A stretch of 64,000 nucleotides of DNA from positions 6,144,001-6,208,000 of the forward strand of contig CAWIAD010000002.1 of NCBI GenBank assembly GCA_963833985.1. Reading direction: 5' to 3'. A program made the position numbers and the translations under genes. The notes under the pieces are model-generated. The model did no database searches, was not told where the DNA came from, and saw nothing but the letters and a program-made list of their open reading frames with translations. Numbering within the stretch: the first letter of the stretch is position 1; each line of letters starts with the position of its first letter. Below, one piece after another: positions 1 to 64,000 of the stretch. The stretch is from an uncultured Planctomycetaceae bacterium (GTDB lineage Bacteria; Planctomycetota; Planctomycetia; Isosphaerales; Isosphaeraceae).

Positions 1-625
1 GGCGGGGAGCCTGGTGGCCGCGCTCGGCTTCGCGCTGGCGGGGCCGTCGCCTGTCCTCTCGCTGACGCTGCCGTGGCTCGGGCGTCTTGAGTTGCCTTTC
101 CACCTGCTGGCCGGATTGCTTGGCCTGGGACTGGGGCTGGCATTCCTCCTCGTGGTGCTGCCCCCCTGCTTCCGCCGACTGGCCATGGTTGTGAGTATGC
201 CCATGCCCGGCGTGGGTCCCGACGCCCTGCCCAGGCTCTCCGCCGGGTTACTGGCACGCGGGCTGGGGCGCGGGGTGGCGTCCTGGTTGCTCCTGGGCTT
301 GAGCCAGATCCTGGTGGTCCGCGGGCTCGTTCCCGCGACCCGGTTCGAGTTCTGGAGCGTGGCGGCCGTGGTGGTGGCCAGCGTCGCGCTGGCCACCGTG
401 GCGGGGTTCGTGGTCGCGGTGCTGCCCGGCGGCCTGGGCGTCCGCGAGGGTGTGCTCATGTTCGCATTCGGGCCGGTGTTCGGGCAGGACCTCGCGGTCG
501 TGGCGGCCCTGGCGCTGCGGCTGGTCTGGGTGGCCGCCGAGGTCGTGGCGGCCGCGTTGCTTTCCGGCCCCTGGTTCGGCTCAAGGGATGCGGCTTTACC
601 GACCGAGGGTCCGGGTCTGGCATGA
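1..625 (+). CDS. Lysylphosphatidylglycerol synthase TM / flippase-like membrane protein (5' truncated by window edge)
   Basis: Very hydrophobic ORF open to the window start; family motif '[17 protein letters not shown]...ALRLVW'; stop overlaps GT2 start (ATGA). Confidence 0.8.
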
Positions 626-1614
626 TTTCCGTTGTCGTTCCGGTGTTCAACGAGGAACAGAGCCTCGCCACGCTGCACGGCGAGCTGGATGCCGTCTTTC
701 GCGCACCGGCCGAGGGGCCGGTCGAGTTCCTGTACGTCGATGATGGCAGCCGCGACGGATCATGGAACGTCCTCCGCGAGCTGGCCCGGCGTGATCCGCG
801 GGTCCGTGCCATTCGCTTTCGCCGCAATTTTGGGAAGGCCGCCGCGCTTTCGGCGGGCTTCCGCGCGGCCCGCGGCGAGCGCATCTTCACCCTCGACGCG
901 GACTTGCAGGACGATCCGGCCGAGATTCCCCGCTTCCTGTCCCGGCTTGATGAGGGGTACGACGTGGTCAGCGGCTGGAAGAAGACGCGCCACGATCCCT
1001 GGCACAAGGTGTATCCCAGCCGGGTCTTCAACTGGATGGTCAGCGCGCTTTCCGGCTGCCACCTGCACGACCACAACTGCGGGTTCAAAGTCTACCGGAG
1101 CGAGGTCGTCCATGAGGTGGAGATCTACGGCGAGCTGCACCGCTTCGTGCCGGTACTGGCGCACGCCCGGGGTTTCCGCGTGGCCGAGGTCGTGGTCCAG
1201 CATCGGCCGAGACGCCATGGGACCTCCAAGTATGGCTTTTCCCGGTTCCTGAAGGGTTTTCTCGATCTGCTCACCGTGCGCTTCCTCACCCGGTTTCGCG
1301 AGCGGCCCTTGCATCTGCTGGGCGGAACGGGGCTCGTGCTGCTGGGGTGCGGGCTGCTGGGGATGGGTTACCTGGCCGCGATCTGGGTACTGGGATACTG
1401 GGTTCCCGGTTACCGTCCCATCGGCGTCCGGCCCATGCTTTTCTACTCGATTGCCTTGCTGATCGTGGGCATGCAGCTCCTGAGCCTGGGCATCCTGGCC
1501 GAGCTGGTCACCGCTTACAGCATTCGCGGCGAAGACACGTACAGTATCGCAGAGACCACTCCGCCCCATTCCGACGCCAACGCGCCGGTCGGCGGCTCCT
1601 CACAAGCGCGTTGA
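622..1614 (+). CDS. Glycosyltransferase family 2, polyprenol-phosphate glycosyltransferase (ArnC/GtrB/DPM1-like)
   Basis: [43 protein letters not shown] motifs; two C-terminal TM helices. Confidence 0.93.
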
Positions 1615-1699
1615 CAGAGCGCGTGATCGCTTCGATGCTAGAGTTCTGCGCCGCGATGGTCGGCCCCGCGCGAGCCTTCCTGTTGCCCCGAGCTTCTTC

Positions 1700-3397
1700 A
1701 TGATAGACCCGGAATCGGATCTCGAACCGCGCCGCCCCGAATCGCGGCGCTTTCTGGCACTGGTCGTGATCACCGCGGCCGTGGCGCTGACCCTGGGCGT
1801 GATGCTCCGGCAGCCCGCGATGATGGGCGCGAATGACATCTCGCGCTGGTGTACGGTCTGGAGCCTGCTGGAACGCGGGACGTACGTCATCGATGAATGC
1901 CCGTGGCTGACCGAGACCCAGGACAAGGTATCAGACGCCGTCAAGGGGCAGAGCGCCGGTGCGGAACCGGTGAAGCATTACTTCTCCAGCAAGCCCGCGC
2001 TCTTGCCCACGCTGATCGCGGCGTTACTCTACCCGGCCCGCAAGCTTTCGGGCATACCGCTCGACCGTGTGGTCCTGCAAGAGCGGGAAGAGCGGTGGGT
2101 CCAGAAGCCTGATCCCGATCATCCCGGCAAGCAGATCGGGGTCCTCGAAAAGCCGAAGGACGCCGTGAAGTGGTCGGCCCACGTCTTCTATTTCAAGGCC
2201 GTGCTGCTGCTGCTGAACATCGTGCCGTTCTGGGTGTTCCTGCTCCTGTACGCGAGGATCCTGGACCGATACGCCGGCAACGACTGGGCCTGGTGCTTCA
2301 GCCTGGTCGCCGGGGCGCTGGGAACCTACCTGCTTCCCTTCACGCAGACATTGAACAATCACACGATTGCCGCGTTCAGCGCGTTCTTCGCGCTGTACCA
2401 CTTCTTGCGAATCTGGGACGAAGGGCTGGTCTCGGCCTGGCGGTTCGCGTCGGTCGGGTTCTGGGCGGCGTTCACCGAGGTCAATGAGTTGCCGGCGCTG
2501 TCGTTTCTGGCGCTGGTGGCCGGGCTGTTGCTGTTTCGCTTCCCGAGGCGGACGTTGCTCTACTTCCTTCCCGCGGCCCTGATTCCCGTTGTGGCCTCGG
2601 TGGCCGCGCAGTATGCGGCGCTCGGTGAGTTTCGACTTGTGTATACCGAGTTCGGCACCGAGAGCTACCGCTGGGAAGGAAGCTTGTGGAAGTCACCCCT
2701 GGAGCTCGACGCGCTGAATGTTCCGTGGCTCGATCCGCAGGAGGCTGCGCGGCGCGGCATCACGCGCGAGCCGTACGGGCTTTATCTCTTTCACATGACG
2801 CTGGGGCACCACGGGTTCTGGTCGCTCTCGCCGATCTTCTTCTGCTCGCTGTGGGGAGTCTACCGGCTGCTGCGCGGAGGGGGCCGGTGGCTGGCGGTCC
2901 TTGCCTGGCTCACGCTGCTCGCGGGCATCGGACTGGTATGCTTTTATGAATACGACCCGGCGGCCTGGTCAAGCGGCGGAAGGCTGCGAGCGTACGTCTG
3001 GGTGTTCCTCTCGATTCCCGCCCTGGCGGTGCTGCTGGCCTTTCTGAGCTGGCTGCTGCTGCTGAGAAAAGGAGGCGAGCCGATGGCCGCGGCCGCCTGG
3101 ATGACGGCGCTGCTCACGACGGTGGTGCTGGCCTTTTACACCTGGAACCCGCTGGCGCGGAATTACGGGGGCTCGACGCAAGGCCTGCGCTGGGTTTTCT
3201 GGTTGATCCCGTTCTGGCTTCTGGCGCTCCCCAAGGGCGTGGAGCAAGGCCAGACCCGGCCGGTGGTCCGCTTTCTGAGCCTGGCGGCCCTGGCGCTTTC
3301 CGTGCTTTCCGCGGGCTATGCCCTGCGCAATCCGTGGACGCATCCCTGGATCCTGGATGCGCTCGAGCACGTGGGGCTGTACCAGCTTCCACGTTGA
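1700..3397 (+). CDS. Multi-pass membrane protein, probable GT-C fold glycosyltransferase
   Basis: 565 aa with many TM segments; 'ANDISRW' in first loop, 'YFSSKP', 'NNH', 'NYGG..QGLRW'; located after GT2 and flippase-like genes. Confidence 0.55.
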   Translation: MIDPESDLEPRRPESRRFLALVVITAAVALTLGVMLRQPAMMGANDISRWCTVWSLLERGTYVIDECPWLTETQDKVSDAVKGQSAGAEPVKHYFSSKPALLPTLIAALLYPARKLSGIPLDRVVLQEREERWVQKPDPDHPGKQIGVLEKPKDAVKWSAHVFYFKAVLLLLNIVPFWVFLLLYARILDRYAGNDWAWCFSLVAGALGTYLLPFTQTLNNHTIAAFSAFFALYHFLRIWDEGLVSAWRFASVGFWAAFTEVNELPALSFLALVAGLLLFRFPRRTLLYFLPAALIPVVASVAAQYAALGEFRLVYTEFGTESYRWEGSLWKSPLELDALNVPWLDPQEAARRGITREPYGLYLFHMTLGHHGFWSLSPIFFCSLWGVYRLLRGGGRWLAVLAWLTLLAGIGLVCFYEYDPAAWSSGGRLRAYVWVFLSIPALAVLLAFLSWLLLLRKGGEPMAAAAWMTALLTTVVLAFYTWNPLARNYGGSTQGLRWVFWLIPFWLLALPKGVEQGQTRPVVRFLSLAALALSVLSAGYALRNPWTHPWILDALEHVGLYQLPR

Positions 3398-3528
3398 GCC
3401 GGCCATGCGGGGCCATGTGGCAGAAGCCGTCGGCGGCATGCACGGCGGGCTGGCAGGGTGAATACACGCTTCGATGAGGCAATCGGTCGCTTCGATGTAT
3501 CAGGTTTCATAAAGTATCTAGAACTACC

Positions 3529-3558
3529 TTGACTTGTGAGCGGCGATGGATCTAGTCT
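3529..3558 (+). promoter_or_regulatory. Candidate sigma70 promoter for the PRT/hydrolase/USP genes
   Basis: TTGACT-N18-TAGTCT in an AT-richer intergenic stretch; direct repeat CGCTTCGATG at 3467 and 3488 upstream. Confidence 0.35.
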
Positions 3559-3681
3559 GAAGGATATCGGGATGGAGCGGCCTCGGCATTTTCCCGTGCG
3601 GCGCCGCGTGTGAATCAGTGCTAAGAGGGCACCGTTCGGACGAATCCGGACCGGTAGCCCGGCCGAACCCAGGGTGGCGTC

Positions 3682-4395
3682 ATGAGCGTGTCGTTTGCGG
3701 ATCGGTACGAGGCAGGCCGGGTCCTGGCCGAAGACCTGCGCGAGTACGCGGGGCGCGGCGACGTGACCGTGCTGGGCTTGCCACGCGGCGGCGTGCCGGT
3801 GGCCTACGAACTGGCGCGGGCTCTGCAAGTACCGCTGGATATCTTCCTGGTACGGAAGCTCGGAGCACCCGGACAGGAAGAGCTGGCGATGGGGGCCATC
3901 GCCTCTGGTGGAGTGGTGGTGATCAACGACGAGGTGGTCGACGCGCTCAAGATCCCCTGGGAAGCGGTGGAAGCGGAGATCGCGCGGCAGCGTATGGAGC
4001 TGACCCGGCGCGAGCTGTTATATCGGGGCACCCGCCGCCGGCTCGACGTGTCGGGTCGCACGGTGATTCTGGTGGACGACGGCCTGGCGACCGGATCCAC
4101 GATGCGTGCCGCGGTGCAGGCGCTGCGGCGCAAGAACCCCGCCCGCATCATCGTGGCCGTGCCGACGGCGGCACCGAGCACGGCCAATGAGTTTCGGGCC
4201 ATCGCCGACGACTGCATCGCATCGATTACCCCCGAGCCGTTCCGCGCGGTCGGCCTCTGGTACGAGAATTTTGACCAGACGAGCGATGAAGAAGTCATCG
4301 ACCTCCTGGCCAGGCCTGCCGCGAACGCAGGCTCCGAGCCGCCGGGTCCGCTGGGGCTCGCTCCGCCGGTCAACTCCGATCCGGTGGCGCAATGA
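3682..4395 (+). CDS. Phosphoribosyltransferase family protein
   Basis: FADRYEAGRVLA, LPRGGVPVA, PRPP-binding VILVDDGLATGST, AVGLWYENF. Confidence 0.92.
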   Translation: MSVSFADRYEAGRVLAEDLREYAGRGDVTVLGLPRGGVPVAYELARALQVPLDIFLVRKLGAPGQEELAMGAIASGGVVVINDEVVDALKIPWEAVEAEIARQRMELTRRELLYRGTRRRLDVSGRTVILVDDGLATGSTMRAAVQALRRKNPARIIVAVPTAAPSTANEFRAIADDCIASITPEPFRAVGLWYENFDQTSDEEVIDLLARPAANAGSEPPGPLGLAPPVNSDPVAQ

Positions 4396-4510
4396 TCGCC
4401 GGAACCAAATCGCAATCGCCTCCTTGATGGGGGAGCATCAGCCAGGGGTTTGAGACTCTTCTCGAGCGATTCCCGGACCTTGCTACGAAATCTGCCAGGG
4501 AGACCGCTCC

Positions 4511-5179
4511 ATGAGTGCCAGCACGCAGCACGCGTTTCCGGAACGCAAGGTCGAGATCGCGGCCGGCCGGCGGACCGTGCGCGGCAGCCTGATCGTACCC
4601 ACGGGGGCATCGGGGGTCGTGGTCTTTGCCCATGGCAGCGGGAGCGGCCGTTTCAGCCCGCGCAACCAGTTCGTCGCCAGAATGCTCCAGCCGTCGAGGC
4701 TTGCCACGCTGCTGATCGACCTGCTCGAGGAAGATGAGGCCGAGGACCACTTGCTGGTGTTTGATATCGTGCTTCTGGCAGACCGACTTGAAGCCGCAGC
4801 GGAATGGCTGGCCGCGGAGGCGGAAACCCGGCAGATGCGGCTTGGTTACTTCGGCGCCAGTACCGGTGCGGCCGCAGCCTTGCTGGCTGCCAGCCGGCGG
4901 CCGGGCACGGTTGCCGCGATTGTCTCGAGGGGAGGGCGGCCCGACCTGGCGCGGGAGGCGCTTCCCCAGGTCACCGCGCCGACGCGGCTCATCGTCGGCG
5001 GCGATGACGACGTGGTGCTGCAACTGAACCGGGAGGCTTACGAGCTGCTGCGCTGTCCGAGGCTGCTCGACATTGTTCCCGGGGCCAGCCACCTGTTCTC
5101 CGAGCCGGGCGCCCTGGAAGAGGTCGCCCGGCTGGCGGAGGAGTGGTTCCTCCGCCACCTGGCTTCTGTTCCGGCATGA
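4511..5179 (+). CDS. Alpha/beta hydrolase, dienelactone hydrolase-like
   Basis: VVFAHGSGSGRFSPRN, GYFGASTG nucleophile elbow, SRGGRPDLA, GASHLF. Confidence 0.88.
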   Translation: MSASTQHAFPERKVEIAAGRRTVRGSLIVPTGASGVVVFAHGSGSGRFSPRNQFVARMLQPSRLATLLIDLLEEDEAEDHLLVFDIVLLADRLEAAAEWLAAEAETRQMRLGYFGASTGAAAALLAASRRPGTVAAIVSRGGRPDLAREALPQVTAPTRLIVGGDDDVVLQLNREAYELLRCPRLLDIVPGASHLFSEPGALEEVARLAEEWFLRHLASVPA

Positions 5180-5231
5180 CGACGCCCGTGACGGCCGGTT
5201 CCGCCGGACCAGGGATCCGGAGGTAAGTCCC

Positions 5232-5756
5232 ATGATCCCCATCAAAACGATCCTGCACCCGACGGATTTTTCCAGGCCGTCGGAACATGCCCTGAAATTT
5301 GCAGGCGCACTGGCGCGTGACTACGAGGCACGCTTGCTGCTCCTGCATGTCGTCGAACCGCCCGTATATTATGGCGAGCTGGGCATGGCTGTCCCACTGC
5401 CCGCGGACTTTCACGAGAACTTGCAGCACCGACTGCACAAGCTGGCGGCGACGGAGCCGGCCGTGCGGGTGGAAACCATGCTCGTCGAGGGAAACGCCGG
5501 GCAGCAGATCCTGCACGTGGCGGAAGCACAGCAGTGCGACCTGATCGTGCTGGGGACGCACGGTCGGACGGGCCTGTCCCGCGTGCTGCTGGGCAGCGTG
5601 GCCGAGGACGTGATCCGGCACTCCCCGGTGCCCGTGCTCACGCTCAAGTCGCTGGCCCCGGTCCGTGGCGCGCGCCTGGATGACGCCAGGCCGGGCGCCG
5701 CGGCAGGCAAGGAGGCCCCTCAGCAAGCGGGCGGAAGCGTTCTGGTCAGCTCATGA
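5232..5756 (+). CDS. Universal stress protein (UspA family)
   Basis: Start moved to ATG 5232 after GGAGG; ILHPTDFS, DLIVLGTHGRTG, LGSVAEDV. Confidence 0.93.
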   Translation: MIPIKTILHPTDFSRPSEHALKFAGALARDYEARLLLLHVVEPPVYYGELGMAVPLPADFHENLQHRLHKLAATEPAVRVETMLVEGNAGQQILHVAEAQQCDLIVLGTHGRTGLSRVLLGSVAEDVIRHSPVPVLTLKSLAPVRGARLDDARPGAAAGKEAPQQAGGSVLVSS

Positions 5757-5887
5757 GCCGCGTGCCGGTTATTGCGGCATGACGATGAACCACGAAGCCC
5801 CACGGGCAACTCGCTCGTACGAGCACACGGCCGAGGCTGCGCCCGAAGCCGCCCCAGGCAGGGACGACGCGGGTCCGGCCTTCGACC

Positions 5888-6511
5888 TCAGAGTGCCTTC
5901 AGCTCCAGGTCGTCGAACTCGGTCTGCGCGTCGGATTTCGACCAGAGGCCAGTCTTGCCTGAAGCTGAAAACGTTGTGTCGTGCAGTTCCAGAAGCATCA
6001 CGCCGTCCTTGAAGCAAACGATGTGATCGCCTCTCATGGTGACGCGCAGGCGGCACCATGGCCCCTGGAGCTTGGCCTCGGCGCTCTGGAGCAAGGTGCG
6101 CTTGCCGTTGACCACCGTGTAGACCCGGAAATTATTCTCCAGCGGGTTGAAGCGGGCGACATAGTAGTTGCCAGCGTCCCGCGCTCTCCAGATGAGTCCT
6201 CCGCCCTGGTCGTTCTGGCCCGCGATGGGACGCAGTTTGACAGAGAGATCAACGTCCTGAGTGTCGTGGTCGTTGATGAGCAGCACGTTGAAGACCTGGT
6301 CCGGGTTGCGGGCGACCTGCGTGAGCACCTTGCCACCGTCGTACTCGATGATCATCCACCGCCCGACGGCCGCGGCGAAACCCTGTGGAAGCGTGCCGGT
6401 CCGCTCGTTGTCGAAGTCCCAGGTGGTTCCGGCACCGGCTGTTGCGGCGAGCGCGAGGCATACGAGGGCAGGAGCCACGCAAGCCGTCCGGCACCGCATT
6501 TTTTCGTTCAT
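5888..6511 (-). CDS. Secreted concanavalin/LamG-like (DUF1080-related) beta-sandwich protein
   Basis: Signal peptide, then WDFD, QGGGLIWR..D..NYYVARFN, SGKTGLWSKSDAQTEFDDL; start overlaps kinase stop. Confidence 0.7.
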   Translation of the reverse strand: MNEKMRCRTACVAPALVCLALAATAGAGTTWDFDNERTGTLPQGFAAAVGRWMIIEYDGGKVLTQVARNPDQVFNVLLINDHDTQDVDLSVKLRPIAGQNDQGGGLIWRARDAGNYYVARFNPLENNFRVYTVVNGKRTLLQSAEAKLQGPWCRLRVTMRGDHIVCFKDGVMLLELHDTTFSASGKTGLWSKSDAQTEFDDLELKAL

Positions 6512-7950
6512 GGGTAGATCACTCCGTTCGTGACCGTGGCTGCCAGTTCGGTGACGGAAGGCCGGCGCGCGATCGCTTCGGGTAAGGTGAGCGTGACCTG
6601 AGTTCCCGTTCCGGGCTGGCTGGTGACCTCGATCGTCCCCTGGTGGGCCTCGGCGATGGACTTGCAGATGGCAAGCCCCAGGCCGTCGCCGCCGGTGCGC
6701 CGGCTGCGGGCGGAGTCGACCCGGTAGAAGCGGTCAAAGATGCGCGGAAGATGCTCGGCCGCAATGCCGATGCCGCGGTCCGAGACGACGACCTTGACCT
6801 CTCCCTTCGGTTTCTCGAGCCGGATGCCAATGCGGCCGCCGGCCGGTGTGAATTTCAGCGCGTTGTCCAGCAAGTTGAGCAGCAGGCGGCGGATTTGCTC
6901 GGCGTTGCCCAGCACATAGCACGGCAGCGCTGCGTCCACGATGAGCTCCTGCTTCTGCTCGGACGCCACGACCCGGATGTCGTCCGCGACCTCGCGGACA
7001 ATCGCTTCCAGGTCAAGGACTGCTCCGTTTTGAGCGCCGAGACCTGCGTCTTCGCGGAAAAGAAAGAGCAGGACATCACTCAGTCGGGAGAGGTGGTCAA
7101 TCTCTTCGAGCATGTTTTCCAGGCAGTCGCGGTACTGTTCGGAATCTCTCGGGATGCGCAAGGCGACCTCGGCCTCGTTGCGGAGGATCGCCAGCGGGGT
7201 ACGCAACTCGTGCGCGGCATCGGCCGTGAACCGCCTCACTTCCTCGAACGAGCGCTCCAGCCTGGAGATCATGCCGTTGAGCGTGCGCGCCAGACGTCCC
7301 AGCTCGTCATCGTGGTTGGGTACTTCAAGGCGCCGGTCCAGCCGGGTGGCAGTGATCTCATCGGCCGCGGCCGCCATCTTTTCCACGGGCGCCAGCGCCT
7401 GGCGGGCCAGCACGTAGCCGCTACCGAGCGTGCATCCCAGCGCCAGCGGACCGAGCAGCAGCAAGATGGCCAGCAGTTCGCCCTGTTCCCTCTCGTTTTC
7501 TTTCAGCGACGTGGCCACCTGGAGCAGCAAGGGCGCTTTGCTGTCAGTTGTGAGCCGGCTGACCATGCGGAACCGGCCGGCGCCGGCTACCTGGAAATTG
7601 TCGAAGACGTCACGGCCCTTCACCGCCGGTCTCGAGGGCGGAGGGAGCGGGCGCTCGCGGATTCGTTCGCCACGCATCCAGACCCTGCCGCCCGCGTCGG
7701 TGACCTGGATATCAAAGATGGGATGCCGCGCGTACTGACGTTCCAGGCGGTCACGGATCGGCCAGCGGTCGCTGGACCGCATGATCTGGTCCTCGATCAC
7801 TCGGGCCTGGATCAGCAGGCTCTCGCTCGTCCGGTTCTGGAGCACCCGCTGCATCAGCAGGTAGACGCCGATGCTAAAAACGACGAGCACGCCGGCCAGC
7901 ACGCCGCTGAACCAGAGAGCCAGCCGCCAGCGAATACTCGCACCCCTCAT
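6508..7950 (-). CDS. Sensor histidine kinase, heavy-metal CusS/CzcS-like
   Basis: Two TM helices, HAMP (DELGRLA), H-box FTADAAHELRTPL, N-box NLLDNALKF, G-boxes DRGIGI and GLGLAI. Confidence 0.92.
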   Translation of the reverse strand: MRGASIRWRLALWFSGVLAGVLVVFSIGVYLLMQRVLQNRTSESLLIQARVIEDQIMRSSDRWPIRDRLERQYARHPIFDIQVTDAGGRVWMRGERIRERPLPPPSRPAVKGRDVFDNFQVAGAGRFRMVSRLTTDSKAPLLLQVATSLKENEREQGELLAILLLLGPLALGCTLGSGYVLARQALAPVEKMAAAADEITATRLDRRLEVPNHDDELGRLARTLNGMISRLERSFEEVRRFTADAAHELRTPLAILRNEAEVALRIPRDSEQYRDCLENMLEEIDHLSRLSDVLLFLFREDAGLGAQNGAVLDLEAIVREVADDIRVVASEQKQELIVDAALPCYVLGNAEQIRRLLLNLLDNALKFTPAGGRIGIRLEKPKGEVKVVVSDRGIGIAAEHLPRIFDRFYRVDSARSRRTGGDGLGLAICKSIAEAHQGTIEVTSQPGTGTQVTLTLPEAIARRPSVTELAATVTNGVIYP

Positions 7951-8624
7951 ACGCCGTCCCTCAACGCGTAGCCGACGCCGCGAACCGTATGAATCAGGGT
8001 CTTCTTCTCGGGCCGCTCAATCTTCTTGCGGAGAAGCGTGATGTAAACATCAATGGTGTTCGTCAGCGTACCCGTACCTTCTTTCCAGACTTCACGAGCA
8101 ATCATGTCGCGCGTGACCGCCGTGTTCTTGTTGCGCAGCAAGAACTCGAGCAGTTCGAACTCGCGCCGGGTGAGATCGATCTCCAGGCCGCCCCGCGTGA
8201 CCGAGCGGCTGATCAGGTTCATCTCCAGATCGTCGGCCTTCAAGCAGAGGTCGCGATTGACGATGTCGCGGCGCAGGAGAGCTCGAATCCGTGCCAGCAG
8301 TTCCGCGAAGGCGAATGGTTTGGCCAGGTAATCGTCGGCCCCGGAATCCAGCCCCTGCACGCGATCTTCCACCTGGTCACGCGCGGTCAGGATGAGGACC
8401 GGCTTGGTGAATCCGTCATTCCTCAGGCTGCGCAGCACGTCCAGCCCGTCGCGCTCGGGGAGCATCAAATCCAGCACGATCGCATCGATCGGCTTGCTCT
8501 TCGCCTGAAGATAGCCTTCCTCGCCAGTCAGAGCCGAGATCACATCGTAGCCCTCTTCAGAGAGACCGCGCTCCAGGCTCTGGAGCAGTTTCCGCTGGTC
8601 CTCAATGACGAGCAGGCGAGGCAT
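7947..8624 (-). CDS. OmpR-family DNA-binding response regulator
   Basis: LLVIED, LDLMLP, GADDYLAKPF, IHTVRGVGY; coupled to the kinase. Confidence 0.95.
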   Translation of the reverse strand: MPRLLVIEDQRKLLQSLERGLSEEGYDVISALTGEEGYLQAKSKPIDAIVLDLMLPERDGLDVLRSLRNDGFTKPVLILTARDQVEDRVQGLDSGADDYLAKPFAFAELLARIRALLRRDIVNRDLCLKADDLEMNLISRSVTRGGLEIDLTRREFELLEFLLRNKNTAVTRDMIAREVWKEGTGTLTNTIDVYITLLRKKIERPEKKTLIHTVRGVGYALRDGV

Positions 8625-8878
8625 GGTGAACCTCCGTAAGCTGTACGGTGATCTTCGAGGGAGGAGTCCTGCGATTGCCTCAGGTTAACAGGTACAAACG
8701 CCCGGGTCATCTTCGGAATGGTAAAAAGTCTTTAATTTGACAGAGCCGTTGGACCACGGCTGGAAGCTCGGATCACTGGCTTTGAGTTGCCCGTCCGTCC
8801 GGCTACACTGGGGCCGCGGCGTGTCTCCGCGAAGGCTGTGGTCCGTTCGCTCCCGCTCTTGACGATAAGGGCATTCTC

Positions 8879-9637
8879 GTGCGGCTTCAAGAACTGAGCT
8901 GGCCCGCGATTGCGGCCGCTTCCGCGAACGTCCCGGTGGTGCTTCCCATTGCCGCTGTGGAGCAGCACGGCCGGCACCTGCCCGTATTGACCGACAGCCT
9001 GCTGCTGGAGGAGATCGTGCGCAGGGCGGCCGACGCGCTCGGCGACCGCATCATCTGGGCTCCGCTGCTCTGGCTGGGCAACTCGCATCACCATCTGGAC
9101 TTCGCCGGCACCCTCTCGGCCGCGCCGCGGACTTATCTGGACGTGCTGGGGGGGCTCATCGATAACGTCCTGACGCATGGTTTCCGACGCGTCGTCTTGC
9201 TCAACGGCCACGGCGGCAACATCGTACCGGCGAGCCAGGCGGTCTTCGAGGCACGCCAGCGCTATCGCCAGCGCGCGGACCTCCTGTTCCTCTCGGCCAC
9301 CTACTGGCTGCTGGGCGCAGGACCGCACGGTCCAGAGGCCGGGTTCGCGCAGGACCGCATGGGCCATGCCTGTGAGTGGGAAACCTCCATGATCCTCCAG
9401 CTCGCTCCGCACCTGGTCGGCGACCTGGAGGCGATCGAGCCGGTCCCGTTCGGCAATCCCTTCGAGCCCGCGACCCGCGGCTGGATCACACGGGAACGCA
9501 GCGCCCCGGGCCATATTGGCGACCCTCGCCAGGCGACGGCCGCCAAGGGTGAGACCCTGTTTCGCCGCTTCGCGGACGACGTTGTGGCCTTCCTGGAGCG
9601 CGTGCTCGCCTGGGATGGACGGTCGTGGGATGGTTGA
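8879..9637 (+). CDS. Creatininase / creatinine amidohydrolase family protein
   Basis: EQHGRHLP..D, SHHH, NGHGGN, GHACEWETS motifs. Confidence 0.9.
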   Translation: MRLQELSWPAIAAASANVPVVLPIAAVEQHGRHLPVLTDSLLLEEIVRRAADALGDRIIWAPLLWLGNSHHHLDFAGTLSAAPRTYLDVLGGLIDNVLTHGFRRVVLLNGHGGNIVPASQAVFEARQRYRQRADLLFLSATYWLLGAGPHGPEAGFAQDRMGHACEWETSMILQLAPHLVGDLEAIEPVPFGNPFEPATRGWITRERSAPGHIGDPRQATAAKGETLFRRFADDVVAFLERVLAWDGRSWDG

Positions 9638-9638
9638 C

Positions 9639-10943
9639 ATGAGCCCGCCATCAAGGCCACAGCAAAGCCCGGACGCCCAGGACGACGGCCGGACCTCGCC
9701 CCGCGTCTGGGTCATCTGCGGACTGATGCTGCTGGCGACCATGCTGAATTACATGGACCGGCAGACGCTGGCACAGCAGGCCACCGAGATCCGCGGCGCA
9801 CTGGGGCTGAGCAACGAGAACTATGGCTGGCTGGAGACAGGTTTCGGGCTGGCATTTGCCTTCGGCAGCCTGGTCACCGGGGCCATGGCCGACCGGGTCA
9901 GCCTGCGCTGGCTTTATCCAGCAATCCTGCTGGGCTGGTCGGCGGTCGGGTTCCTGACCGGCTGGGTGGAAAGTTACTTTCAGCTTCTGCTTTGCCGTGT
10001 CCTCCTGGGCTTCTTTGAGGCCGGGCAGTGGCCCTGTGCGCTGGCGGCCGCACAACGCCTGCTGCCCCGTGACCGGCGGCCTCTGGGCAATAGCATTCTC
10101 CAGAGCGGTGCATCGCTGGGTGCCATCATCACGCCGCCCCTGGTGCTTCTGCTGAACCACGGCGGCCCGGGCGCCTGGCGTCTTCCCTTCCAGGTCGTGG
10201 GGGCGGCAGGCTTGGCCTGGATCGTCCTCTGGCTTCTGGTCATTCGCCCCCGCGATCTGGAGATCGCCGGCGAGCCTGAGCCTGCCGGGCCAGGCCGCAC
10301 GGAACTGCCGGCCCAGGCCGCGCCCAGCGAGCGCATTCCCGTCGCACGGTTCCTTGCCCTGGTGGTCGTGGTCATCACCATCAACCTCTGCTGGCAGTAC
10401 TTCCGCGCCTGGATGCCGATGATGCTGGAGACGCAATACGGCTACAGCAAGACCCGGACGCAGAGCTTCAGCTCGCTGTACTACCTGGCCGCGGGCATTG
10501 GCTGCCTGCTGGCGGGCCTGGCCGTCAAGTGGTTGACAGGCAATGGCTGGCCGGTGCACCGGGCGCGAATGGCCGCATTCGCGTTCTGTGTGCTGCTGAC
10601 CGCCTCCAGTACGCTCATGGTGCTGCTGCCGTCTTCCTGGGGGCTTCTGGTGATCTTGCTGCTTGTGGGCTTTGGTTCGCTCGGGCAATTCCCGCCGTAC
10701 TACGCCTTCACGCAAGAGCTGTCGGTGCGGCAGATGGGCAATATCACCGGCCTGCTCAGCTTCATGACCTGGACGTCCACTGCGCTGGTGCAGGGGCTGA
10801 TAGGCCGCTGGATCGACCGCACCGGCTCCTACGCCGCGGTGACCTGCCTGGCCGGCCTGGTGCCGATGCTGGGATTGCTGGCCTTGCTGATCCTGTGGAA
10901 TCAGGGTCGAAAACCACAGAGAGTGTCAGGAACAGGGTGTTGA
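9639..10943 (+). CDS. MFS transporter (ACS/ExuT-like)
   Basis: LNYMDRQ, G.MADR, CRVLLGFFEAG, about 12 TM segments; start ATG 9639 (or 9630) directly after creatininase. Confidence 0.88.
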   Translation: MSPPSRPQQSPDAQDDGRTSPRVWVICGLMLLATMLNYMDRQTLAQQATEIRGALGLSNENYGWLETGFGLAFAFGSLVTGAMADRVSLRWLYPAILLGWSAVGFLTGWVESYFQLLLCRVLLGFFEAGQWPCALAAAQRLLPRDRRPLGNSILQSGASLGAIITPPLVLLLNHGGPGAWRLPFQVVGAAGLAWIVLWLLVIRPRDLEIAGEPEPAGPGRTELPAQAAPSERIPVARFLALVVVVITINLCWQYFRAWMPMMLETQYGYSKTRTQSFSSLYYLAAGIGCLLAGLAVKWLTGNGWPVHRARMAAFAFCVLLTASSTLMVLLPSSWGLLVILLLVGFGSLGQFPPYYAFTQELSVRQMGNITGLLSFMTWTSTALVQGLIGRWIDRTGSYAAVTCLAGLVPMLGLLALLILWNQGRKPQRVSGTGC

Positions 10944-11019
10944 GCCGGATCTCCAGGAGCATCCTCGGAGTGTGAACAGCTCATCGTGTGGCACGCCACC
11001 AGGACCGTTCGACTCACGT

Positions 11020-12522
11020 TCAGCGGCGGCGGACGATCATGCCGTAATGGTCAGGTCCATCGTCTTGCCGGGCGGTCGCGGTACGCTGCCAGACCGGCGC
11101 CGATGGCCCCAGGTCGGATAAGCTTCTCACGCCAGCACGAACCTGCTGGGCCGACAGGCAATAGACATCGAACGTTGCGGCATCATCTCCTGCACTGGCT
11201 CCTGCGCTGTCTCCGCTGCCCAGCACCACGCGGTGACGCGGACTGAGGTAATAGCGTGCGGCCTCCACCTCGTCACGGGGAAACCGCGAGTCGCTGGGGT
11301 GAATCGCAATGGTCGCATTTCCCTGCGTTTCCTGGCTCAGCCACTGCCCGAGCGCCCTCCAGTCGGCCTTGACCACAGGGCTGTTGTTGCTTGCCTCGAT
11401 CGCCGCGATCGAGAGGCAGAATGCCCCGAGCGCGAGAGCCCAGCGCAAGGGTCCGGGCAGCATGCACAGACCGTGGGCCAGCAAGAGCAGATAGGCGGGG
11501 GCAATGAAGAGATGATAACGACCTGGCCCGAAGATCGGCTGGCGGAGCCAGGATTCCACGAACATGAGGACGGGAGGCACCACCAGCCAGCACAGCAGGA
11601 TCCCGCTTTCCACGGGCTGGCTCAGTCGCGGACGACGACCCTGCGTGGTGAACAGCCCCGCGGCGATGACCAGGATGCACGCCAGCAACACGAGGCTGTT
11701 GCCGCCGATGTACTCGATCGGTACGGCCAGCAGTACGCGCAGCGAGTACCGCGGGAGCGGATAATCGGTCCCGTGGTCGAGATAGCGCGGCAGCCATGGT
11801 GCGATCGCCAGCAAGACGCCGGCCAGGATGACCAGCCACGAGCGGAACCCGAGCGCGAGTGAGCGGCGGACGAGCAAGTATGCGGCAATGTGCGCCGCGA
11901 CCATGAAGAGGCCAACCGGGTGGCTGTACACAAGCGCCGTCAGCATCAGACCGTAGGCGATCCTCAGCGGGATGGACTCCGTACGCCGGAACTCCAGGAA
12001 CAGCAGCCACGACAGGCAGGCGACGAGCACCAGCCAGGCGTACATGCGCGCTTCCTGTGCGTGGTAGACCAGGGGCGGGCAAACGGCCGCGAGCCAGGCG
12101 GCCCAGCGCCCCGCCTGATCGTTCCAGAGGCGCCGGCCAAGCTGATAGACGGCCAGCACGGTGCCGATTCCGCAGACGGCGCTGAACGATCGTCCGGCCG
12201 TCTCCGAGTCGCCGAAGAGCTTGACCCAGCCCTGAAGAACCAGCGGATGAAGCGGCGCGCGGGTGCCGTCGATCTGGCCAAGCAGGCCGATCAGCGCGCG
12301 GGGACCGGCCGTCCGCGCCAGCCGCATGGTGACCACCTCGTCATACCAGAAGCTGTACTGGCCCAGCCCGCGCACGCGGAGCCAGACGGCGGTGAAGAGA
12401 ATCAGCAGGAGGTGTGCCGCGATGCCAAAGCGGCAGGTGCCTGCGACTGAACTTCCGAGGCCCGGAGCGTCTTCCTGGCGATCGACGGCAGTCCGCCGCG
12501 GTCCTCGCCAGGGCGGGCTCAT
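11020..12522 (-). CDS. GT-C glycosyltransferase (family 39 / ArnT/PMT-like)
   Basis: SFWYDE, PLHP, GRSFSA, QEARMYA, multiple TM helices; start overlaps ArsR stop. Confidence 0.85.
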   Translation of the reverse strand: MSPPWRGPRRTAVDRQEDAPGLGSSVAGTCRFGIAAHLLLILFTAVWLRVRGLGQYSFWYDEVVTMRLARTAGPRALIGLLGQIDGTRAPLHPLVLQGWVKLFGDSETAGRSFSAVCGIGTVLAVYQLGRRLWNDQAGRWAAWLAAVCPPLVYHAQEARMYAWLVLVACLSWLLFLEFRRTESIPLRIAYGLMLTALVYSHPVGLFMVAAHIAAYLLVRRSLALGFRSWLVILAGVLLAIAPWLPRYLDHGTDYPLPRYSLRVLLAVPIEYIGGNSLVLLACILVIAAGLFTTQGRRPRLSQPVESGILLCWLVVPPVLMFVESWLRQPIFGPGRYHLFIAPAYLLLLAHGLCMLPGPLRWALALGAFCLSIAAIEASNNSPVVKADWRALGQWLSQETQGNATIAIHPSDSRFPRDEVEAARYYLSPRHRVVLGSGDSAGASAGDDAATFDVYCLSAQQVRAGVRSLSDLGPSAPVWQRTATARQDDGPDHYGMIVRRR

Positions 12523-12872
12523 CGTGCCGGGCCCAGCTTTTGCAGCAATTGGCTCTGGCGTTCGACCGAACGCTCCACCTCGCCGCGGATCGTCGAGCAG
12601 ACCAGCGTGCAGAGCTGCTCGACCAGGGGGTCGTCGAGACGGTAGTACACCTGCAACCCCTCCTTCCGCCGGCGCACCAAGCCCGAGTCGGCCAGGAGCT
12701 TGAGATGCTTGGAAACGTTGGCCTGCCCGCGTCCCGTTTCCGTGACGACCTGCCCTACGCTCTTCTCGCCCTCCATGAGCGTACGGAGGATCGCCAGCCG
12801 CGTCGGATCGGCCAGCATCTGAAACTTGGTCGCGATCAGGTCCAGCAGGTCGTCGGGGAGGAGTGGAGTCAT
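12519..12872 (-). CDS. ArsR/SmtB family transcriptional regulator with C-terminal CxxxC
   Basis: FQMLADPTRLAIL, QANVSKHLKLL, GLVRRRKEGLQVYYRL, then LCTLVC. Confidence 0.93.
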   Translation of the reverse strand: MTPLLPDDLLDLIATKFQMLADPTRLAILRTLMEGEKSVGQVVTETGRGQANVSKHLKLLADSGLVRRRKEGLQVYYRLDDPLVEQLCTLVCSTIRGEVERSVERQSQLLQKLGPAR

Positions 12873-12876
12873 TGTG

Positions 12877-12905
12877 TTGACTTTATAGCCCTTCGATTAT
12901 ATAAC
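12877..12905 (+). promoter_or_regulatory. sigma70-type promoter for the small ORF at 12975, overlapping a probable divergent leaderless arsR promoter
   Basis: TTGACT(12877-82)-N17-TATAAC(12900-05); on the minus strand TAAAGT lies 7 nt before the arsR ATG; AT-rich island with palindrome TTATATAA. Confidence 0.55.
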
Positions 12906-12974
12906 TAAAGAAGGCAGTACCTTATTGTAACCGCCTGGGACTGAGGTGCAAGGGCCTTGGAACGGAAGAAATCG

Positions 12975-13181
12975 ATGTCCGAAATCTTGCTGATGGTCGG
13001 CTTCGTGGCCGTCTGGATTGTGCTCAATCGCTGGATATTGCCGAGGATGGGAGTGGCCACCTGAATGAGCGGGAGCTGCGCGGTGTCACCGCGCCAGGAG
13101 ACCGACTCGAGGCGTTCGCCCGCCTTTGCCGAGCCGCGGAGCAAGACGGCGAGCGGGGTGGACTCGGAGAAACCGTACTGA
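12975..13181 (+). CDS. Putative small membrane-anchored selenoprotein, 68 aa, UGA at codon 30 (U-x4-C); absent from the ORF track
   Basis: MSEILLMVGFVAVWIVLNRWILPRMGVAT-[TGA 13062-64]-MSGSCAVSPRQ...EKPY-TGA; GGAAG before ATG, upstream promoter, hairpin after UGA; ends 2 nt from the convergent gene's stop. Confidence 0.65.
13076..13097 (+). promoter_or_regulatory. Candidate bacterial SECIS element
   Basis: GCGCGGT-GTC-ACCGCGC stem-loop (13078-13094), extendable by CT/AG pairs with one bulged C; apical loop begins with GU, 20 nt after the UGA. Confidence 0.55.
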
Positions 13182-13183
13182 GC

Positions 13184-13942
13184 TCAGCGGGTTTCTCGCT
13201 GGCGGCTGTCGGGGCTGGCCGCATCTCTGGCCATGAGATGAAAGTCGATCACCAGCGGCAAGTGGTCGGAGGCATCGCGCGCCAGCCGCGAGTGGGCGAT
13301 CCGGACATGGCGAAATCTCCAGCCCCCGCGGGCGAACGCCTTGTCGAGGGCGGTCATCGGAAAGTACGCCGGAAACGACAGGAAGCGTGACCGCGGAGCG
13401 GTTAACTGGCTGAAGCCGCGGCGGGCGAAGAGCCCATCCGCCAGCGTATTGCGCCAGTCGTTGAAATCTCCGACGATCAGCGTGGGCAGGTGAGCGGCCT
13501 GGCGGAAGAGATGGTGTTCCATGAGATGGAGCACCTGCCAGTGCCGTTCCCGCTCGGCCAGGCCAAGGTGCCAGTGGACCAGGTGGAATGGCCCCTCTGG
13601 GCTGTTGACCACGGCAAGCTGAGCGCCGCGGGCTTTCCGCCGCTCGTGCCTGAGCGAGACCTGGTGATGCGACTGGAAGGGCCAGCGCGACAGGACCAGG
13701 TTGCCGTAGCCGCCATCCCTGAGCTTGACGTTGAGCTGATACATGTGAGCCGCGGCGTGAAACGCCTCGACAAGCCGGCGCGGCTGGTCGTCGTGCCGCG
13801 TCCGCGACACGTGCCGGTCCACCTCCTGGAGGCAAATGAGGTCCGGGTTCTGGTCCTCGATGACCTGGATGATCCGCTCCAGACGATAGCGCCGGTCCCG
13901 GCCGCCGATCCCCTTGTGGATGTTGTAGCTCAGCAGTCTCAT
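13184..13942 (-). CDS. Endonuclease/exonuclease/phosphatase family protein (YbhP-like)
   Basis: Start moved to 13942; LLSYNIHKG, LICLQEVD, YGNLVLSR, VGDFNDW, ASDHLPL. Confidence 0.92.
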   Translation of the reverse strand: MRLLSYNIHKGIGGRDRRYRLERIIQVIEDQNPDLICLQEVDRHVSRTRHDDQPRRLVEAFHAAAHMYQLNVKLRDGGYGNLVLSRWPFQSHHQVSLRHERRKARGAQLAVVNSPEGPFHLVHWHLGLAERERHWQVLHLMEHHLFRQAAHLPTLIVGDFNDWRNTLADGLFARRGFSQLTAPRSRFLSFPAYFPMTALDKAFARGGWRFRHVRIAHSRLARDASDHLPLVIDFHLMARDAASPDSRQRETR

Positions 13943-14667
13943 GGTCGCGCGTCGTGCGGCTCCTGCGGCGAGCGTGCGCTCTCTCCCTGGGTCCGCGGGA
14001 CGCTCGCGAGTTTCACGTAATCTTCGAGGTGGTCGCACTTTCCGTTGACCGCCTCGTGCCGGGCCGTGCCCCCCGCATCCCGCTCCACGGGCTGGTCCAG
14101 CCGGGCGTCAGCATGAGTGTGAGTGACGGTGCGGCCGCTCCGGACGGCCCGGATTCCGGACACAACCAGCCAGTGATGGACCGCCCGATAAGCGAACCAG
14201 TAGCCGATCAGGTTCGGGCCGGGCAAGGGCCAGAGCAACGCCAGCGCCACCGGGGCGATGATGGCATTGTAGCTCAGCGCGACGACATGAGCACGCCCGC
14301 GCCGGCGCAGATAATCGCTCCAGAGGCTACGGACCTCTTCAACCGGCCGCGTGGTCGGGTGCTTCAGATCGATCCGCGTGGCCGATCGCAAACGCCGCAG
14401 CATCGGCTCGTCCGCACGGGTCAGTGAATGCATCCAGTCCCAACCTCGCCTCATCCATCCCATTGCTCCGCTTCGAGCATGGTGGACGTCATTCCACCAA
14501 TGCTCCCAGCGCCGGAGCAGTTTATCCCGCAGGGATGTGGGCGCAGCACGCGCGTCATCGGCAGCCTCGTCGGCGACCGCCTCGCACTCGTCTGCGTAAA
14601 AAAAAACGCGCCGGTCGTCCGCCAGAAGCAAGTAGATCGTCACGTGAAAATCCGTTTCTGGTCGCAT
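13939..14667 (-). CDS. Hypothetical membrane protein (resembles Mit_KHE1/DUF2343-like proteins); true start may be GTG 14643
   Basis: Hydrophobic hairpin with LPGPNLIGYWFAYRAVHHW; stop overlaps EEP start. Confidence 0.55.
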   Translation of the reverse strand: MRPETDFHVTIYLLLADDRRVFFYADECEAVADEAADDARAAPTSLRDKLLRRWEHWWNDVHHARSGAMGWMRRGWDWMHSLTRADEPMLRRLRSATRIDLKHPTTRPVEEVRSLWSDYLRRRGRAHVVALSYNAIIAPVALALLWPLPGPNLIGYWFAYRAVHHWLVVSGIRAVRSGRTVTHTHADARLDQPVERDAGGTARHEAVNGKCDHLEDYVKLASVPRTQGESARSPQEPHDARP

Positions 14668-15184
14668 TCAAGGGGAAGTGCCGTTACGGGACCGGGCGCT
14701 GGCATGGGAGGTCTCATCTCGGCCACAATTTTGTCTTGAACCCGCCATGAAACTGCCCTGAACTGGAAGCCACATATCGCGGGGCCCCTTTCCATAGGAC
14801 GAGCAAGACGGCCCTTGCCTCTCCGAAACTGGCGATGAATCCGATGCTCCCGTAGCTCGAGGATTTGCACGTCCCGGGCCGGATGGGAGGGCGCCGCGGT
14901 CCGGCCAGGCCTCGCTTTTTTGGGCATTGACTCATTCCGGGAACGTCTCCTTCCGATGGTAAAACAAAGAAAATGGAGAATCAGGGGATCACCCGGCGCA
15001 GATTTCTCGCCCGCAGCCGATGAGAAAACGACCGCGGGTGATGATTCCTGGTTTGGAATCGGGCTCGGGCCAGTGTTCCAGAACGCACCCGCGCTGGCGG
15101 CGGGAAAAGGAGTTCTTGCCCATGACTGGGGGCGTGCAGCGAACTTCCCGGCAGCGGGAGTCATCACGGGTCTCCGCGCGAAGA

Positions 15185-16852
15185 ATGAACCCGATGCACC
15201 GGGCCGGCACCAGACCCGCGCTGGAATGCCTGGAATCGCGCCAGCTCTTATCGCTTTACACGGGCTTCAGCCACGTCCGCAACGTTCCTACGCCTTACGG
15301 GGTGTATTCACTCCAGGTGCAGGGGCCGGGCATCCTCAAGACCTCGCCGGCCGGCGGCGGGGCGTTCGATGTGAAGGTGCTGGGGACAACCGAGGCATCG
15401 ACGCTCACGATCTCACAGGTGCGCCCGCGGTTTCACGTGCCCAACGGTCCCATGACCATCCGCAACCTCACCATCGGCTCCGGGCAGATTGGCAGCATCC
15501 TGGCCGGCAGCGTGGAGCTGGCCGGGGCCATGACACCGCTCAGCGGCAGCGTCGGCAGCCTGGAACTCGGCGCCCTCGGACCCGCCGCGCAGATTGACGT
15601 GCACGGCAGCGTCAGCACCTTCGACGTCGGCTCCGTGAACCTGGGCCCTGGCGGGCACGTCCTCATCGCCGGCGATGTGAATTCGGCCTTCCAGAGCCTG
15701 GGCCAGAGCGCCGCGGCCACCGCACTGACCATCTCGAGCATGAACCTCAACGGCGGCCAGTTCATCATCGGCCGCGACTCGCTGGAACCGATCAGCATCG
15801 CCGGCGACTTCACCCTCTCACACAACGGCCTCTTCGCCGTCGGCCGCGATCAGACCGGGACGGTCACGGTGGGCGGTTCGGTGGTCATCGACTCGGGCGG
15901 CCAGATCAGCGTGGGCCGGAACCTGGCGGCCCTGTCCGTGGGCGGCAACATCCAGGTCGATCCCGGTGCCAGCGGCATCGTGGTCGGCGGCGACTTGAGC
16001 GCGCTGAGCGTGGGTGGCTTCCTGCGGGGCCAGGGCTCGGCCAGCGCGACCGACCTGGGCGTGGGTCTGAACCTCAATAGCCTGACGGTTCTGGGAGGGG
16101 GCGCGAGCCAGGGCGGCATCCAGTCGGCCAACATCAACGTCGCCAAGAACCTCAGCAATGTGAACGTGGCCCACGGAATCTTCGGAAGCTGGATCACCGC
16201 CGGCGTGGGTATCAACAATGTGAACGTCGGCGCTGATGGAACGACCGCAATCTACAACTCCGAGATTGACGCGGGCACGAGCATTTCCAACGTGACGCTT
16301 GGCGGCGACCTGACCTCCGGCTTCCCGACGGGTGACACCACCGGCTACCCGACGCGAATCATCGCCGGCAAGGTACGCTCGGCGGTGATCGGATCGCCTC
16401 CCGATCAGGGACTCTATCTGCCCAACGGCACGATCAGCAACTTCGCGATTGGCGGCTCGCTGATCAATGCCGTGCTGGCCGCAAGCGTGGCGCCCTATGG
16501 CGGCGACGGCAGCTTGCCCCCGCCGGTGCCCTACGGCGGCACCCCGCGCACCTCGGGCCCTCCACCTACCGGCTTCAGCAACTACAACGCCCCCGGCGGC
16601 CTGACCCAGCTCAGCACGGGCCAGAGCATCAAGAACTACTCCATCCGCTCGTTCGTGAACGGCCAGCCCCTGCCCGTCGCGGTCTACGACACGGCCACTG
16701 ACCCGAACGTGCACGTCAACGTACTCGACGGCGGCACGATCACCGCGACGGTCAGCGGCAGCGTGATCTCGACCCCGCACGACGACAGCTTCGACTTCAC
16801 CGGCATCTTCGCCGTGAACACCGCCGGCGTGAACGGCGGCCTGGCGCCGTGA
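15185..16852 (+). CDS. Secreted planctomycete extracellular protein with Gly/Val/Asn-rich beta-solenoid-like repeats
   Basis: RPALECLESRQLLS N-terminal motif; repeats VGRNLAALSVGG, VGGDLSALSVGG, VGLNLNSLTVLGG; start moved to ATG 15185. Confidence 0.75.
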   Translation: MNPMHRAGTRPALECLESRQLLSLYTGFSHVRNVPTPYGVYSLQVQGPGILKTSPAGGGAFDVKVLGTTEASTLTISQVRPRFHVPNGPMTIRNLTIGSGQIGSILAGSVELAGAMTPLSGSVGSLELGALGPAAQIDVHGSVSTFDVGSVNLGPGGHVLIAGDVNSAFQSLGQSAAATALTISSMNLNGGQFIIGRDSLEPISIAGDFTLSHNGLFAVGRDQTGTVTVGGSVVIDSGGQISVGRNLAALSVGGNIQVDPGASGIVVGGDLSALSVGGFLRGQGSASATDLGVGLNLNSLTVLGGGASQGGIQSANINVAKNLSNVNVAHGIFGSWITAGVGINNVNVGADGTTAIYNSEIDAGTSISNVTLGGDLTSGFPTGDTTGYPTRIIAGKVRSAVIGSPPDQGLYLPNGTISNFAIGGSLINAVLAASVAPYGGDGSLPPPVPYGGTPRTSGPPPTGFSNYNAPGGLTQLSTGQSIKNYSIRSFVNGQPLPVAVYDTATDPNVHVNVLDGGTITATVSGSVISTPHDDSFDFTGIFAVNTAGVNGGLAP

Positions 16853-17011
16853 GGCTCATGGAAGAAAGCAACGGCGAGCATACCCGGTGATATCGACGAA
16901 AATCTCCTTCGGTTCGCAGTGAGTGATGCCACGCCTTGTGAGTAGAGGGCAGGAGCGAAACGACCTTTACGCCCGAGCAATCGGCAAGATGCGGAAGGTC
17001 AAAGTGGCTAG

Positions 17012-19140
17012 CCCGACTTTCGCAGGAAGGAATTAGAAGACAGGCTCGCTAATTCACATAATCCTCCCATCCTGACGTCTCCATGCTCAGACTAGGCAGT
17101 CTGGATAAGGTTGACAACCGAAACCAGGCTCATTTCCCACTTCATCCCAAAATAGTGACTAATTCTAGTGGCTCCCGCCTTGATTTTCTAAGGGCGCCAT
17201 GTCATCTATAGTGACCATGTACATCCGCAAGACGGTCCGACGATACAAAGATAAAACATACGTGAATTTCTTGTTGGTCGAGTCCGTCCTCACCGACAAG
17301 GGACCGCGGCAAAAGGTAATCTGTTCACTCGGTGATCTCTCGCCCGCGCCGCCCCAAGAGTGGCTTGCCTTGGCCCGCAAGCTCCAGGACGCACTCACCG
17401 GTCAATTGTCCCTCCCGGGGATGGTCGATGAGGATCCGGAACTCGAGCGACTCAAGCAGGCGCTTCCCCTGCAAGCCACTCCCCCCGGCGAAGGCGACGT
17501 GACTGCGTCCTCGACCTCCTCGGCGGACGATCTGATTTCGGTGCACGTCGATCGCGTCACCTCCGAATCGCCCCGGCCCGCCGGTCACGTCCATGTCGGT
17601 CGCGAATTCTGGAAGCGATTGGGCCTGGACGACATCTTGAAATCACTGGGCTTCACCCCGTGGCTGATATCATTGACCTGCGCGATGACGCTCAATCGGC
17701 TCATTCATCCCGCGGCCGAATACTCCATGCCCGACTGGATTCGATCCACGGCTTTGGCCGACATCCTGGGCGTCGACTTCTCGCGCCTCCCCGACGATCC
17801 CCTGTACCGCAACCTGGATCGCCTGCACCACCACCGCGCCACCATTGAATCGGCCCTGGCCCAGCGCGAGCAAAGCCTCTTCAACCTGGGAAATACGGTC
17901 CTGCTCTATGACCTGACGAGCACCTATTTCGAGGGGAAAGCGGATCTCATCCCCAAAGCCAAACGCGGCTACTCCCGCGATCACCGGCCCGACTGTAAGC
18001 AACTTGTGGTGGGGCTCGTCATCGGTCGTGAGGGGTTCCCCCGCGCTCACGAAATCTTCGAGGGCAACGCTCAGGATAGGCAAACGCTCAGCACGATGCT
18101 CGACTTGCTCAAGCAGCGCGTGGGGCTTCCTGAAGGCTCCACGATTGTCGTCGACCGCGGGATGGCCTTCGCGGAGAACATCGCGGAGCTCCGTCGACGC
18201 AACTTGCATTACGTCGTAGCCGCTGGACAGAAGGAACGCGATCGCCTCCTCGCCGAATTCGAGACGGCTGAGGGATTCACAGAAGTCATCCGCCAACCTT
18301 CACCCCGCAATCCTGGTCAGAAGAAATCGTCCGTGCGGGTCAAGGCTCACCCATCGAATAATGAGCTTCTGATATTGTGCATAAGCCAAGAGCGGGTGGA
18401 GAAGGACCGCGCTATCCGCACCAAGCAAGAGGGGCGTTACCTGAAGGATGTGGCGCGACTTCAAGGACGAATCGAGAAGGGACGGCTCAAGAAGGAGATC
18501 AAGATCGGCGAGGCGGTTGGCCGGCTCAAGGAACGCTACCCTCGGGTGGCTCGCTATTACTCACTGACCTTCGACGTCAAAACCCGACAACTCAAGAACC
18601 AACCCGATGAAGAGAAGCAGAAGGTTGCAGCGAGCCTTGATGGCAGCTATTTGCTGCGTAGCGACCGTCTGGAGCTTACTGGCGACGAGGGGTGGCGGAT
18701 CTACGGCTCTCTCACTCGAGCCGAGAATGCCTTCCGGTGCATGAAAAGCCCGTTGTGCGAGCGTCCCATCTTCCATCACCTGGAGCACAGGGTGGAATCG
18801 CATATTTTTCTGTGCGTTCTGGCATACCACTTATTGGTTGCCATCGAGACGACATTGCTGCGTCAAGACATACACACGTCGTGGGCAACGGTTCGGGACC
18901 TGCTTGCCAAACACGAGATTACGACAATCGTTCTGCCCACCGACCAGAATGGAATGCTGCGGATACGTCGGAGCGCCACGCCCGAGCCCGACCACAAGGT
19001 TCTGTACGAGGCGCTCGGAGTTCCGATACAGATCATACGTCCAGTAAAAACCTGGGAGCAAAGCCGGCCCAATAGTGACTGAAAAATCGACGGGACCCTG
19101 ATTTTCAAGTGGTTCCCCGGCCCAGGGTGCGGAAGTTAGG
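17012..19140 (+). mobile_element. IS1634-family insertion sequence, 2129 bp
   Basis: Imperfect terminal IRs CCCGACTTTCGCA / TGCGGAAGTTAGG (10/13 matches), CTAG on both sides (17008-11 and 19141-44), single transposase. Confidence 0.88.
17217..19082 (+). CDS. IS1634-family DDE transposase
   Basis: MYIRKT..K.YV..LVES...GPRQ; LYDLTSTYFEG, GYSRDHRPD, VVDRG, Y..L.RAENAFRCMK...RPIFH..RVESHIFLCVLAY. Confidence 0.93.
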   Translation: MYIRKTVRRYKDKTYVNFLLVESVLTDKGPRQKVICSLGDLSPAPPQEWLALARKLQDALTGQLSLPGMVDEDPELERLKQALPLQATPPGEGDVTASSTSSADDLISVHVDRVTSESPRPAGHVHVGREFWKRLGLDDILKSLGFTPWLISLTCAMTLNRLIHPAAEYSMPDWIRSTALADILGVDFSRLPDDPLYRNLDRLHHHRATIESALAQREQSLFNLGNTVLLYDLTSTYFEGKADLIPKAKRGYSRDHRPDCKQLVVGLVIGREGFPRAHEIFEGNAQDRQTLSTMLDLLKQRVGLPEGSTIVVDRGMAFAENIAELRRRNLHYVVAAGQKERDRLLAEFETAEGFTEVIRQPSPRNPGQKKSSVRVKAHPSNNELLILCISQERVEKDRAIRTKQEGRYLKDVARLQGRIEKGRLKKEIKIGEAVGRLKERYPRVARYYSLTFDVKTRQLKNQPDEEKQKVAASLDGSYLLRSDRLELTGDEGWRIYGSLTRAENAFRCMKSPLCERPIFHHLEHRVESHIFLCVLAYHLLVAIETTLLRQDIHTSWATVRDLLAKHEITTIVLPTDQNGMLRIRRSATPEPDHKVLYEALGVPIQIIRPVKTWEQSRPNSD

Positions 19141-20575
19141 CTAGAAGCGTGGCCTCGTCTGCAAGTCGAGAATCGAGGTGGACTGCTTTGTTGAGTTCAG
19201 CCTTCGCTTCCCGCGTTTTTCCCAAAGCACCAAAAGCCTGGCTCCGAGCGAGGTAGATTTCCGCCCACCTCGGACCGAATTGTCGCGCCTTGCCCAGTTG
19301 AGTGATGCCTCGCCCGTAGTCCCTGAGACCCAGAAGCGCCAGGCCGCGGATGAAGTAGAAATGTGGCGCGCGCCTCCAGAGTCGTACGCCCGCGTCGGCG
19401 TCGGTCGTGGCCTCGGCATAGCGATGCAGCCAGAGCTGTGCGTATGCTCGGTAGAATAAAGCGGATGCGTTGCTCGGCTCGGCATCCAGGCATTGGGTAC
19501 AATCATCAATCACATCCGAGAAGCGATGCAGCGCTAGCTCGGAGCGCGCTCTCTGAAGCCGTGCTTCGTAATCATCCGGGTTAAGCTCCAACGTGCGTGA
19601 GCACGAGGCAATGGCCAGATCGTGCTTGCCATGGGCGACATAGGAGCAAGCTTCCGCAAAAAAGCCATCGGCGTTCAGGTCAAACTCAAACTCTAAATCG
19701 GCCGGTTCCAGGCCATGCTCTTCGGAACAACCTGGTTTTGAGTCATCGACGTGATCGTCGTGCGAAGTTCTCGTTCCCATCCATTGGCTTGCGGCAGGCA
19801 TTACGTGTAGTTCTTCTATTCCGGTAGCAATTGCGCTCGCGGAAGGACTACTAGCAATGATGCCTTTGGACTCGACCTTGAAATAGGCTCGTGCATCGGG
19901 TCGCAGGTACCTGACCCAGCGCGGGCGTTCTTCACCTCGGAATCGCGCGTAGAGGGCCAGCGCGTAGGAGAATTCCGGTATCGACATGTACCCCTGCTTG
20001 GCAGTACTCCACCCTTCGAAGGTGCCGGACCGCCAGTTAACCTCCCGTAGCGCCTGGTTCGCCGTGAAAATGCCCAGACCGAAGTAAACCGTCAGCAGGT
20101 CGGTCAATGGTTCGTGGTCTGCCATGCTCGCGTCACACCGCGCGTCGGCCAGCAGGTGTACATGGCCAAGTTCGTGGGCCAGGGTGCTAACAACCGAATA
20201 AGGCTCGCTTAGCCTGGTGGCTTCAAGCCAGATTCGAATCCTGCCCCCTTCGGCCTCGAACATGCCCAGCGCATGCTCTCGACGATGGACGGGATTGAAC
20301 GCGTTGACGACTTCATCGGCGGACGAGTCGGTGAACAACTGAAGCGTCACTCGTGAACGATCGACGTCCATGTAGGTGCAGAGGCGGTCGAGCAAAATCT
20401 CAGCATCCCTGGGCGTTGCCGCATAAGGATCGGGAAAGAACTCGTGAGTCGGCGTCACGATCTCCTTACGAAGCGGTCCCTCGCCGAATTGCTGGCGCAG
20501 CCACGCAAACCGCTCGTCGATCCAGCATCGCTGCTGCGCTGTTAAGGGCGACTGGATCCTGAACCAGCCGAACAT
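19136..20575 (-). CDS. HExxH-domain plus TPR-repeat protein, C-terminus clipped by the IS
   Basis: TLAHELGHVHLL...DHEPLTDL in the N-half; several TPR-like helical repeats in the C-half; stop codon supplied by the IS end; start likely ATG 20575. Confidence 0.8.
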   Translation of the reverse strand: MFGWFRIQSPLTAQQRCWIDERFAWLRQQFGEGPLRKEIVTPTHEFFPDPYAATPRDAEILLDRLCTYMDVDRSRVTLQLFTDSSADEVVNAFNPVHRREHALGMFEAEGGRIRIWLEATRLSEPYSVVSTLAHELGHVHLLADARCDASMADHEPLTDLLTVYFGLGIFTANQALREVNWRSGTFEGWSTAKQGYMSIPEFSYALALYARFRGEERPRWVRYLRPDARAYFKVESKGIIASSPSASAIATGIEELHVMPAASQWMGTRTSHDDHVDDSKPGCSEEHGLEPADLEFEFDLNADGFFAEACSYVAHGKHDLAIASCSRTLELNPDDYEARLQRARSELALHRFSDVIDDCTQCLDAEPSNASALFYRAYAQLWLHRYAEATTDADAGVRLWRRAPHFYFIRGLALLGLRDYGRGITQLGKARQFGPRWAEIYLARSQAFGALGKTREAKAELNKAVHLDSRLADEATLLA

Positions 20576-20769
20576 GGAATTCTTACCGTTGGATGTGTAT
20601 GGCGGTGTTGCGAATGTGCTTGCCAATCGTCGCTGTCAAATCTAGTCTTGGGCGACACGCTCGCACAAGAGTCCCCCATAGAAAGCAATGCTGTCGGAAC
20701 GGGTTAACCTGATGCGCTCGGTCCCGAAACCCCCGACGCGAATTGTGCTCACGAGCCGTCACGTCGTCT

Positions 20770-22496
20770 CTAGCCCAGAGGTGACGCTTCCGACATGCTC
20801 TTCACGTGGGTGGGGCGGGTACGCGGGCCGTTCAGCATCCGGCCGACCCAGGTATAACGCACCATCGTCTGATAGGCGATGAGCAGGCCGCCGGTGACCA
20901 CGGTGGTGATCAGCAGGAACTTCAAGACCGGCGGCCAGGGCCAGTCGCGAACCACGACCTGGGCGGCGATCAGGAGCGGCAGGTGGGTCAGGTAAAGCCA
21001 GTACGATGAGTCGGACATGTAGCGCACGGCCCGGTTCTCGCGGTGGATCGTCTTCCGGAAGAGACCCATGACGCCAAAACACATGGTCCAGGCATAGACG
21101 ACCTGCGTGATGGAAGTGATCGACCGGACCGGCAGAGTGGCCAGACCGGCGGGCAGCGCCAGCAAGAGCCCGGCCGGCAAGAGCAGCCACCAGTACCGGC
21201 CAAGCCGACCCTTGTCGTCATCGGCGTCGAAGTAGAGTGCCCCGAAGCCAAAGAAGATCCCGTAATAGAGCAGCAGGTGTGGCAAGGGGATGATCCCCGT
21301 TGAGTCGTCGGGACCGAAGGAGGGCCCGTTCAACCCCATGAAGAACTGGGGCAGCAGGGTCAGTGGAACGAGCCACAGAAACCGCCACGACGAAAGCACC
21401 GCCGGGCGCGGGAACATGCCCCAGCCGAACGAGTCGCTGATCCATGCCACGACGGCGAAACCGGCAACCATCCAGCAGAGGAACCAGAGGAACCAGAGGT
21501 GGGCGAAGACCGGCGTCTCGACGAGATGAATCGACGCGCTGCCCAGGCGCACGTTGAGCCGTTCGGACGAGATCGCCGCCTGATAGGCTGCGAGAATTCC
21601 ACCGGACGTTCGGGCCGGCGTCTCGTCGGCCGCGACAATGGTCCCTCCCGCGCTGGCGATTCGCTCACGGAGCAGCCGGGCCACGTCGGTGCGGCCTTGC
21701 TCGACGTCGACCTGCTCGCCGATCGGCACGTTGATCAGCGAGGCAACGTAGCGGGTCAGTCCCCAGTCCACGGTGGTAACCTCGAGCGGTGTCTGGCGCA
21801 CGTTGTTCCGTGATTCGAGCTCAGCGCCGTGACGGATCAGCAATTCCGCGGCGCCCGTTCGACCCAGGAACGCCGCGCCGTGGAGCGGCGTCGAGCCGTC
21901 GCGGTTCCGGCCGTTGACGTCCCCGCCGCGGTCGATCAGGATCTGGACGGCGTCGGCATCTCCCCGCATGGCGGCCCAGCTCAGGGGAGGAACACCGAAC
22001 TTCGGGTCCACGGCGTTCACGTCTCCGCCTTCGTCCAGGCGCTGGCGGATCATGGCGAGGTCGCCCGTTTTCACGGCACCGATCAGCGTGCCGTCGTCTC
22101 TGGACGCTGGCGGCTGGCCCAGCGCCGAGGTCAGCGCCAGAAAGAAACGCCCTGGGTGGCGGGAATGATCGTGAACAGGCCGAGCACCAGGGGAAATACG
22201 ATGCGGAAAATCCGCTGCCTGAGCAACGCGTGCAGCCCGCGCCGGCGCCAGAGCATCGCGGTGAAGAACCCGCTCACCAGAAAGAAGAGCGGCATCCGGA
22301 AGCCGTGAACCGCGGCGACGAACACGCCGAACGCGTCATTCTGCCGCGAGTCCTGGACGATCCACGGCAACGTCGCGAACGACAGGGCCGCATGCAGTGC
22401 AATGCCCAGCAGCATCGCGAAGGCGCGAACCGCATCGAGGTCAGCGCGGCGGGCGATGGTGGTGTGCAGAGTCGGTTGATCTGGAGTTTCGGACAT
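20770..22496 (-). pseudogene. Acyltransferase-3 (OpgC/MdoC-like) with internal ankyrin repeats; one frameshift near 22137 (possibly a sequencing error)
   Basis: N-part RRADLDAVRAFAMLLGIALHA, HGFRMPLFFLVSGFF; C-part ankyrins (PLSWAA, TPLHGAA), HLWFLWFL, YMSDSSYWLYLTHLP; adding one G joins the frames. Confidence 0.8.
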
Positions 22497-22796
22497 GGGC
22501 CTGCTCGGTTCGGGTTCGCAATCGGGCACCGTTCATGCCCTGGTATTCGTCGGCAACCCCGGAATCTTGCCGGCCAGACAAGCCAATCAAGGAACGAAGG
22601 CGGAAAAGCCTGGGGAAGAGAAAATCCGCAAGGACGAAACAATAAAGGGAAGAGCGGGCAGAGTCGCTCGCCCGGGGAAACGTATCACCCGGCACTCGCC
22701 AGGAACTGCTCCATCCGCTCCACTCGCTTGTCGGCGGCCAGGCCGCGCCGAGGCGGTCTGCGGCACAGCCACCGACCTTTCTTGCCTGCCGAGCCG

Positions 22797-23741
22797 CTAT
22801 CTGGCTTGCTTCCGGAAATAGGCCAGCCAGTTCTGGAGGTTCGCGGGCAGGTCGGCGAAGGCCGCGTCGATATCAGCCGGCTTGACCGCCCCGGCTTTCT
22901 CCGCACTCGCGCCCCTGGCGGCCAGGCCGAGCGTCTTCTCGCCCTGCCAGTCATTGGTGTTGAGGGCGTTGCTGAAGGCCTCGTAGTAATAGACGCGCGG
23001 GTCGTTGGGACGGGTCGATTCGAGCTTCTGGAACGCGTCCCCCGCCTCGGCGTACTTGCGGGCCTTGAACAGTTCAATCGCCTGGTCCAGCCCCGACGCT
23101 CCAGCGCCGGCGGTCGGGGAGGGCGCGCCCGCTTCGGCCGGCGTGGCGGCCCCGGCCGCGGAGATCTTCTGGAACTCGGCCGAGAGCCCCGCCAGCTTGC
23201 CCTTGAGCCCCGCCAGCGCCGAATCCACGCCGCTCGCCCGGCCAGCGAGCTTGTCCACCTTGTCGGTCAGTGGCATGAGGCCCGAGAGTGACTGGCCAAG
23301 CTCTGCCACCTTGTGCTCGATGGGGGCCAGGTCCGGCGGAGGCGCGGGCTTCGGCAAGCTGTCGACTGTCCCTCGCAGGCCCTTGAGCTGGTTCGTTACC
23401 CCGTCGAGTTCCAACTTGAGCGCCTTGACCTCGCTGCTCAGCAACTCGATGGGCGACGGCGTCGGGACCGCGGCCGGCGCGGCAGGGGCCGCTCCAGCGG
23501 CGGGTGCGGACGCCGCGGCCGGGTTCGCCGCCGAAGTCTGCATCTGCGCTACCCAGACCGCGATGCCGAAGAGCAAGGCGATCACGATCACGCCAGGCAA
23601 CATGAGCGCCCCGAGGGATTTGCTGTCAGGCCCAGGCGCAGGACGATGCTCCTTGTGCGCCGTTGTCGCGGACATCGATCCAGCAAGCCCTGGTTCGCCT
23701 TCGCCTGTGCTCATCCGAGGAGGGTCAACGTGGTCCGACAT
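22797..23741 (-). CDS. Hypothetical single-TM protein with Ala/Pro linker, coiled coil and a TPR-like C-terminus
   Basis: ATG 23741 with AAAGGA upstream; TM LMLPGVIVIALLFGIAVWVA; heptad-rich middle; AIELFKARKYAEA...PNDPRVYYYEA. Confidence 0.7.
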   Translation of the reverse strand: MSDHVDPPRMSTGEGEPGLAGSMSATTAHKEHRPAPGPDSKSLGALMLPGVIVIALLFGIAVWVAQMQTSAANPAAASAPAAGAAPAAPAAVPTPSPIELLSSEVKALKLELDGVTNQLKGLRGTVDSLPKPAPPPDLAPIEHKVAELGQSLSGLMPLTDKVDKLAGRASGVDSALAGLKGKLAGLSAEFQKISAAGAATPAEAGAPSPTAGAGASGLDQAIELFKARKYAEAGDAFQKLESTRPNDPRVYYYEAFSNALNTNDWQGEKTLGLAARGASAEKAGAVKPADIDAAFADLPANLQNWLAYFRKQAR

Positions 23742-24087
23742 ATCAATCGATGTCCTTTCGCAAATTCCTTGATAAACAGCCATGAACCGATCCCAGGTTC
23801 GCTGGACCGTGAACCGGCGCCCTGTATTGTACCGGGACCCGCAGGCGCTCGCATGATGGCCATGGGCTGCGGCCAGAGAATCCTCCGCGGGTGCCGGTTC
23901 CCCGGTCTCGGAAGGCGAAATCGATTCGTCGCACGAGGGTGGAAATGGAGGAGGGTGCCGCACGCTCGACATGGGCGCGCGACCGGGCGATTATAGAGTT
24001 CTGTGCTTCGCCTGAAAGACTGCTTGCTTCGCTGCTACACGAACACGAGACATCCGCGAGAGCGAGGCTCTCCAGAGGAATTCCATC

Positions 24088-26843
24088 ATGTTGCGATCGA
24101 TCCAGGGCGCCGTCGCCCTCGCGCTGGTTGCGCTGGTGCAGCCGTCAGCCAATGGGCTTTCTGTCTCCCTCAGCCGGCAAGGCATCGTGGTTCACACCGG
24201 CAAGAACGCTCGGTATACGCTGGCCTATCCGGCGATCGGAACGGCGGAGAAGTGCGCGCTGCCTTCCTCGGTCTCGATTCGCGGCCGGAAACTTACGGCA
24301 ACGTATGGCAACGGCGCAGCCTGCACGGCAGAGCTGAAGGACGACGGCTCGCTCGGTTTTCACTTCACTGCCTTGCCAGACGGGGTGAAGAACATCCGGC
24401 TCGATCTGCCCCTGCCGCTCGCGCTCGGCAAGGGGGGCAGCTTCGCCATCGACGGCCGCGCCCCCCTCCCGTTTCCGGCCCTCGCCTCCGCCGCCGCGTT
24501 CCTCTTCAAGGGCAATGCCCGGCGCTTCGTGGTGACGCCCGGCGGCGGTGAGACGTTCGCCATCCAGATCGAACACGGCTGGCAGCAGGTGCAAGATAAC
24601 CGCGTCTGGAAGATGAACACCTTTTCCTGGACGGCCATGGCCGAATTGCCGCGCACGGCAGGCAGCGAGGCGTATTACACGATCCGCATCGCCGCGCCCT
24701 CCGCGCTCTCGGAACAGGCCGCGGCGCCCGCGACCGCTATGGCGGACCCCGCCGGCAGCCAGGCGTTCGGTGTCGCGCTCGGAGAGAAGGAGATCTCGGT
24801 GGCCGTGGGCACGGCCGGGACGTACGCGCTCTCGTATCCGGCATTCGTCAAGAGCAACGACCAGCGCGTGGCGCCCTGCGCAGATCGTTCGCAATGGCGC
24901 GGGCGTCTCCCTGGTGTATGCCGAGGGCGGGCAGGCGCTCGTGCGGCTGGAGGGTACGACCCTGCGCATCGGCTTCTTGAATCCTCCCACAGACGCCAGG
25001 CAGTTCCGCATGGAGATGCTGATTCCGATCGGATTTGGCGGCAGCGGAACGTACCGTGCCAGGGGTGCCGTGGCGCAGACGTTCCCGGTCGAGAAGCCGG
25101 CCAGGCCGTTCCTCTACCAGGGAAGCGCCCGGAGCATCGCGTTTGTGCACCCGACGGGCCCCGGCTTCTCGATCGCCATTCCGCCCGACTCGTTCCAGCA
25201 GCTACAGGACAACCGCGAGTGGAACTGGAGCGTGTACCACTGGTGGTTCTCCTGCCCGCTGCCCCAGGGCAACAGCAGCCCCGAGTTCAGCATCACGCTG
25301 GCCTCAACCGGGATGACCGGAAAGCCGTCGCCCCTCGTCGACCGCTTCGGTCAATGGGTCAAGGCCCGATTCGCGACGAAGGTGCAGGCCGAGGCCGAGC
25401 TGAGGAACGATGCGGAGTGGGAACGGACCTGGCTCGCAGCGCTCAGGCCGCCGGCGACCGACCCGCACGGCGGCTTGCCCGGCTCGGGCCAGGCGTACGG
25501 TCTGACGAGAACGGGGTTCTTCCACCTGGGCCGGATTGCCAGGCCGGGCGGAGGATCAGCGGACGTTCTCGTCACGCCGGAAGGCAACGCCTTCTTCCAG
25601 CTTGGCGTGTGCGGCATCAGCCCGTGCGACGACTACACGACGGTGCGCGGTCGCGAGTCGATCTATGAGTGGCTGCCGGGCAGCGATGGCGCGTTCCAGT
25701 CCGCCCGCAACCAGGGAGATTCTGGCGTGGTGTCGTTCTACCTCGCCAACACGATCCGCAAGTACGGACGTCCCTACGATCTGGACGACCACTTCGGCCG
25801 CTGGATCGACCGGCTGCGCGCCTGGGGGTTCAACTCCGCGGGCGCGTTCAACGCGCTTCCGACCGTGGTGGGCCGGAAGAAGTTTCCGTACGTGAGCTTC
25901 GTGCCGGTCCCGGCGCCGCGGCTGGGCGACCTGGGCGTGGTCTGGGACCCGTTTGCGCCGGGCCTGGAAGCGAAGTTCAACGAAGCCTGTGCGCGAGGTC
26001 GCGCCGCGGGCCAGCGATCCGCTGCTCATCGGCTACTTCATCAGCAACGAGCCGGCGCTCGAGGACGTGCCCAGGGTCGTCCCCTCGCTGCGCGAGTCTC
26101 AGTGTCCTTCCAAGGCACGCCTGATGGCCCTGCTCGAGCGGAAATATCACAGCGTCGCGGCGTTCAATTCCGCCTGGAACTGCAAGGCGCCCTCGTTCGC
26201 GGCTGCCGCAGAAGCTCCGCTGTCCGCCACCACCCCGAGCGCTGAGCGCGACATGGCGGAGTTCTTCACGCTTTTCCTGGAAACCCGGTACAAGCTTGTG
26301 AACACGGCCTTCCGGAAGCATGACCGCAACCACCTGCTGATCGGGGACCGCTGGACCCCGCGCACGGCCGGGCTGGAAAGCGTCGTGAAAGCGGCCTCGA
26401 GGTATCTTGATGTCGTCTCAATTAACTATTATACCTCTAGAGTCGACAAGTCATTTCTTGATCGAGTGCACGGCTGGGCCAGCAAGCCCCTGCTCTTCTC
26501 TGAGTTCTACTATGCCGCGACCGATCAGGGTCTGCGGGGCGCGAACAAGGTTGACAGCCAGGCCGAGCGCGGGCTGGCGTATCGAAATTACGTCGAGCAG
26601 GCGGCGGCGACGGGTCACGTGGTGGGCATCCAGTGGTTCCTGGCGCTCGACCAGGCCTGCACCGGGCGCTACTTCGAGGGCTTCAACGGCGAGGCCGCGA
26701 ACACGGGCCTGGTGAACGTCGCCGATCGCCCCTACCGCGAGTTCCTGGCCGAGGTCATGAAGACCAACGGGTCAATCTATGATGTGATTCTGGGGAGCCG
26801 GCCGCCGTTCGCTTTTCAGGATCCGCGGTTCGCTGGCAAGTAA
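24088..26843 (+). pseudogene. Secreted GH50 (beta-agarase-like) glycoside hydrolase with two N-terminal repeat modules; two frameshifts (about 24875 and 25993)
   Basis: Signal peptide; VDRFGQW, TGFFH, LVTPEGNAFFQLGV, RLRAWGFNS, LIGYFISNEP, FSEF, VVGIQWF..DQ..TGR..GE.ANTGLVNVADRPY spread over three overlapping frames. Confidence 0.78.
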
Positions 26844-27024
26844 GCTCCTGCACGCGGGGCCGGGAAACAGCGCGCTGGACTGAGTCGGAGTCCGCGATAG
26901 GCAGTCTCGCGGCCACAGGAGATCATTTGCACGCGCAGCAGCACGACGCTAGACTGCGCCGATTCGATTCGCAGGCTTTGGAACCCGTTCCTTCGCCTTG
27001 TTCCTGGCAGTGAGGCGTTCTCTG

Positions 27025-28542
27025 ATGCGGAACGTGATGCTTTCCGTGCTCGGCGTGGCCAGTCTTGTGCTCCTTCCGCAGGCCTTCGCAGGAGAAGGCG
27101 AGCCCAGGCCCAGCAAGTCGGTGGTGAAGATCTTCGCGAGCCTGCGTGCGCCCGACGTCTACCGGCCGTGGACGCGCGAGTCTCCCGAGGACGCGACCGG
27201 ATCAGGGGTCGTGATCGCGGGCAAGCGCATCCTCACCAACGCCCACATGGTCAACCAGGCCAGCCAGATCTTCGTGCAGTTCGACAAATCGAGCGAGAAG
27301 CAGCCGGCAACGGCCGTGGCCATCGCGCCCGGCATTGACCTTGCAATCCTCAAGCTGGAGAACGAGGCGCTCTTCAACGAGCATCCACCCCTGGTGATGA
27401 GTGCGAAGCTGCCGGATGTGCAGCAGGCGGTGCTGGTCTACGGCTACCCGGAAGGCGGCAACGAGCTGTCGATCACCCGCGGGATTGTCTCGCGCATCGA
27501 GTTCGCCGAGTATTACAGGGGCGTGGAGGGGCTGAGGATCCAGGTGGACGCGGCGATCAACCCCGGCAATAGCGGCGGCCCCGTCGTGGCCGAGGGGCAG
27601 CTCATCGGCATCGTCTTCAGCAAGCTCGAGAAGTCCGACAACATCGGCTACATCATCCCGGTCGAGGAGATCGCCCTCTTCCTCAAGGACATCGAGGACG
27701 GCCGCTACGACGGCAAGCCGCTCCTCCCCATCGACGTCCAGCCGCTGGAGAACCAGGCACTCCGCGACAAGCTCCAGATCGACGGCAAGACCGGCGGCGT
27801 GCTGGTGCGGAAGATCCATCGGCCCGAGCCCGAGTACCCCCTGCACGTCGACGACATCCTCCTGAAGATCGGCAACCACGCCATCGACCGGAGCGGTATG
27901 GTGAAGGTGGAAGGCGATCGCACGCTCCGGCTCTATTACCCGGTCCAGCGCCTGGCAAGCGCCGGTCGCCTTCCCGTGACCGTGCTCCGCAAGGGCGTGG
28001 AGAAGACGCTGGAGCTGCCGGTGGACAGCGACCCCAGGCGGCTCATCCGCGACCTCTCCGAGGAGCCGTCCTCCTACTTCATCTTCGGCCCGCTCGTGTT
28101 CTCGGAGGCCAGCGAGGAGTACGTCCGGTCGATGACCAAGTATGTCGACAAGGGCAACTCGGGCGGCTCGCTGGCGATGATCTACACGGGCATTCCCGCC
28201 TTCTCGAGGTACGGCGACGACCCGAAATTCCCGGGAGAGCGGATCGTCATCGTTCCTTCGCCCATGTTCACGCACAAGATCGGCCGGGGCTACGACGACC
28301 CCTACACCGAGGCCGTGCGCGAGGTCAATGGCGTCCGCGTGCGCAACCTCAGGCATTTCGTCGAGCTGCTCCGCGACAGCAAGGACACGTTCGTGGAGCT
28401 GACGTTTTACGGTCGGTTCAGCGACAAGATCGTCTTCAACCGCAAGGAAGCGCTGACCGCCACCGAAGAGGTCCTCAACGACAACGGCATCCGCCATCAG
28501 TGCTCGCCGGATATGCTGAAGGTCTGGGACATATCCAAGTAG
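27025..28542 (+). CDS. Secreted trypsin-like serine protease with PDZ domains (HtrA/Deg2-like)
   Basis: ILTNAH (His), IDLAIL (Asp), DAAINPGNSGGP (Ser); C-terminal EVNGVRVRNLRH; signal peptide. Confidence 0.92.
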   Translation: MRNVMLSVLGVASLVLLPQAFAGEGEPRPSKSVVKIFASLRAPDVYRPWTRESPEDATGSGVVIAGKRILTNAHMVNQASQIFVQFDKSSEKQPATAVAIAPGIDLAILKLENEALFNEHPPLVMSAKLPDVQQAVLVYGYPEGGNELSITRGIVSRIEFAEYYRGVEGLRIQVDAAINPGNSGGPVVAEGQLIGIVFSKLEKSDNIGYIIPVEEIALFLKDIEDGRYDGKPLLPIDVQPLENQALRDKLQIDGKTGGVLVRKIHRPEPEYPLHVDDILLKIGNHAIDRSGMVKVEGDRTLRLYYPVQRLASAGRLPVTVLRKGVEKTLELPVDSDPRRLIRDLSEEPSSYFIFGPLVFSEASEEYVRSMTKYVDKGNSGGSLAMIYTGIPAFSRYGDDPKFPGERIVIVPSPMFTHKIGRGYDDPYTEAVREVNGVRVRNLRHFVELLRDSKDTFVELTFYGRFSDKIVFNRKEALTATEEVLNDNGIRHQCSPDMLKVWDISK

Positions 28543-28586
28543 TGCACCAGTGATCGCAACTTCACGATTCGGGAGAGGGAGATCCC

Positions 28587-31055
28587 ATGAACGCCATCCA
28601 AACCTCGCGCCGACGATCCGCCCTGCTGTTGTTCCCGTCCGGACTGCTTTTCGTGCTCCTCCCGGCGCTCGTTGCACCCACAGCGCCGGCGTCCGAACCG
28701 GGGCCTTCACCGCACCGGTACATCCCGGCCAGGGCGCTCACGGCGTACGTCGAGTTCGACGGGCTGGACGCCCATGCCGATGCCTGGAAGGCGACGGCGT
28801 GCCGTGGAATTCTTGTGGACACCCCGGCCGGCTCCATGTTGACCGAGGTAGCGAAGCAGGTCCTGGACCGGATGCTCAGCTCCGTGCCCAACTGCAAGTT
28901 GACGGGAGCGGACCTCGTCACCATTCAGGCTCACCTGCTCCACCACGGCTTCGTGGCCGCCGTCCACGATCTCGGGGAAGGCCAATCCGCGTGCACCGTG
29001 ATTCTGCGCGATCATCGCAAGCCGCCGGTACGAGCAAGCTGGGATCGCCTGCTCCAGCAGGTTTTGCCGGCCGGGGAACCGAAGAAACCGCGCACGCCCG
29101 TCCGGCTCCGCGGCCGCGAGATCTTTCAGGTTGGCAACGAGCATGAAAACAAGCCCGCGGCCGCACCGGGTTTGGATGATCTGCCGGCGGTGCCAGCAGT
29201 GCCGGCCGAACCGGGCAAGCTGCTCCTGCCGCCTCCGTCGCTGCCGGCCGTTCCACCCTCCCCGCCAGGCCCCGTGGGCGTTTCAGCCCCACCTCCAGAA
29301 GGCGTTCTGCCGGCGGTGCCAGCGGTGCCGGCTGAACCGGGCAATCTGCTGCTGCCGCCTCCGTCGCTGCCGATGGTTCCACCGCCTCCGCCGGTCGCTT
29401 TGAGTGCTGCCGGGGCTCCCGGGCTGTCGTGGTGGTTCGAAGGGGACGACCTGGTGCTGCTGCTTGCTCCAGACCAGGATTCTCCGGCGGTTCCCGACCT
29501 CGCGCAACGCCCGGAGCGGTCGAAGCCGAAGCCGCACGTAGACCATCGTTCGGCGATTTTCGACGCGATCGAAGGGAAGCAGCCGAACGTCGCCACACAT
29601 CCGGCTTACGTGTCCGCACTCGCGGAAGGTAAGGACGTGAGGGGCTTCCAGCCCGACGGCCTGTTCTTTCTTGAATGGGGCAGCGGGAAGGGCCCGTTCG
29701 CGGGAATGGACGACGGCCGGGATCCGCTCGCCATGTATCTTTCCGCCCTTGGCATGGTGCTCGGCCAGTACGGCGTCGAATCGCTCATGCCAGGGCTGCT
29801 CGGTGAACCGAAAGCGGATCAGCCAGCGGCGCCCGGCGCGAAGCAGCAGCCTGACCCGACCAGCCAGCTCGGCCTTGACGGGCTCAAACGCATCGTCGGC
29901 CGCTGGGGGTTTCAGGGCAAGGCGCTGTTCACGGATGTCCGGCTCGAGGCCCCCGCTCCGCGCAAGGGGCTTGTGGCCCTGCTGGACGACCAGCCGAGTT
30001 TTCGCAAGGACCAGCTTCCGCCCGTTCCCCGGAACACCCGCGCCTTCCTGGTCGATTCGCTCGATGTCGCCGCGACTTATCGCAGGCTGGTCGGCGTGCT
30101 CCAGGCGCTTGACCCGGAAGCGGAGAAGCCAATCGGCCAGTTCGAGCAGGCGTTCCGGCAGACCACGGGCTGGCGATTCCGGGAAGATGTGCTCGGCGCC
30201 CTGGGACCGCACTGGTCGGTCTTCCGGCTTCCGTCGCAGGACGAGAATCGAGGCGACAAGCAAGATCTGGACCCGACCGAGTATGCACTCGTGGCTGGCG
30301 TGCGCGACGCTCGGGAGTTTGAAAAGCGCCTCGACTCGATCGCGAAGCGGATCAATGAGTCTCTTCTGGAGCGGGACCAGCCGGCGCAGGGCAAGGACGC
30401 GGGCCCGCCCATCCTCGCCCTCGAGCGGCTGCCGGCTCCCGCAGTTGGTTATCAGCTGACCTCGCCGGCACGCCTCGTCCCCTGGCTCGGCGACAAGGTT
30501 CGCCCCACAATCCTGGTTAGCAAATCGTTCGTCGCCTTCGCCTCGAACCCCGAGCGAGCCCGCGAGGCGCTGGCATCCGAGGCAGGGCCCGCACCGCCGT
30601 GGAAGCCCGCCGGAGAGCTGGCAGAGGCGTTCGAATGCCTGCCGGAGAGCCTGACGTTCGTGCTGGTCGGTGACCATCGCGATTCGCCCTGGCCTGATGC
30701 GCTGGCCCACTTGCCCGGCACGATACAGTTCGCGAGTGCCATGTTCGGGGAAACGATCATCGCGGCGCCGCCGACATCCGACGGTCTGCTCGGATTGCTG
30801 GGCATCCCGGGACGCGATGGCTTCCGGCTCCGGCTGGACCCCTCCCGGATTCCGAGGGCGGTCCAGATCGAACCTTTCCTGTTTCCCAGCGTGCTGGCCG
30901 CGGCCGTCGACGATCGCGGATATCGCCTCATCCTGCGCGAGGCGTTCCCCCTGGCCTGCCTTGGCAAGGGGGCCAGGACGAGCGCCACGAAGACCTGGTC
31001 AAGTTCCAGGGGGCTGGAAGAGAAGCTCAAGGTTAGCCTCGGCTTGCACTTTTGA
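28587..31055 (+). CDS. Large secreted/membrane-anchored hypothetical protein (DUF3352-like) with Pro-rich internal duplication
   Basis: 822 aa with strong coding bias; signal-like N-terminus; RYIPA..LTAYVEFDGLD; architecture resembles the ORF at 35078-37000. Confidence 0.7.
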   Translation: MNAIQTSRRRSALLLFPSGLLFVLLPALVAPTAPASEPGPSPHRYIPARALTAYVEFDGLDAHADAWKATACRGILVDTPAGSMLTEVAKQVLDRMLSSVPNCKLTGADLVTIQAHLLHHGFVAAVHDLGEGQSACTVILRDHRKPPVRASWDRLLQQVLPAGEPKKPRTPVRLRGREIFQVGNEHENKPAAAPGLDDLPAVPAVPAEPGKLLLPPPSLPAVPPSPPGPVGVSAPPPEGVLPAVPAVPAEPGNLLLPPPSLPMVPPPPPVALSAAGAPGLSWWFEGDDLVLLLAPDQDSPAVPDLAQRPERSKPKPHVDHRSAIFDAIEGKQPNVATHPAYVSALAEGKDVRGFQPDGLFFLEWGSGKGPFAGMDDGRDPLAMYLSALGMVLGQYGVESLMPGLLGEPKADQPAAPGAKQQPDPTSQLGLDGLKRIVGRWGFQGKALFTDVRLEAPAPRKGLVALLDDQPSFRKDQLPPVPRNTRAFLVDSLDVAATYRRLVGVLQALDPEAEKPIGQFEQAFRQTTGWRFREDVLGALGPHWSVFRLPSQDENRGDKQDLDPTEYALVAGVRDAREFEKRLDSIAKRINESLLERDQPAQGKDAGPPILALERLPAPAVGYQLTSPARLVPWLGDKVRPTILVSKSFVAFASNPERAREALASEAGPAPPWKPAGELAEAFECLPESLTFVLVGDHRDSPWPDALAHLPGTIQFASAMFGETIIAAPPTSDGLLGLLGIPGRDGFRLRLDPSRIPRAVQIEPFLFPSVLAAAVDDRGYRLILREAFPLACLGKGARTSATKTWSSSRGLEEKLKVSLGLHF
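29181..29384 (+). repeat. In-frame direct repeat, two copies of about 78 bp, 126 bp apart
   Basis: LPAVPAVPAEPG(K/N)LLLPPPSLP(A/M)VPP encoded at 29181 and 29307 with near-identical DNA. Confidence 0.9.
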
Positions 31056-31250
31056 TCGAACGGAATTGCTGCGCTCCGCAGTCGGCGTGGCCGGCGCGGG
31101 ACGATTCGTGGCAGTTCTGGATGGTGCACGGCAGCCCTGCGTGCCTCCCGGCAGAAAAGCCATCCCCACGGCCGAAATTCTGTCGCATTTCCCCGTGTTG
31201 CTTCCTCTTTCTGTCAGAGGAATTCAACAAAGGCTGCGGGGGGCGACCTC

Positions 31251-31775
31251 ATGCAGACGGATGCGGAGATTGTGCGGCTCGTGCTTCAGGGCGATCGCGA
31301 GGCATTCGCGACGCTCGTGGCCCGGCACGAGAAAGCCGTCTGGATCACGGCCTGGCGGATCGTGCATGACGAGCACGCGGCGCTGGATGTGGCCCAGGAC
31401 GCTTTCCTGCACGCGTTTCAGCGGCTGCCAGGTCTGCGGCAGCCAGAGTTGTTCGGCGCCTGGCTGCTGCGGATCACACGCCGGGAAGCGATCCGGGCGG
31501 CGCGCACGGCCGCGCGCCTGTCCCCCTGCCCTGTGGACGAAAAACGAGAAGGGTCCTACGAAGTCGTGCAACGTGACGGGGATGCGGCGGATCTCGTCTC
31601 GGCCCTGGCGCGGCTGCCCGAGCACGAGCGGCTCGTGGTCTGCCTCCGCTACCTGGAGGGGCATTCCGTGTCCGACATCGGCAGGGTGCTCGGGCGTCCC
31701 GTGGGGACCGTGACCAAGCAGCTCTCGCGTGGCATCACTCGGCTCAAAAGCCTGCTTGTGGAGGTGACACGATGA
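31251..31775 (+). CDS. ECF sigma-70 factor
   Basis: TDAEIVR...GDREAFATLV.RH, DVAQDAFL, FGAWLLRI, LPEHERLVV.LRY.EG, PVGTVTKQLSRG. Confidence 0.92.
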   Translation: MQTDAEIVRLVLQGDREAFATLVARHEKAVWITAWRIVHDEHAALDVAQDAFLHAFQRLPGLRQPELFGAWLLRITRREAIRAARTAARLSPCPVDEKREGSYEVVQRDGDAADLVSALARLPEHERLVVCLRYLEGHSVSDIGRVLGRPVGTVTKQLSRGITRLKSLLVEVTR

Positions 31776-33395
31776 ACCCGGATGGCGTGGAAGAGCGTCT
31801 GGACCGGCTGCGCGTGGAATGGCCGGTCGAATCAATCGTGGGTCGCGTCATGGCGGAGGTGCGAACCGAGCCGCACCCGCTGCCGGTGCGACGCTCGTGG
31901 CCGTCCTGGCCACACCGCATGCGCCGGCTGACCGTCGGGGTGGCGGCTTGCGGGTTGTTCGGAGGCGCTGGTTCTGGCGTGGTTGCTCATCGCCAGTCAT
32001 CCGACCACCTTGCTGGCTGCCATCGAGGACAACCTGGGCCGGGCGAAGTCTGCTCACCTCACGATCACAAGCCGCGACGAACAGAACAAGGAATACAAGG
32101 CCGACATCTGGTACGTGCGCGGCGCCGGCGTACGGGCTGAATCTCCCGAGGGCACGATCGTCGAGGATGAAAGCTTCCAGTGGTCCTGGAAGACGCCAGG
32201 CCCGGGTGGTGAAACGATTGTCCTGCGCCAGCCGAGACCGAAATTCTTCGGCAAGATGCTGGCTCCCATGCTGGCACTTCCCGACATTCCATCGTTCTTG
32301 TCGCGTGATCGTGCGCCCGAGCTGGACCGCCCGGTGAATGGACATGCGTGCCTGGGCTACATCCTCACGCAGACCGGCCGCGATCCGGATTTGCCCCCTG
32401 GGGCACGCCCCGTGAATCCGCAGCCCATGCGCCAGCAGGTTCTGGCCGACGCCGACGGACGGATCCACGAGATCGTCTTGCAGGAACAGAACAAGGACGG
32501 CAAATGGCGTGCGATCCGCGAGATCCAGATTGCCTACGACCTGCCGGTACCGCCCGAACGGGTCGCCGCGCGGCTGCCCGAACGATCGCGCGTGATCGAC
32601 CGGGATCATGTCTTCGAGGACCGCTATCCCCTCGAGCGAGCGCTCTACCGGACCGAGATGGGCGGCCTGATCCTGGCTGTCCACAACATCCAGCCACTGG
32701 TCAACCGTGATGGGTTCTATGTCGTCTCCTCGGTGCGCGGGACGCCGGATTTCCTGAGAAAGTACCAGCCCAGGCGGCGCTGGTTGAACCTGGAGGTGAG
32801 CGAGCTGGACGTGGCCATGCAGCCGTCCTCGACAGGGATGATGGGCGGCAAGTATGACCGCATCGTGCTGGCGAGGGCATCACACGAGGGGGTGGAGTTC
32901 CTGTGGTGGCTGATCATCCCGCGCAAGTACTTCACGATCAAGAACGGCGAGCGCGTCATGCTGCCCGAGACGAACGAATCGTGGGAGCCGGGGGTTCCGG
33001 GCCGGCTCGATGACGTGCCCGGAAAGGCGAGAGTGTTCCTGCAAGCTCTGTACTGGAACGAGAAGCTCCGGACCCCGCAGGGAACGATGGGCACGGTGGA
33101 GCAGTGGGTCGAGGTGCCGTTACCGGCCGATCAGGGCCCGAACACGATCGACAACGTCGCGGCGCTCGCCCGCCGGGACCTTCAAATCATGCAGCACAGC
33201 GGCAACTCGTCCCTCTTTGGCGTGGCCGCCGACACCAGGGATGATCCGCGAAGCGGCAGGCCGCTCTCCGGCTTCCAGCCCGACCAGATCAACGACGCGG
33301 AATACGCGGCCGCCGTTCGACGTGGCGTCGACGACATGCGGCGGTGGGACGAGGTTCACATGCCCGATGCGGCGGATGCGATCGTCGTCCCGTAG
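31772..33395 (+). pseudogene. Putative membrane anti-sigma factor with large periplasmic domain; one frameshift near 31964
   Basis: Start overlaps the ECF stop; deleting one G gives a continuous TM (GVAACGLFGALVLAWLLIA) joining the 31772 and 31983 frames. Confidence 0.7.
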
Positions 33396-33454
33396 AAGAG
33401 GCCAGCCTCGTCCAGCAGGTTCACCCCGCCGGAAGTCGCGTGGCTGCAAGTGCA

Positions 33455-33871
33455 TCACACTCGTGCCACGCGGCTCTGGCTGCGATCACCCCGTGCCAGA
33501 AGCATGGGGTTGATCCGTCTGGCCAGCAGATCTCCGAGTGCGATGCCGATGGAGTCGGCCCCGAGATCGAACAGGTCAAAATCGCGGCCCGGAATCCAGA
33601 TCTGAGAGATTTCCTCACCCGCCACCACAACCGCCACGATGAGCGTGCCGAGCCCAACCGCCAGACCACCCAGCCTCATGGAGCGGCACCGGAGAGCCAG
33701 ATTCGTGAGCAAGCTGAAGGTGAACATGAAACTGCAATGGCAAATCTTGTCGCCCAGCGGAACCCGTTCGACCCAGCCCCAGTAAGCCTGCCCGATCCCG
33801 GTGTCGGCCGAGTAAATCACCACTCCCAGGAGGCCGCAAAATACGATCAAACCGATCCTGATCCAGCTCAT
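33455..33871 (-). CDS. VanZ family membrane protein
   Basis: GDKICH, EEISQIWIPGRDFDLFDL.AD..G. Confidence 0.85.
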   Translation of the reverse strand: MSWIRIGLIVFCGLLGVVIYSADTGIGQAYWGWVERVPLGDKICHCSFMFTFSLLTNLALRCRSMRLGGLAVGLGTLIVAVVVAGEEISQIWIPGRDFDLFDLGADSIGIALGDLLARRINPMLLARGDRSQSRVARV

Positions 33872-34015
33872 GAATCGCCCATCCCGAACCGCGAAAGCGG
33901 TATGAGTCGCGAGCACCACCGACGAGCGGTACCCATGCCGGAAAGCAACTTTGCCACACAAAGTGAATTCCGTCAAGGCCAGCAGGCGGGGTGAAGTTGT
34001 TTTGCGACGGGCGCG

Positions 34016-34918
34016 CTAGCGGACGCGGTAGCTGGCCAGCGCCACGGTGACGTTGTCCTTGGCCTCTTGTGCCAGCACGGCGGCGATCAGGCGGTCGACG
34101 GATCGTTCGGGCGAGCGGGACTCGGCGAGTATGCGGGCAAGCTCATCATCGGGGACATACTCGGTCAGGCCGTCGGTGCAGAGCAGCACGAGATCGCCAT
34201 CGGCAAGAGTGCGGCGCTGAACTTCCACCTGAACTCCGGCGTTCGGTCCGCCCACCACATTGGTGACGACGTGGCGGCGCGGGTGCTCGCGGGCAACTTC
34301 CGGAGTGATCGCCCCCACGTCGACCAGCACCTGGACGAGCGTATGGTCCGAGGTGATTCGCTCCAGCGCGCCATCGTGAAACAGATAAGCGCGGGAATCG
34401 CCGGCATGGGCCACGAACAGGTCGGTCCCCACGCTGTAGGCCAGGGTGAGCGTGGTTCCCATGCCGGTGAGCTGTGGCTCGGCGTCGGCCTGGGCGAGGA
34501 TGTCGCGATCGGCGCGCTGGAGGGCAAGGCGCAGCTCGTTGAGCAGGGCATTCTGCTCGTGGCCCTCGCGGTGCAGGAACCACTTGATCGCGTCGAGTAC
34601 GAAGCTCTCGACGGTCCGCACGGCCATGGTGCTGGCCTCCATGCCACCCGCCGCGCCCCCCATGCCGTCCGCGACGATCAGCAGGTAGCCTTCCTCATCG
34701 GAGTATCGGGTCGTCTCCGACTCGGGAAGGCTGGAAGAGCAAATCCGCATCGATTTGGCCAGCTTGGCGATCAGGAACTGGTCTTCGTTGCGCGCGCGGA
34801 CATGCCCGGGGTGTGTCCCACCCGCGAAGGCCACGTCCACCCGCGATCGGGCCACGGACCTGCTCACGAATTCCGGCGTGGGGTCGTCTTGCGACGGCTC
34901 GGTCAAGAGAGTGCTCAT
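34016..34918 (-). CDS. PP2C-family Ser/Thr protein phosphatase
   Basis: THPGHVRARNED, VADGMGG, MGTTLT, AHAGDSRAY, LCTDGL, DNVT. Confidence 0.94.
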   Translation of the reverse strand: MSTLLTEPSQDDPTPEFVSRSVARSRVDVAFAGGTHPGHVRARNEDQFLIAKLAKSMRICSSSLPESETTRYSDEEGYLLIVADGMGGAAGGMEASTMAVRTVESFVLDAIKWFLHREGHEQNALLNELRLALQRADRDILAQADAEPQLTGMGTTLTLAYSVGTDLFVAHAGDSRAYLFHDGALERITSDHTLVQVLVDVGAITPEVAREHPRRHVVTNVVGGPNAGVQVEVQRRTLADGDLVLLCTDGLTEYVPDDELARILAESRSPERSVDRLIAAVLAQEAKDNVTVALASYRVR

Positions 34919-35077
34919 GAACGTGCATTCATCGAACAGCGATACGGTCGTGCGACGAAGGACGTTCAAATTCCATGCACTTACCGTGCCGGCGGTGGCG
35001 GAATGCACGCGCCCTCGTGGCGTGATGGGGCGTGTTCCGCCACCTGGCAAGGTTCTTGGAGAAGGCGCCGCGGCCAT

Positions 35078-37000
35078 CTATCGGCCCGGGGAATCCGGCT
35101 TTGTGCCGGAGTTCGGGTGGACGAGCAGCCCGAAGGACTGGTATCCGGCGGCACCTGCGGCATCCACGCGGTGAGTGAGATACACCGCGTCGAAGACGTG
35201 GCAAAGCGCTCGAACCTGCTCCAGGTCACGAGCCACGTCGTCGCGGGAACGGTGCTGCTGGTCCGCGAGATACGACGTCATCCGATCCTGATGGCGAGCG
35301 ATCATGGCTGCCACAGCACCCAGGTCCAGGCAAGCGTACGACCGGGCCTCGGGGAAGGCCCGCTCTTGCAGGAGGTGAAACCGGGCGCCTGCGGAGCTGT
35401 CACTACCGCCGGCCAGGTAACGCTCCACCACGGACGAAGAGTTGCCCACCACCAGGCGCTTGCCCGCGCGGTCCACCGCGTACGCGAGAGGAATGGCCGG
35501 AGTGAGTGTTTTCACCATCGTGCCGGCAACCTCGCGGCCCTCGATATGCGCGGCTGCCGAGGCGAGTTTGGGCGTCAGCGCCAGCGCGGCAAGGCCCGTG
35601 TTCAGCGCGTTATCGACGGCGTCGGCCGGGCTGGGAGTTGTCTGATCCTGTGATCCGGCTGGCCTGTCCAGGGTGTCCTGAAGCTGGATCGCGACTGCCG
35701 AGGGGAACGGCCACTTCACGCCGGTCGGGTCGTCGGAATGGGCGGTGGCGTCCCAGCTCGCTGGAGCTTCGGCGAAAGCCACAATCCGCGGCCCCAGGGC
35801 CGGCAAGATCCGCGTGCTCGGATCCTGACCCAGGAAGATGCCCTTCAGCGTCACCTCAATATTGGCCAGGCGGTTCTGTTCCGAGGCCGGGACCATCTGG
35901 CGCAGGAAGGTGGTCAGGGACGAAAGATCAATCTCCAGCGACCCGACGGCCAGAGTGGTGCCGGGAACGCGCTCCATTCGAGGCGCGGCGGAGACCCGCG
36001 ATGTTGCGGTCTTGCCGAAGAGTTCCTGGAACTTCCCGGGCTCAAAGACCTCAGCGACATTCAGGGCCAGGCCGGCCTCATCGGCGACCAGGGCCGCGCC
36101 CGCTGATTCCAGGGCCGCGGCGTAACGCCGGATCAGGGCCTCGACGGGCGAGCGGGGTTCCGAAGCGTTCTGAAACACGCGCTCGGCGAGGCGCGAGTCG
36201 ATGAAGAGGCGGGCCAGCGCGTGCGTGGGAAGCTTCTTCTCCAGGGCTGCGAACCGAGGAGCATCGGCCAGGCTGGCGGCAGCCTGCGACCCGCTCGCGG
36301 CCTTGCCCGTCTTGCGGTCGATCAGCTCGCCCAGCAGGGAGGTGTCGTTCGAACAGGCGAAGGTTCCATCGGCAAAGCTCACGAAGCACTCCGGCAGATG
36401 ATCGGAGCCGGCCGGAAACTCCCGGAGGAAGTAAGAGACGCCTCCGCGCTTCTTTTCCACAACCGCGGCCACCTCACCGGTCTGCTGCTGCGTCGTGTTC
36501 AGCAGCTCGACGAGACGTTTCAGCAGGCCGGGATTGCTCGCCTTCAGGACCAGGATCCCCCGCGCCGAACGCGGTTCCAGGGGCACGTTTTCCGGCACCA
36601 CGAGGGCGACGACCACCGCATCGCCGAGGATCTGGTCGCGGATCTCCGTGAGCTTGGCCTGGAGAAAACCCTCGATCTGGTCGCGCAACGTCTCGAGCTG
36701 CTCGTACTTCTCGGAACCCATCCACGTCTTCACTGCCGGCAGTTCCCACAGGTCCCTGGCCAGGGGGGAACGCAAGAGCGCGCCGACCTGCCCGCGCAGG
36801 TCTTCCACCGTGAGCACCACGCTGGCGTTGGCCGGCACCAGCCTGTGCAGCTCACGCGCGGGCGCTGGCTTCGCTTCAGCGGCCGGCGCGGCCGGCACCG
36901 GCGGCAAGAACCAGGGGCTGGCGAACAGCAGCCAGGCGAGCCACCTTCGGCTCGGCAGGGGTCGGCAACGCCGACTTGCAAGATGAGGGTGCTTCATCAT
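35078..37000 (-). CDS. Secreted hypothetical protein (DUF3352-like)
   Basis: Start ATG 37000 with AAGGGAG upstream; signal peptide; LHRLVPANASVVLTVEDLR; follows the anti-sigma gene by 4 nt. Confidence 0.7.
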   Translation of the reverse strand: MMKHPHLASRRCRPLPSRRWLAWLLFASPWFLPPVPAAPAAEAKPAPARELHRLVPANASVVLTVEDLRGQVGALLRSPLARDLWELPAVKTWMGSEKYEQLETLRDQIEGFLQAKLTEIRDQILGDAVVVALVVPENVPLEPRSARGILVLKASNPGLLKRLVELLNTTQQQTGEVAAVVEKKRGGVSYFLREFPAGSDHLPECFVSFADGTFACSNDTSLLGELIDRKTGKAASGSQAAASLADAPRFAALEKKLPTHALARLFIDSRLAERVFQNASEPRSPVEALIRRYAAALESAGAALVADEAGLALNVAEVFEPGKFQELFGKTATSRVSAAPRMERVPGTTLAVGSLEIDLSSLTTFLRQMVPASEQNRLANIEVTLKGIFLGQDPSTRILPALGPRIVAFAEAPASWDATAHSDDPTGVKWPFPSAVAIQLQDTLDRPAGSQDQTTPSPADAVDNALNTGLAALALTPKLASAAAHIEGREVAGTMVKTLTPAIPLAYAVDRAGKRLVVGNSSSVVERYLAGGSDSSAGARFHLLQERAFPEARSYACLDLGAVAAMIARHQDRMTSYLADQQHRSRDDVARDLEQVRALCHVFDAVYLTHRVDAAGAAGYQSFGLLVHPNSGTKPDSPGR

Positions 37001-37004
37001 CGTT

Positions 37005-37844
37005 TCAGGCTCCCTTGGATGCGGACGGAGGGATCGTGCGCCGCTCGTACTTTTCGAGCGCAGGAATACGCAGGAATCCGAATGCGTGGCGGGCCGTGGA
37101 CGACAGCGGTTGGACACCGGAGGACAGCCCGTCTTCGAGTTGCTGAAGGATCGCCGCGCCCGGCGCGGGCTGCGGGGACGAGGCAAAGACCGCGGCCAGA
37201 AAACTCTCGCCGATGTCGGTGGTACTCACGGAGGCCGGCAGCGCGGCGCCTCCGCCGGGCCGCTCATCGAAGGGCGCGGAACCCGGGATCATGTCGCGGC
37301 CCAGGCGGGCCGCGGGCTCCGAGGTCACGCGGGCGAGGTCGAGAGTCGCCGCCGTGGCTTCCAGGACGGCCGCCCGCAAGCCTTGTGAGCTGTGGCCGCT
37401 CGCCGCGATGCGCACGGCCGACCGGCCGTGCGGCCCCGGGCCTGATACAGCGTTCCGGGGAAGCCCGGATGGTCCGGAAAGCCAGTAGGCCAGCAGGGCG
37501 GCGAGACTGGCGGAGGCGGCAATGGCCGGCACGCGCCACCGCCACCTGGCACGGTACAGTAGCGCGGCCTGCTGCTCGGCGATGACCCGGTCAAGCAGTG
37601 CCTGGGGGGGCGCGAGCGGCGGCCGCCCGGTTGACGACCAGGTGCGCACCGCCTGGCGCAAGGTTTCGTAGCCGGCCAGCGCGTTGCGGCACCGCGTGCA
37701 GCCTGTCGCGTGGACCATCGCGCGCTGGGCTTCGGCGGCCAGCTCCGGAGACACGTCGCCAGGCTCGGTTGCGTCTTGTTCCGGGCTCGATTGTTCCGCG
37801 TCGAGCAGCAGGTTCCAGATTCGGTCGCAGTCGTGGCAGTTCAT
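37005..37844 (-). CDS. Zinc-finger (ZAS/zf-HC2-like) membrane anti-sigma factor
   Basis: MNCHDC...LLD...HATGCTRC (HxxxCxxC), one TM helix; directly downstream of an ECF. Confidence 0.82.
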   Translation of the reverse strand: MNCHDCDRIWNLLLDAEQSSPEQDATEPGDVSPELAAEAQRAMVHATGCTRCRNALAGYETLRQAVRTWSSTGRPPLAPPQALLDRVIAEQQAALLYRARWRWRVPAIAASASLAALLAYWLSGPSGLPRNAVSGPGPHGRSAVRIAASGHSSQGLRAAVLEATAATLDLARVTSEPAARLGRDMIPGSAPFDERPGGGAALPASVSTTDIGESFLAAVFASSPQPAPGAAILQQLEDGLSSGVQPLSSTARHAFGFLRIPALEKYERRTIPPSASKGA

Positions 37845-37922
37845 GGGCCTGGTCCTCCTCGGTGGTCGGGGCCGATGCTGCATGGTTCCGGGGTGCGGTG
37901 CCCGCGCGAATCCAGGTTCAGG

Positions 37923-38462
37923 TTAACATTCCACCCCGCGACGCGCGAGGTTCTCCGCGAGCTCGGCCCGCGCTCGATGGAGCCAGGTCTTGACGGTGCC
38001 AACCGGGCGGCCGAGACTGCGGGCGATTTCCTCATAGGACAGGTTCTGTTCGTGATAGAGAACGAAGACGAGGCGATAGTCGGGGCGCAGCCGGTTCAGC
38101 GCCCGATCGAGCTCGCCGGCCAGGTGGTGCGGATCATTCACGCCGGGACGGGGGTCGACATGCTCGAGGGCCGCGGACACCGGCGCCAGCCTGGGCCTGC
38201 GCGTGCGCATTGACAGTGCCGTGCGGCAGCGGTTGGCGGCGATCTCCAGCAGCCAGGGACGGATGGGGCGGCCCGAGTCGAACCCGAAGATCGCCCGCAG
38301 AGCGCGCAGGAAGGTTTCCTGCGTCATGTCCTCGGCGTCTTGCCGGTGGTTGAGCATGCGGTAGCAGAGGCCAAAGACGATACCGTGAAAGCGCTCGACC
38401 AGGAGCCGCGCCGCCTGGGGATCTCCGGCCCGGATCGCGCGAATCAGCGTGGGCTCGTCCAT
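37923..38462 (-). CDS. ECF sigma-70 factor (SigW-like)
   Basis: DAEDMTQETFLRA, RPWLLEIAANRC, LSYEEIA, PVGTVKTWLHRAR. Confidence 0.94.
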   Translation of the reverse strand: MDEPTLIRAIRAGDPQAARLLVERFHGIVFGLCYRMLNHRQDAEDMTQETFLRALRAIFGFDSGRPIRPWLLEIAANRCRTALSMRTRRPRLAPVSAALEHVDPRPGVNDPHHLAGELDRALNRLRPDYRLVFVLYHEQNLSYEEIARSLGRPVGTVKTWLHRARAELAENLARRGVEC

Positions 38463-38528
38463 GGTCGTGGTCAAGGTCAGCGTGCCCGCCCGCCCCGGTG
38501 GCTGCCGACGACGTGTCGGTCAACTCTG

Positions 38529-38556
38529 TTACCGCTGGGCCGGTCCGCACGTTTCA
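38529..38556 (-). promoter_or_regulatory. Candidate ECF (autoregulatory) promoter
   Basis: TGAAAC-N16-CGGTAA about 65 nt upstream of the ECF start; resembles the SigW-type TGAAAC-N16-CGTA. Confidence 0.45.
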
Positions 38557-38770
38557 AGTTTCGCCCGCGGAGGTGGATTATTCCTGAATCGCGATCTGGG
38601 CGAACGCAAAGAACTCCAGGAGTTGAAGCCAGGGGGAGTCGAAGGAGCAACGAAAAGACCATCCCCGGGAGATCGTGGCGGCCACGATGGATCACCGGGG
38701 ATGGTCGCTCGCGGGTCGCGGAGACCGGGCGTTCCGGCGGAGCCGGAGCGGCCCGGTGTCGTGGACTCGG

Positions 38771-39178
38771 CTAGGGCGTCGTGGGAGCAGGCTCGATGTC
38801 CATCAATGCGGTCAGCTCCTCCGCGGACAGTTCCTCGAACGCGCGGCCTTGCTCCTGGAGCCCGGCCTCGAGCCGCAGGGCGATGTGGTGCAGCTCGGGC
38901 AAGTCGATCCGCCAGGCCAGCTCGGCCAGTTCGAGCGGATCGAGGTCGCCGAGCTGCTGACCCTTGCTCTCGAGTTCCAGCTCCATGAGCAGCACTGCCT
39001 CCTGGAGCTGGGCATGGGTCTCGGCCGAGCCGCCGAAGACCAGCGATTGGTCACCCCGGGTCAACCGATGCTGGTCATCATAGGAGTCCAGGCCGAGGCC
39101 GATCAAGGCGGCTCGGATGCGGCGCGGTCGTGCAGGCGATTGCTGCGTCGTGATCATCTCGGAGTAGGCCTTTCGCAT
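38771..39178 (-). CDS. Conserved-looking hypothetical cytoplasmic protein (start 39178 or 39157)
   Basis: LIGLGLDS.D.QHRLTRG...VFGGSAETH..LQE; C-terminal partial repeat (GQQLGDLDPLEL / GRAFEELSAEEL). Confidence 0.7.
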   Translation of the reverse strand: MRKAYSEMITTQQSPARPRRIRAALIGLGLDSYDDQHRLTRGDQSLVFGGSAETHAQLQEAVLLMELELESKGQQLGDLDPLELAELAWRIDLPELHHIALRLEAGLQEQGRAFEELSAEELTALMDIEPAPTTP

Positions 39179-39333
39179 GGGGATGCCGAAGGGACTGGCA
39201 TGGCGAGCCCGGCAACTCCCGATGGCGCCGGGCACCGTGCTCGTCACGCGATACTTATCGGTATCCCCCTTTGCCGCGCATAGCCCCGAGAGTGAGAATC
39301 GCTTGCACTTGTGACACGCGACCGGCACCGGTC

Positions 39334-39543
39334 TTACGATCCGCCCAAGCAATCCTTGGCGATGTTCCGCGCCTGGCGGTAGGCCATCTTGATGGTCATG
39401 CCGCGGCCCTCGATCTGGTCCTCGCCGAAGAGCCGGCCCTCGCTCGTCGGCAAGCCCGCCAGAGCGATGGTCAGCGGCAGCAAGTCCAGGAACTGCCGGT
39501 ACTTCTGCTGCAAGTCAGGTGCTGGAGATGCGGGATCGGCCAC
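39334..39543 (-). CDS. Small hypothetical protein, 69 aa
   Basis: GTG start 6 nt after AGGAGG; strong GC3 bias; KYRQFLDLLPLTIALAGLP.SEGRLF.EDQIE. Confidence 0.8.
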   Translation of the reverse strand: MADPASPAPDLQQKYRQFLDLLPLTIALAGLPTSEGRLFGEDQIEGRGMTIKMAYRQARNIAKDCLGGS

Positions 39544-39844
39544 GGGTTGCCTCCTGGTCAAAGCGGCATGGAGAGGGCCGCCGCCGGCGCACTTGCGGCA
39601 GCGGTTCGGAGTCTGGTGGAATCAGAACAGGGCACAGTATGGAACGGCCCCGGCAGGATGCCGGCCACCGCTCCGCCGACCTTCTATTGACACTAGCGCG
39701 CCGGACTCCTCGGTCGCAAGAACCTTGCCGGCGCGCGGAGGTCGGGTTCCGCGAATGCTGGCTCTGGTCGGATCCTCGCTTCACTCCATCTGGGGGATCC
39801 GTGCAGCACCCTGGCGCAAAGCTTTCCTGGTCGTCGTAATTCCT

Positions 39845-39872
39845 TTGACGAAAGCGCGTAAACTGATAAGAT
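39845..39872 (+). promoter_or_regulatory. Candidate sigma70 promoter of the DEAD-box helicase
   Basis: TTGACG-N16-TAAGAT with extended -10 TGn, about 100 nt upstream of the start. Confidence 0.5.
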
Positions 39873-39971
39873 AGCATCGGTAAGAAACTCTGTTGACAGA
39901 ACGCGAGGTCGTTCCGGCATGTTTGCCACGGCCAGTTTTTTCCCGCGAGATCGACATTTCTGGAGGATTGT

Positions 39972-41201
39972 TTGAATCGACGAGCCAAGGAGGAACCCGA
40001 TTCGGGATTCCATTCGATGGGTTTGAGCCCGACGATGCTCAGGTCGCTTGCTCATGCCCGCTACACCACTCCCACCCCGATCCAGGCGGCTTTCATACCG
40101 CGGGCACTCGACGGCCTGGACGTCATCGGTCAGGCGAAGACGGGCACCGGCAAGACGGCTGCGTTCGGCATCCCCTTGATCGAGATGCTTGAAGGCCGTT
40201 CACGTGGACCGCAGGCCATCATCCTGGCCCCCACCCGCGAGCTGACGCAGCAGATCGTCGGCGAACTTCAGAAGCTGGCCCAGGACAGCGACGTCGCCAT
40301 CTGCGGCGTGTACGGCGGTGAGCCGATCGAGCGGCAGCTCCGGGCCTTGAGCCGCGGAGTCGACATCGTCGTCGGTACCCCCGGCCGCGTGCTCGACCAC
40401 ATCGAACGCCGCACACTCTACCTGGGAGACATTTTTCACGTCGTCCTCGATGAGGCCGACCGCATGCTCGATATCGGGTTCCGTCCCGACATCGAACGCA
40501 TCTTTCGCAAGCTGCCCTCGCCTCGCCAGACGCTGCTGCTCTCGGCGACGATCAGCGCCGATGTGCGAAAGCTGGCCCACCGCTACATGTTTGAGCCGGT
40601 GGAAGTGAACCTGTCGCAGGACCAGCCCTCGGTCGAGACCATCCAGCAGTATTACATATCGGTGAATCATGATCGCAAGGTCGAGTTGCTGGTGCACCTG
40701 CTGAAACACGACAAGCCGCGCCAGTGCATCGTCTTCACCCGCACCAAGCGCGGTGCCGACCGCCTGGCCGAGCGGCTCCGCCGCGTGGTCCCCGGCGTGG
40801 CCTCGATCCACGGCGACCTGCCCCAGAGCTCCCGCGACCGCGTGATGCGCGGCTTCCGGCTCGGCACCGTCCCGGTGCTGGTGGCCACCGACGTCGTCGG
40901 CCGGGGAATTGATGTCGAAAACATCAGCCACGTCATCAATTACGACATCCCCGACGATCCTGAAAACTACGTGCACCGGATCGGCCGGACGGGCCGGATG
41001 GGAAAAGACGGCATCGCCTACCTGTTCGTCGGCCCGGATCAGGGCGAGCCCCTGACCATCATCGAAAACCTGATCAACAAGGTCATTCCTGCCCTGCGGG
41101 TCGACGGCTTCGAGGTTGCCAAGGCGCGAAGCGGTTCGCCTGGCACGCGCGAGCTTTACAACACCGCGGTCACACGCTCGCACGAGCTGGCTGTTCGCTA
41201 G
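39972..41201 (+). CDS. DEAD-box ATP-dependent RNA helicase
   Basis: Q motif PTPIQ, AKTGTGKT, PTREL, TPGR, DEAD, SAT, HGDLPQ, VGRGID, HRIGRTGR; TTG start after GGAGGA. Confidence 0.96.
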   Translation: MNRRAKEEPDSGFHSMGLSPTMLRSLAHARYTTPTPIQAAFIPRALDGLDVIGQAKTGTGKTAAFGIPLIEMLEGRSRGPQAIILAPTRELTQQIVGELQKLAQDSDVAICGVYGGEPIERQLRALSRGVDIVVGTPGRVLDHIERRTLYLGDIFHVVLDEADRMLDIGFRPDIERIFRKLPSPRQTLLLSATISADVRKLAHRYMFEPVEVNLSQDQPSVETIQQYYISVNHDRKVELLVHLLKHDKPRQCIVFTRTKRGADRLAERLRRVVPGVASIHGDLPQSSRDRVMRGFRLGTVPVLVATDVVGRGIDVENISHVINYDIPDDPENYVHRIGRTGRMGKDGIAYLFVGPDQGEPLTIIENLINKVIPALRVDGFEVAKARSGSPGTRELYNTAVTRSHELAVR

Positions 41202-42585
41202 CCTCGCTACTCGTCGCCGGGCCGATGATCGCCTCGCGTCCCAGCGCCTGGAACAGTTCCCGGGCGCTGGCCGCCAGCGCGTGGCTCCGCTCGTCAGACT
41301 GCCGGTCCGAGAACAGCTTGTGGTCGCACCGGGACACGATCTCGGCCGCCGAGTCGGCCAGCGCGGCCGACCTTGTGAGCTCGTGCACGAGGTCACGCGC
41401 CTCTGCGGGTGTCAAGGCGCCGGGCGGACGGCCGATGCTCAGGCCGGCATACGTGATCAGCCCGTCGCTGATCGTGCGCGCAAGCTCTTGACCGCTTTCC
41501 AGCCCGTCCGGCCCAGGCCAGCGCTGGAGCGCTTGCGTCAGCTTCCGCGCCAGCCGTTGCGCCGCTCGCAGGCTGCCTTTCCGTGCCAGCTTTCGCCTCC
41601 GCCTGATGACCAGCAGCAGAGCGGCCATGGAGAACAGCCAGAGAACCAGTGCGCTCGCGGGCAATGCCCACCAGAAGTCGCCCCGGCGGTCGGGTGCGGT
41701 GTAGCGGATCGTGCCGGGGTCGAACGCCGCGGTCGCGGACGCCTTGATCGGCAGACCCTGGGTCACCTTGGTGAGGTAGCGTGCGGATTTCGGGTCGAAC
41801 GCCGCGATGACCACCGGGGGAAGCGCGGCGGAACCGGCCTTCGCGGGCCGGATCCGGTAAGGGAACACCACCGACGGTGGGTCGCTCACGCGCTCCACGG
41901 GCAGTGCCTGCACGCGCAGGGCCAGTGGAACACGGTCGAATCGGCCCAGGTCCGGCGGCCGCATCGTTCCCCAGGCGGCTGGTCCGGCGATCTCGATCCG
42001 GTAAGTCAGCTCCTGCCCCACCCGGACGGAGGCAGGTGAGGCGCTCGCCTTCACCGTGAAGTCGCCCACGCCACCCAGGAACGCGGTCGGCCGACCCTCG
42101 ACGGGAACCGGCTCGATCGCCAGCCGCAGGGGTTTGCCGCGGCCGGCGCGAGCGCCCAGGCGCGCCATGACCGGTGGGATCTCGAGCACACCGGCCCTGC
42201 GCGCGACGACTCGCAGCCGGGTGATGAACGTGTTCTCGCTCGTGTTCTGGCCGCCAATGGAGGAAGCGCTCACTGGCTGGAACGATGTGCCAGCCATCGA
42301 GATCTCGGCATGGTCCAGATGGGGCAGCTCGATGGCGGGCCTCTCGTTCTCACCGCGGATCAGGACGGCCAGATCGATGGCCTGCCCTTGGTAATGCGGA
42401 CCCGGGTCAGCCTGAACCCGGACCCGCAGCTCATCGGCCGGCTGACTTTGTGCGCGGCTGCTGGCGATGGAGAGGATCAGGAGCAGCCGCAAGGTGGGCC
42501 GAGAGCTCGCGAGGTGCCGCCATCGGCGGGTAGGAGCCGCGGGCGGACGGCGTCCCGCTGCCAAATTGCCGGTCGTTCGCGGCAT
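41170..42585 (-). CDS. BatD-like protein (Ig-like domains plus C-terminal TM)
   Basis: Start ATG 42585 just after the preceding stop; YQGQAI, F.GGVGDF.V.AS....VRVGQELTY, FDP; the upstream extension in the ORF track is a shadow. Confidence 0.75.
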   Translation of the reverse strand: MPRTTGNLAAGRRPPAAPTRRWRHLASSRPTLRLLLILSIASSRAQSQPADELRVRVQADPGPHYQGQAIDLAVLIRGENERPAIELPHLDHAEISMAGTSFQPVSASSIGGQNTSENTFITRLRVVARRAGVLEIPPVMARLGARAGRGKPLRLAIEPVPVEGRPTAFLGGVGDFTVKASASPASVRVGQELTYRIEIAGPAAWGTMRPPDLGRFDRVPLALRVQALPVERVSDPPSVVFPYRIRPAKAGSAALPPVVIAAFDPKSARYLTKVTQGLPIKASATAAFDPGTIRYTAPDRRGDFWWALPASALVLWLFSMAALLLVIRRRRKLARKGSLRAAQRLARKLTQALQRWPGPDGLESGQELARTISDGLITYAGLSIGRPPGALTPAEARDLVHELTRSAALADSAAEIVSRCDHKLFSDRQSDERSHALAASARELFQALGREAIIGPATSSEASEQPARASV

Positions 42586-42589
42586 CGTC

Positions 42590-44465
42590 CTACCAGTCCT
42601 TCCGGCCGTCGGCCGCGGCTTCCTGGGGCGGCTCCTCGGGCAGTCGCCGCTCCTGGGCATCGCGGATCTGATCCAGGGCCTGGTCAAGGCGATCATCCGG
42701 CGTTTCGCCCGCAGACCCGGGCGGCGCCTTGCTGGCCCCACCCGCGCCCCCGACGCGGCGACGGCCCGGGGGCGGGCGGTCACCGGTCTGACTGCTCGTG
42801 TTCCCGCCCCCGGACTGATTCTCCTGTTCCGGAGGAGTGCCGTCGTCCGGGGTATTCCCGCCGTCGGGCCGCTTGCGTGTGCCTGAGGGACGACGCTGCT
42901 GCTTGGACGCTGCCGGATCGCGTTCGCTCTCACCCTGCGGCGTGATGGAAGGAGGCACCTGTTCCAGTGCGTACTGACGGTTGATCGCGGCATCGTGGCG
43001 GACCGCGTCCAGGTCGGCACCGGTTGCGGTCGAGGCGAGGCAACGGTCGTAACGGGTGACTGCGCCGGAGACGTCGCCAAGCAACAGCACCGTGTTGCCC
43101 AGCGCATAGTCGATCTTGGCCCGGAGCTCTGAACCTGCATGCTGCTGCGCTTCCTCGTAGCGCTGGCGAGCCTGTTCGTCAGCGCCCCATCTGAAACAGC
43201 ACCGCGGCTGCGTTGTACCGCGGGATTGGCTGGTCGGGCGCCCGCTCGACGGCGGCCTCGAAGAGCCTCAGCGCCTCGGCCGGGCTTCCTCCGGCGTACG
43301 CCGCGTCGCCCTGACGCACGAGCTCGGCGGCGCTGGCCCGGCGCGGAATGGCGGCCGTTTCCCGCGTGTCGACCTTTTGAAGCGTCGGATGCTCAGGTTC
43401 CGGTTCCGGTTCTTGCCCCGCTCCGATACTCGTGAACGCGAGCGTCCCGAGCAGGACGGCCCCCGCGATCCGGTTCCACGCCCAGCGCCAGGGGCCGATG
43501 CGTCCGGCCGGCCAGCATCCCGACAGAGCCAGCCCGAGCGCCACGGCCAGGAAGAACGGGAACCGCTCCGGACGCTCGGCAATGTGTCTGGCCGCACGTT
43601 TCTGCCTTGCCACCGGTGCGATGCGGGTCTGGTAGAGCGTTTTCAGGTCGGCCGTGGCAAGGCCCAGCTTCAGGACCGCGCCGTCGTTTTCCTCCGCGAT
43701 CGCCTCCAGCGCCGTGTCGACCCTGCGCGAGAGCACCTGCGCACCCTCGTAGACAAGCGGCTCATTGCCCTGGCCCGAGGGGACCGGGTGGCCATTTTCG
43801 GGATCGCCGATCGCCACGGCGTGCACGATCGTTCCAGAGCGCGCCAGCCGATCGAGCCGGGTCCGCCAGCGCTCGGCCAGGTCTTCACCGTCCGAGAAGA
43901 CGACGATGGAGCGTCCCGCGGCATGCTCTTCATCGCCAAACGTCTCCAGCGCGGCGACCAGCCCCGCGCCCAGATCGGTGCCCCCGGGCTGGACAGTGCC
44001 AGGTTTCAGGCCGCGCAAGACTTCCACGACGCTGCCCAGGTTCTCGGTGAGCGGGCAGCGCCGCACGCCGCGGCCGGCGAAAGCGACCACCCCCGCGCGG
44101 TTGGCGGCGTCCGTCGCCAGCGCCGCCACCAGGCTCTCGGCGGCCTCGATGGCCACGGCCATCCGGCTGGGAACTGCATCTTCGGCGGCCATGCTCCGAC
44201 TCACGTCCATCAGGAGCACCACGTCGTGCCCGGGTGCCAGCGGCGGTTCGATGATCGAGCCGAATTTCGGCCGTGCCAGGGCCAGGACCAACAGGCTCGC
44301 GGCAACCAGGAGGCTCAAAGAGCGCAGGTGCGGCGGCCTGCCGCGCTGGGCCAGGAGTTTCCAGTCGCGTGAGCGCAGGCGTCGGCCGCGTAGCGACCAG
44401 AGCACCACGCCGAAGACAAGCAGCCAGAGCCAGAGGAGCCGGGGATAGGCGAAGGTCACGGTCAT
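42590..44465 (-). pseudogene. vWA plus TPR fusion (BatB/BatC-like); one frameshift near 43180
   Basis: FAYP.LLWL, LALARP, MIDAS DVSRSM, GTDLG, FSDGED, YNAA, YALGN, C-terminal KDW; removing one base joins ..QMGR to YEQAR.. Confidence 0.8.
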
Positions 44466-44493
44466 GATCTCATCATCGCACGAAGACGCTGGG

Positions 44494-45360
44494 TCACGAT
44501 GCGGCCGGGTCCTTGATGGCCGCGGCAATCCGCTCGCCCAGCGTCGTCAGCTCCTCGGCATTCTGCGGCACCTGTCCAAACGGATCCCCCGGGCGGAGAT
44601 GCGGGCGATGCGGCAAGGCGTGAACGCGCTGGTCCACCAGATCGAAGACCCCGTAGATCGTGTGCACCGAGTGGCCCTGGATGGCCGCGATTCCTTTCTG
44701 CACGTCGAATGCCGTCAAGGCGGCATTGAGATAGACGGCGGCTTCCACGAGCGCGTCGCGGTAGCCGGGGCTCTGTGTGGCGGCCGTACCGTGAACCCGA
44801 TCCAGCGCCTTGGCCGCGCCGCGGACGGCGATCTGGATCCGATCGACGAGCGAGCGGAGCGAGTGCGTGAAGGCGATCTCCGGGTAATCCTGCGGCGAGA
44901 GGTACGAGTCCACCGCGGCCGAGACCGCACCGCAGTTGGTATGCCCCAGCACCACCAGCAGCCGGAGACTCTCCTTGAGGTTCTGCACCGCGTAGTCGAT
45001 GCTCCCGAGGCACTCCGTTCCCAGCACATTGCCCGCCACACGGATGACGAACAGCTCGTTGGGCGGCTGATCGAAGATGCGCTCGATCGGCACGCGGGCA
45101 TCCGAGCAGCCCAGCACCAGGGCAAAAGGCGCCTGCTGGACCGGCGTTCCCGCGTTCAGCGGGAATCCCAGCAAGAGCGGGTCGGACGGGATGACGATCG
45201 AGCTGGGCCGGGCACCGCCCATGCACTCTTTCCGGACATGCGCGACGATCGCACGGAAGCGCTCGTGTCCTTGCTGGAGCTCGGCGACGGCCCGCTGCGG
45301 GTCCATCGCCGTCCGGGGCAGCAGTGCCTCGAACGGGTCGTAACGGTAGATGATATCCAT
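44494..45360 (-). CDS. Beta-class carbonic anhydrase
   Basis: LGCSDARVP, LFVIRVAGN, VLGHTNCGAV zinc-ligand motifs. Confidence 0.92.
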   Translation of the reverse strand: MDIIYRYDPFEALLPRTAMDPQRAVAELQQGHERFRAIVAHVRKECMGGARPSSIVIPSDPLLLGFPLNAGTPVQQAPFALVLGCSDARVPIERIFDQPPNELFVIRVAGNVLGTECLGSIDYAVQNLKESLRLLVVLGHTNCGAVSAAVDSYLSPQDYPEIAFTHSLRSLVDRIQIAVRGAAKALDRVHGTAATQSPGYRDALVEAAVYLNAALTAFDVQKGIAAIQGHSVHTIYGVFDLVDQRVHALPHRPHLRPGDPFGQVPQNAEELTTLGERIAAAIKDPAAS

Positions 45361-45686
45361 GAATCGCCCTCGGGCCCGTCAGCTTGCCTGCTTTGCACGA
45401 TGAGACATGCCCTTGAGCATAGCGGAGGGCCGTTCACGACTCAATTCTTCGTGGCGGCGCAACCGTGTGGGCTTCGGGGTGCTCCTCGAACCGCCGTCCC
45501 CGACCGGAAGGCGCGGCCGGGGGGATGTCCGATTCTCGCAACACGATGCCGCCATGCCACCGCGACGCCCCTGCGAAAAGTAAGCGGAAACCGTCGTCCT
45601 CATTGAATTTCAAGCCTTGGAGGTTGATACTGGAAATCAGCTCAGCTCCCATCTCGACCTCATTCCTCTCCCGGCGAGGGGGCCTG

Positions 45687-46871
45687 ATGATGATTCCCTC
45701 CAGGCGTCGTTCCGCGTTCACCCTGATCGAGCTGCTGGTCGTGATCTCGATCATCGGAGTCCTGATCGCACTTCTGCTGCCTGCCGTGCAGTCCGCGCGC
45801 GAATCAGCACGGCGCGCCCAGTGTCTGAACAACCTGAAGCAGCTCGCCCTGGCTGCGCAAAGCTATCTCGCGCAGTCCAACGTGCTGCCGGTGCAGACCA
45901 TCGAAACCGGCTGGTTCTCCACGGGGAACCACCCGCTGAACTGGGGCGCCTCGTGGGCGGCGCAAATGCTGCCTCAACTCGAGCAGCAGCCGCTCTACAG
46001 CTCGATCAACTTCAATCTCCCCATCCTGGAGCTGACTTCGCCTTACTATTGTGCCAACACCACGGCCGGGCTCGCGGCCATCAGCACGCTGCTCTGCCCG
46101 TCGGAGAGCCTCAGCCCGAACCCATCGTTCAACCTCGCCACGTTCGAGGCGAACCCGCTGTCGGTCCAGTTCGCGGTCTCGAACTACGTGGGAAATTACG
46201 GAGGGCCGGCCATGATCAAGGCCTGGAGCGGCACCATCATTCCTGTCAAGGGACCCCCCAATCGATTGACCATCGCTTACTTCTCGATGGCTGCGTCGAG
46301 CGAGGTGCCGCCGGCGACTTGCGGACCCGTACGTGTGCAGTCCATCACGGACGGCACCTCGAACACCGCGCTGTTCAGCGAGCGCCTGCTCGGGGCGGGA
46401 AGCAAGGCGGCGGTCCCCGGCCCGAACGCCGCTGTCGGCGGAATCGATGCCAGGCGCGCGCTCTTCCAGACGACCTTCAACGTGGTCCTCGATCAGAAAG
46501 ACGCACAGGGCGCCCTGGCGTACGTCTCCGCCTGCAAGAGTCTGCCAGGGGGCACGCCCGCAGCCAGCTATCCCGGCATGCAGTGGATGCCAAGCATCGA
46601 CTACGCACCGCTGGAGAACGCCTACTCGCACGTGATGGCGCCCAATGGATTCTCGTGCACGGGATCACCGGACGGCGCACAGGTGATCGGCAGTAGTTTG
46701 TATGGCGGAATCGGCGCCGCGATCACGGCCACGAGCAACCACCCTGGCGGTGTCAACATCGCCTTTTGCGACGGCTCGGTGAAATTCATCAAGGATTCGA
46801 TAAACCTATCCGCCTGGTGGGCGCTGGGAACCCGCGATGGCCACGAGATCATCAGCGCCGACGCCTACTGA
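45687..46871 (+). CDS. DUF1559 (SBP_bac_10) prepilin-type N-terminal cleavage protein
   Basis: AFTLIELLVVISIIGVLIALLLPAVQSARESARRAQCLNNLKQ; ITDGTSNT; HPGGVNIAFCDGSV (H-X9-DG). Confidence 0.95.
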   Translation: MMIPSRRRSAFTLIELLVVISIIGVLIALLLPAVQSARESARRAQCLNNLKQLALAAQSYLAQSNVLPVQTIETGWFSTGNHPLNWGASWAAQMLPQLEQQPLYSSINFNLPILELTSPYYCANTTAGLAAISTLLCPSESLSPNPSFNLATFEANPLSVQFAVSNYVGNYGGPAMIKAWSGTIIPVKGPPNRLTIAYFSMAASSEVPPATCGPVRVQSITDGTSNTALFSERLLGAGSKAAVPGPNAAVGGIDARRALFQTTFNVVLDQKDAQGALAYVSACKSLPGGTPAASYPGMQWMPSIDYAPLENAYSHVMAPNGFSCTGSPDGAQVIGSSLYGGIGAAITATSNHPGGVNIAFCDGSVKFIKDSINLSAWWALGTRDGHEIISADAY

Positions 46872-46874
46872 GTT

Positions 46875-47168
46875 TCACGGCAGAGACCGCCAGCGGACCA
46901 GAAAGGCCCAGAGGCACGCAAGACTTGTGCAGAGCAGGCAGCCCGTGATGCCCAGCAGGTCCAGGTGCTGGGTTCCCGGCGCTCCCCCCGAATCACGATG
47001 ACGCTGCCAGCTCCGGTGCCTGAGCCACTGCATGGCGAGGTGCCAGAACGCGCCCCCGATCAGCAGCACGGCCGGACCGAGCCCGTTCATCGTCGGACCG
47101 TGTGCCGCAAGCGAGCAAGAAGCCAGAACGAGAGCCACGCCAAGAAGCAGGAAATCCGTAGGGTTCAT
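46875..47168 (-). CDS. Possible small membrane protein (97 aa, about 3 TM)
   Basis: ATG preceded by GAGG; three hydrophobic segments; stop 3 nt from the convergent DUF1559 stop. Confidence 0.4.
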   Translation of the reverse strand: MNPTDFLLLGVALVLASCSLAAHGPTMNGLGPAVLLIGGAFWHLAMQWLRHRSWQRHRDSGGAPGTQHLDLLGITGCLLCTSLACLWAFLVRWRSLP

Positions 47169-47327
47169 CGCCTCGACCCTCGACCTCGCCTCTACCCGCC
47201 ATGGCGATGGAAACGCCATGGCTCCTCCCCCCCCATTCGATTTCTCACGGTTTTGCACGCGCCTGGCCCGATGCGGCCATTTATAGTAGGGACCTTTCAT
47301 CGTCAGCGAACCGCGAGAGCATGGCTC

Positions 47328-49406
47328 ATGGCAAGAGACAGTGTGAGGAATTCACTTCAGCATTTCCAGACTCTCTGCACGCTCGGGGCGATCGGCGGGC
47401 TCAGCGACCACGAGTTGCTCGCGATGTTTCTGCTGCAAGACGAGCGTAACGCCAACGCCGCGTTCAAGGTTCTGGTGCAGCGACATGGGCCCATGGTCAT
47501 GGGCGTTTGTCGACGCATGCTCGCCCATCACCACGCGGCGGAAGACGCTTTCCAGGCGACGTTCCTGATCCTGGTACGGCGCGCGGGCACCGCCTCGCGG
47601 CAGGCAAAGCTGGCAAGCTGGCTGCACGGCGTTGCCGTCCGCGCCGCGAAGGAGACGAGACGCTCCGAGGCGCGGAGGCTGGCCAGGGAAAAGGCCCTTC
47701 GCGGGGGCGGCTCGGTGGAGCATGCCTGCGACGATCGAGCCGACCAGATCGACCTGAAACTGGTGCTCGACGAGGAGTTGAGCCGTCTTCCGGGGCGATA
47801 CCGGGCCGCTCTTGTGGCGTGTGAGCTGGAGGGAAAATCGCGCCGGGAGGCAGCGCTGGAGCTGGGAGTGCCGGAAGGAACGCTCTCGAGCGATCTGGCA
47901 CGCGGGCGAAAGCTCTTGAGGAAGCGGCTGGAGCGTCGCGGCTTGAGTGCCTCGGCCTGGCCGTCAGCGGGAGGGGCCTTCGAGGTGGGACGGGATCTGT
48001 ACCCGGATGCGCTGGCGGAATCATCGGCTCGAACCGCGGTGAGTCTCCGATCCGGAGACGTCTCGACAATCTCGCCCCAGGTCCTCCGGGTGATTCATTC
48101 TGCGGGAAGGAGCACCTTCGTGAGCAAACTGATTATGGCGACGGCGAGCTGCGCTTCCGTGGCAGTCCTGGTGCTGGCCGGGGGTGTGGCCTGGTCCGGT
48201 CAAGACGCACCGCCCCGGACCAGGGCCAAAGCACCCGGGCTGCCGCGCGTCTCCTCGTCCGTGGAAGGTGACAAGCTACGCATAAATCTCGAGGTTCCTC
48301 TTGACCTGGTGGTCCCCAGCACGGTCATCCTGCGGGGTCAAGGACGGGAGATCGAGATCGCAATCGGCCCGCGGCTGCTCCGTCGCATGCAAGGGCACAC
48401 CGGGCCGGTCAGTGCGGTGGCGTTCTCTCCGGATGGTCAGCGGATCCTTTCGGCGAGCGGCTGGCCCTGGGGCGATCGAACCTTGCGGCTCTGGGACGTG
48501 GCCAGCGGTGCAGAGATCCGACGGTTCCAGGCGGCCCGCGACGATTCTGGCCCCGCAACGCACGGCCCACGCGAAGTTCCCGGTGAGGTATACTGCCTCG
48601 CGTTCACCCCCGACGGGCGCCAGGCCCTCTCGGCAGGCGCCGGCGGGTTGGTTCAGCTCTGGGACCTGGAAACCGGCAAGGAAATACGTCGGTTCCCTGG
48701 GCACACCGGCACGGTCTACGATCTGGCGATCTCAGCCGACGGCCACCGCGCCCTGACGGGCAGCCGGGACAGAACGGCCCGGCTTTGGGACCTTTCCAGC
48801 GGCCGGGAGATGCAATGCCTCAAGGGCCACACCGGCTGGGTCCGCTCGGTGGCGTTCGAGTTTCCCGATTGCCTCCGCGCGATGACGGGTTCCGGTCCTG
48901 GAGACCCCACGCTGCGGCTTTGGAACCTCGAGAAGGGCCGCGAGCTGGGAGCTTTCCATCAGGACGGTATCGTGCGCGATCTGGGGTCTGTACCTGGTCC
49001 GCCCGGGAGTGGGCTGTGGGCCATCGCGGCCGTCAACCCCGAAACCCACAATGCCCCCGGCGCAATCCACTACTGGGACCTGAATGTTGCACGCGACGCT
49101 CGCCAGTTCCGTGGGCATCGCGCTGCCGTCACCAGCGTGGCGTTTTCTCCGGATGGCCGACAGTTCCTCTCGTCGAGCTACGATGGCACGGTGCGGCTCT
49201 GGGACATTGTGAGCGGGCGCGAGCTGTACCGTCTGGCCGATCATCGGGAATGGGTCTGGACGGTGGCTTACAGTCCGCGGGGCAACCTGGCTGTCTCGGG
49301 CGGAGGCGGCTCCGGCGGCGACCAGACCGTTGCACCCGGCCACGACTTCGCCCTTCGCTTGTGGGACCTATCTGCGCTGCCAGAAGTGAAGAAAGAGACG
49401 CAGTGA
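47328..49406 (+). CDS. ECF sigma factor fused to a TM segment and WD40 repeats (planctomycete ECF57-like)
   Basis: LSDHELL..F, AF..LVQRHGPMVMGVC, AEDAFQATFLIL, EGTLSS.L.RGR; GH...V..VAFSPDG...D.T.RLWD repeats. Confidence 0.92.
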   Translation: MARDSVRNSLQHFQTLCTLGAIGGLSDHELLAMFLLQDERNANAAFKVLVQRHGPMVMGVCRRMLAHHHAAEDAFQATFLILVRRAGTASRQAKLASWLHGVAVRAAKETRRSEARRLAREKALRGGGSVEHACDDRADQIDLKLVLDEELSRLPGRYRAALVACELEGKSRREAALELGVPEGTLSSDLARGRKLLRKRLERRGLSASAWPSAGGAFEVGRDLYPDALAESSARTAVSLRSGDVSTISPQVLRVIHSAGRSTFVSKLIMATASCASVAVLVLAGGVAWSGQDAPPRTRAKAPGLPRVSSSVEGDKLRINLEVPLDLVVPSTVILRGQGREIEIAIGPRLLRRMQGHTGPVSAVAFSPDGQRILSASGWPWGDRTLRLWDVASGAEIRRFQAARDDSGPATHGPREVPGEVYCLAFTPDGRQALSAGAGGLVQLWDLETGKEIRRFPGHTGTVYDLAISADGHRALTGSRDRTARLWDLSSGREMQCLKGHTGWVRSVAFEFPDCLRAMTGSGPGDPTLRLWNLEKGRELGAFHQDGIVRDLGSVPGPPGSGLWAIAAVNPETHNAPGAIHYWDLNVARDARQFRGHRAAVTSVAFSPDGRQFLSSSYDGTVRLWDIVSGRELYRLADHREWVWTVAYSPRGNLAVSGGGGSGGDQTVAPGHDFALRLWDLSALPEVKKETQ

Positions 49407-49423
49407 GTGTTGCGACTCGAACT

Positions 49424-50437
49424 TCACGGCAGCCTCCGCAGCGGGCCGGAGACCAGCAGTCGGTCAAGCAACAGCAGCACAAATGCCAGGCCGGCCCAGG
49501 GGGCGAAGTGCTCGTCGTAGCGCGTGCGGATCGTCGTCCGGATCAGGCTTTTCTCGAGCTCACTGATGGTCTGGAAGATCTCGCGCAGGGCGTCGGCGTC
49601 GGCCGCCACGAACGAACGGCCGCCGGTGATGCCGGCCAGCCGCTCGAGCAGGGCGATGTTCGGGCCCTCCGTCTCGGTCACGACGGGCTGCCGTGAAGTG
49701 GGGTCAGTAGCGTGCACGATCCCGCCCGTGCGGCCAACGGCGATCGTGTGCAGGGTGATGCCCAGGTCGCGCGCCATGGTCGCCGCGGACTCGGGGTCGA
49801 CCCGCAGCGCCGGGGGAACTGCCGGCTCGTCGTTGCCGTCGGTCAGGAGAATCAGCACTCGCTTGCTTGGCGTGGCCTCACGCAAGGCGCCCAGGGCCTT
49901 GGCGATGGCGTATCCGATGTTCGTGCCGTCATCGCCGGGCCGAGCGATGCGCACGGCCTGGGCACTTTCCAGCAGGAACCGGTGGTCCGCCGTGAGCGGG
50001 CAGCTCATGTCGGGGTAGTTGGCGAAGACGACCAGTCCGATCAGGTCATCCGGGCGGCCCTCGACGAACTCGGCGAACGTGGTCTTGGCAGCCTCCAGCC
50101 GGCTGATTTTCCGCGTTTCTCGATCGACGGGGAAATCCACCGTTTTCATGCTCGAGCTCTGGTCCAGCGCCACGACAATTGCCACCCCGTGGGACGCGAT
50201 CCGGATGACGCCGCCGACCGTCTGCGGCCGTGCCAGGGCCACCGAGAGCGCGGCGATCGCCAGGCTGCGCAGGGCCGCCGGCACGAACCGCAAGGCCAGC
50301 CGCGCCGACCTTCGCCTTTGCCCCGGCGGCAGGTCGGCAAAGCTGGGCCAGAGCATGCGCGGCCGGGCCCGTTCCAGAACCACTGGTACGGGGAGCAAGA
50401 TGAGCAACAAGAGCCAGCCGGGATGAGCGAATTCCAT
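49424..50437 (-). CDS. vWA domain protein (BatA-like)
   Basis: MEFAHP.WLLLL, ALARPQ, DQSSSM, IGLVVFA, PLT.DH, GTNIG, ILLTDG, ISELEK. Confidence 0.88.
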   Translation of the reverse strand: MEFAHPGWLLLLILLPVPVVLERARPRMLWPSFADLPPGQRRRSARLALRFVPAALRSLAIAALSVALARPQTVGGVIRIASHGVAIVVALDQSSSMKTVDFPVDRETRKISRLEAAKTTFAEFVEGRPDDLIGLVVFANYPDMSCPLTADHRFLLESAQAVRIARPGDDGTNIGYAIAKALGALREATPSKRVLILLTDGNDEPAVPPALRVDPESAATMARDLGITLHTIAVGRTGGIVHATDPTSRQPVVTETEGPNIALLERLAGITGGRSFVAADADALREIFQTISELEKSLIRTTIRTRYDEHFAPWAGLAFVLLLLDRLLVSGPLRRLP

Positions 50438-50485
50438 GGAAAACACCGGTAAGACCGGCCCCCGAGCCTTGATCTCGCCGACAGG

Positions 50486-51694
50486 TTACGGGCGGCCACC
50501 CAGCAGCGCCCGTCGCGCCGCCAGGGCCCGCGCGAGTGCCGCTTCCGGGTCGGCATCAAGCACGGTCAGGTGGCCCATTTTTCGGCCCGGCTCGGCCGCA
50601 CGCTTGCCGTAGAGGTGGATCTTGACGGCTGGATCGAGCCGCAGGGCAGCATCCCAGCAAGGTTCGCCGCCGGCCCAGAGGTCGCCCAGCAGGTTGACCA
50701 TGGCCGCGGGCATGGTCAGGTCGCTGGGGCCCAGCGGTAATCCGCAGAGCGCGCGTACCTGCTGTTCGAACTGGCTGGTCACGGCGGCCTCGATGGTGAG
50801 ATGTCCCGAATTATGCGGCCGGGGGGCAATCTCGTTGACGAGCAGGCGGCCCTCCGCCGTGACGAAGAACTCGACGCAGAGAACGCCCACGGTCCCCAGC
50901 GCCCTGGCCACGCCCAGGGCCAGCGCCCGGGCTTCCGAGGAGACGATCGGCCCCACAGGCGCCGGCATCATGGTCGTGTCGAGGATGTGTCGCTCGTGGC
51001 GGTTCAGCGCCACGGGATAAGCCACGGCATCTCCGTCCTGCCCGCGCGCCACCACCACGGAAAGCTCGCAGGCGAACTCGACCCAGCCCTCGGCCACGCA
51101 CGGCACGCGGCCAAGGCTGGCCCAGCCGGCTTCCATCTCTTCGGCCTGCGCCACCAGCACTTGCCCCTTGCCGTCGTAGCCGGAGCTGGCCGTCTTGAGG
51201 ATGAGCGGCAGCCCCAGCGCCCGCGGGGCCGAGCTGAGCTCCTGCTCGTTCCGGACCGGACGCCAGGGGGCGTGGGGGATTGCGTGGCGGGTCAGGAAGG
51301 TCTTCTCGCGAAGCCGGTTCTGGCTGGTCCAGACGGTACGCCAGCCGGGCCGCACCACCCGCCTGCGCGACAGCCAGCGGAGCGCCGGGGCCGAGACATT
51401 CTCGAATTCGACGGTGACCGCCTCGGCCTGCGCGGCAAGGGATTGAAGCGCGGCCAGGTCGTCGGGAGCACCGAGCACCGTCCAGTGAGCCACCTGGGCC
51501 GCCGGGTCATCGCCGGAGGTGCCCAGCACGCCCACCTGGTAGCCCATCCGCTGCGCCGCCTGGACGAACATCCGGCCCAGTTGACCGCTGCCGATGACGG
51601 CCAGCGACGCCGGGGGAACGAGGACCTTGTGAGCCGCATCATTCGCGGGACAGGCGACGGCTGAAGCGACCGTACCAGCGGTTCGCGAGCTCAT
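50486..51694 (-). CDS. purK: N5-carboxyaminoimidazole ribonucleotide synthase
   Basis: [50 protein letters not shown]. Confidence 0.96.
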
Positions 51695-52194
51695 ACCGGC
51701 GTTTCTCCCACGGCGTCAGTCTGGTCCTGGCGGAACCGTGCGAGAGCAGCGCGCAGGGCCGGGTACTTGCGCGCCAGGATGGCCGCGGCCAGAAGCCCCG
51801 CATTCGCCGCGCCCGCGTTGCCGATCGCCAGCGTTCCCACCGGAACTCCACGGGGCATCTGAACGATCGAGAGCAACGAATCCATGCCCTTGAGCGACTT
51901 GCTTTCCACCGGCACCCCCAGCACTGGCAGAATCGACATTGCCGCGAGCATGCCGGGCAAGTGCGCCGCGCCACCGGCACCCGCGATGATGACCTCCAGG
52001 CCCCGTCCTTCCGCCTCCCGGCCATACCGGAAGAGGCGTTCCGGCGTGCGGTGCGCCGAGACGACCTTGCTCTCGAAGGGTATGCTCAGCTCGGTGAGGA
52101 CCTCGGCGGCATGCCGCATGGTCTCCCAGTCCGACTTGCTCCCCATCACGACCCCCACCAGGGGCGATCGGGGTACTTCGGGCGTTTCGGCCAC
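51691..52194 (-). CDS. purE: N5-carboxyaminoimidazole ribonucleotide mutase
   Basis: [37 protein letters not shown]. Confidence 0.97.
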
Positions 52195-52213
52195 GTCGAC
52201 CTCGCATGAATCT

Positions 52214-52699
52214 TCAAGCGTCGATTGGGTTGATCGAATCCCCGATGTGAATCACACCGCCCTCCAGGATCTCCGCCCGCAAGCCGCCCCGATGCACGAG
52301 CGCGGCGCAAACACCTTGCCGGGTCAGCGACTCCAGGTGCGCACAGGGCTCGCACAGACGGATGCCGCGGAGTGTCACCGGGCCAACCCGGAAGGTCTTG
52401 CCCACCAGGTGATTGAGCGCGATCCCCCGCGTGACCACATTGCGGCGGGTCTCGATCGGTCGCAGGGGAATCTCGTCAACTCGGTTCACCGCATCGATCG
52501 CCTCCGCCTCGATGAGGGTGATCTCGCGATCGGGACCAGTCTTGACGTCCGGCAGGCCCGGGCGGCGATATTTGCGGTCTCCTTCCAGGCCATGCCCGGC
52601 GACTGCAATCACCGCTTCAACCGCCTGTAACGGCTGCTTCGACGTGGGACCGATGAACAGGGCCTTGACGGCAGGGTTCGAGTCTTGAGTGCTGGACAT
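52214..52699 (-). CDS. MOSC domain-containing protein
   Basis: [35 protein letters not shown]. Confidence 0.9.
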
Positions 52700-52738
52700 G
52701 GTCAAGATTCCGATTGAGAATCCACGTGAATGCACTGC

Positions 52739-53404
52739 TCAGTTCGACGTTTTCTTCTTCACCCAGCGGTCGGCCAGCTCGAGCAGCCGGGCGAGCGGCA
52801 GCTCATAACCGGGCAGCAGGGGCGTGGCGTAAGACGCGTCTGCGGCGATCACGATCTCTTGCTCGGGCTCGGGGTTGAAACGGCAGACGGTCATCGTCCT
52901 CGAGAATCGATCTACGATCCAGTATTCCTTCACGCCAATCTCGCGGTACTCGGCGCGCTTTGCCTGGTAATCACGCTGTTGATTGACTTTTCCCTTCGAG
53001 ACCAGCTCGATGATGATCGTGGGTGTTTCGCCCGGCTCGGGCAGACGCCCCAGACCCGCCCAGATCACGCGGTCGGCTCGCCGACGGTTCTTTCTCGTCT
53101 CGATCTCCTCCTCGGCGAGCGTCGCGTCCAGTGCCGAGCCCTGTGGATGCGACTCCTGATAGTTCCGCAGCCAGCGGCCTAATTCTTCGTTCGGATCACG
53201 TTCACTACGTGCGGGAATGGGGGACACGACAAGAACCTCATTGATCAGCTCGTACCGCCAGCCTTTGACGAATCGCGCACGGTCGAACTCATCGGTGCTC
53301 AGCAGCAGCCCGGCCGATCGCGGCCCGAGGCGTAGCCGTGGTGGTCTCGTCCGGCGCGGACGTTTCCCCCCTGTCTCGCGCGTTGTCGGTGCCTGCGACA
53401 TCAT
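52739..53404 (-). CDS. Uma2 (DUF820) family putative endonuclease
   Basis: RYELINEVLVV, RRAD, PTIIIELVS, DY..KR.EY...GV.EYWIVD; only the last about 221 codons of the 795-aa track ORF. Confidence 0.88.
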   Translation of the reverse strand: MMSQAPTTRETGGKRPRRTRPPRLRLGPRSAGLLLSTDEFDRARFVKGWRYELINEVLVVSPIPARSERDPNEELGRWLRNYQESHPQGSALDATLAEEEIETRKNRRRADRVIWAGLGRLPEPGETPTIIIELVSKGKVNQQRDYQAKRAEYREIGVKEYWIVDRFSRTMTVCRFNPEPEQEIVIAADASYATPLLPGYELPLARLLELADRWVKKKTSN

Positions 53405-53563
53405 GGACCTCGGCTGGAGGGCGGTCTTCAAGACTCGATCACGAGTGTACGGCCATTCTACCGCATCCTGCCTGCGGAATTGACCCTCAATCAGGAACCG
53501 GGGAAGATGGAGCCATCTTGAACGGAGTTGATGCCAGGGCTGGCCTCGAGGAAAGGATGACGG

Positions 53564-54682
53564 ATGAAAGATGGCGAAATCCGGCTGGGCGTGATCGGGT
53601 GCGGAGGATTCGGCCTGTATGCTCTCCAGCAGTTTGCCCAGGTGCCCGGACTGAAGCTGGCCGGCATGGCGGGCACGCACCGGCAGGCAGCGATGGCTGC
53701 GGCACAGCGCTTCGGGATCCCTGATATCGAAGATGTCAGCGAGATGCTGGCACGCGATGACATCGATATCGTGTACATCGCCACGCCGCCGTTCCTGCAT
53801 CATCCGCAGGCGATGCAGGCGCTGCGGGCCGGCAAGCACGTGATCTGCGAGAAGCCGCTGGCTTTGACGGTGGCCCAGGCCGACGAGATGATCGCCGAGG
53901 CCCATGCGCGCGACCGGCTCCTCACGGCCAACCTCATGCAACGCTACAACCTGGTCAGCGACGCCGTCGGCAAGCTCGTTCAGAGCGCGGTCCTGGGCGA
54001 ATTCCTGCACGGCACGTTCGAGAACTACGCGTCCGACGAGAACCTCGGGCCCGGCCACTGGTTCTGGGATATTTCCAGGAGTGGAGGCATCTTCATCGAG
54101 CACGGAGTGCACTTCTTCGATCTGTTCGCCGGCTGGCTGGGGCCGGGCCGGGTGGTCTCGGCCGAGCTTGGCTTGCGGCCCGGTTCCGCGCCACCGATCG
54201 AGGAGCACGTGCACTGCACGGTACGCTACGGACAGTCGATGCTTGTCAGCTTCTACCACGGATTTCACCAGCCCGGCCGCATGGATCGCCAGGAGCTGCG
54301 GATGGTCTTCGAGCGCGGAGATGTGACGCTGTATGACTGGGTACCGACCCGGGTCCGGGTGCACGCGATCGCCGACGAGGCCCAGACGCGCGCCCTGTGC
54401 GAGCTCTTCCCGGGTGCCCAGCTCGATGCGCTGGCCACCTATGCTCCCAGGGACCGCGCCTGCGAGGGCCGGCACAAGAGGCTGGACGTCTACCAGACGC
54501 TGGAGCTTTCCTGGGGCGAGGGGACCAACAAGTCCGTCCGCTATGGCGAGCTCCTGCGAGCGCTCATGGCCGACCAGCTCGCCTGGATCGCCAATCGTGA
54601 CCACACCCGCAAGATCACCGAGAAGAACGGCCGCGATTCGCTGGCCGTCGCTTGCCAGGCCGATACTCTGGCACGGGCCTGA
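53564..54682 (+). CDS. Gfo/Idh/MocA family oxidoreductase
   Basis: GVIGCGGFG, IATPPFLH, GKHVICEKP, SGGIFIEHGVHFFD. Confidence 0.92.
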   Translation: MKDGEIRLGVIGCGGFGLYALQQFAQVPGLKLAGMAGTHRQAAMAAAQRFGIPDIEDVSEMLARDDIDIVYIATPPFLHHPQAMQALRAGKHVICEKPLALTVAQADEMIAEAHARDRLLTANLMQRYNLVSDAVGKLVQSAVLGEFLHGTFENYASDENLGPGHWFWDISRSGGIFIEHGVHFFDLFAGWLGPGRVVSAELGLRPGSAPPIEEHVHCTVRYGQSMLVSFYHGFHQPGRMDRQELRMVFERGDVTLYDWVPTRVRVHAIADEAQTRALCELFPGAQLDALATYAPRDRACEGRHKRLDVYQTLELSWGEGTNKSVRYGELLRALMADQLAWIANRDHTRKITEKNGRDSLAVACQADTLARA

Positions 54683-54707
54683 TCTTTCCTGGGAAGGAGC
54701 CAGATTC

Positions 54708-55778
54708 ATGCCGCTGAAGCGTCTCTTCGAGCGCGTGCTGTTGCGCCCCGCAGATCTCAAGCCCTCACGCGAAGACTTCGAGGTCGTGGGCGTGTTCAAT
54801 CCGGGCGCAGTGCGCAGGAATGGCGAGGTGATCCTGCTGGTTCGGGTCGCGGAGCAGCCGCGCGAGAAACGCACAGGCTTCACTGCCCTGCCCCGCTGGA
54901 GCAAGCATGGCGAGCCGGAGATCGACTGGGTCAAGAACAGCGATCTCGAGCCCGTCGATCCGCGGGTGGTGAGACGCAAGGCAGACGGCCTGGTCCGGCT
55001 GACCTTCACGTCGCACCTGAGGGTCGTGCGCTGCGGCGACGGCCGGTCGGTCCAGGGGGTGAGCGATACGTGCTTTCTGCCCGGGACCGAGCTGGAAGAG
55101 TACGGCGTCGAGGATCCGCGCATCACGTATCTCTATGGGCGATATTATTTCACTTACGTCGCCGTCTCGCGCCACGGGGCGGCCACCGCCCTGGCTTGCA
55201 CGGAGGACTTCGTCAGTTTCTCACGCCAGGGCACCATCTTTTGCTGCGAGAACAAGGACGTGGTTCTCTTCCCTGAATGGATTGGCGGCGCCCACGCCGC
55301 GCTGCACCGGCCGAACCCGGCCACGCCATTCTGCCGGCCGGAGATGTGGATCGCCTGGTCGCAGGACCTCATCCACTGGGGCCATCACGGCGTGCTTCAC
55401 GGCGGCGGCGCCGAGTGGGAAACGGGGCGCGTTGGCGCCGGTACGCCACCGCTGCGCGTTCCCGGCGGCTGGCTCGAGATTTACCACGGCAGCCGACACA
55501 CGACCGTGCCCGGGACGGTCGGCAAGTACTCCACCGGCGCGCTCTTGCTGGACGCGGAGAACCCGGCGCGAATCTTGAAGCGTACTCCCGAATCCATCTT
55601 CGAGCCCACGGCTGAGTTCGAGCGGAAGGGATTCGTGCCCGATGTCGTTTTCCCCACCGGGATCGTCGAGACCGAGGGCACCTTTCTGGTTTACTACGGT
55701 GCCGCGGACACCTGCACGGCCGTCGTCGAGTTCTCGCGTGCGGAGTTGCTGGCGGCGCTCGCGGCCCCGGGTTCCTGA
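54708..55778 (+). CDS. Glycoside hydrolase family 130 (mannoside phosphorylase/hydrolase)
   Basis: GVFNPGA, YGVEDPRIT, NKDVVLFPE, HRP, GFVPDVVFPTG, YYGAAD; ATG after AAGGAG. Confidence 0.9.
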   Translation: MPLKRLFERVLLRPADLKPSREDFEVVGVFNPGAVRRNGEVILLVRVAEQPREKRTGFTALPRWSKHGEPEIDWVKNSDLEPVDPRVVRRKADGLVRLTFTSHLRVVRCGDGRSVQGVSDTCFLPGTELEEYGVEDPRITYLYGRYYFTYVAVSRHGAATALACTEDFVSFSRQGTIFCCENKDVVLFPEWIGGAHAALHRPNPATPFCRPEMWIAWSQDLIHWGHHGVLHGGGAEWETGRVGAGTPPLRVPGGWLEIYHGSRHTTVPGTVGKYSTGALLLDAENPARILKRTPESIFEPTAEFERKGFVPDVVFPTGIVETEGTFLVYYGAADTCTAVVEFSRAELLAALAAPGS

Positions 55779-55952
55779 GACTCGATGCATATTGCCCTGA
55801 CCGAAGGAGACAGCCAGCATTTCATGGAAGGAACAGGCCGCGACCGTGCTGCCTCACCGGTCGCGGCACCTGGAACCTGGATCGTTTCTTCGAGCGCTTC
55901 TCAGCTCAGTCTCAGCATGCTCGTACGATCGTCGGCAGGTCGCGGCGTGGTC

Positions 55953-58900
55953 TCATCCGACCTGGAGGATGACGGACGCGTCGATGAAGGCGGAGTAGTC
56001 GGATCCGCTGGGATCGATGCCGGCGAAGGTGATGGTGTGGCTGCCGGCCGTGACGTTGAAGGCGGCAGTAGTGTAGATTGAGTAGTTGGTGCTGGCGGGG
56101 GTGATGGTGCTCACGACTGTGCCGTCCACCAGCACCTGCACCTGCTCGTTACTGGTTCCGTAATTGGCCCGCTGGGCAGCGCTGAAGCTGATCTGGTACG
56201 AGCCGGTCGCGGCGAAGTTGACTGACTGGCTGATGGAACCAGTCTGCTGGAGGAAGGCGACCTGGGTGCCTTGCGGTGCGTTGGGGTTGCCCGCGGTGAA
56301 ACTGCTGCTGTTGCCTGCCAGGCCGGCCGTGCCGCTGTAGCTCCATGCCGTGCCCGTGGGATCATACTGGTAGGCCAACTTGCCCGATCCCAGGCTCGGG
56401 TTCTCGAAGCTGGGGTCAGTAAACCCGGCCGGCGAAACGCTGTAGAGACTGACCTGATCGAGCAGCGCCGTATAATCGTCCCCGGTCGGAGCCACACCGA
56501 TCAAGGTGATCGTGTGGTTGCCCGCGGTCACATTGAACGCGGTGGTCGTGTACGTGCCATAGCTGGTGCCGGCTGGGACGAAGGTATCCAGCAGCTTACC
56601 GTCCACCAGGACATGAACTTCCTCAAGACTGGTGCCGTGGTTGGCGCGCTGGGCGGCGGCAAGGCTGATCAGGTAAGAGCCAGGCGTCGCGAAATTGACG
56701 GTCTGGCTGATGGATCCGGCGCCCTGGAGGAAGGCGACCTGGCTGCCTTGCGGCGCGTTGGGATTGCCGCTGGTGAAGGTGCTGCCGTTGCCCGCCACGC
56801 CGGCCCCGCCGGTGAAGCTCCATGCCGTGCCCGTGGGATCAAACTGGTAGGCCGACGTGCCGGTCCCCAGGACCGGGGTCTCGAAGCCGGAGTCGGAGAT
56901 GCCGGCCGGCGGAGCGTTCGAGACGCTGAGCTGATCGAGCAGGGCAGTGTAGTCGGATCCGCTGGGATCCACGCCGATGAACGAGATCGTGTGGTTGCCC
57001 GCGGTCACTGTGAACGCGACGGTCGTCAACATGGTGTAGCTGGTACTTGCGGGGGTGAAGGTGCCCACGGTGTTACCGTCCACCAGCACCTGGAGTGATT
57101 CGTTGCTGGTGCCGTAATTGGCGCGCTGGGCGGCACTGAAGTTGACTTGATAGCTCCCGGCCGCCGCGAAATCGACGGTCTGGGTCATCGTACCGGTTTC
57201 CTGGAGGAAGGCGACCTGGGTGCCCTGCGGCGCGTTGGGGTTGCCCGCGGTGAAGCCGCTGCCGTTGCCCGCCACGCCGGCCCCGCCGGTGAAGCTCCAT
57301 GCCGTGCCCGTGGGATCATAGTGGTAGGCCGACGTGCCCGTACCCTGAGTTGGGGTCTCGAAGCCGGAGTCGGAGAACCCGGTCGGCGGAGCGTTCGAGA
57401 TGCTGAGCTGATCGAGCAGGGCAGTGTAGTCGGATCCGCTGGGATCGACTCCTGCGAAGGTGATGGTGTGGCTGCCGGCGGTCACGGTGAACGCGGCAGT
57501 CGTGTAGGAGTTATAGCGCGTGCTGGCCGGGGTGAAGGCGTCCACCACGGTGCCGTCAATCAGCACCTGGACTTTCTCCTTGCTGGAGCCGTAGTTGGCG
57601 CGCTGGGCAGCACTGAAGCTAAGCTGGTAGGTCCCGGCTACGGTGAAATCGACGGTCTGGGTCATCGTACCGGTTTCCTGGAGGAAGGCGACCTGGGTGC
57701 CCTGCGGCGCGTTGGGGTTGCCCGCGGTGAAGCCGCTGCCGTTGCCCGCCACGCCGGCCTCGCCGGTGAAGCTCCATGCCGTGCCCGTGGGATCGTACTG
57801 ATAGGCGGAAGCGCCCGTGCCCAGGATCGGGTCTTCAAACCCCGCGTTGAGTATGTCGGCGGGGGAGCCGGCGATGGTCATACTGGAGCCATAAAGGCTG
57901 CTCATGAGGTAAGAGCGATACTCAGGTCCGGTCATCTGCTGCACATAAGTTTTGGTTCCATTGGGCAGCACCTCGATTGTCTGCCCGATGGTACCGGAAG
58001 ATGAAGCTTGATCCCCGGACGTGAAGTCAAGGTTCCCGTTGGGGAGCAACTGCGCGGCCCCCAGGGCCGAGGAGTAGTTGCCCAGGTCGGCATTGACCAC
58101 CAGCGTGGCCGTCATCGTTTGCTCGTTGAGGACCAGTTCCTGCCCGCGGCTATCCGCGTTCGGGTTCGTCAGGCGGCGAGTGTTCCCGTCATCAAAAACC
58201 AGTATCGTCGAGTTGTCGACATAGGTCACGTCGTGCTGGTGGGAGAACCACGGGGATGGGTCCGAAGAATTGATGGTGAAATCCCCGCCCTGCCCCAGCC
58301 GCCAGACGACGTGGCCGTCTCCAGTCCCGTTGGCGTAGTCGATCTTGATCACCCAGTCCTGGGCGCGCAGTGAGACCAGCAGGTTCCCATCCTCGGGCGA
58401 GTAGCTGATGGAGTTGGCGTGCAGCCAGTCCCCCGGGCCCTCGCCATTCGTGGGCAGGCGGCTAGTCGAAAGCCAGTCGAAGGGGTTCCAGGCCCACGAA
58501 ACCTGGAAGTTCTGGTTCAAGACGAGAACCATGTCGCCGTTGTAGGTGGTGGGGGTGCCGTTCACGTTGATGATCTTCTGAGTCAGGGCCAGGACGGCCG
58601 TGTCACCGTTGGGCAGGCGCACGGCCTCGTGGTTGAAGCTCATGATCGAAGGTTGTCCCATCGCGGCAAGTTCGGCGTTGACGGCGTAGATGTCCGTCTG
58701 GCGTACCTCATTGCCGCCCAGGTCAATCTCCCTCAGCGTGTCCGTGCTCCCGGCCCCGGAAAACGTGCCACCCAGCAGCAGCATTGTGCCGCCCGGCACA
58801 AGGCTCGTGCCATAGCTGTAGAAGTTATTGCCCACAGAGTCATAGTACCAATTGATGTTCCCCTGGAGGTCTGTCGCCAAGGTCTCGGTGATGTTGGGCG

Positions 58901-59666
58901 GGTTCGCGACTCCGAAGTGGAGAACCATGTTCTGAGTCATATCCGTAGCGGGCGCGGGTGCCTGCGGCACGGTGAAGGTCGGGAAGGTCAAGTTGGTCGG
59001 CAAGCTTCCTGTCGTATAGGCCAGCGGAGCCGATACGGCCCCATTGTTCAGCACGTCTCTCATCAGGTAGGTCGTGTTGGGCAGCATGCCGGCGACCAGG
59101 AAGTTCGTGCTCTTTCCCGACACCACGGGCAGCTGTGTTGTATCCGTCCAGCTCGGGGTGGGGCTGAGCGGACTGAACTGGACGTACATCGAGGTGCCGG
59201 ATGACGGCGGGGCGCTGTACAGCGCGACTAAAGGGTTGGCCGTCGGGCTGATGACGGCACTGCTTCCGACCACCCGGGTCTGTGCGGTGTAAGACGCACT
59301 CGTAGAGTCAACGGTCGTCGAGCTGTAGCTATTTTTGACCACCACCTGAACGGAATAGGTCCCTTCCAGCAAGGGGTCCCAGTTGAAGGTGTTGCTGGAG
59401 CTGAAGTCCTGGACCATCTGGGACGAACCATTCGGCGATGTGACATTAAACTGATAAACAGGAGTTGTCCCGTCGCCACTCGCCGTCGCCGTCCACACGA
59501 CAGGCGATCCCACCAGGGGAACCGATGGTCCGCCGGACGACAGCGTGACGGACAGAAGGCAGCGCTCTTCCAGAAGACTGCACCGCGGTCGATACATCCG
59601 GCGCCGGCGAACCTGTGTGTACCTGGTCTCGGTGAGTCTGCGCGGAAAAGTCGAGAGCTGCCACAT
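55953..59666 (-). CDS. Secreted aryl-sulfate sulfotransferase with four C-terminal beta-sandwich (DUF642/CBM-like) repeats
   Basis: LLEERCLLS motif; NHE, WLHANS, SLRAQD, SHQHD, FDDGN, YRSY; four 159-aa repeats. Confidence 0.85.
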   Translation of the reverse strand: MWQLSTFPRRLTETRYTQVRRRRMYRPRCSLLEERCLLSVTLSSGGPSVPLVGSPVVWTATASGDGTTPVYQFNVTSPNGSSQMVQDFSSSNTFNWDPLLEGTYSVQVVVKNSYSSTTVDSTSASYTAQTRVVGSSAVISPTANPLVALYSAPPSSGTSMYVQFSPLSPTPSWTDTTQLPVVSGKSTNFLVAGMLPNTTYLMRDVLNNGAVSAPLAYTTGSLPTNLTFPTFTVPQAPAPATDMTQNMVLHFGVANPPNITETLATDLQGNINWYYDSVGNNFYSYGTSLVPGGTMLLLGGTFSGAGSTDTLREIDLGGNEVRQTDIYAVNAELAAMGQPSIMSFNHEAVRLPNGDTAVLALTQKIINVNGTPTTYNGDMVLVLNQNFQVSWAWNPFDWLSTSRLPTNGEGPGDWLHANSISYSPEDGNLLVSLRAQDWVIKIDYANGTGDGHVVWRLGQGGDFTINSSDPSPWFSHQHDVTYVDNSTILVFDDGNTRRLTNPNADSRGQELVLNEQTMTATLVVNADLGNYSSALGAAQLLPNGNLDFTSGDQASSSGTIGQTIEVLPNGTKTYVQQMTGPEYRSYLMSSLYGSSMTIAGSPADILNAGFEDPILGTGASAYQYDPTGTAWSFTGEAGVAGNGSGFTAGNPNAPQGTQVAFLQETGTMTQTVDFTVAGTYQLSFSAAQRANYGSSKEKVQVLIDGTVVDAFTPASTRYNSYTTAAFTVTAGSHTITFAGVDPSGSDYTALLDQLSISNAPPTGFSDSGFETPTQGTGTSAYHYDPTGTAWSFTGGAGVAGNGSGFTAGNPNAPQGTQVAFLQETGTMTQTVDFAAAGSYQVNFSAAQRANYGTSNESLQVLVDGNTVGTFTPASTSYTMLTTVAFTVTAGNHTISFIGVDPSGSDYTALLDQLSVSNAPPAGISDSGFETPVLGTGTSAYQFDPTGTAWSFTGGAGVAGNGSTFTSGNPNAPQGSQVAFLQGAGSISQTVNFATPGSYLISLAAAQRANHGTSLEEVHVLVDGKLLDTFVPAGTSYGTYTTTAFNVTAGNHTITLIGVAPTGDDYTALLDQVSLYSVSPAGFTDPSFENPSLGSGKLAYQYDPTGTAWSYSGTAGLAGNSSSFTAGNPNAPQGTQVAFLQQTGSISQSVNFAATGSYQISFSAAQRANYGTSNEQVQVLVDGTVVSTITPASTNYSIYTTAAFNVTAGSHTITFAGIDPSGSDYSAFIDASVILQVG
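55956..57850 (-). repeat. Four tandem intragenic repeats, 477-nt period
   Basis: CTCCATGCCGTGCCCGTGGGATC at 56341, 56818, 57295 and 57772. Confidence 0.92.
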
Positions 59667-60044
59667 CGGATGAATTCCTCAAAAGGTGATAGCAAGATGG
59701 GCGAGGAAACGTGTCGGAAAAGCCAATCCTTCTGGGAAGGTCCGTCTCCATCCGGAGGTGACCCTGGTGAAGACCGAACGCTAGCATCCCAACTTCTCGA
59801 GAGCAAGTATTGTTTCGAGAAATCTTCACCAAAAAGATTGTTAGGATTAGGCAATCCTTGCTTCATCAGTTCATGAATGGACGAATGCCAGGCGCCTCGA
59901 ACTGCACGCAGCTCGCGACGAGGTGCTCTCTTACAGCAACGAAAGAGGACGAACGTGCTTTGTTTGGAGCGTCCACCCCTCTGGAGAGACTCGTTTGGCG
60001 GCGAGTTAGCTCCTTGTAAGTGATTTTAGCCCAGTGGCATGGTC

Positions 60045-63000
60045 TCATCCGACCTGGAGGATGACGGACGCGTCGATGAAGGCGCTGTAGTCCTTACCAC
60101 TGGGATCGACGCCGGCGAAGGTGATGGTGTGGCTGCCGGCCGTGACGTTGAAGGCGGCAGTGGTGTAGATTGAGTAGTTGGTGCTGGCGGGGGTGATGGT
60201 GCTCACGACTGTGCCGTCCACCAGCACCTGCACTTGCTCATTACTGGTGCCGTAATTGGCGCGCTGGGCGGCGCTGAAGCTGATCTGGTACGAGCCGGTC
60301 GATGCGAAATTGACGGACTGGCTGATGGAACCAGTTTCCTGGATGAAGGCGACCTGGGTGCCCTGCGGTGCGTTGGGATTGCCCGCGGTGAAACTGCTGC
60401 CGTTGCCCGCCACGCCGGCCCCGCCGTAGTAGCTCCATGCCGTGCCCGTGGGATCATACTGGTAGGCCGACGTGCCCGACCCCAGGCTCGGGTTCTCGAA
60501 GCTGGGGTCAGTAAACCCGGCCGGGGCGACGTTGTTGATGTTGATCTGGTCGAGGAAGGCGGTGTAGTCGGCCCCGGTAGGAGCGCCGCCGGCAAAGGTG
60601 ATGGTGTGGTTGCCGGCCGTGACGTTGAAGGGGACCGTGATGTAGGTCGAATAGCTGGTGCTGGCGGGAGTGAAGGTGCTCAGTGGCGTGCCGTCCACCA
60701 GAACCTGGACTGATTCGTTGCTGGTGCCATAGTTGGCCCGCTGAGCGGCGCTGAGACTGATCAGGTAAGAGCCGGCCGTCGCGAAGTTCACCGTCTGGCT
60801 GATGGAGCCGGTCTGCTGGATAAACGCCACCTGGGTGCCTTGCGGGGCGTTGGGGTTGCCACTGGTGAAAGCGCTGCCGTTGCCTGCCACGCCGGCCTGA
60901 TTGGTGAAGGTCCATGCTGTACCCGCGGGATCGTAGCGATACGCTGAGCTGCCGGTCCCCACGCTAGGGCTTTCCAGGCCGGCATCGCCGAAAGCTGCCG
61001 AGGGAGTGGTGACCCCGGTCGCAGCGACGTTATTGACATTGACCTGGTCGACGAAGGCGGTGTAGTCCTTGCCACTGGGGTCAACGCCGACGAGGGTGAT
61101 GGTGTGGTTGCCGGCCGAGGCCGTGAACGGAGAGGTCGTGTAGGTGGAGTACGTGGAGTACGTGGTGCCGGCCGGTGTGATGGTAGCCACGACCGAGCCG
61201 TCGACCTCGACCTGGATTTCCTCATTGCTGGTTCCGTAGTTGGCCCTCTGGGCGGCACCGAGGCTGATCTGGTAGGTCCCGGCCACCGTGAAATCGACAG
61301 TCTGGGTCGTCGTGCCTGTTTCCTGGAGGAAGGCGACCTGTGTGCCTTGCGGGGCATTGGGGTTGCCACTGGTGAAGGCACTGCCGTTGCCCGCCACGCC
61401 GGCCGTACCGCTGTAGCTCCATGCAGTGCCCGTAGGATCATACTGGTAGGCCGTGCCGCCCGTCCCCAGAATCGGGTCTTCGAAGCCCTGGTTCAGCACG
61501 CTGGCTGGTGTGCCGTAGAGATTATTCATAAAGTACGAACGATATTCCGGGCCGGCCCCGTTCATCTGTTGCACGTAAGTGATCGTTCCGTTCGGAAGTA
61601 CCTCGATGGACTGCCCGTAAAAGTTAGGTTGTCCGAGATACCCGGAATTGAAGTCGAGACTGCCATTGGGGAGCAACTGCGCAGACCCCAGCGCGAGGGA
61701 ATAGTTCCCCAGGTCAGCGTTGACCACCAGCGTGGCCGTCATGGCTTGCTCGTCAAGGACCCATTCCTGGCCCCGACTATCCGCGTTGGGGTCGGTGAGG
61801 CGGCGGGTGTTCCCATCGTCAAAAACCAGTATCGTGGAGTTGTCGACATAGGTCACGTCGTGCTGGTGGGTGAACCAGGGGTAGGTCACGCCCGGAGGAG
61901 CGATGGCGGTGAAATTGCCGCCAGCTCCCAGCGTCCACACGATGTGACCGTCACCGCTGCCGTTGGCATAATTGAGCTTGAGTACCCAGTCCTGTGCACG
62001 CAAGGAAACGATCAGGTCCCCGTCCGCGGGCGACCAGGCAACGGAGTTCGCGTGCAGAAAGTCGCTTGGCCCCTCGCCGTCGGTGCCCAGGCGGCTCGTC
62101 GAGAGATAGTTGAAGGCGTTCCAGGCCCACGACACCTGGAAGTTCTGGTTCAGGACGAGGATCATGTTGCCGTTGTAAGTGGTCGGGACACCGTTGACGT
62201 TGATAACCTTCTGTGTGAGGGCGATGACAGCCGTGTCCCCGTTGGGCAGGCGCTCTGCGTCGTGGTCGAAGTCGATGATGGGGCTCTGCCCCATCGCGGC
62301 GAGCTGGGCGTTGACGGTGTAGATATCCGTCTGGCGTACCACGTTACCGCCCAGGTCGATCTCGCGCAGGGTGTCTCCCCCCGCGAAGTTCGAGAGATTA
62401 CCGCCGACCAACAGCAGCGTGCCGCCCGGCACAATGGTTGTACCGATTGCGGGGAAGTTCGCAGCCACTGTGTCATAGTACCAGTTGATATTGCCCGCCA
62501 GGTCCGTCGTCAGGACCTGCATGGTTGTCGTCGGCCCGATCCCCTCGTGAAGGATCATGCTCTGTGTGAGATCCGTTCCAGGACCGGGAGATTGCGGCAC
62601 GGTGAAGGTGGGGAAACTCAAGTTCGACGGCAAGCTTCCGGTCGTGTAGGCCAGCGGAGCCGATACGGTGCCGTCGTTCAGCACATCTCTCATCAGGTAG
62701 GTCGTGTTGGGCAGCATGCCGGCGACCAGGAAGTTCGTGCTCTTTCCCGACACCACGGGCAGCTGAGATGTATCCGTCCAGCTCGGGGTGGGGCTGAGCG
62801 GACTGAACTGGACGTACATCGAGGAGCCGGATGACGGCGGGGCGCTGTACAGCGCGACTAAGGGGTTGGCCGTCGGGCTGATGACGGCACTGCTTCCGAC
62901 CACCCGAGTCTGTGCGGTGTAGGAAGCGGTCTTGGAGTCAACGCTCGTCGAGCTGTAGCTATTTTTGACCACCACCTGAACGGAATAGGTCCCTTCCAGC

Positions 63001-63296
63001 AAGGGATCCCAGTTGAAGGTGTTGCTGGAGCTGAAGTCCTGGACCATCTGGGACGAACCATTCGGCGATGTGACATTAAACTGATAAACAGGAGTTGTCC
63101 CGTCGCCACTCGCCGTGGCCGTCCACACGACAGGTGATCCCACCAGGGGAACCGATGGTCCGCCGGACGACAGCGTGACGGACAGAAGGCAGCGCTCTTC
63201 CAGAAGACTGCACCGCGGTCGATACACCCGGCGCCGGCGAACAGGAGTTTGTTTGTTCCTAGCGTGTTTGCGATGAGTGAACAGATGGTGCAGCAT
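60045..63296 (-). CDS. Secreted aryl-sulfate sulfotransferase paralog with three C-terminal repeats
   Basis: Same architecture: DHD, FLHANS, SLRAQD, THQHD, FDDGN, YRSY; repeat anchors at 60433, 60910, 61417; start likely ATG 63296. Confidence 0.85.
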   Translation of the reverse strand: MLHHLFTHRKHARNKQTPVRRRRVYRPRCSLLEERCLLSVTLSSGGPSVPLVGSPVVWTATASGDGTTPVYQFNVTSPNGSSQMVQDFSSSNTFNWDPLLEGTYSVQVVVKNSYSSTSVDSKTASYTAQTRVVGSSAVISPTANPLVALYSAPPSSGSSMYVQFSPLSPTPSWTDTSQLPVVSGKSTNFLVAGMLPNTTYLMRDVLNDGTVSAPLAYTTGSLPSNLSFPTFTVPQSPGPGTDLTQSMILHEGIGPTTTMQVLTTDLAGNINWYYDTVAANFPAIGTTIVPGGTLLLVGGNLSNFAGGDTLREIDLGGNVVRQTDIYTVNAQLAAMGQSPIIDFDHDAERLPNGDTAVIALTQKVINVNGVPTTYNGNMILVLNQNFQVSWAWNAFNYLSTSRLGTDGEGPSDFLHANSVAWSPADGDLIVSLRAQDWVLKLNYANGSGDGHIVWTLGAGGNFTAIAPPGVTYPWFTHQHDVTYVDNSTILVFDDGNTRRLTDPNADSRGQEWVLDEQAMTATLVVNADLGNYSLALGSAQLLPNGSLDFNSGYLGQPNFYGQSIEVLPNGTITYVQQMNGAGPEYRSYFMNNLYGTPASVLNQGFEDPILGTGGTAYQYDPTGTAWSYSGTAGVAGNGSAFTSGNPNAPQGTQVAFLQETGTTTQTVDFTVAGTYQISLGAAQRANYGTSNEEIQVEVDGSVVATITPAGTTYSTYSTYTTSPFTASAGNHTITLVGVDPSGKDYTAFVDQVNVNNVAATGVTTPSAAFGDAGLESPSVGTGSSAYRYDPAGTAWTFTNQAGVAGNGSAFTSGNPNAPQGTQVAFIQQTGSISQTVNFATAGSYLISLSAAQRANYGTSNESVQVLVDGTPLSTFTPASTSYSTYITVPFNVTAGNHTITFAGGAPTGADYTAFLDQININNVAPAGFTDPSFENPSLGSGTSAYQYDPTGTAWSYYGGAGVAGNGSSFTAGNPNAPQGTQVAFIQETGSISQSVNFASTGSYQISFSAAQRANYGTSNEQVQVLVDGTVVSTITPASTNYSIYTTAAFNVTAGSHTITFAGVDPSGKDYSAFIDASVILQVG

Positions 63297-63797
63297 TGTG
63301 GATGATGTCCCGTAGAGAAATGAAGGCAAGTTGAACGGGGGACAGTGCCGAGGGACCACGCAACGTCCGGCGCCGAAATCGCGGCCCCCCCTATGGGGGT
63401 TGGACGCTAACACCGGGCTGAGGCCTTTGCAATGAGGCTGTTTGCGCGGAAGCCTCAGGGCGCGGTCATGAGGAGGTGGCGATTGTCTCTGGACGCGGCA
63501 TTGCCCATGTTCAAGTTCGCTCTATCATGATCGGCCTGCGGGAGCGGAACGCAATGTGATGATAGGCTGGAAACGCTCGATCTTTATCTGCAAATCATTA
63601 TGGGATAACATTTTCGGCGTAGCGGTCTGAGATAAGCGTTCTTGCGTATGAAGCTCTGAGCCGGTGTCTTTACACGCTGGACGCCGCGTGCGATACCATG
63701 GCGATATCTGTATGAGTTAGTAAATGAACGGTTCTTCATGTTGTTGAAAAAATAGAACACATGAGTCCGCATCGGGTCAATCCAATCATTTCGGCGT

Positions 63798-64000
63798 TCA
63801 CCCACGCACCATGGCTGAAAGCACGCGGTCCAGGGGGATGGTGGCGAAGCTGCTTGCGTAGTCGGACATGGCGTAGGGGATGATCAGCTCGCCGTTGTGG
63901 ATGACTCCTCCGCAGCTATAGACCACGTTGGGTACGTAGCCCTCGCGCTCGTTGGCATTGGGTTCGAGGAGGGGTTCCTCGAGGCGGCCGATGATCCGAG
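63798..64000 (-). CDS. GH130-family glycosidase, C-terminal end (gene starts beyond the window)
   Basis: Manual translation RIIGRLEEPLLEPNANEREGYVPNVVYSCGGVIHNGELIIPYAMSDYASSFATIPLDRVLSAMVRG*. Confidence 0.85.
   Translation of the reverse strand, partial: RIIGRLEEPLLEPNANEREGYVPNVVYSCGGVIHNGELIIPYAMSDYASSFATIPLDRVLSAMVRG

Follow-up and report, generated by a model that had tools for sequence, protein, structure and literature searches.

A predicted membrane-anchored micro-selenoprotein in planctomycetes, its genomic setting and a possible link to sulfane sulfur

The micro-gene and its surroundings

The analysed window is a 64,000-nucleotide stretch of an uncultured planctomycete genome of the family Isosphaeraceae (G000 in this study). 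A preliminary description of this DNA had proposed that an open reading frame with an in-frame TGA codon and a single Cys encodes a small membrane-anchored selenoprotein, and the coordinates and the sequence of that frame proved to be as described. Among the reads and contigs compared with it, none spans the UGA. The following features were located at the locus.

12519..12872, minus strand: divergent ArsR/SmtB-family regulator with a C-terminal C-x3-C motif (NF033788, 90.8 bits, cut-off 55)
12877..12905, plus strand: conserved sigma70-like promoter, TTGACT-17 nt-TATAAC, adjoining the arsR start (16-locus alignment by eye)
12924..12951, minus strand: putative arsR promoter in face-to-face arrangement, TTGCAC-16 nt-TACAAT (its role suggested by a column block, ATT[GCTA]TA, kept in 16 loci)
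12975..13181, plus strand: gene of the predicted 68-aa micro-selenoprotein in its read-through form, with the core W-x5-W-x-L-P-x2-G-x2-T-U-M-S-G-x-C followed by an unconserved tail
12978..13046, plus strand: predicted single transmembrane helix, residues 2-24 (AlphaFold2 model, hydropathy peak of 2.2 and positive-inside rule)
13062..13064, plus strand: in-frame UGA, predicted Sec30, with Cys codons at the aligned site in homologues
13077..13079, plus strand: Cys35, putative resolving partner (U-x4-C) and only Cys of the frame
13078..13094, plus strand: bacterial SECIS hairpin GCGCGGT-GTC-ACCGCGC, with a 7-bp stem, a GUC loop 20 nt past the UGA and -11.2 kcal/mol
13184..13945, minus strand: convergent endonuclease/exonuclease/phosphatase gene (PF03372; found in 8 of 80 loci)

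The AlphaFold model of the micro-protein consists of one helix (residues 2-24) and coil, with a pLDDT of about 90 over residues 1-20 and a pTM of 0.33, and the tail beyond the core is predicted to be disordered. Positive charge is greater at the C-terminal than at the N-terminal flank of the helix in 77 of 81 sequences, from which the positive-inside rule predicts an N-out/C-in topology in which Sec30 would face the cytoplasm. The read-through stop lies 2 nt away from the stop of the convergent gene at 13184. This exact filling of the gap had been offered in support of the read-through frame and is no evidence for it, since the tail varies from 17 to 70 aa among loci; in L039 it is even overlapped by the open reading frame of the convergent gene. 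The convergent phosphatase-fold gene is regarded as local synteny only, outside the proposed system.

Database searches with the micro-protein yielded little. Neither Pfam nor NCBIfam holds a model that matches the window protein or eight homologues, Rfam returned 0 matches at the micro-gene, and a PDB sequence search produced no chain below an E-value of 0.1. A word-index protein search with the window protein gave 1 match, a search of the ESM Atlas gave one 123-member cluster at 0.83, which is taken as a lead only, and no paralogue of the micro-gene was found in G000.

The family had already been catalogued as a predicted selenoprotein in the accessible parts of two sources (PMC12013277, Dataset S1; PMC5029168, supplement). 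Six sequences of the family layout are given as 'known' selenoproteins in Dataset S1 of PMC12013277, as far as that source was available; five were compared and all have the core. The accessible supplement file 4 of Peng et al. 2016 (PMC5029168) contains the entry 'Unknown (Geobacter lovleyi)' with 5 proteins from 5 organisms and, as no sequence stands behind this label, we infer that it denotes the catalogued sequences. The layout TM-WxLP-x2-G-x2-T-U-x4-C, with its transmembrane segment and core, was recognised by eye in both the window protein and the catalogued sequences. Between W14 and C35, 16 of 22 residues of the window protein are identical to one of the family sequences printed in the available supplement, and the protein of locus L089 matches that same sequence at 28 of 30 core positions (by eye). 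Full-text searches of the earlier literature retrieved the label only, given as a rare family, and no text that describes the proteins, assigns them a function or analyses their gene context or SECIS; BSepDB, Haft & Tolstoy 2025 and Deng et al. 2026 may list the family under another name. The family name is absent from the family table of deep-Sep and from the available parts of a 2022 review (PMC9312934), a 2026 review table (PMC13188914), the GOS paper (PMC2398784) and the Haft bioRxiv preprint. The accessible portions of BSepDB (PMC13326102) and SelCysML (PMC13745706) contain no description of it. What appears to be new here is the breadth of the family, the covariation of its hairpin, its decay after loss of Sec and its gene context.

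Upstream of the micro-gene, a promoter of its own had been claimed. An alignment by eye of 16 loci with a divergent ArsR gene revealed that TTGACT is kept in 15/16 and that the -10-like box 17 nt further on ends in T in 15/16, the window being the exception. A promoter/terminator scanner returned 0 sites at the window locus, which is explained by the window -10 reading TATAAC. The ArsR neighbour represents a subfamily that carries CxLVC (a C-terminal CxxxC) in 16/16 loci and no other conserved Cys. The BigR and SqrR persulfide sensors have a Cys pair that is split between helices 2 and 5. Unlike these, both Cys residues of the ArsR neighbour reside in the C-terminal motif, and its BigR score of 53 bits falls under the cut-off of 155, so that it is not classed as BigR. 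Nor does any other specific ArsR model among those listed from NCBIfam reach its cut-off with this protein. An ArsR gene is found within 700 nt of the micro-gene in 17/80 loci versus 0.15% of random windows, and the divergent regulator is likely, judging from this arrangement, to be a repressor of the micro-gene. About 4 kb downstream of the micro-gene, a 627-aa open reading frame (17199-19082, plus strand) was seen, which we take to resemble an IS1634-type transposase.

Predicted read-through of the in-frame UGA

A hairpin with its loop 20 nt past the UGA had been part of the preliminary description and is present at 13078-13094, where it overlaps the codons for C-A-V-S-P-R. According to the legend of Fig. 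2 in the available part of PMC13188914, a consensus bacterial SECIS has its loop 16-37 nt past the UGA, a G in the first two loop positions and a folding energy of -7.5 kcal/mol or lower; the 3-nt loop with G first, the 7-bp stem, the spacing of 20 nt and the energy of the window hairpin all fit. Unlike the model in that legend, the stem of the micro-gene is tied to coding, through the wobble position of Cys35 and an Arg/His codon. By itself, the window hairpin is weak evidence. Among 1500 random TGA codons of contig C2 of G000, 9.4% are followed by a hairpin conforming to the broad SECIS model and 2.3% by one at 19-23 nt. Folding energy alone was rejected as evidence, as the z-score of the hairpin ranges from -2.6 to +0.2 with the stretch that is folded.

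It is conservation and covariation across homologues that raise the hairpin above chance. With our own implementation of the constraints in PMC13188914 (not bSECISearch), a SECIS hairpin was detected in 53/66 TGA loci versus 1/14 Cys loci and, in a sample of the phylum, in 12/17 TGA loci versus 0/3 Cys loci; the strict form of the test is failed by the other 13/66 and 5/17 TGA loci. In 28 TGA sequences, pairing is retained in 99.5% of 196 stem cells, 12 of which are changed on both sides; 0/500 shuffles scored as high and slid controls reached 14-58%, a comparison that flatters the stem because related sequences were tested against a structure derived from the window sequence. The chief compensatory pair links the TGC/TGT wobble of the Cys35 codon with an Arg/His exchange five codons downstream (CG in 17 sequences, UA in 10). 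Hairpins with loops beginning in GG also follow the UGA codons of the SelD and FdhA-like genes in G000 (the FdhA hairpin by eye).

Coding beyond the TGA was seen at the level of the reading frame and of the DNA. The read-through frame stays open for at least 17 codons in 66/66 TGA loci versus 31/66 and 38/66 for the two other frames. Ungapped DNA identity to eight close loci amounts to 85-94% from the UGA to +33, 71-78% upstream and 30-42% downstream. The expectation that both sequence and hairpin would be conserved past the TGA was thus borne out across the homologues. Cys35 is absent from 3/17 TGA forms of the phylum sample, and the second Cys appears to be dispensable in some Sec forms.

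The preliminary description had held that a genome lacking selABCD would speak against Sec, and selA, selB, selD and tRNA-Sec were all identified in G000. The protein genes score over their cut-offs (selA 512 bits, selB 371 bits and selD, with a TGA of its own, 346 bits), and the tRNA-Sec gene scores 80.7 bits and is called as tRNA-SeC(tca) by ARAGORN. Within the order, selA is present in 46 of the 52 genomes with a TGA inside the match (one of them, G084, a weak partial match, and the position of the TGA being read directly only in fetched loci) and in 0/6 Cys-only genomes. The six TGA genomes without selA comprise three that are 68-83% complete, two with decayed copies of the gene and G052, an exception that is described below. 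In the phylum sample, for which the codon was read in 20 of 25 non-self matches, selA is present in 22/23 TGA genomes (G170 being without) versus 0/3 Cys genomes. In both sets the genomes are partly kin and the counts are not independent, so that p-values overstate the link. Apart from these exceptions, the TGA form is confined to Sec-using genomes in this comparison. Taken from the sequence evidence, Sec is very probably inserted at the UGA of the micro-gene; by every computational test run this is a real micro-selenoprotein gene, of a family that had been predicted and labelled and was left undescribed.

The gene selA is frequent in the phylum (219/301 sampled genomes, and 86/121 genomes of the order), an abundance that points to under-explored selenoproteomes in planctomycetes. 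Isosphaera pallida is credited with 1 selenoprotein in the available part of PMC5029168. The present family enlarges the planctomycete selenoproteome.

Breadth of the family and fates after Sec loss

A search of 121 genomes of the order with the window protein matched 63 at E<=0.01, and a profile search of the same genomes matched 58 at E<=1e-4. Among 30 loci that were fetched, position 30 is TGA in 28, TGC in 1 and TGG in 1. When species genomes were scanned, 255 of 307 candidate stretches were confirmed. The 80 loci that were kept are mostly Planctomycetota by title, with Isosphaeraceae closest; others derive from Syntrophobacteraceae, Desulfuromonadales, Spirochaetes, Acidobacteriota and Myxococcota. 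The codon at position 30 is TGA in 66 and TGC/TGT in 14 of these 80 loci, a ratio that is biased because a Cys codon was demanded by one of the two search patterns and because the set shares members with the order search. For the phylum sample, genomes of 90% completeness or more were taken and scoring was limited to 20 candidates per genome; 26/301 genomes were matched.

A search of representative proteins yielded 1177 clusters at E<=0.001. Of the 150 matches listed, 145 proteins were analysed and five were left out, as the pattern missed them. Nine of these 145 stop exactly at T29, which agrees with the earlier suspicion that annotators would cut the gene at 29 aa. The 136 full-length proteins among those listed have Cys (126), Trp (7) or another residue (3) at position 30, and 133/136 have a Cys five residues further on. 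The Cys-for-Sec homologues that had been anticipated are therefore found both in these 126 proteins and in the 14/80 loci. One listed Cys-form member, P0085 (208 aa), is fused in frame to thioredoxin, a single case for which an assembly artefact is possible. These searches correct the annotation of a family that was credited with 5 organisms in 2016. Roughly every second genome of the order has it, the loci number at least 255 overall, and gene callers cut its members at 29 aa or drop them.

The fate of the gene after loss of Sec could be followed in five genomes of 94-100% completeness (G094, G091, G093, G020 and G052) which carry the gene or its remnants and in which selA, selB and selD were not found; their tRNA-Sec matches reach at most 51 bits, compared with 80.7 bits in G000. 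The gene is Cys-converted or decayed in four of the five. G094 has a TGC copy with an intact, perfect SECIS stem (L023:1523-1560), and this leftover SECIS suggests a recent Sec-to-Cys switch. G091 likewise has a TGC copy, in which the hairpin is not seen, G093 has two decayed copies, one of them with TGG and an early stop, and the copy in G020 has lost its N-terminus, Cys35 and the stem. The fifth genome, G052 (99% complete), is the exception to the tracking of selA: its TGA gene looks intact and has a single mismatch in the stem. A cassette around the gene is 87-93% identical over 5-7 kb in G094, G050, G052 and G093, which belong to three genera. In L057, L069, L079 and L119 this sulfur cassette spans 6-7 kb or more and encodes a sulfite-oxidase-like Mo enzyme, ArsR, the micro-protein, DsrE, rhodanese-YgaP, TauE, an MBL-rhodanese fusion, a second DsrE and a 5'-nucleotidase/SoxB-like protein. 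Its near identity suggests lateral movement of a possibly mobile unit. The loss of Sec thus offers a compact natural experiment, in which TGA with SECIS, TGC with leftover SECIS and pseudogenes occur in near-identical cassettes.

Gene neighbourhood and proposed function

Neighbouring genes were surveyed with 23 query proteins picked from the same 80 loci and the window, with labels such as PDO, SQR and SoxB-like being readings of Pfam architectures (one SQR-like protein that was scanned fell far below the NCBIfam cut-off). The 80 loci are not independent, as one cassette recurs at 87-93% identity. The most frequent neighbours are ArsR (26), HlyD-type (20), rhodanese-YgaP (20, including rhodanese-only matches), AcrB (18) and zf-HC2 (18) proteins, followed by MBL-rhodanese (15), TauE (15), stand-alone YgaP-TM (12), cytochrome bd-I-like (9) and SQR-like (9) proteins. 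Less frequent are ECF (8), thioredoxin (7), CoA-disulfide-reductase-rhodanese (5), DsrE (5-6), ArsD (4), ArsA (4) and Acr3 (3) neighbours, and none of the 23 queries was found in 13/80 loci. At least one sulfur-handling gene (rhodanese/YgaP, persulfide-dioxygenase-like or TauE) lies within 5 kb in 38/80 loci versus 0.95% of 2000 random 10-kb windows of G000. A YgaP-type TM profile matches in 33/80 loci and at a single place in the whole of G000. In the phylum sample the neighbourhood signal is weaker, with a sulfur gene in 6/20 loci and nothing recognised in 11/20.

At the window locus only ArsR was found near the micro-gene, and no sulfur gene. About 185 kb away (G000:C2:5967000-5973000), the same genome carries a module of rhodanese-YgaP, stand-alone rhodanese-like, HlyD-type and AcrB genes. 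The single YgaP-TM match of G000 lies there, beside a rhodanese and an RND pump, and elsewhere genomes have this same module next to the micro-gene.

With a probability of about one half, the cytoplasm-facing Sec30/Cys35 pair may act as a membrane-tethered carrier of sulfane sulfur or as a redox relay, with rhodanese/YgaP, persulfide-dioxygenase-like, TauE and RND proteins as candidate partners and the ArsR protein as repressor. In such a scheme, SelB would read the in-frame SECIS and Sec30 would be placed just past the single transmembrane helix. The selenolate of the U-x4-C site could pick up sulfur from a rhodanese or from SQR persulfide, the loaded Sec30 would be resolved through Cys35 or by thioredoxin or a CoA-disulfide reductase, and the sulfur would be handed on for oxidation, reduction or export, while ArsR would control the micro-gene at the overlapping promoters. 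The sulfur chemistry itself is deduced from the neighbours and has an even chance of being right. More tentatively, the core of about 35 residues can be viewed as a selenium-bearing handle that holds sulfane sulfur at the membrane, an unrecognised and mobile part of rhodanese/PDO/TauE detoxification cassettes in which Sec changes to Cys or the gene decays in Sec-less hosts; if so, few selenoprotein families of bacteria would be smaller or more under-counted. In general terms, it is likely from these gene contexts that the family, widespread in planctomycetes, helps to handle reactive sulfur at the cell membrane. An orphan family thereby gains a first testable function and a regulator.

Two other functions would also involve a real selenoprotein. 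AcrZ is a small accessory subunit of an RND efflux pump, and the micro-protein could by analogy be an accessory or metal(loid)-binding subunit of an RND pump or arsenic module, with U-x4-C binding As, Hg or Cu. The HlyD-type (20/80) and AcrB (18/80) neighbours, frequently immediately downstream, the few ArsD, ArsA and Acr3 genes (4, 4 and 3) and the divergent ArsR-family regulator with its CxxxC motif speak for this function; it is nevertheless unlikely, as sulfur-handling neighbours are commoner (38/80), most loci are without a pump and the related RND pump of G000 itself lies beside rhodanese genes. A slightly lower probability is given to a general redox sensor or switch at the membrane. 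It would belong to a stress regulon of the ECF/anti-sigma or ArsR type and would signal, for instance, to the zf-HC2 anti-sigma or the cytochrome bd-like protein. It would suit the predicted disordered tail and the zf-HC2 (18/80, mostly directly upstream), ECF (8), cytochrome bd-I-like (9) and thioredoxin (7) neighbours, but these are confined to one subset of loci, many of which also have a YgaP-TM gene.

The remaining explanations concern the UGA itself. In a selenium-sensing leader, translation of the following gene would be coupled to Sec read-through, and the peptide itself would be of little importance. Such a leader would account for the unconserved tail and for several loci in which the following gene begins close to the read-through stop or at it, such as L111 with a 4-nt overlap. 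It is improbable because the window has no co-directional gene after the micro-gene and because the transmembrane segment and both Cys residues are kept at the protein level in Cys forms; L111 is itself a Cys form and shows this layout in the absence of any UGA. Least probable of all is an ordinary stop that yields a 29-aa membrane peptide and a coupled frame from the adjacent ATG, or a UGA read as Trp. An ATG right after the TGA in most loci, W at position 30 in 7/136 listed database proteins and the TGA of G052 without Sec machinery would fit such a reading. That Met is, however, retained in Cys forms (107/136 listed), several TGA forms continue with CTG, CTC, CTA, GCG, GGC or GGG, the SECIS is specific to TGA forms and TGA tracks selA, and TGA serves as a regular stop codon in G000, where it also terminates the micro-ORF itself.

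Known systems offer parallels in layout and in gene context. SELENOK and SELENOS are small eukaryotic selenoproteins that are anchored by one membrane segment and carry Sec in a disordered cytosolic portion, near the C-terminus. The micro-protein resembles this layout in its single anchor and disordered, predicted cytosolic Sec part, and differs in that its Sec is placed about 6 residues past the helix end and its SECIS lies inside the coding region. Like the sqr-pdo-rhodanese operons covered by the available part of PMC9163753, the loci include MBL-rhodanese fusions, rhodanese-YgaP, SQR-like flavoproteins and TauE; unlike those operons, they have the micro-gene, for which no comparable protein was found in that portion of the source. 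A predicted complex of the L111 Cys form with the adjacent YgaP-TM protein scored 0.01, which is weighed neither for nor against a partnership. Downstream of the gene, a pair of genes recurs (L048:5623-8321, L049, L066, L067, L075, L092, L093, L103 and L110), which encodes a cytochrome bd subunit I-like/cbb3-type cytochrome c fusion and a 381-aa membrane protein without a Pfam match.
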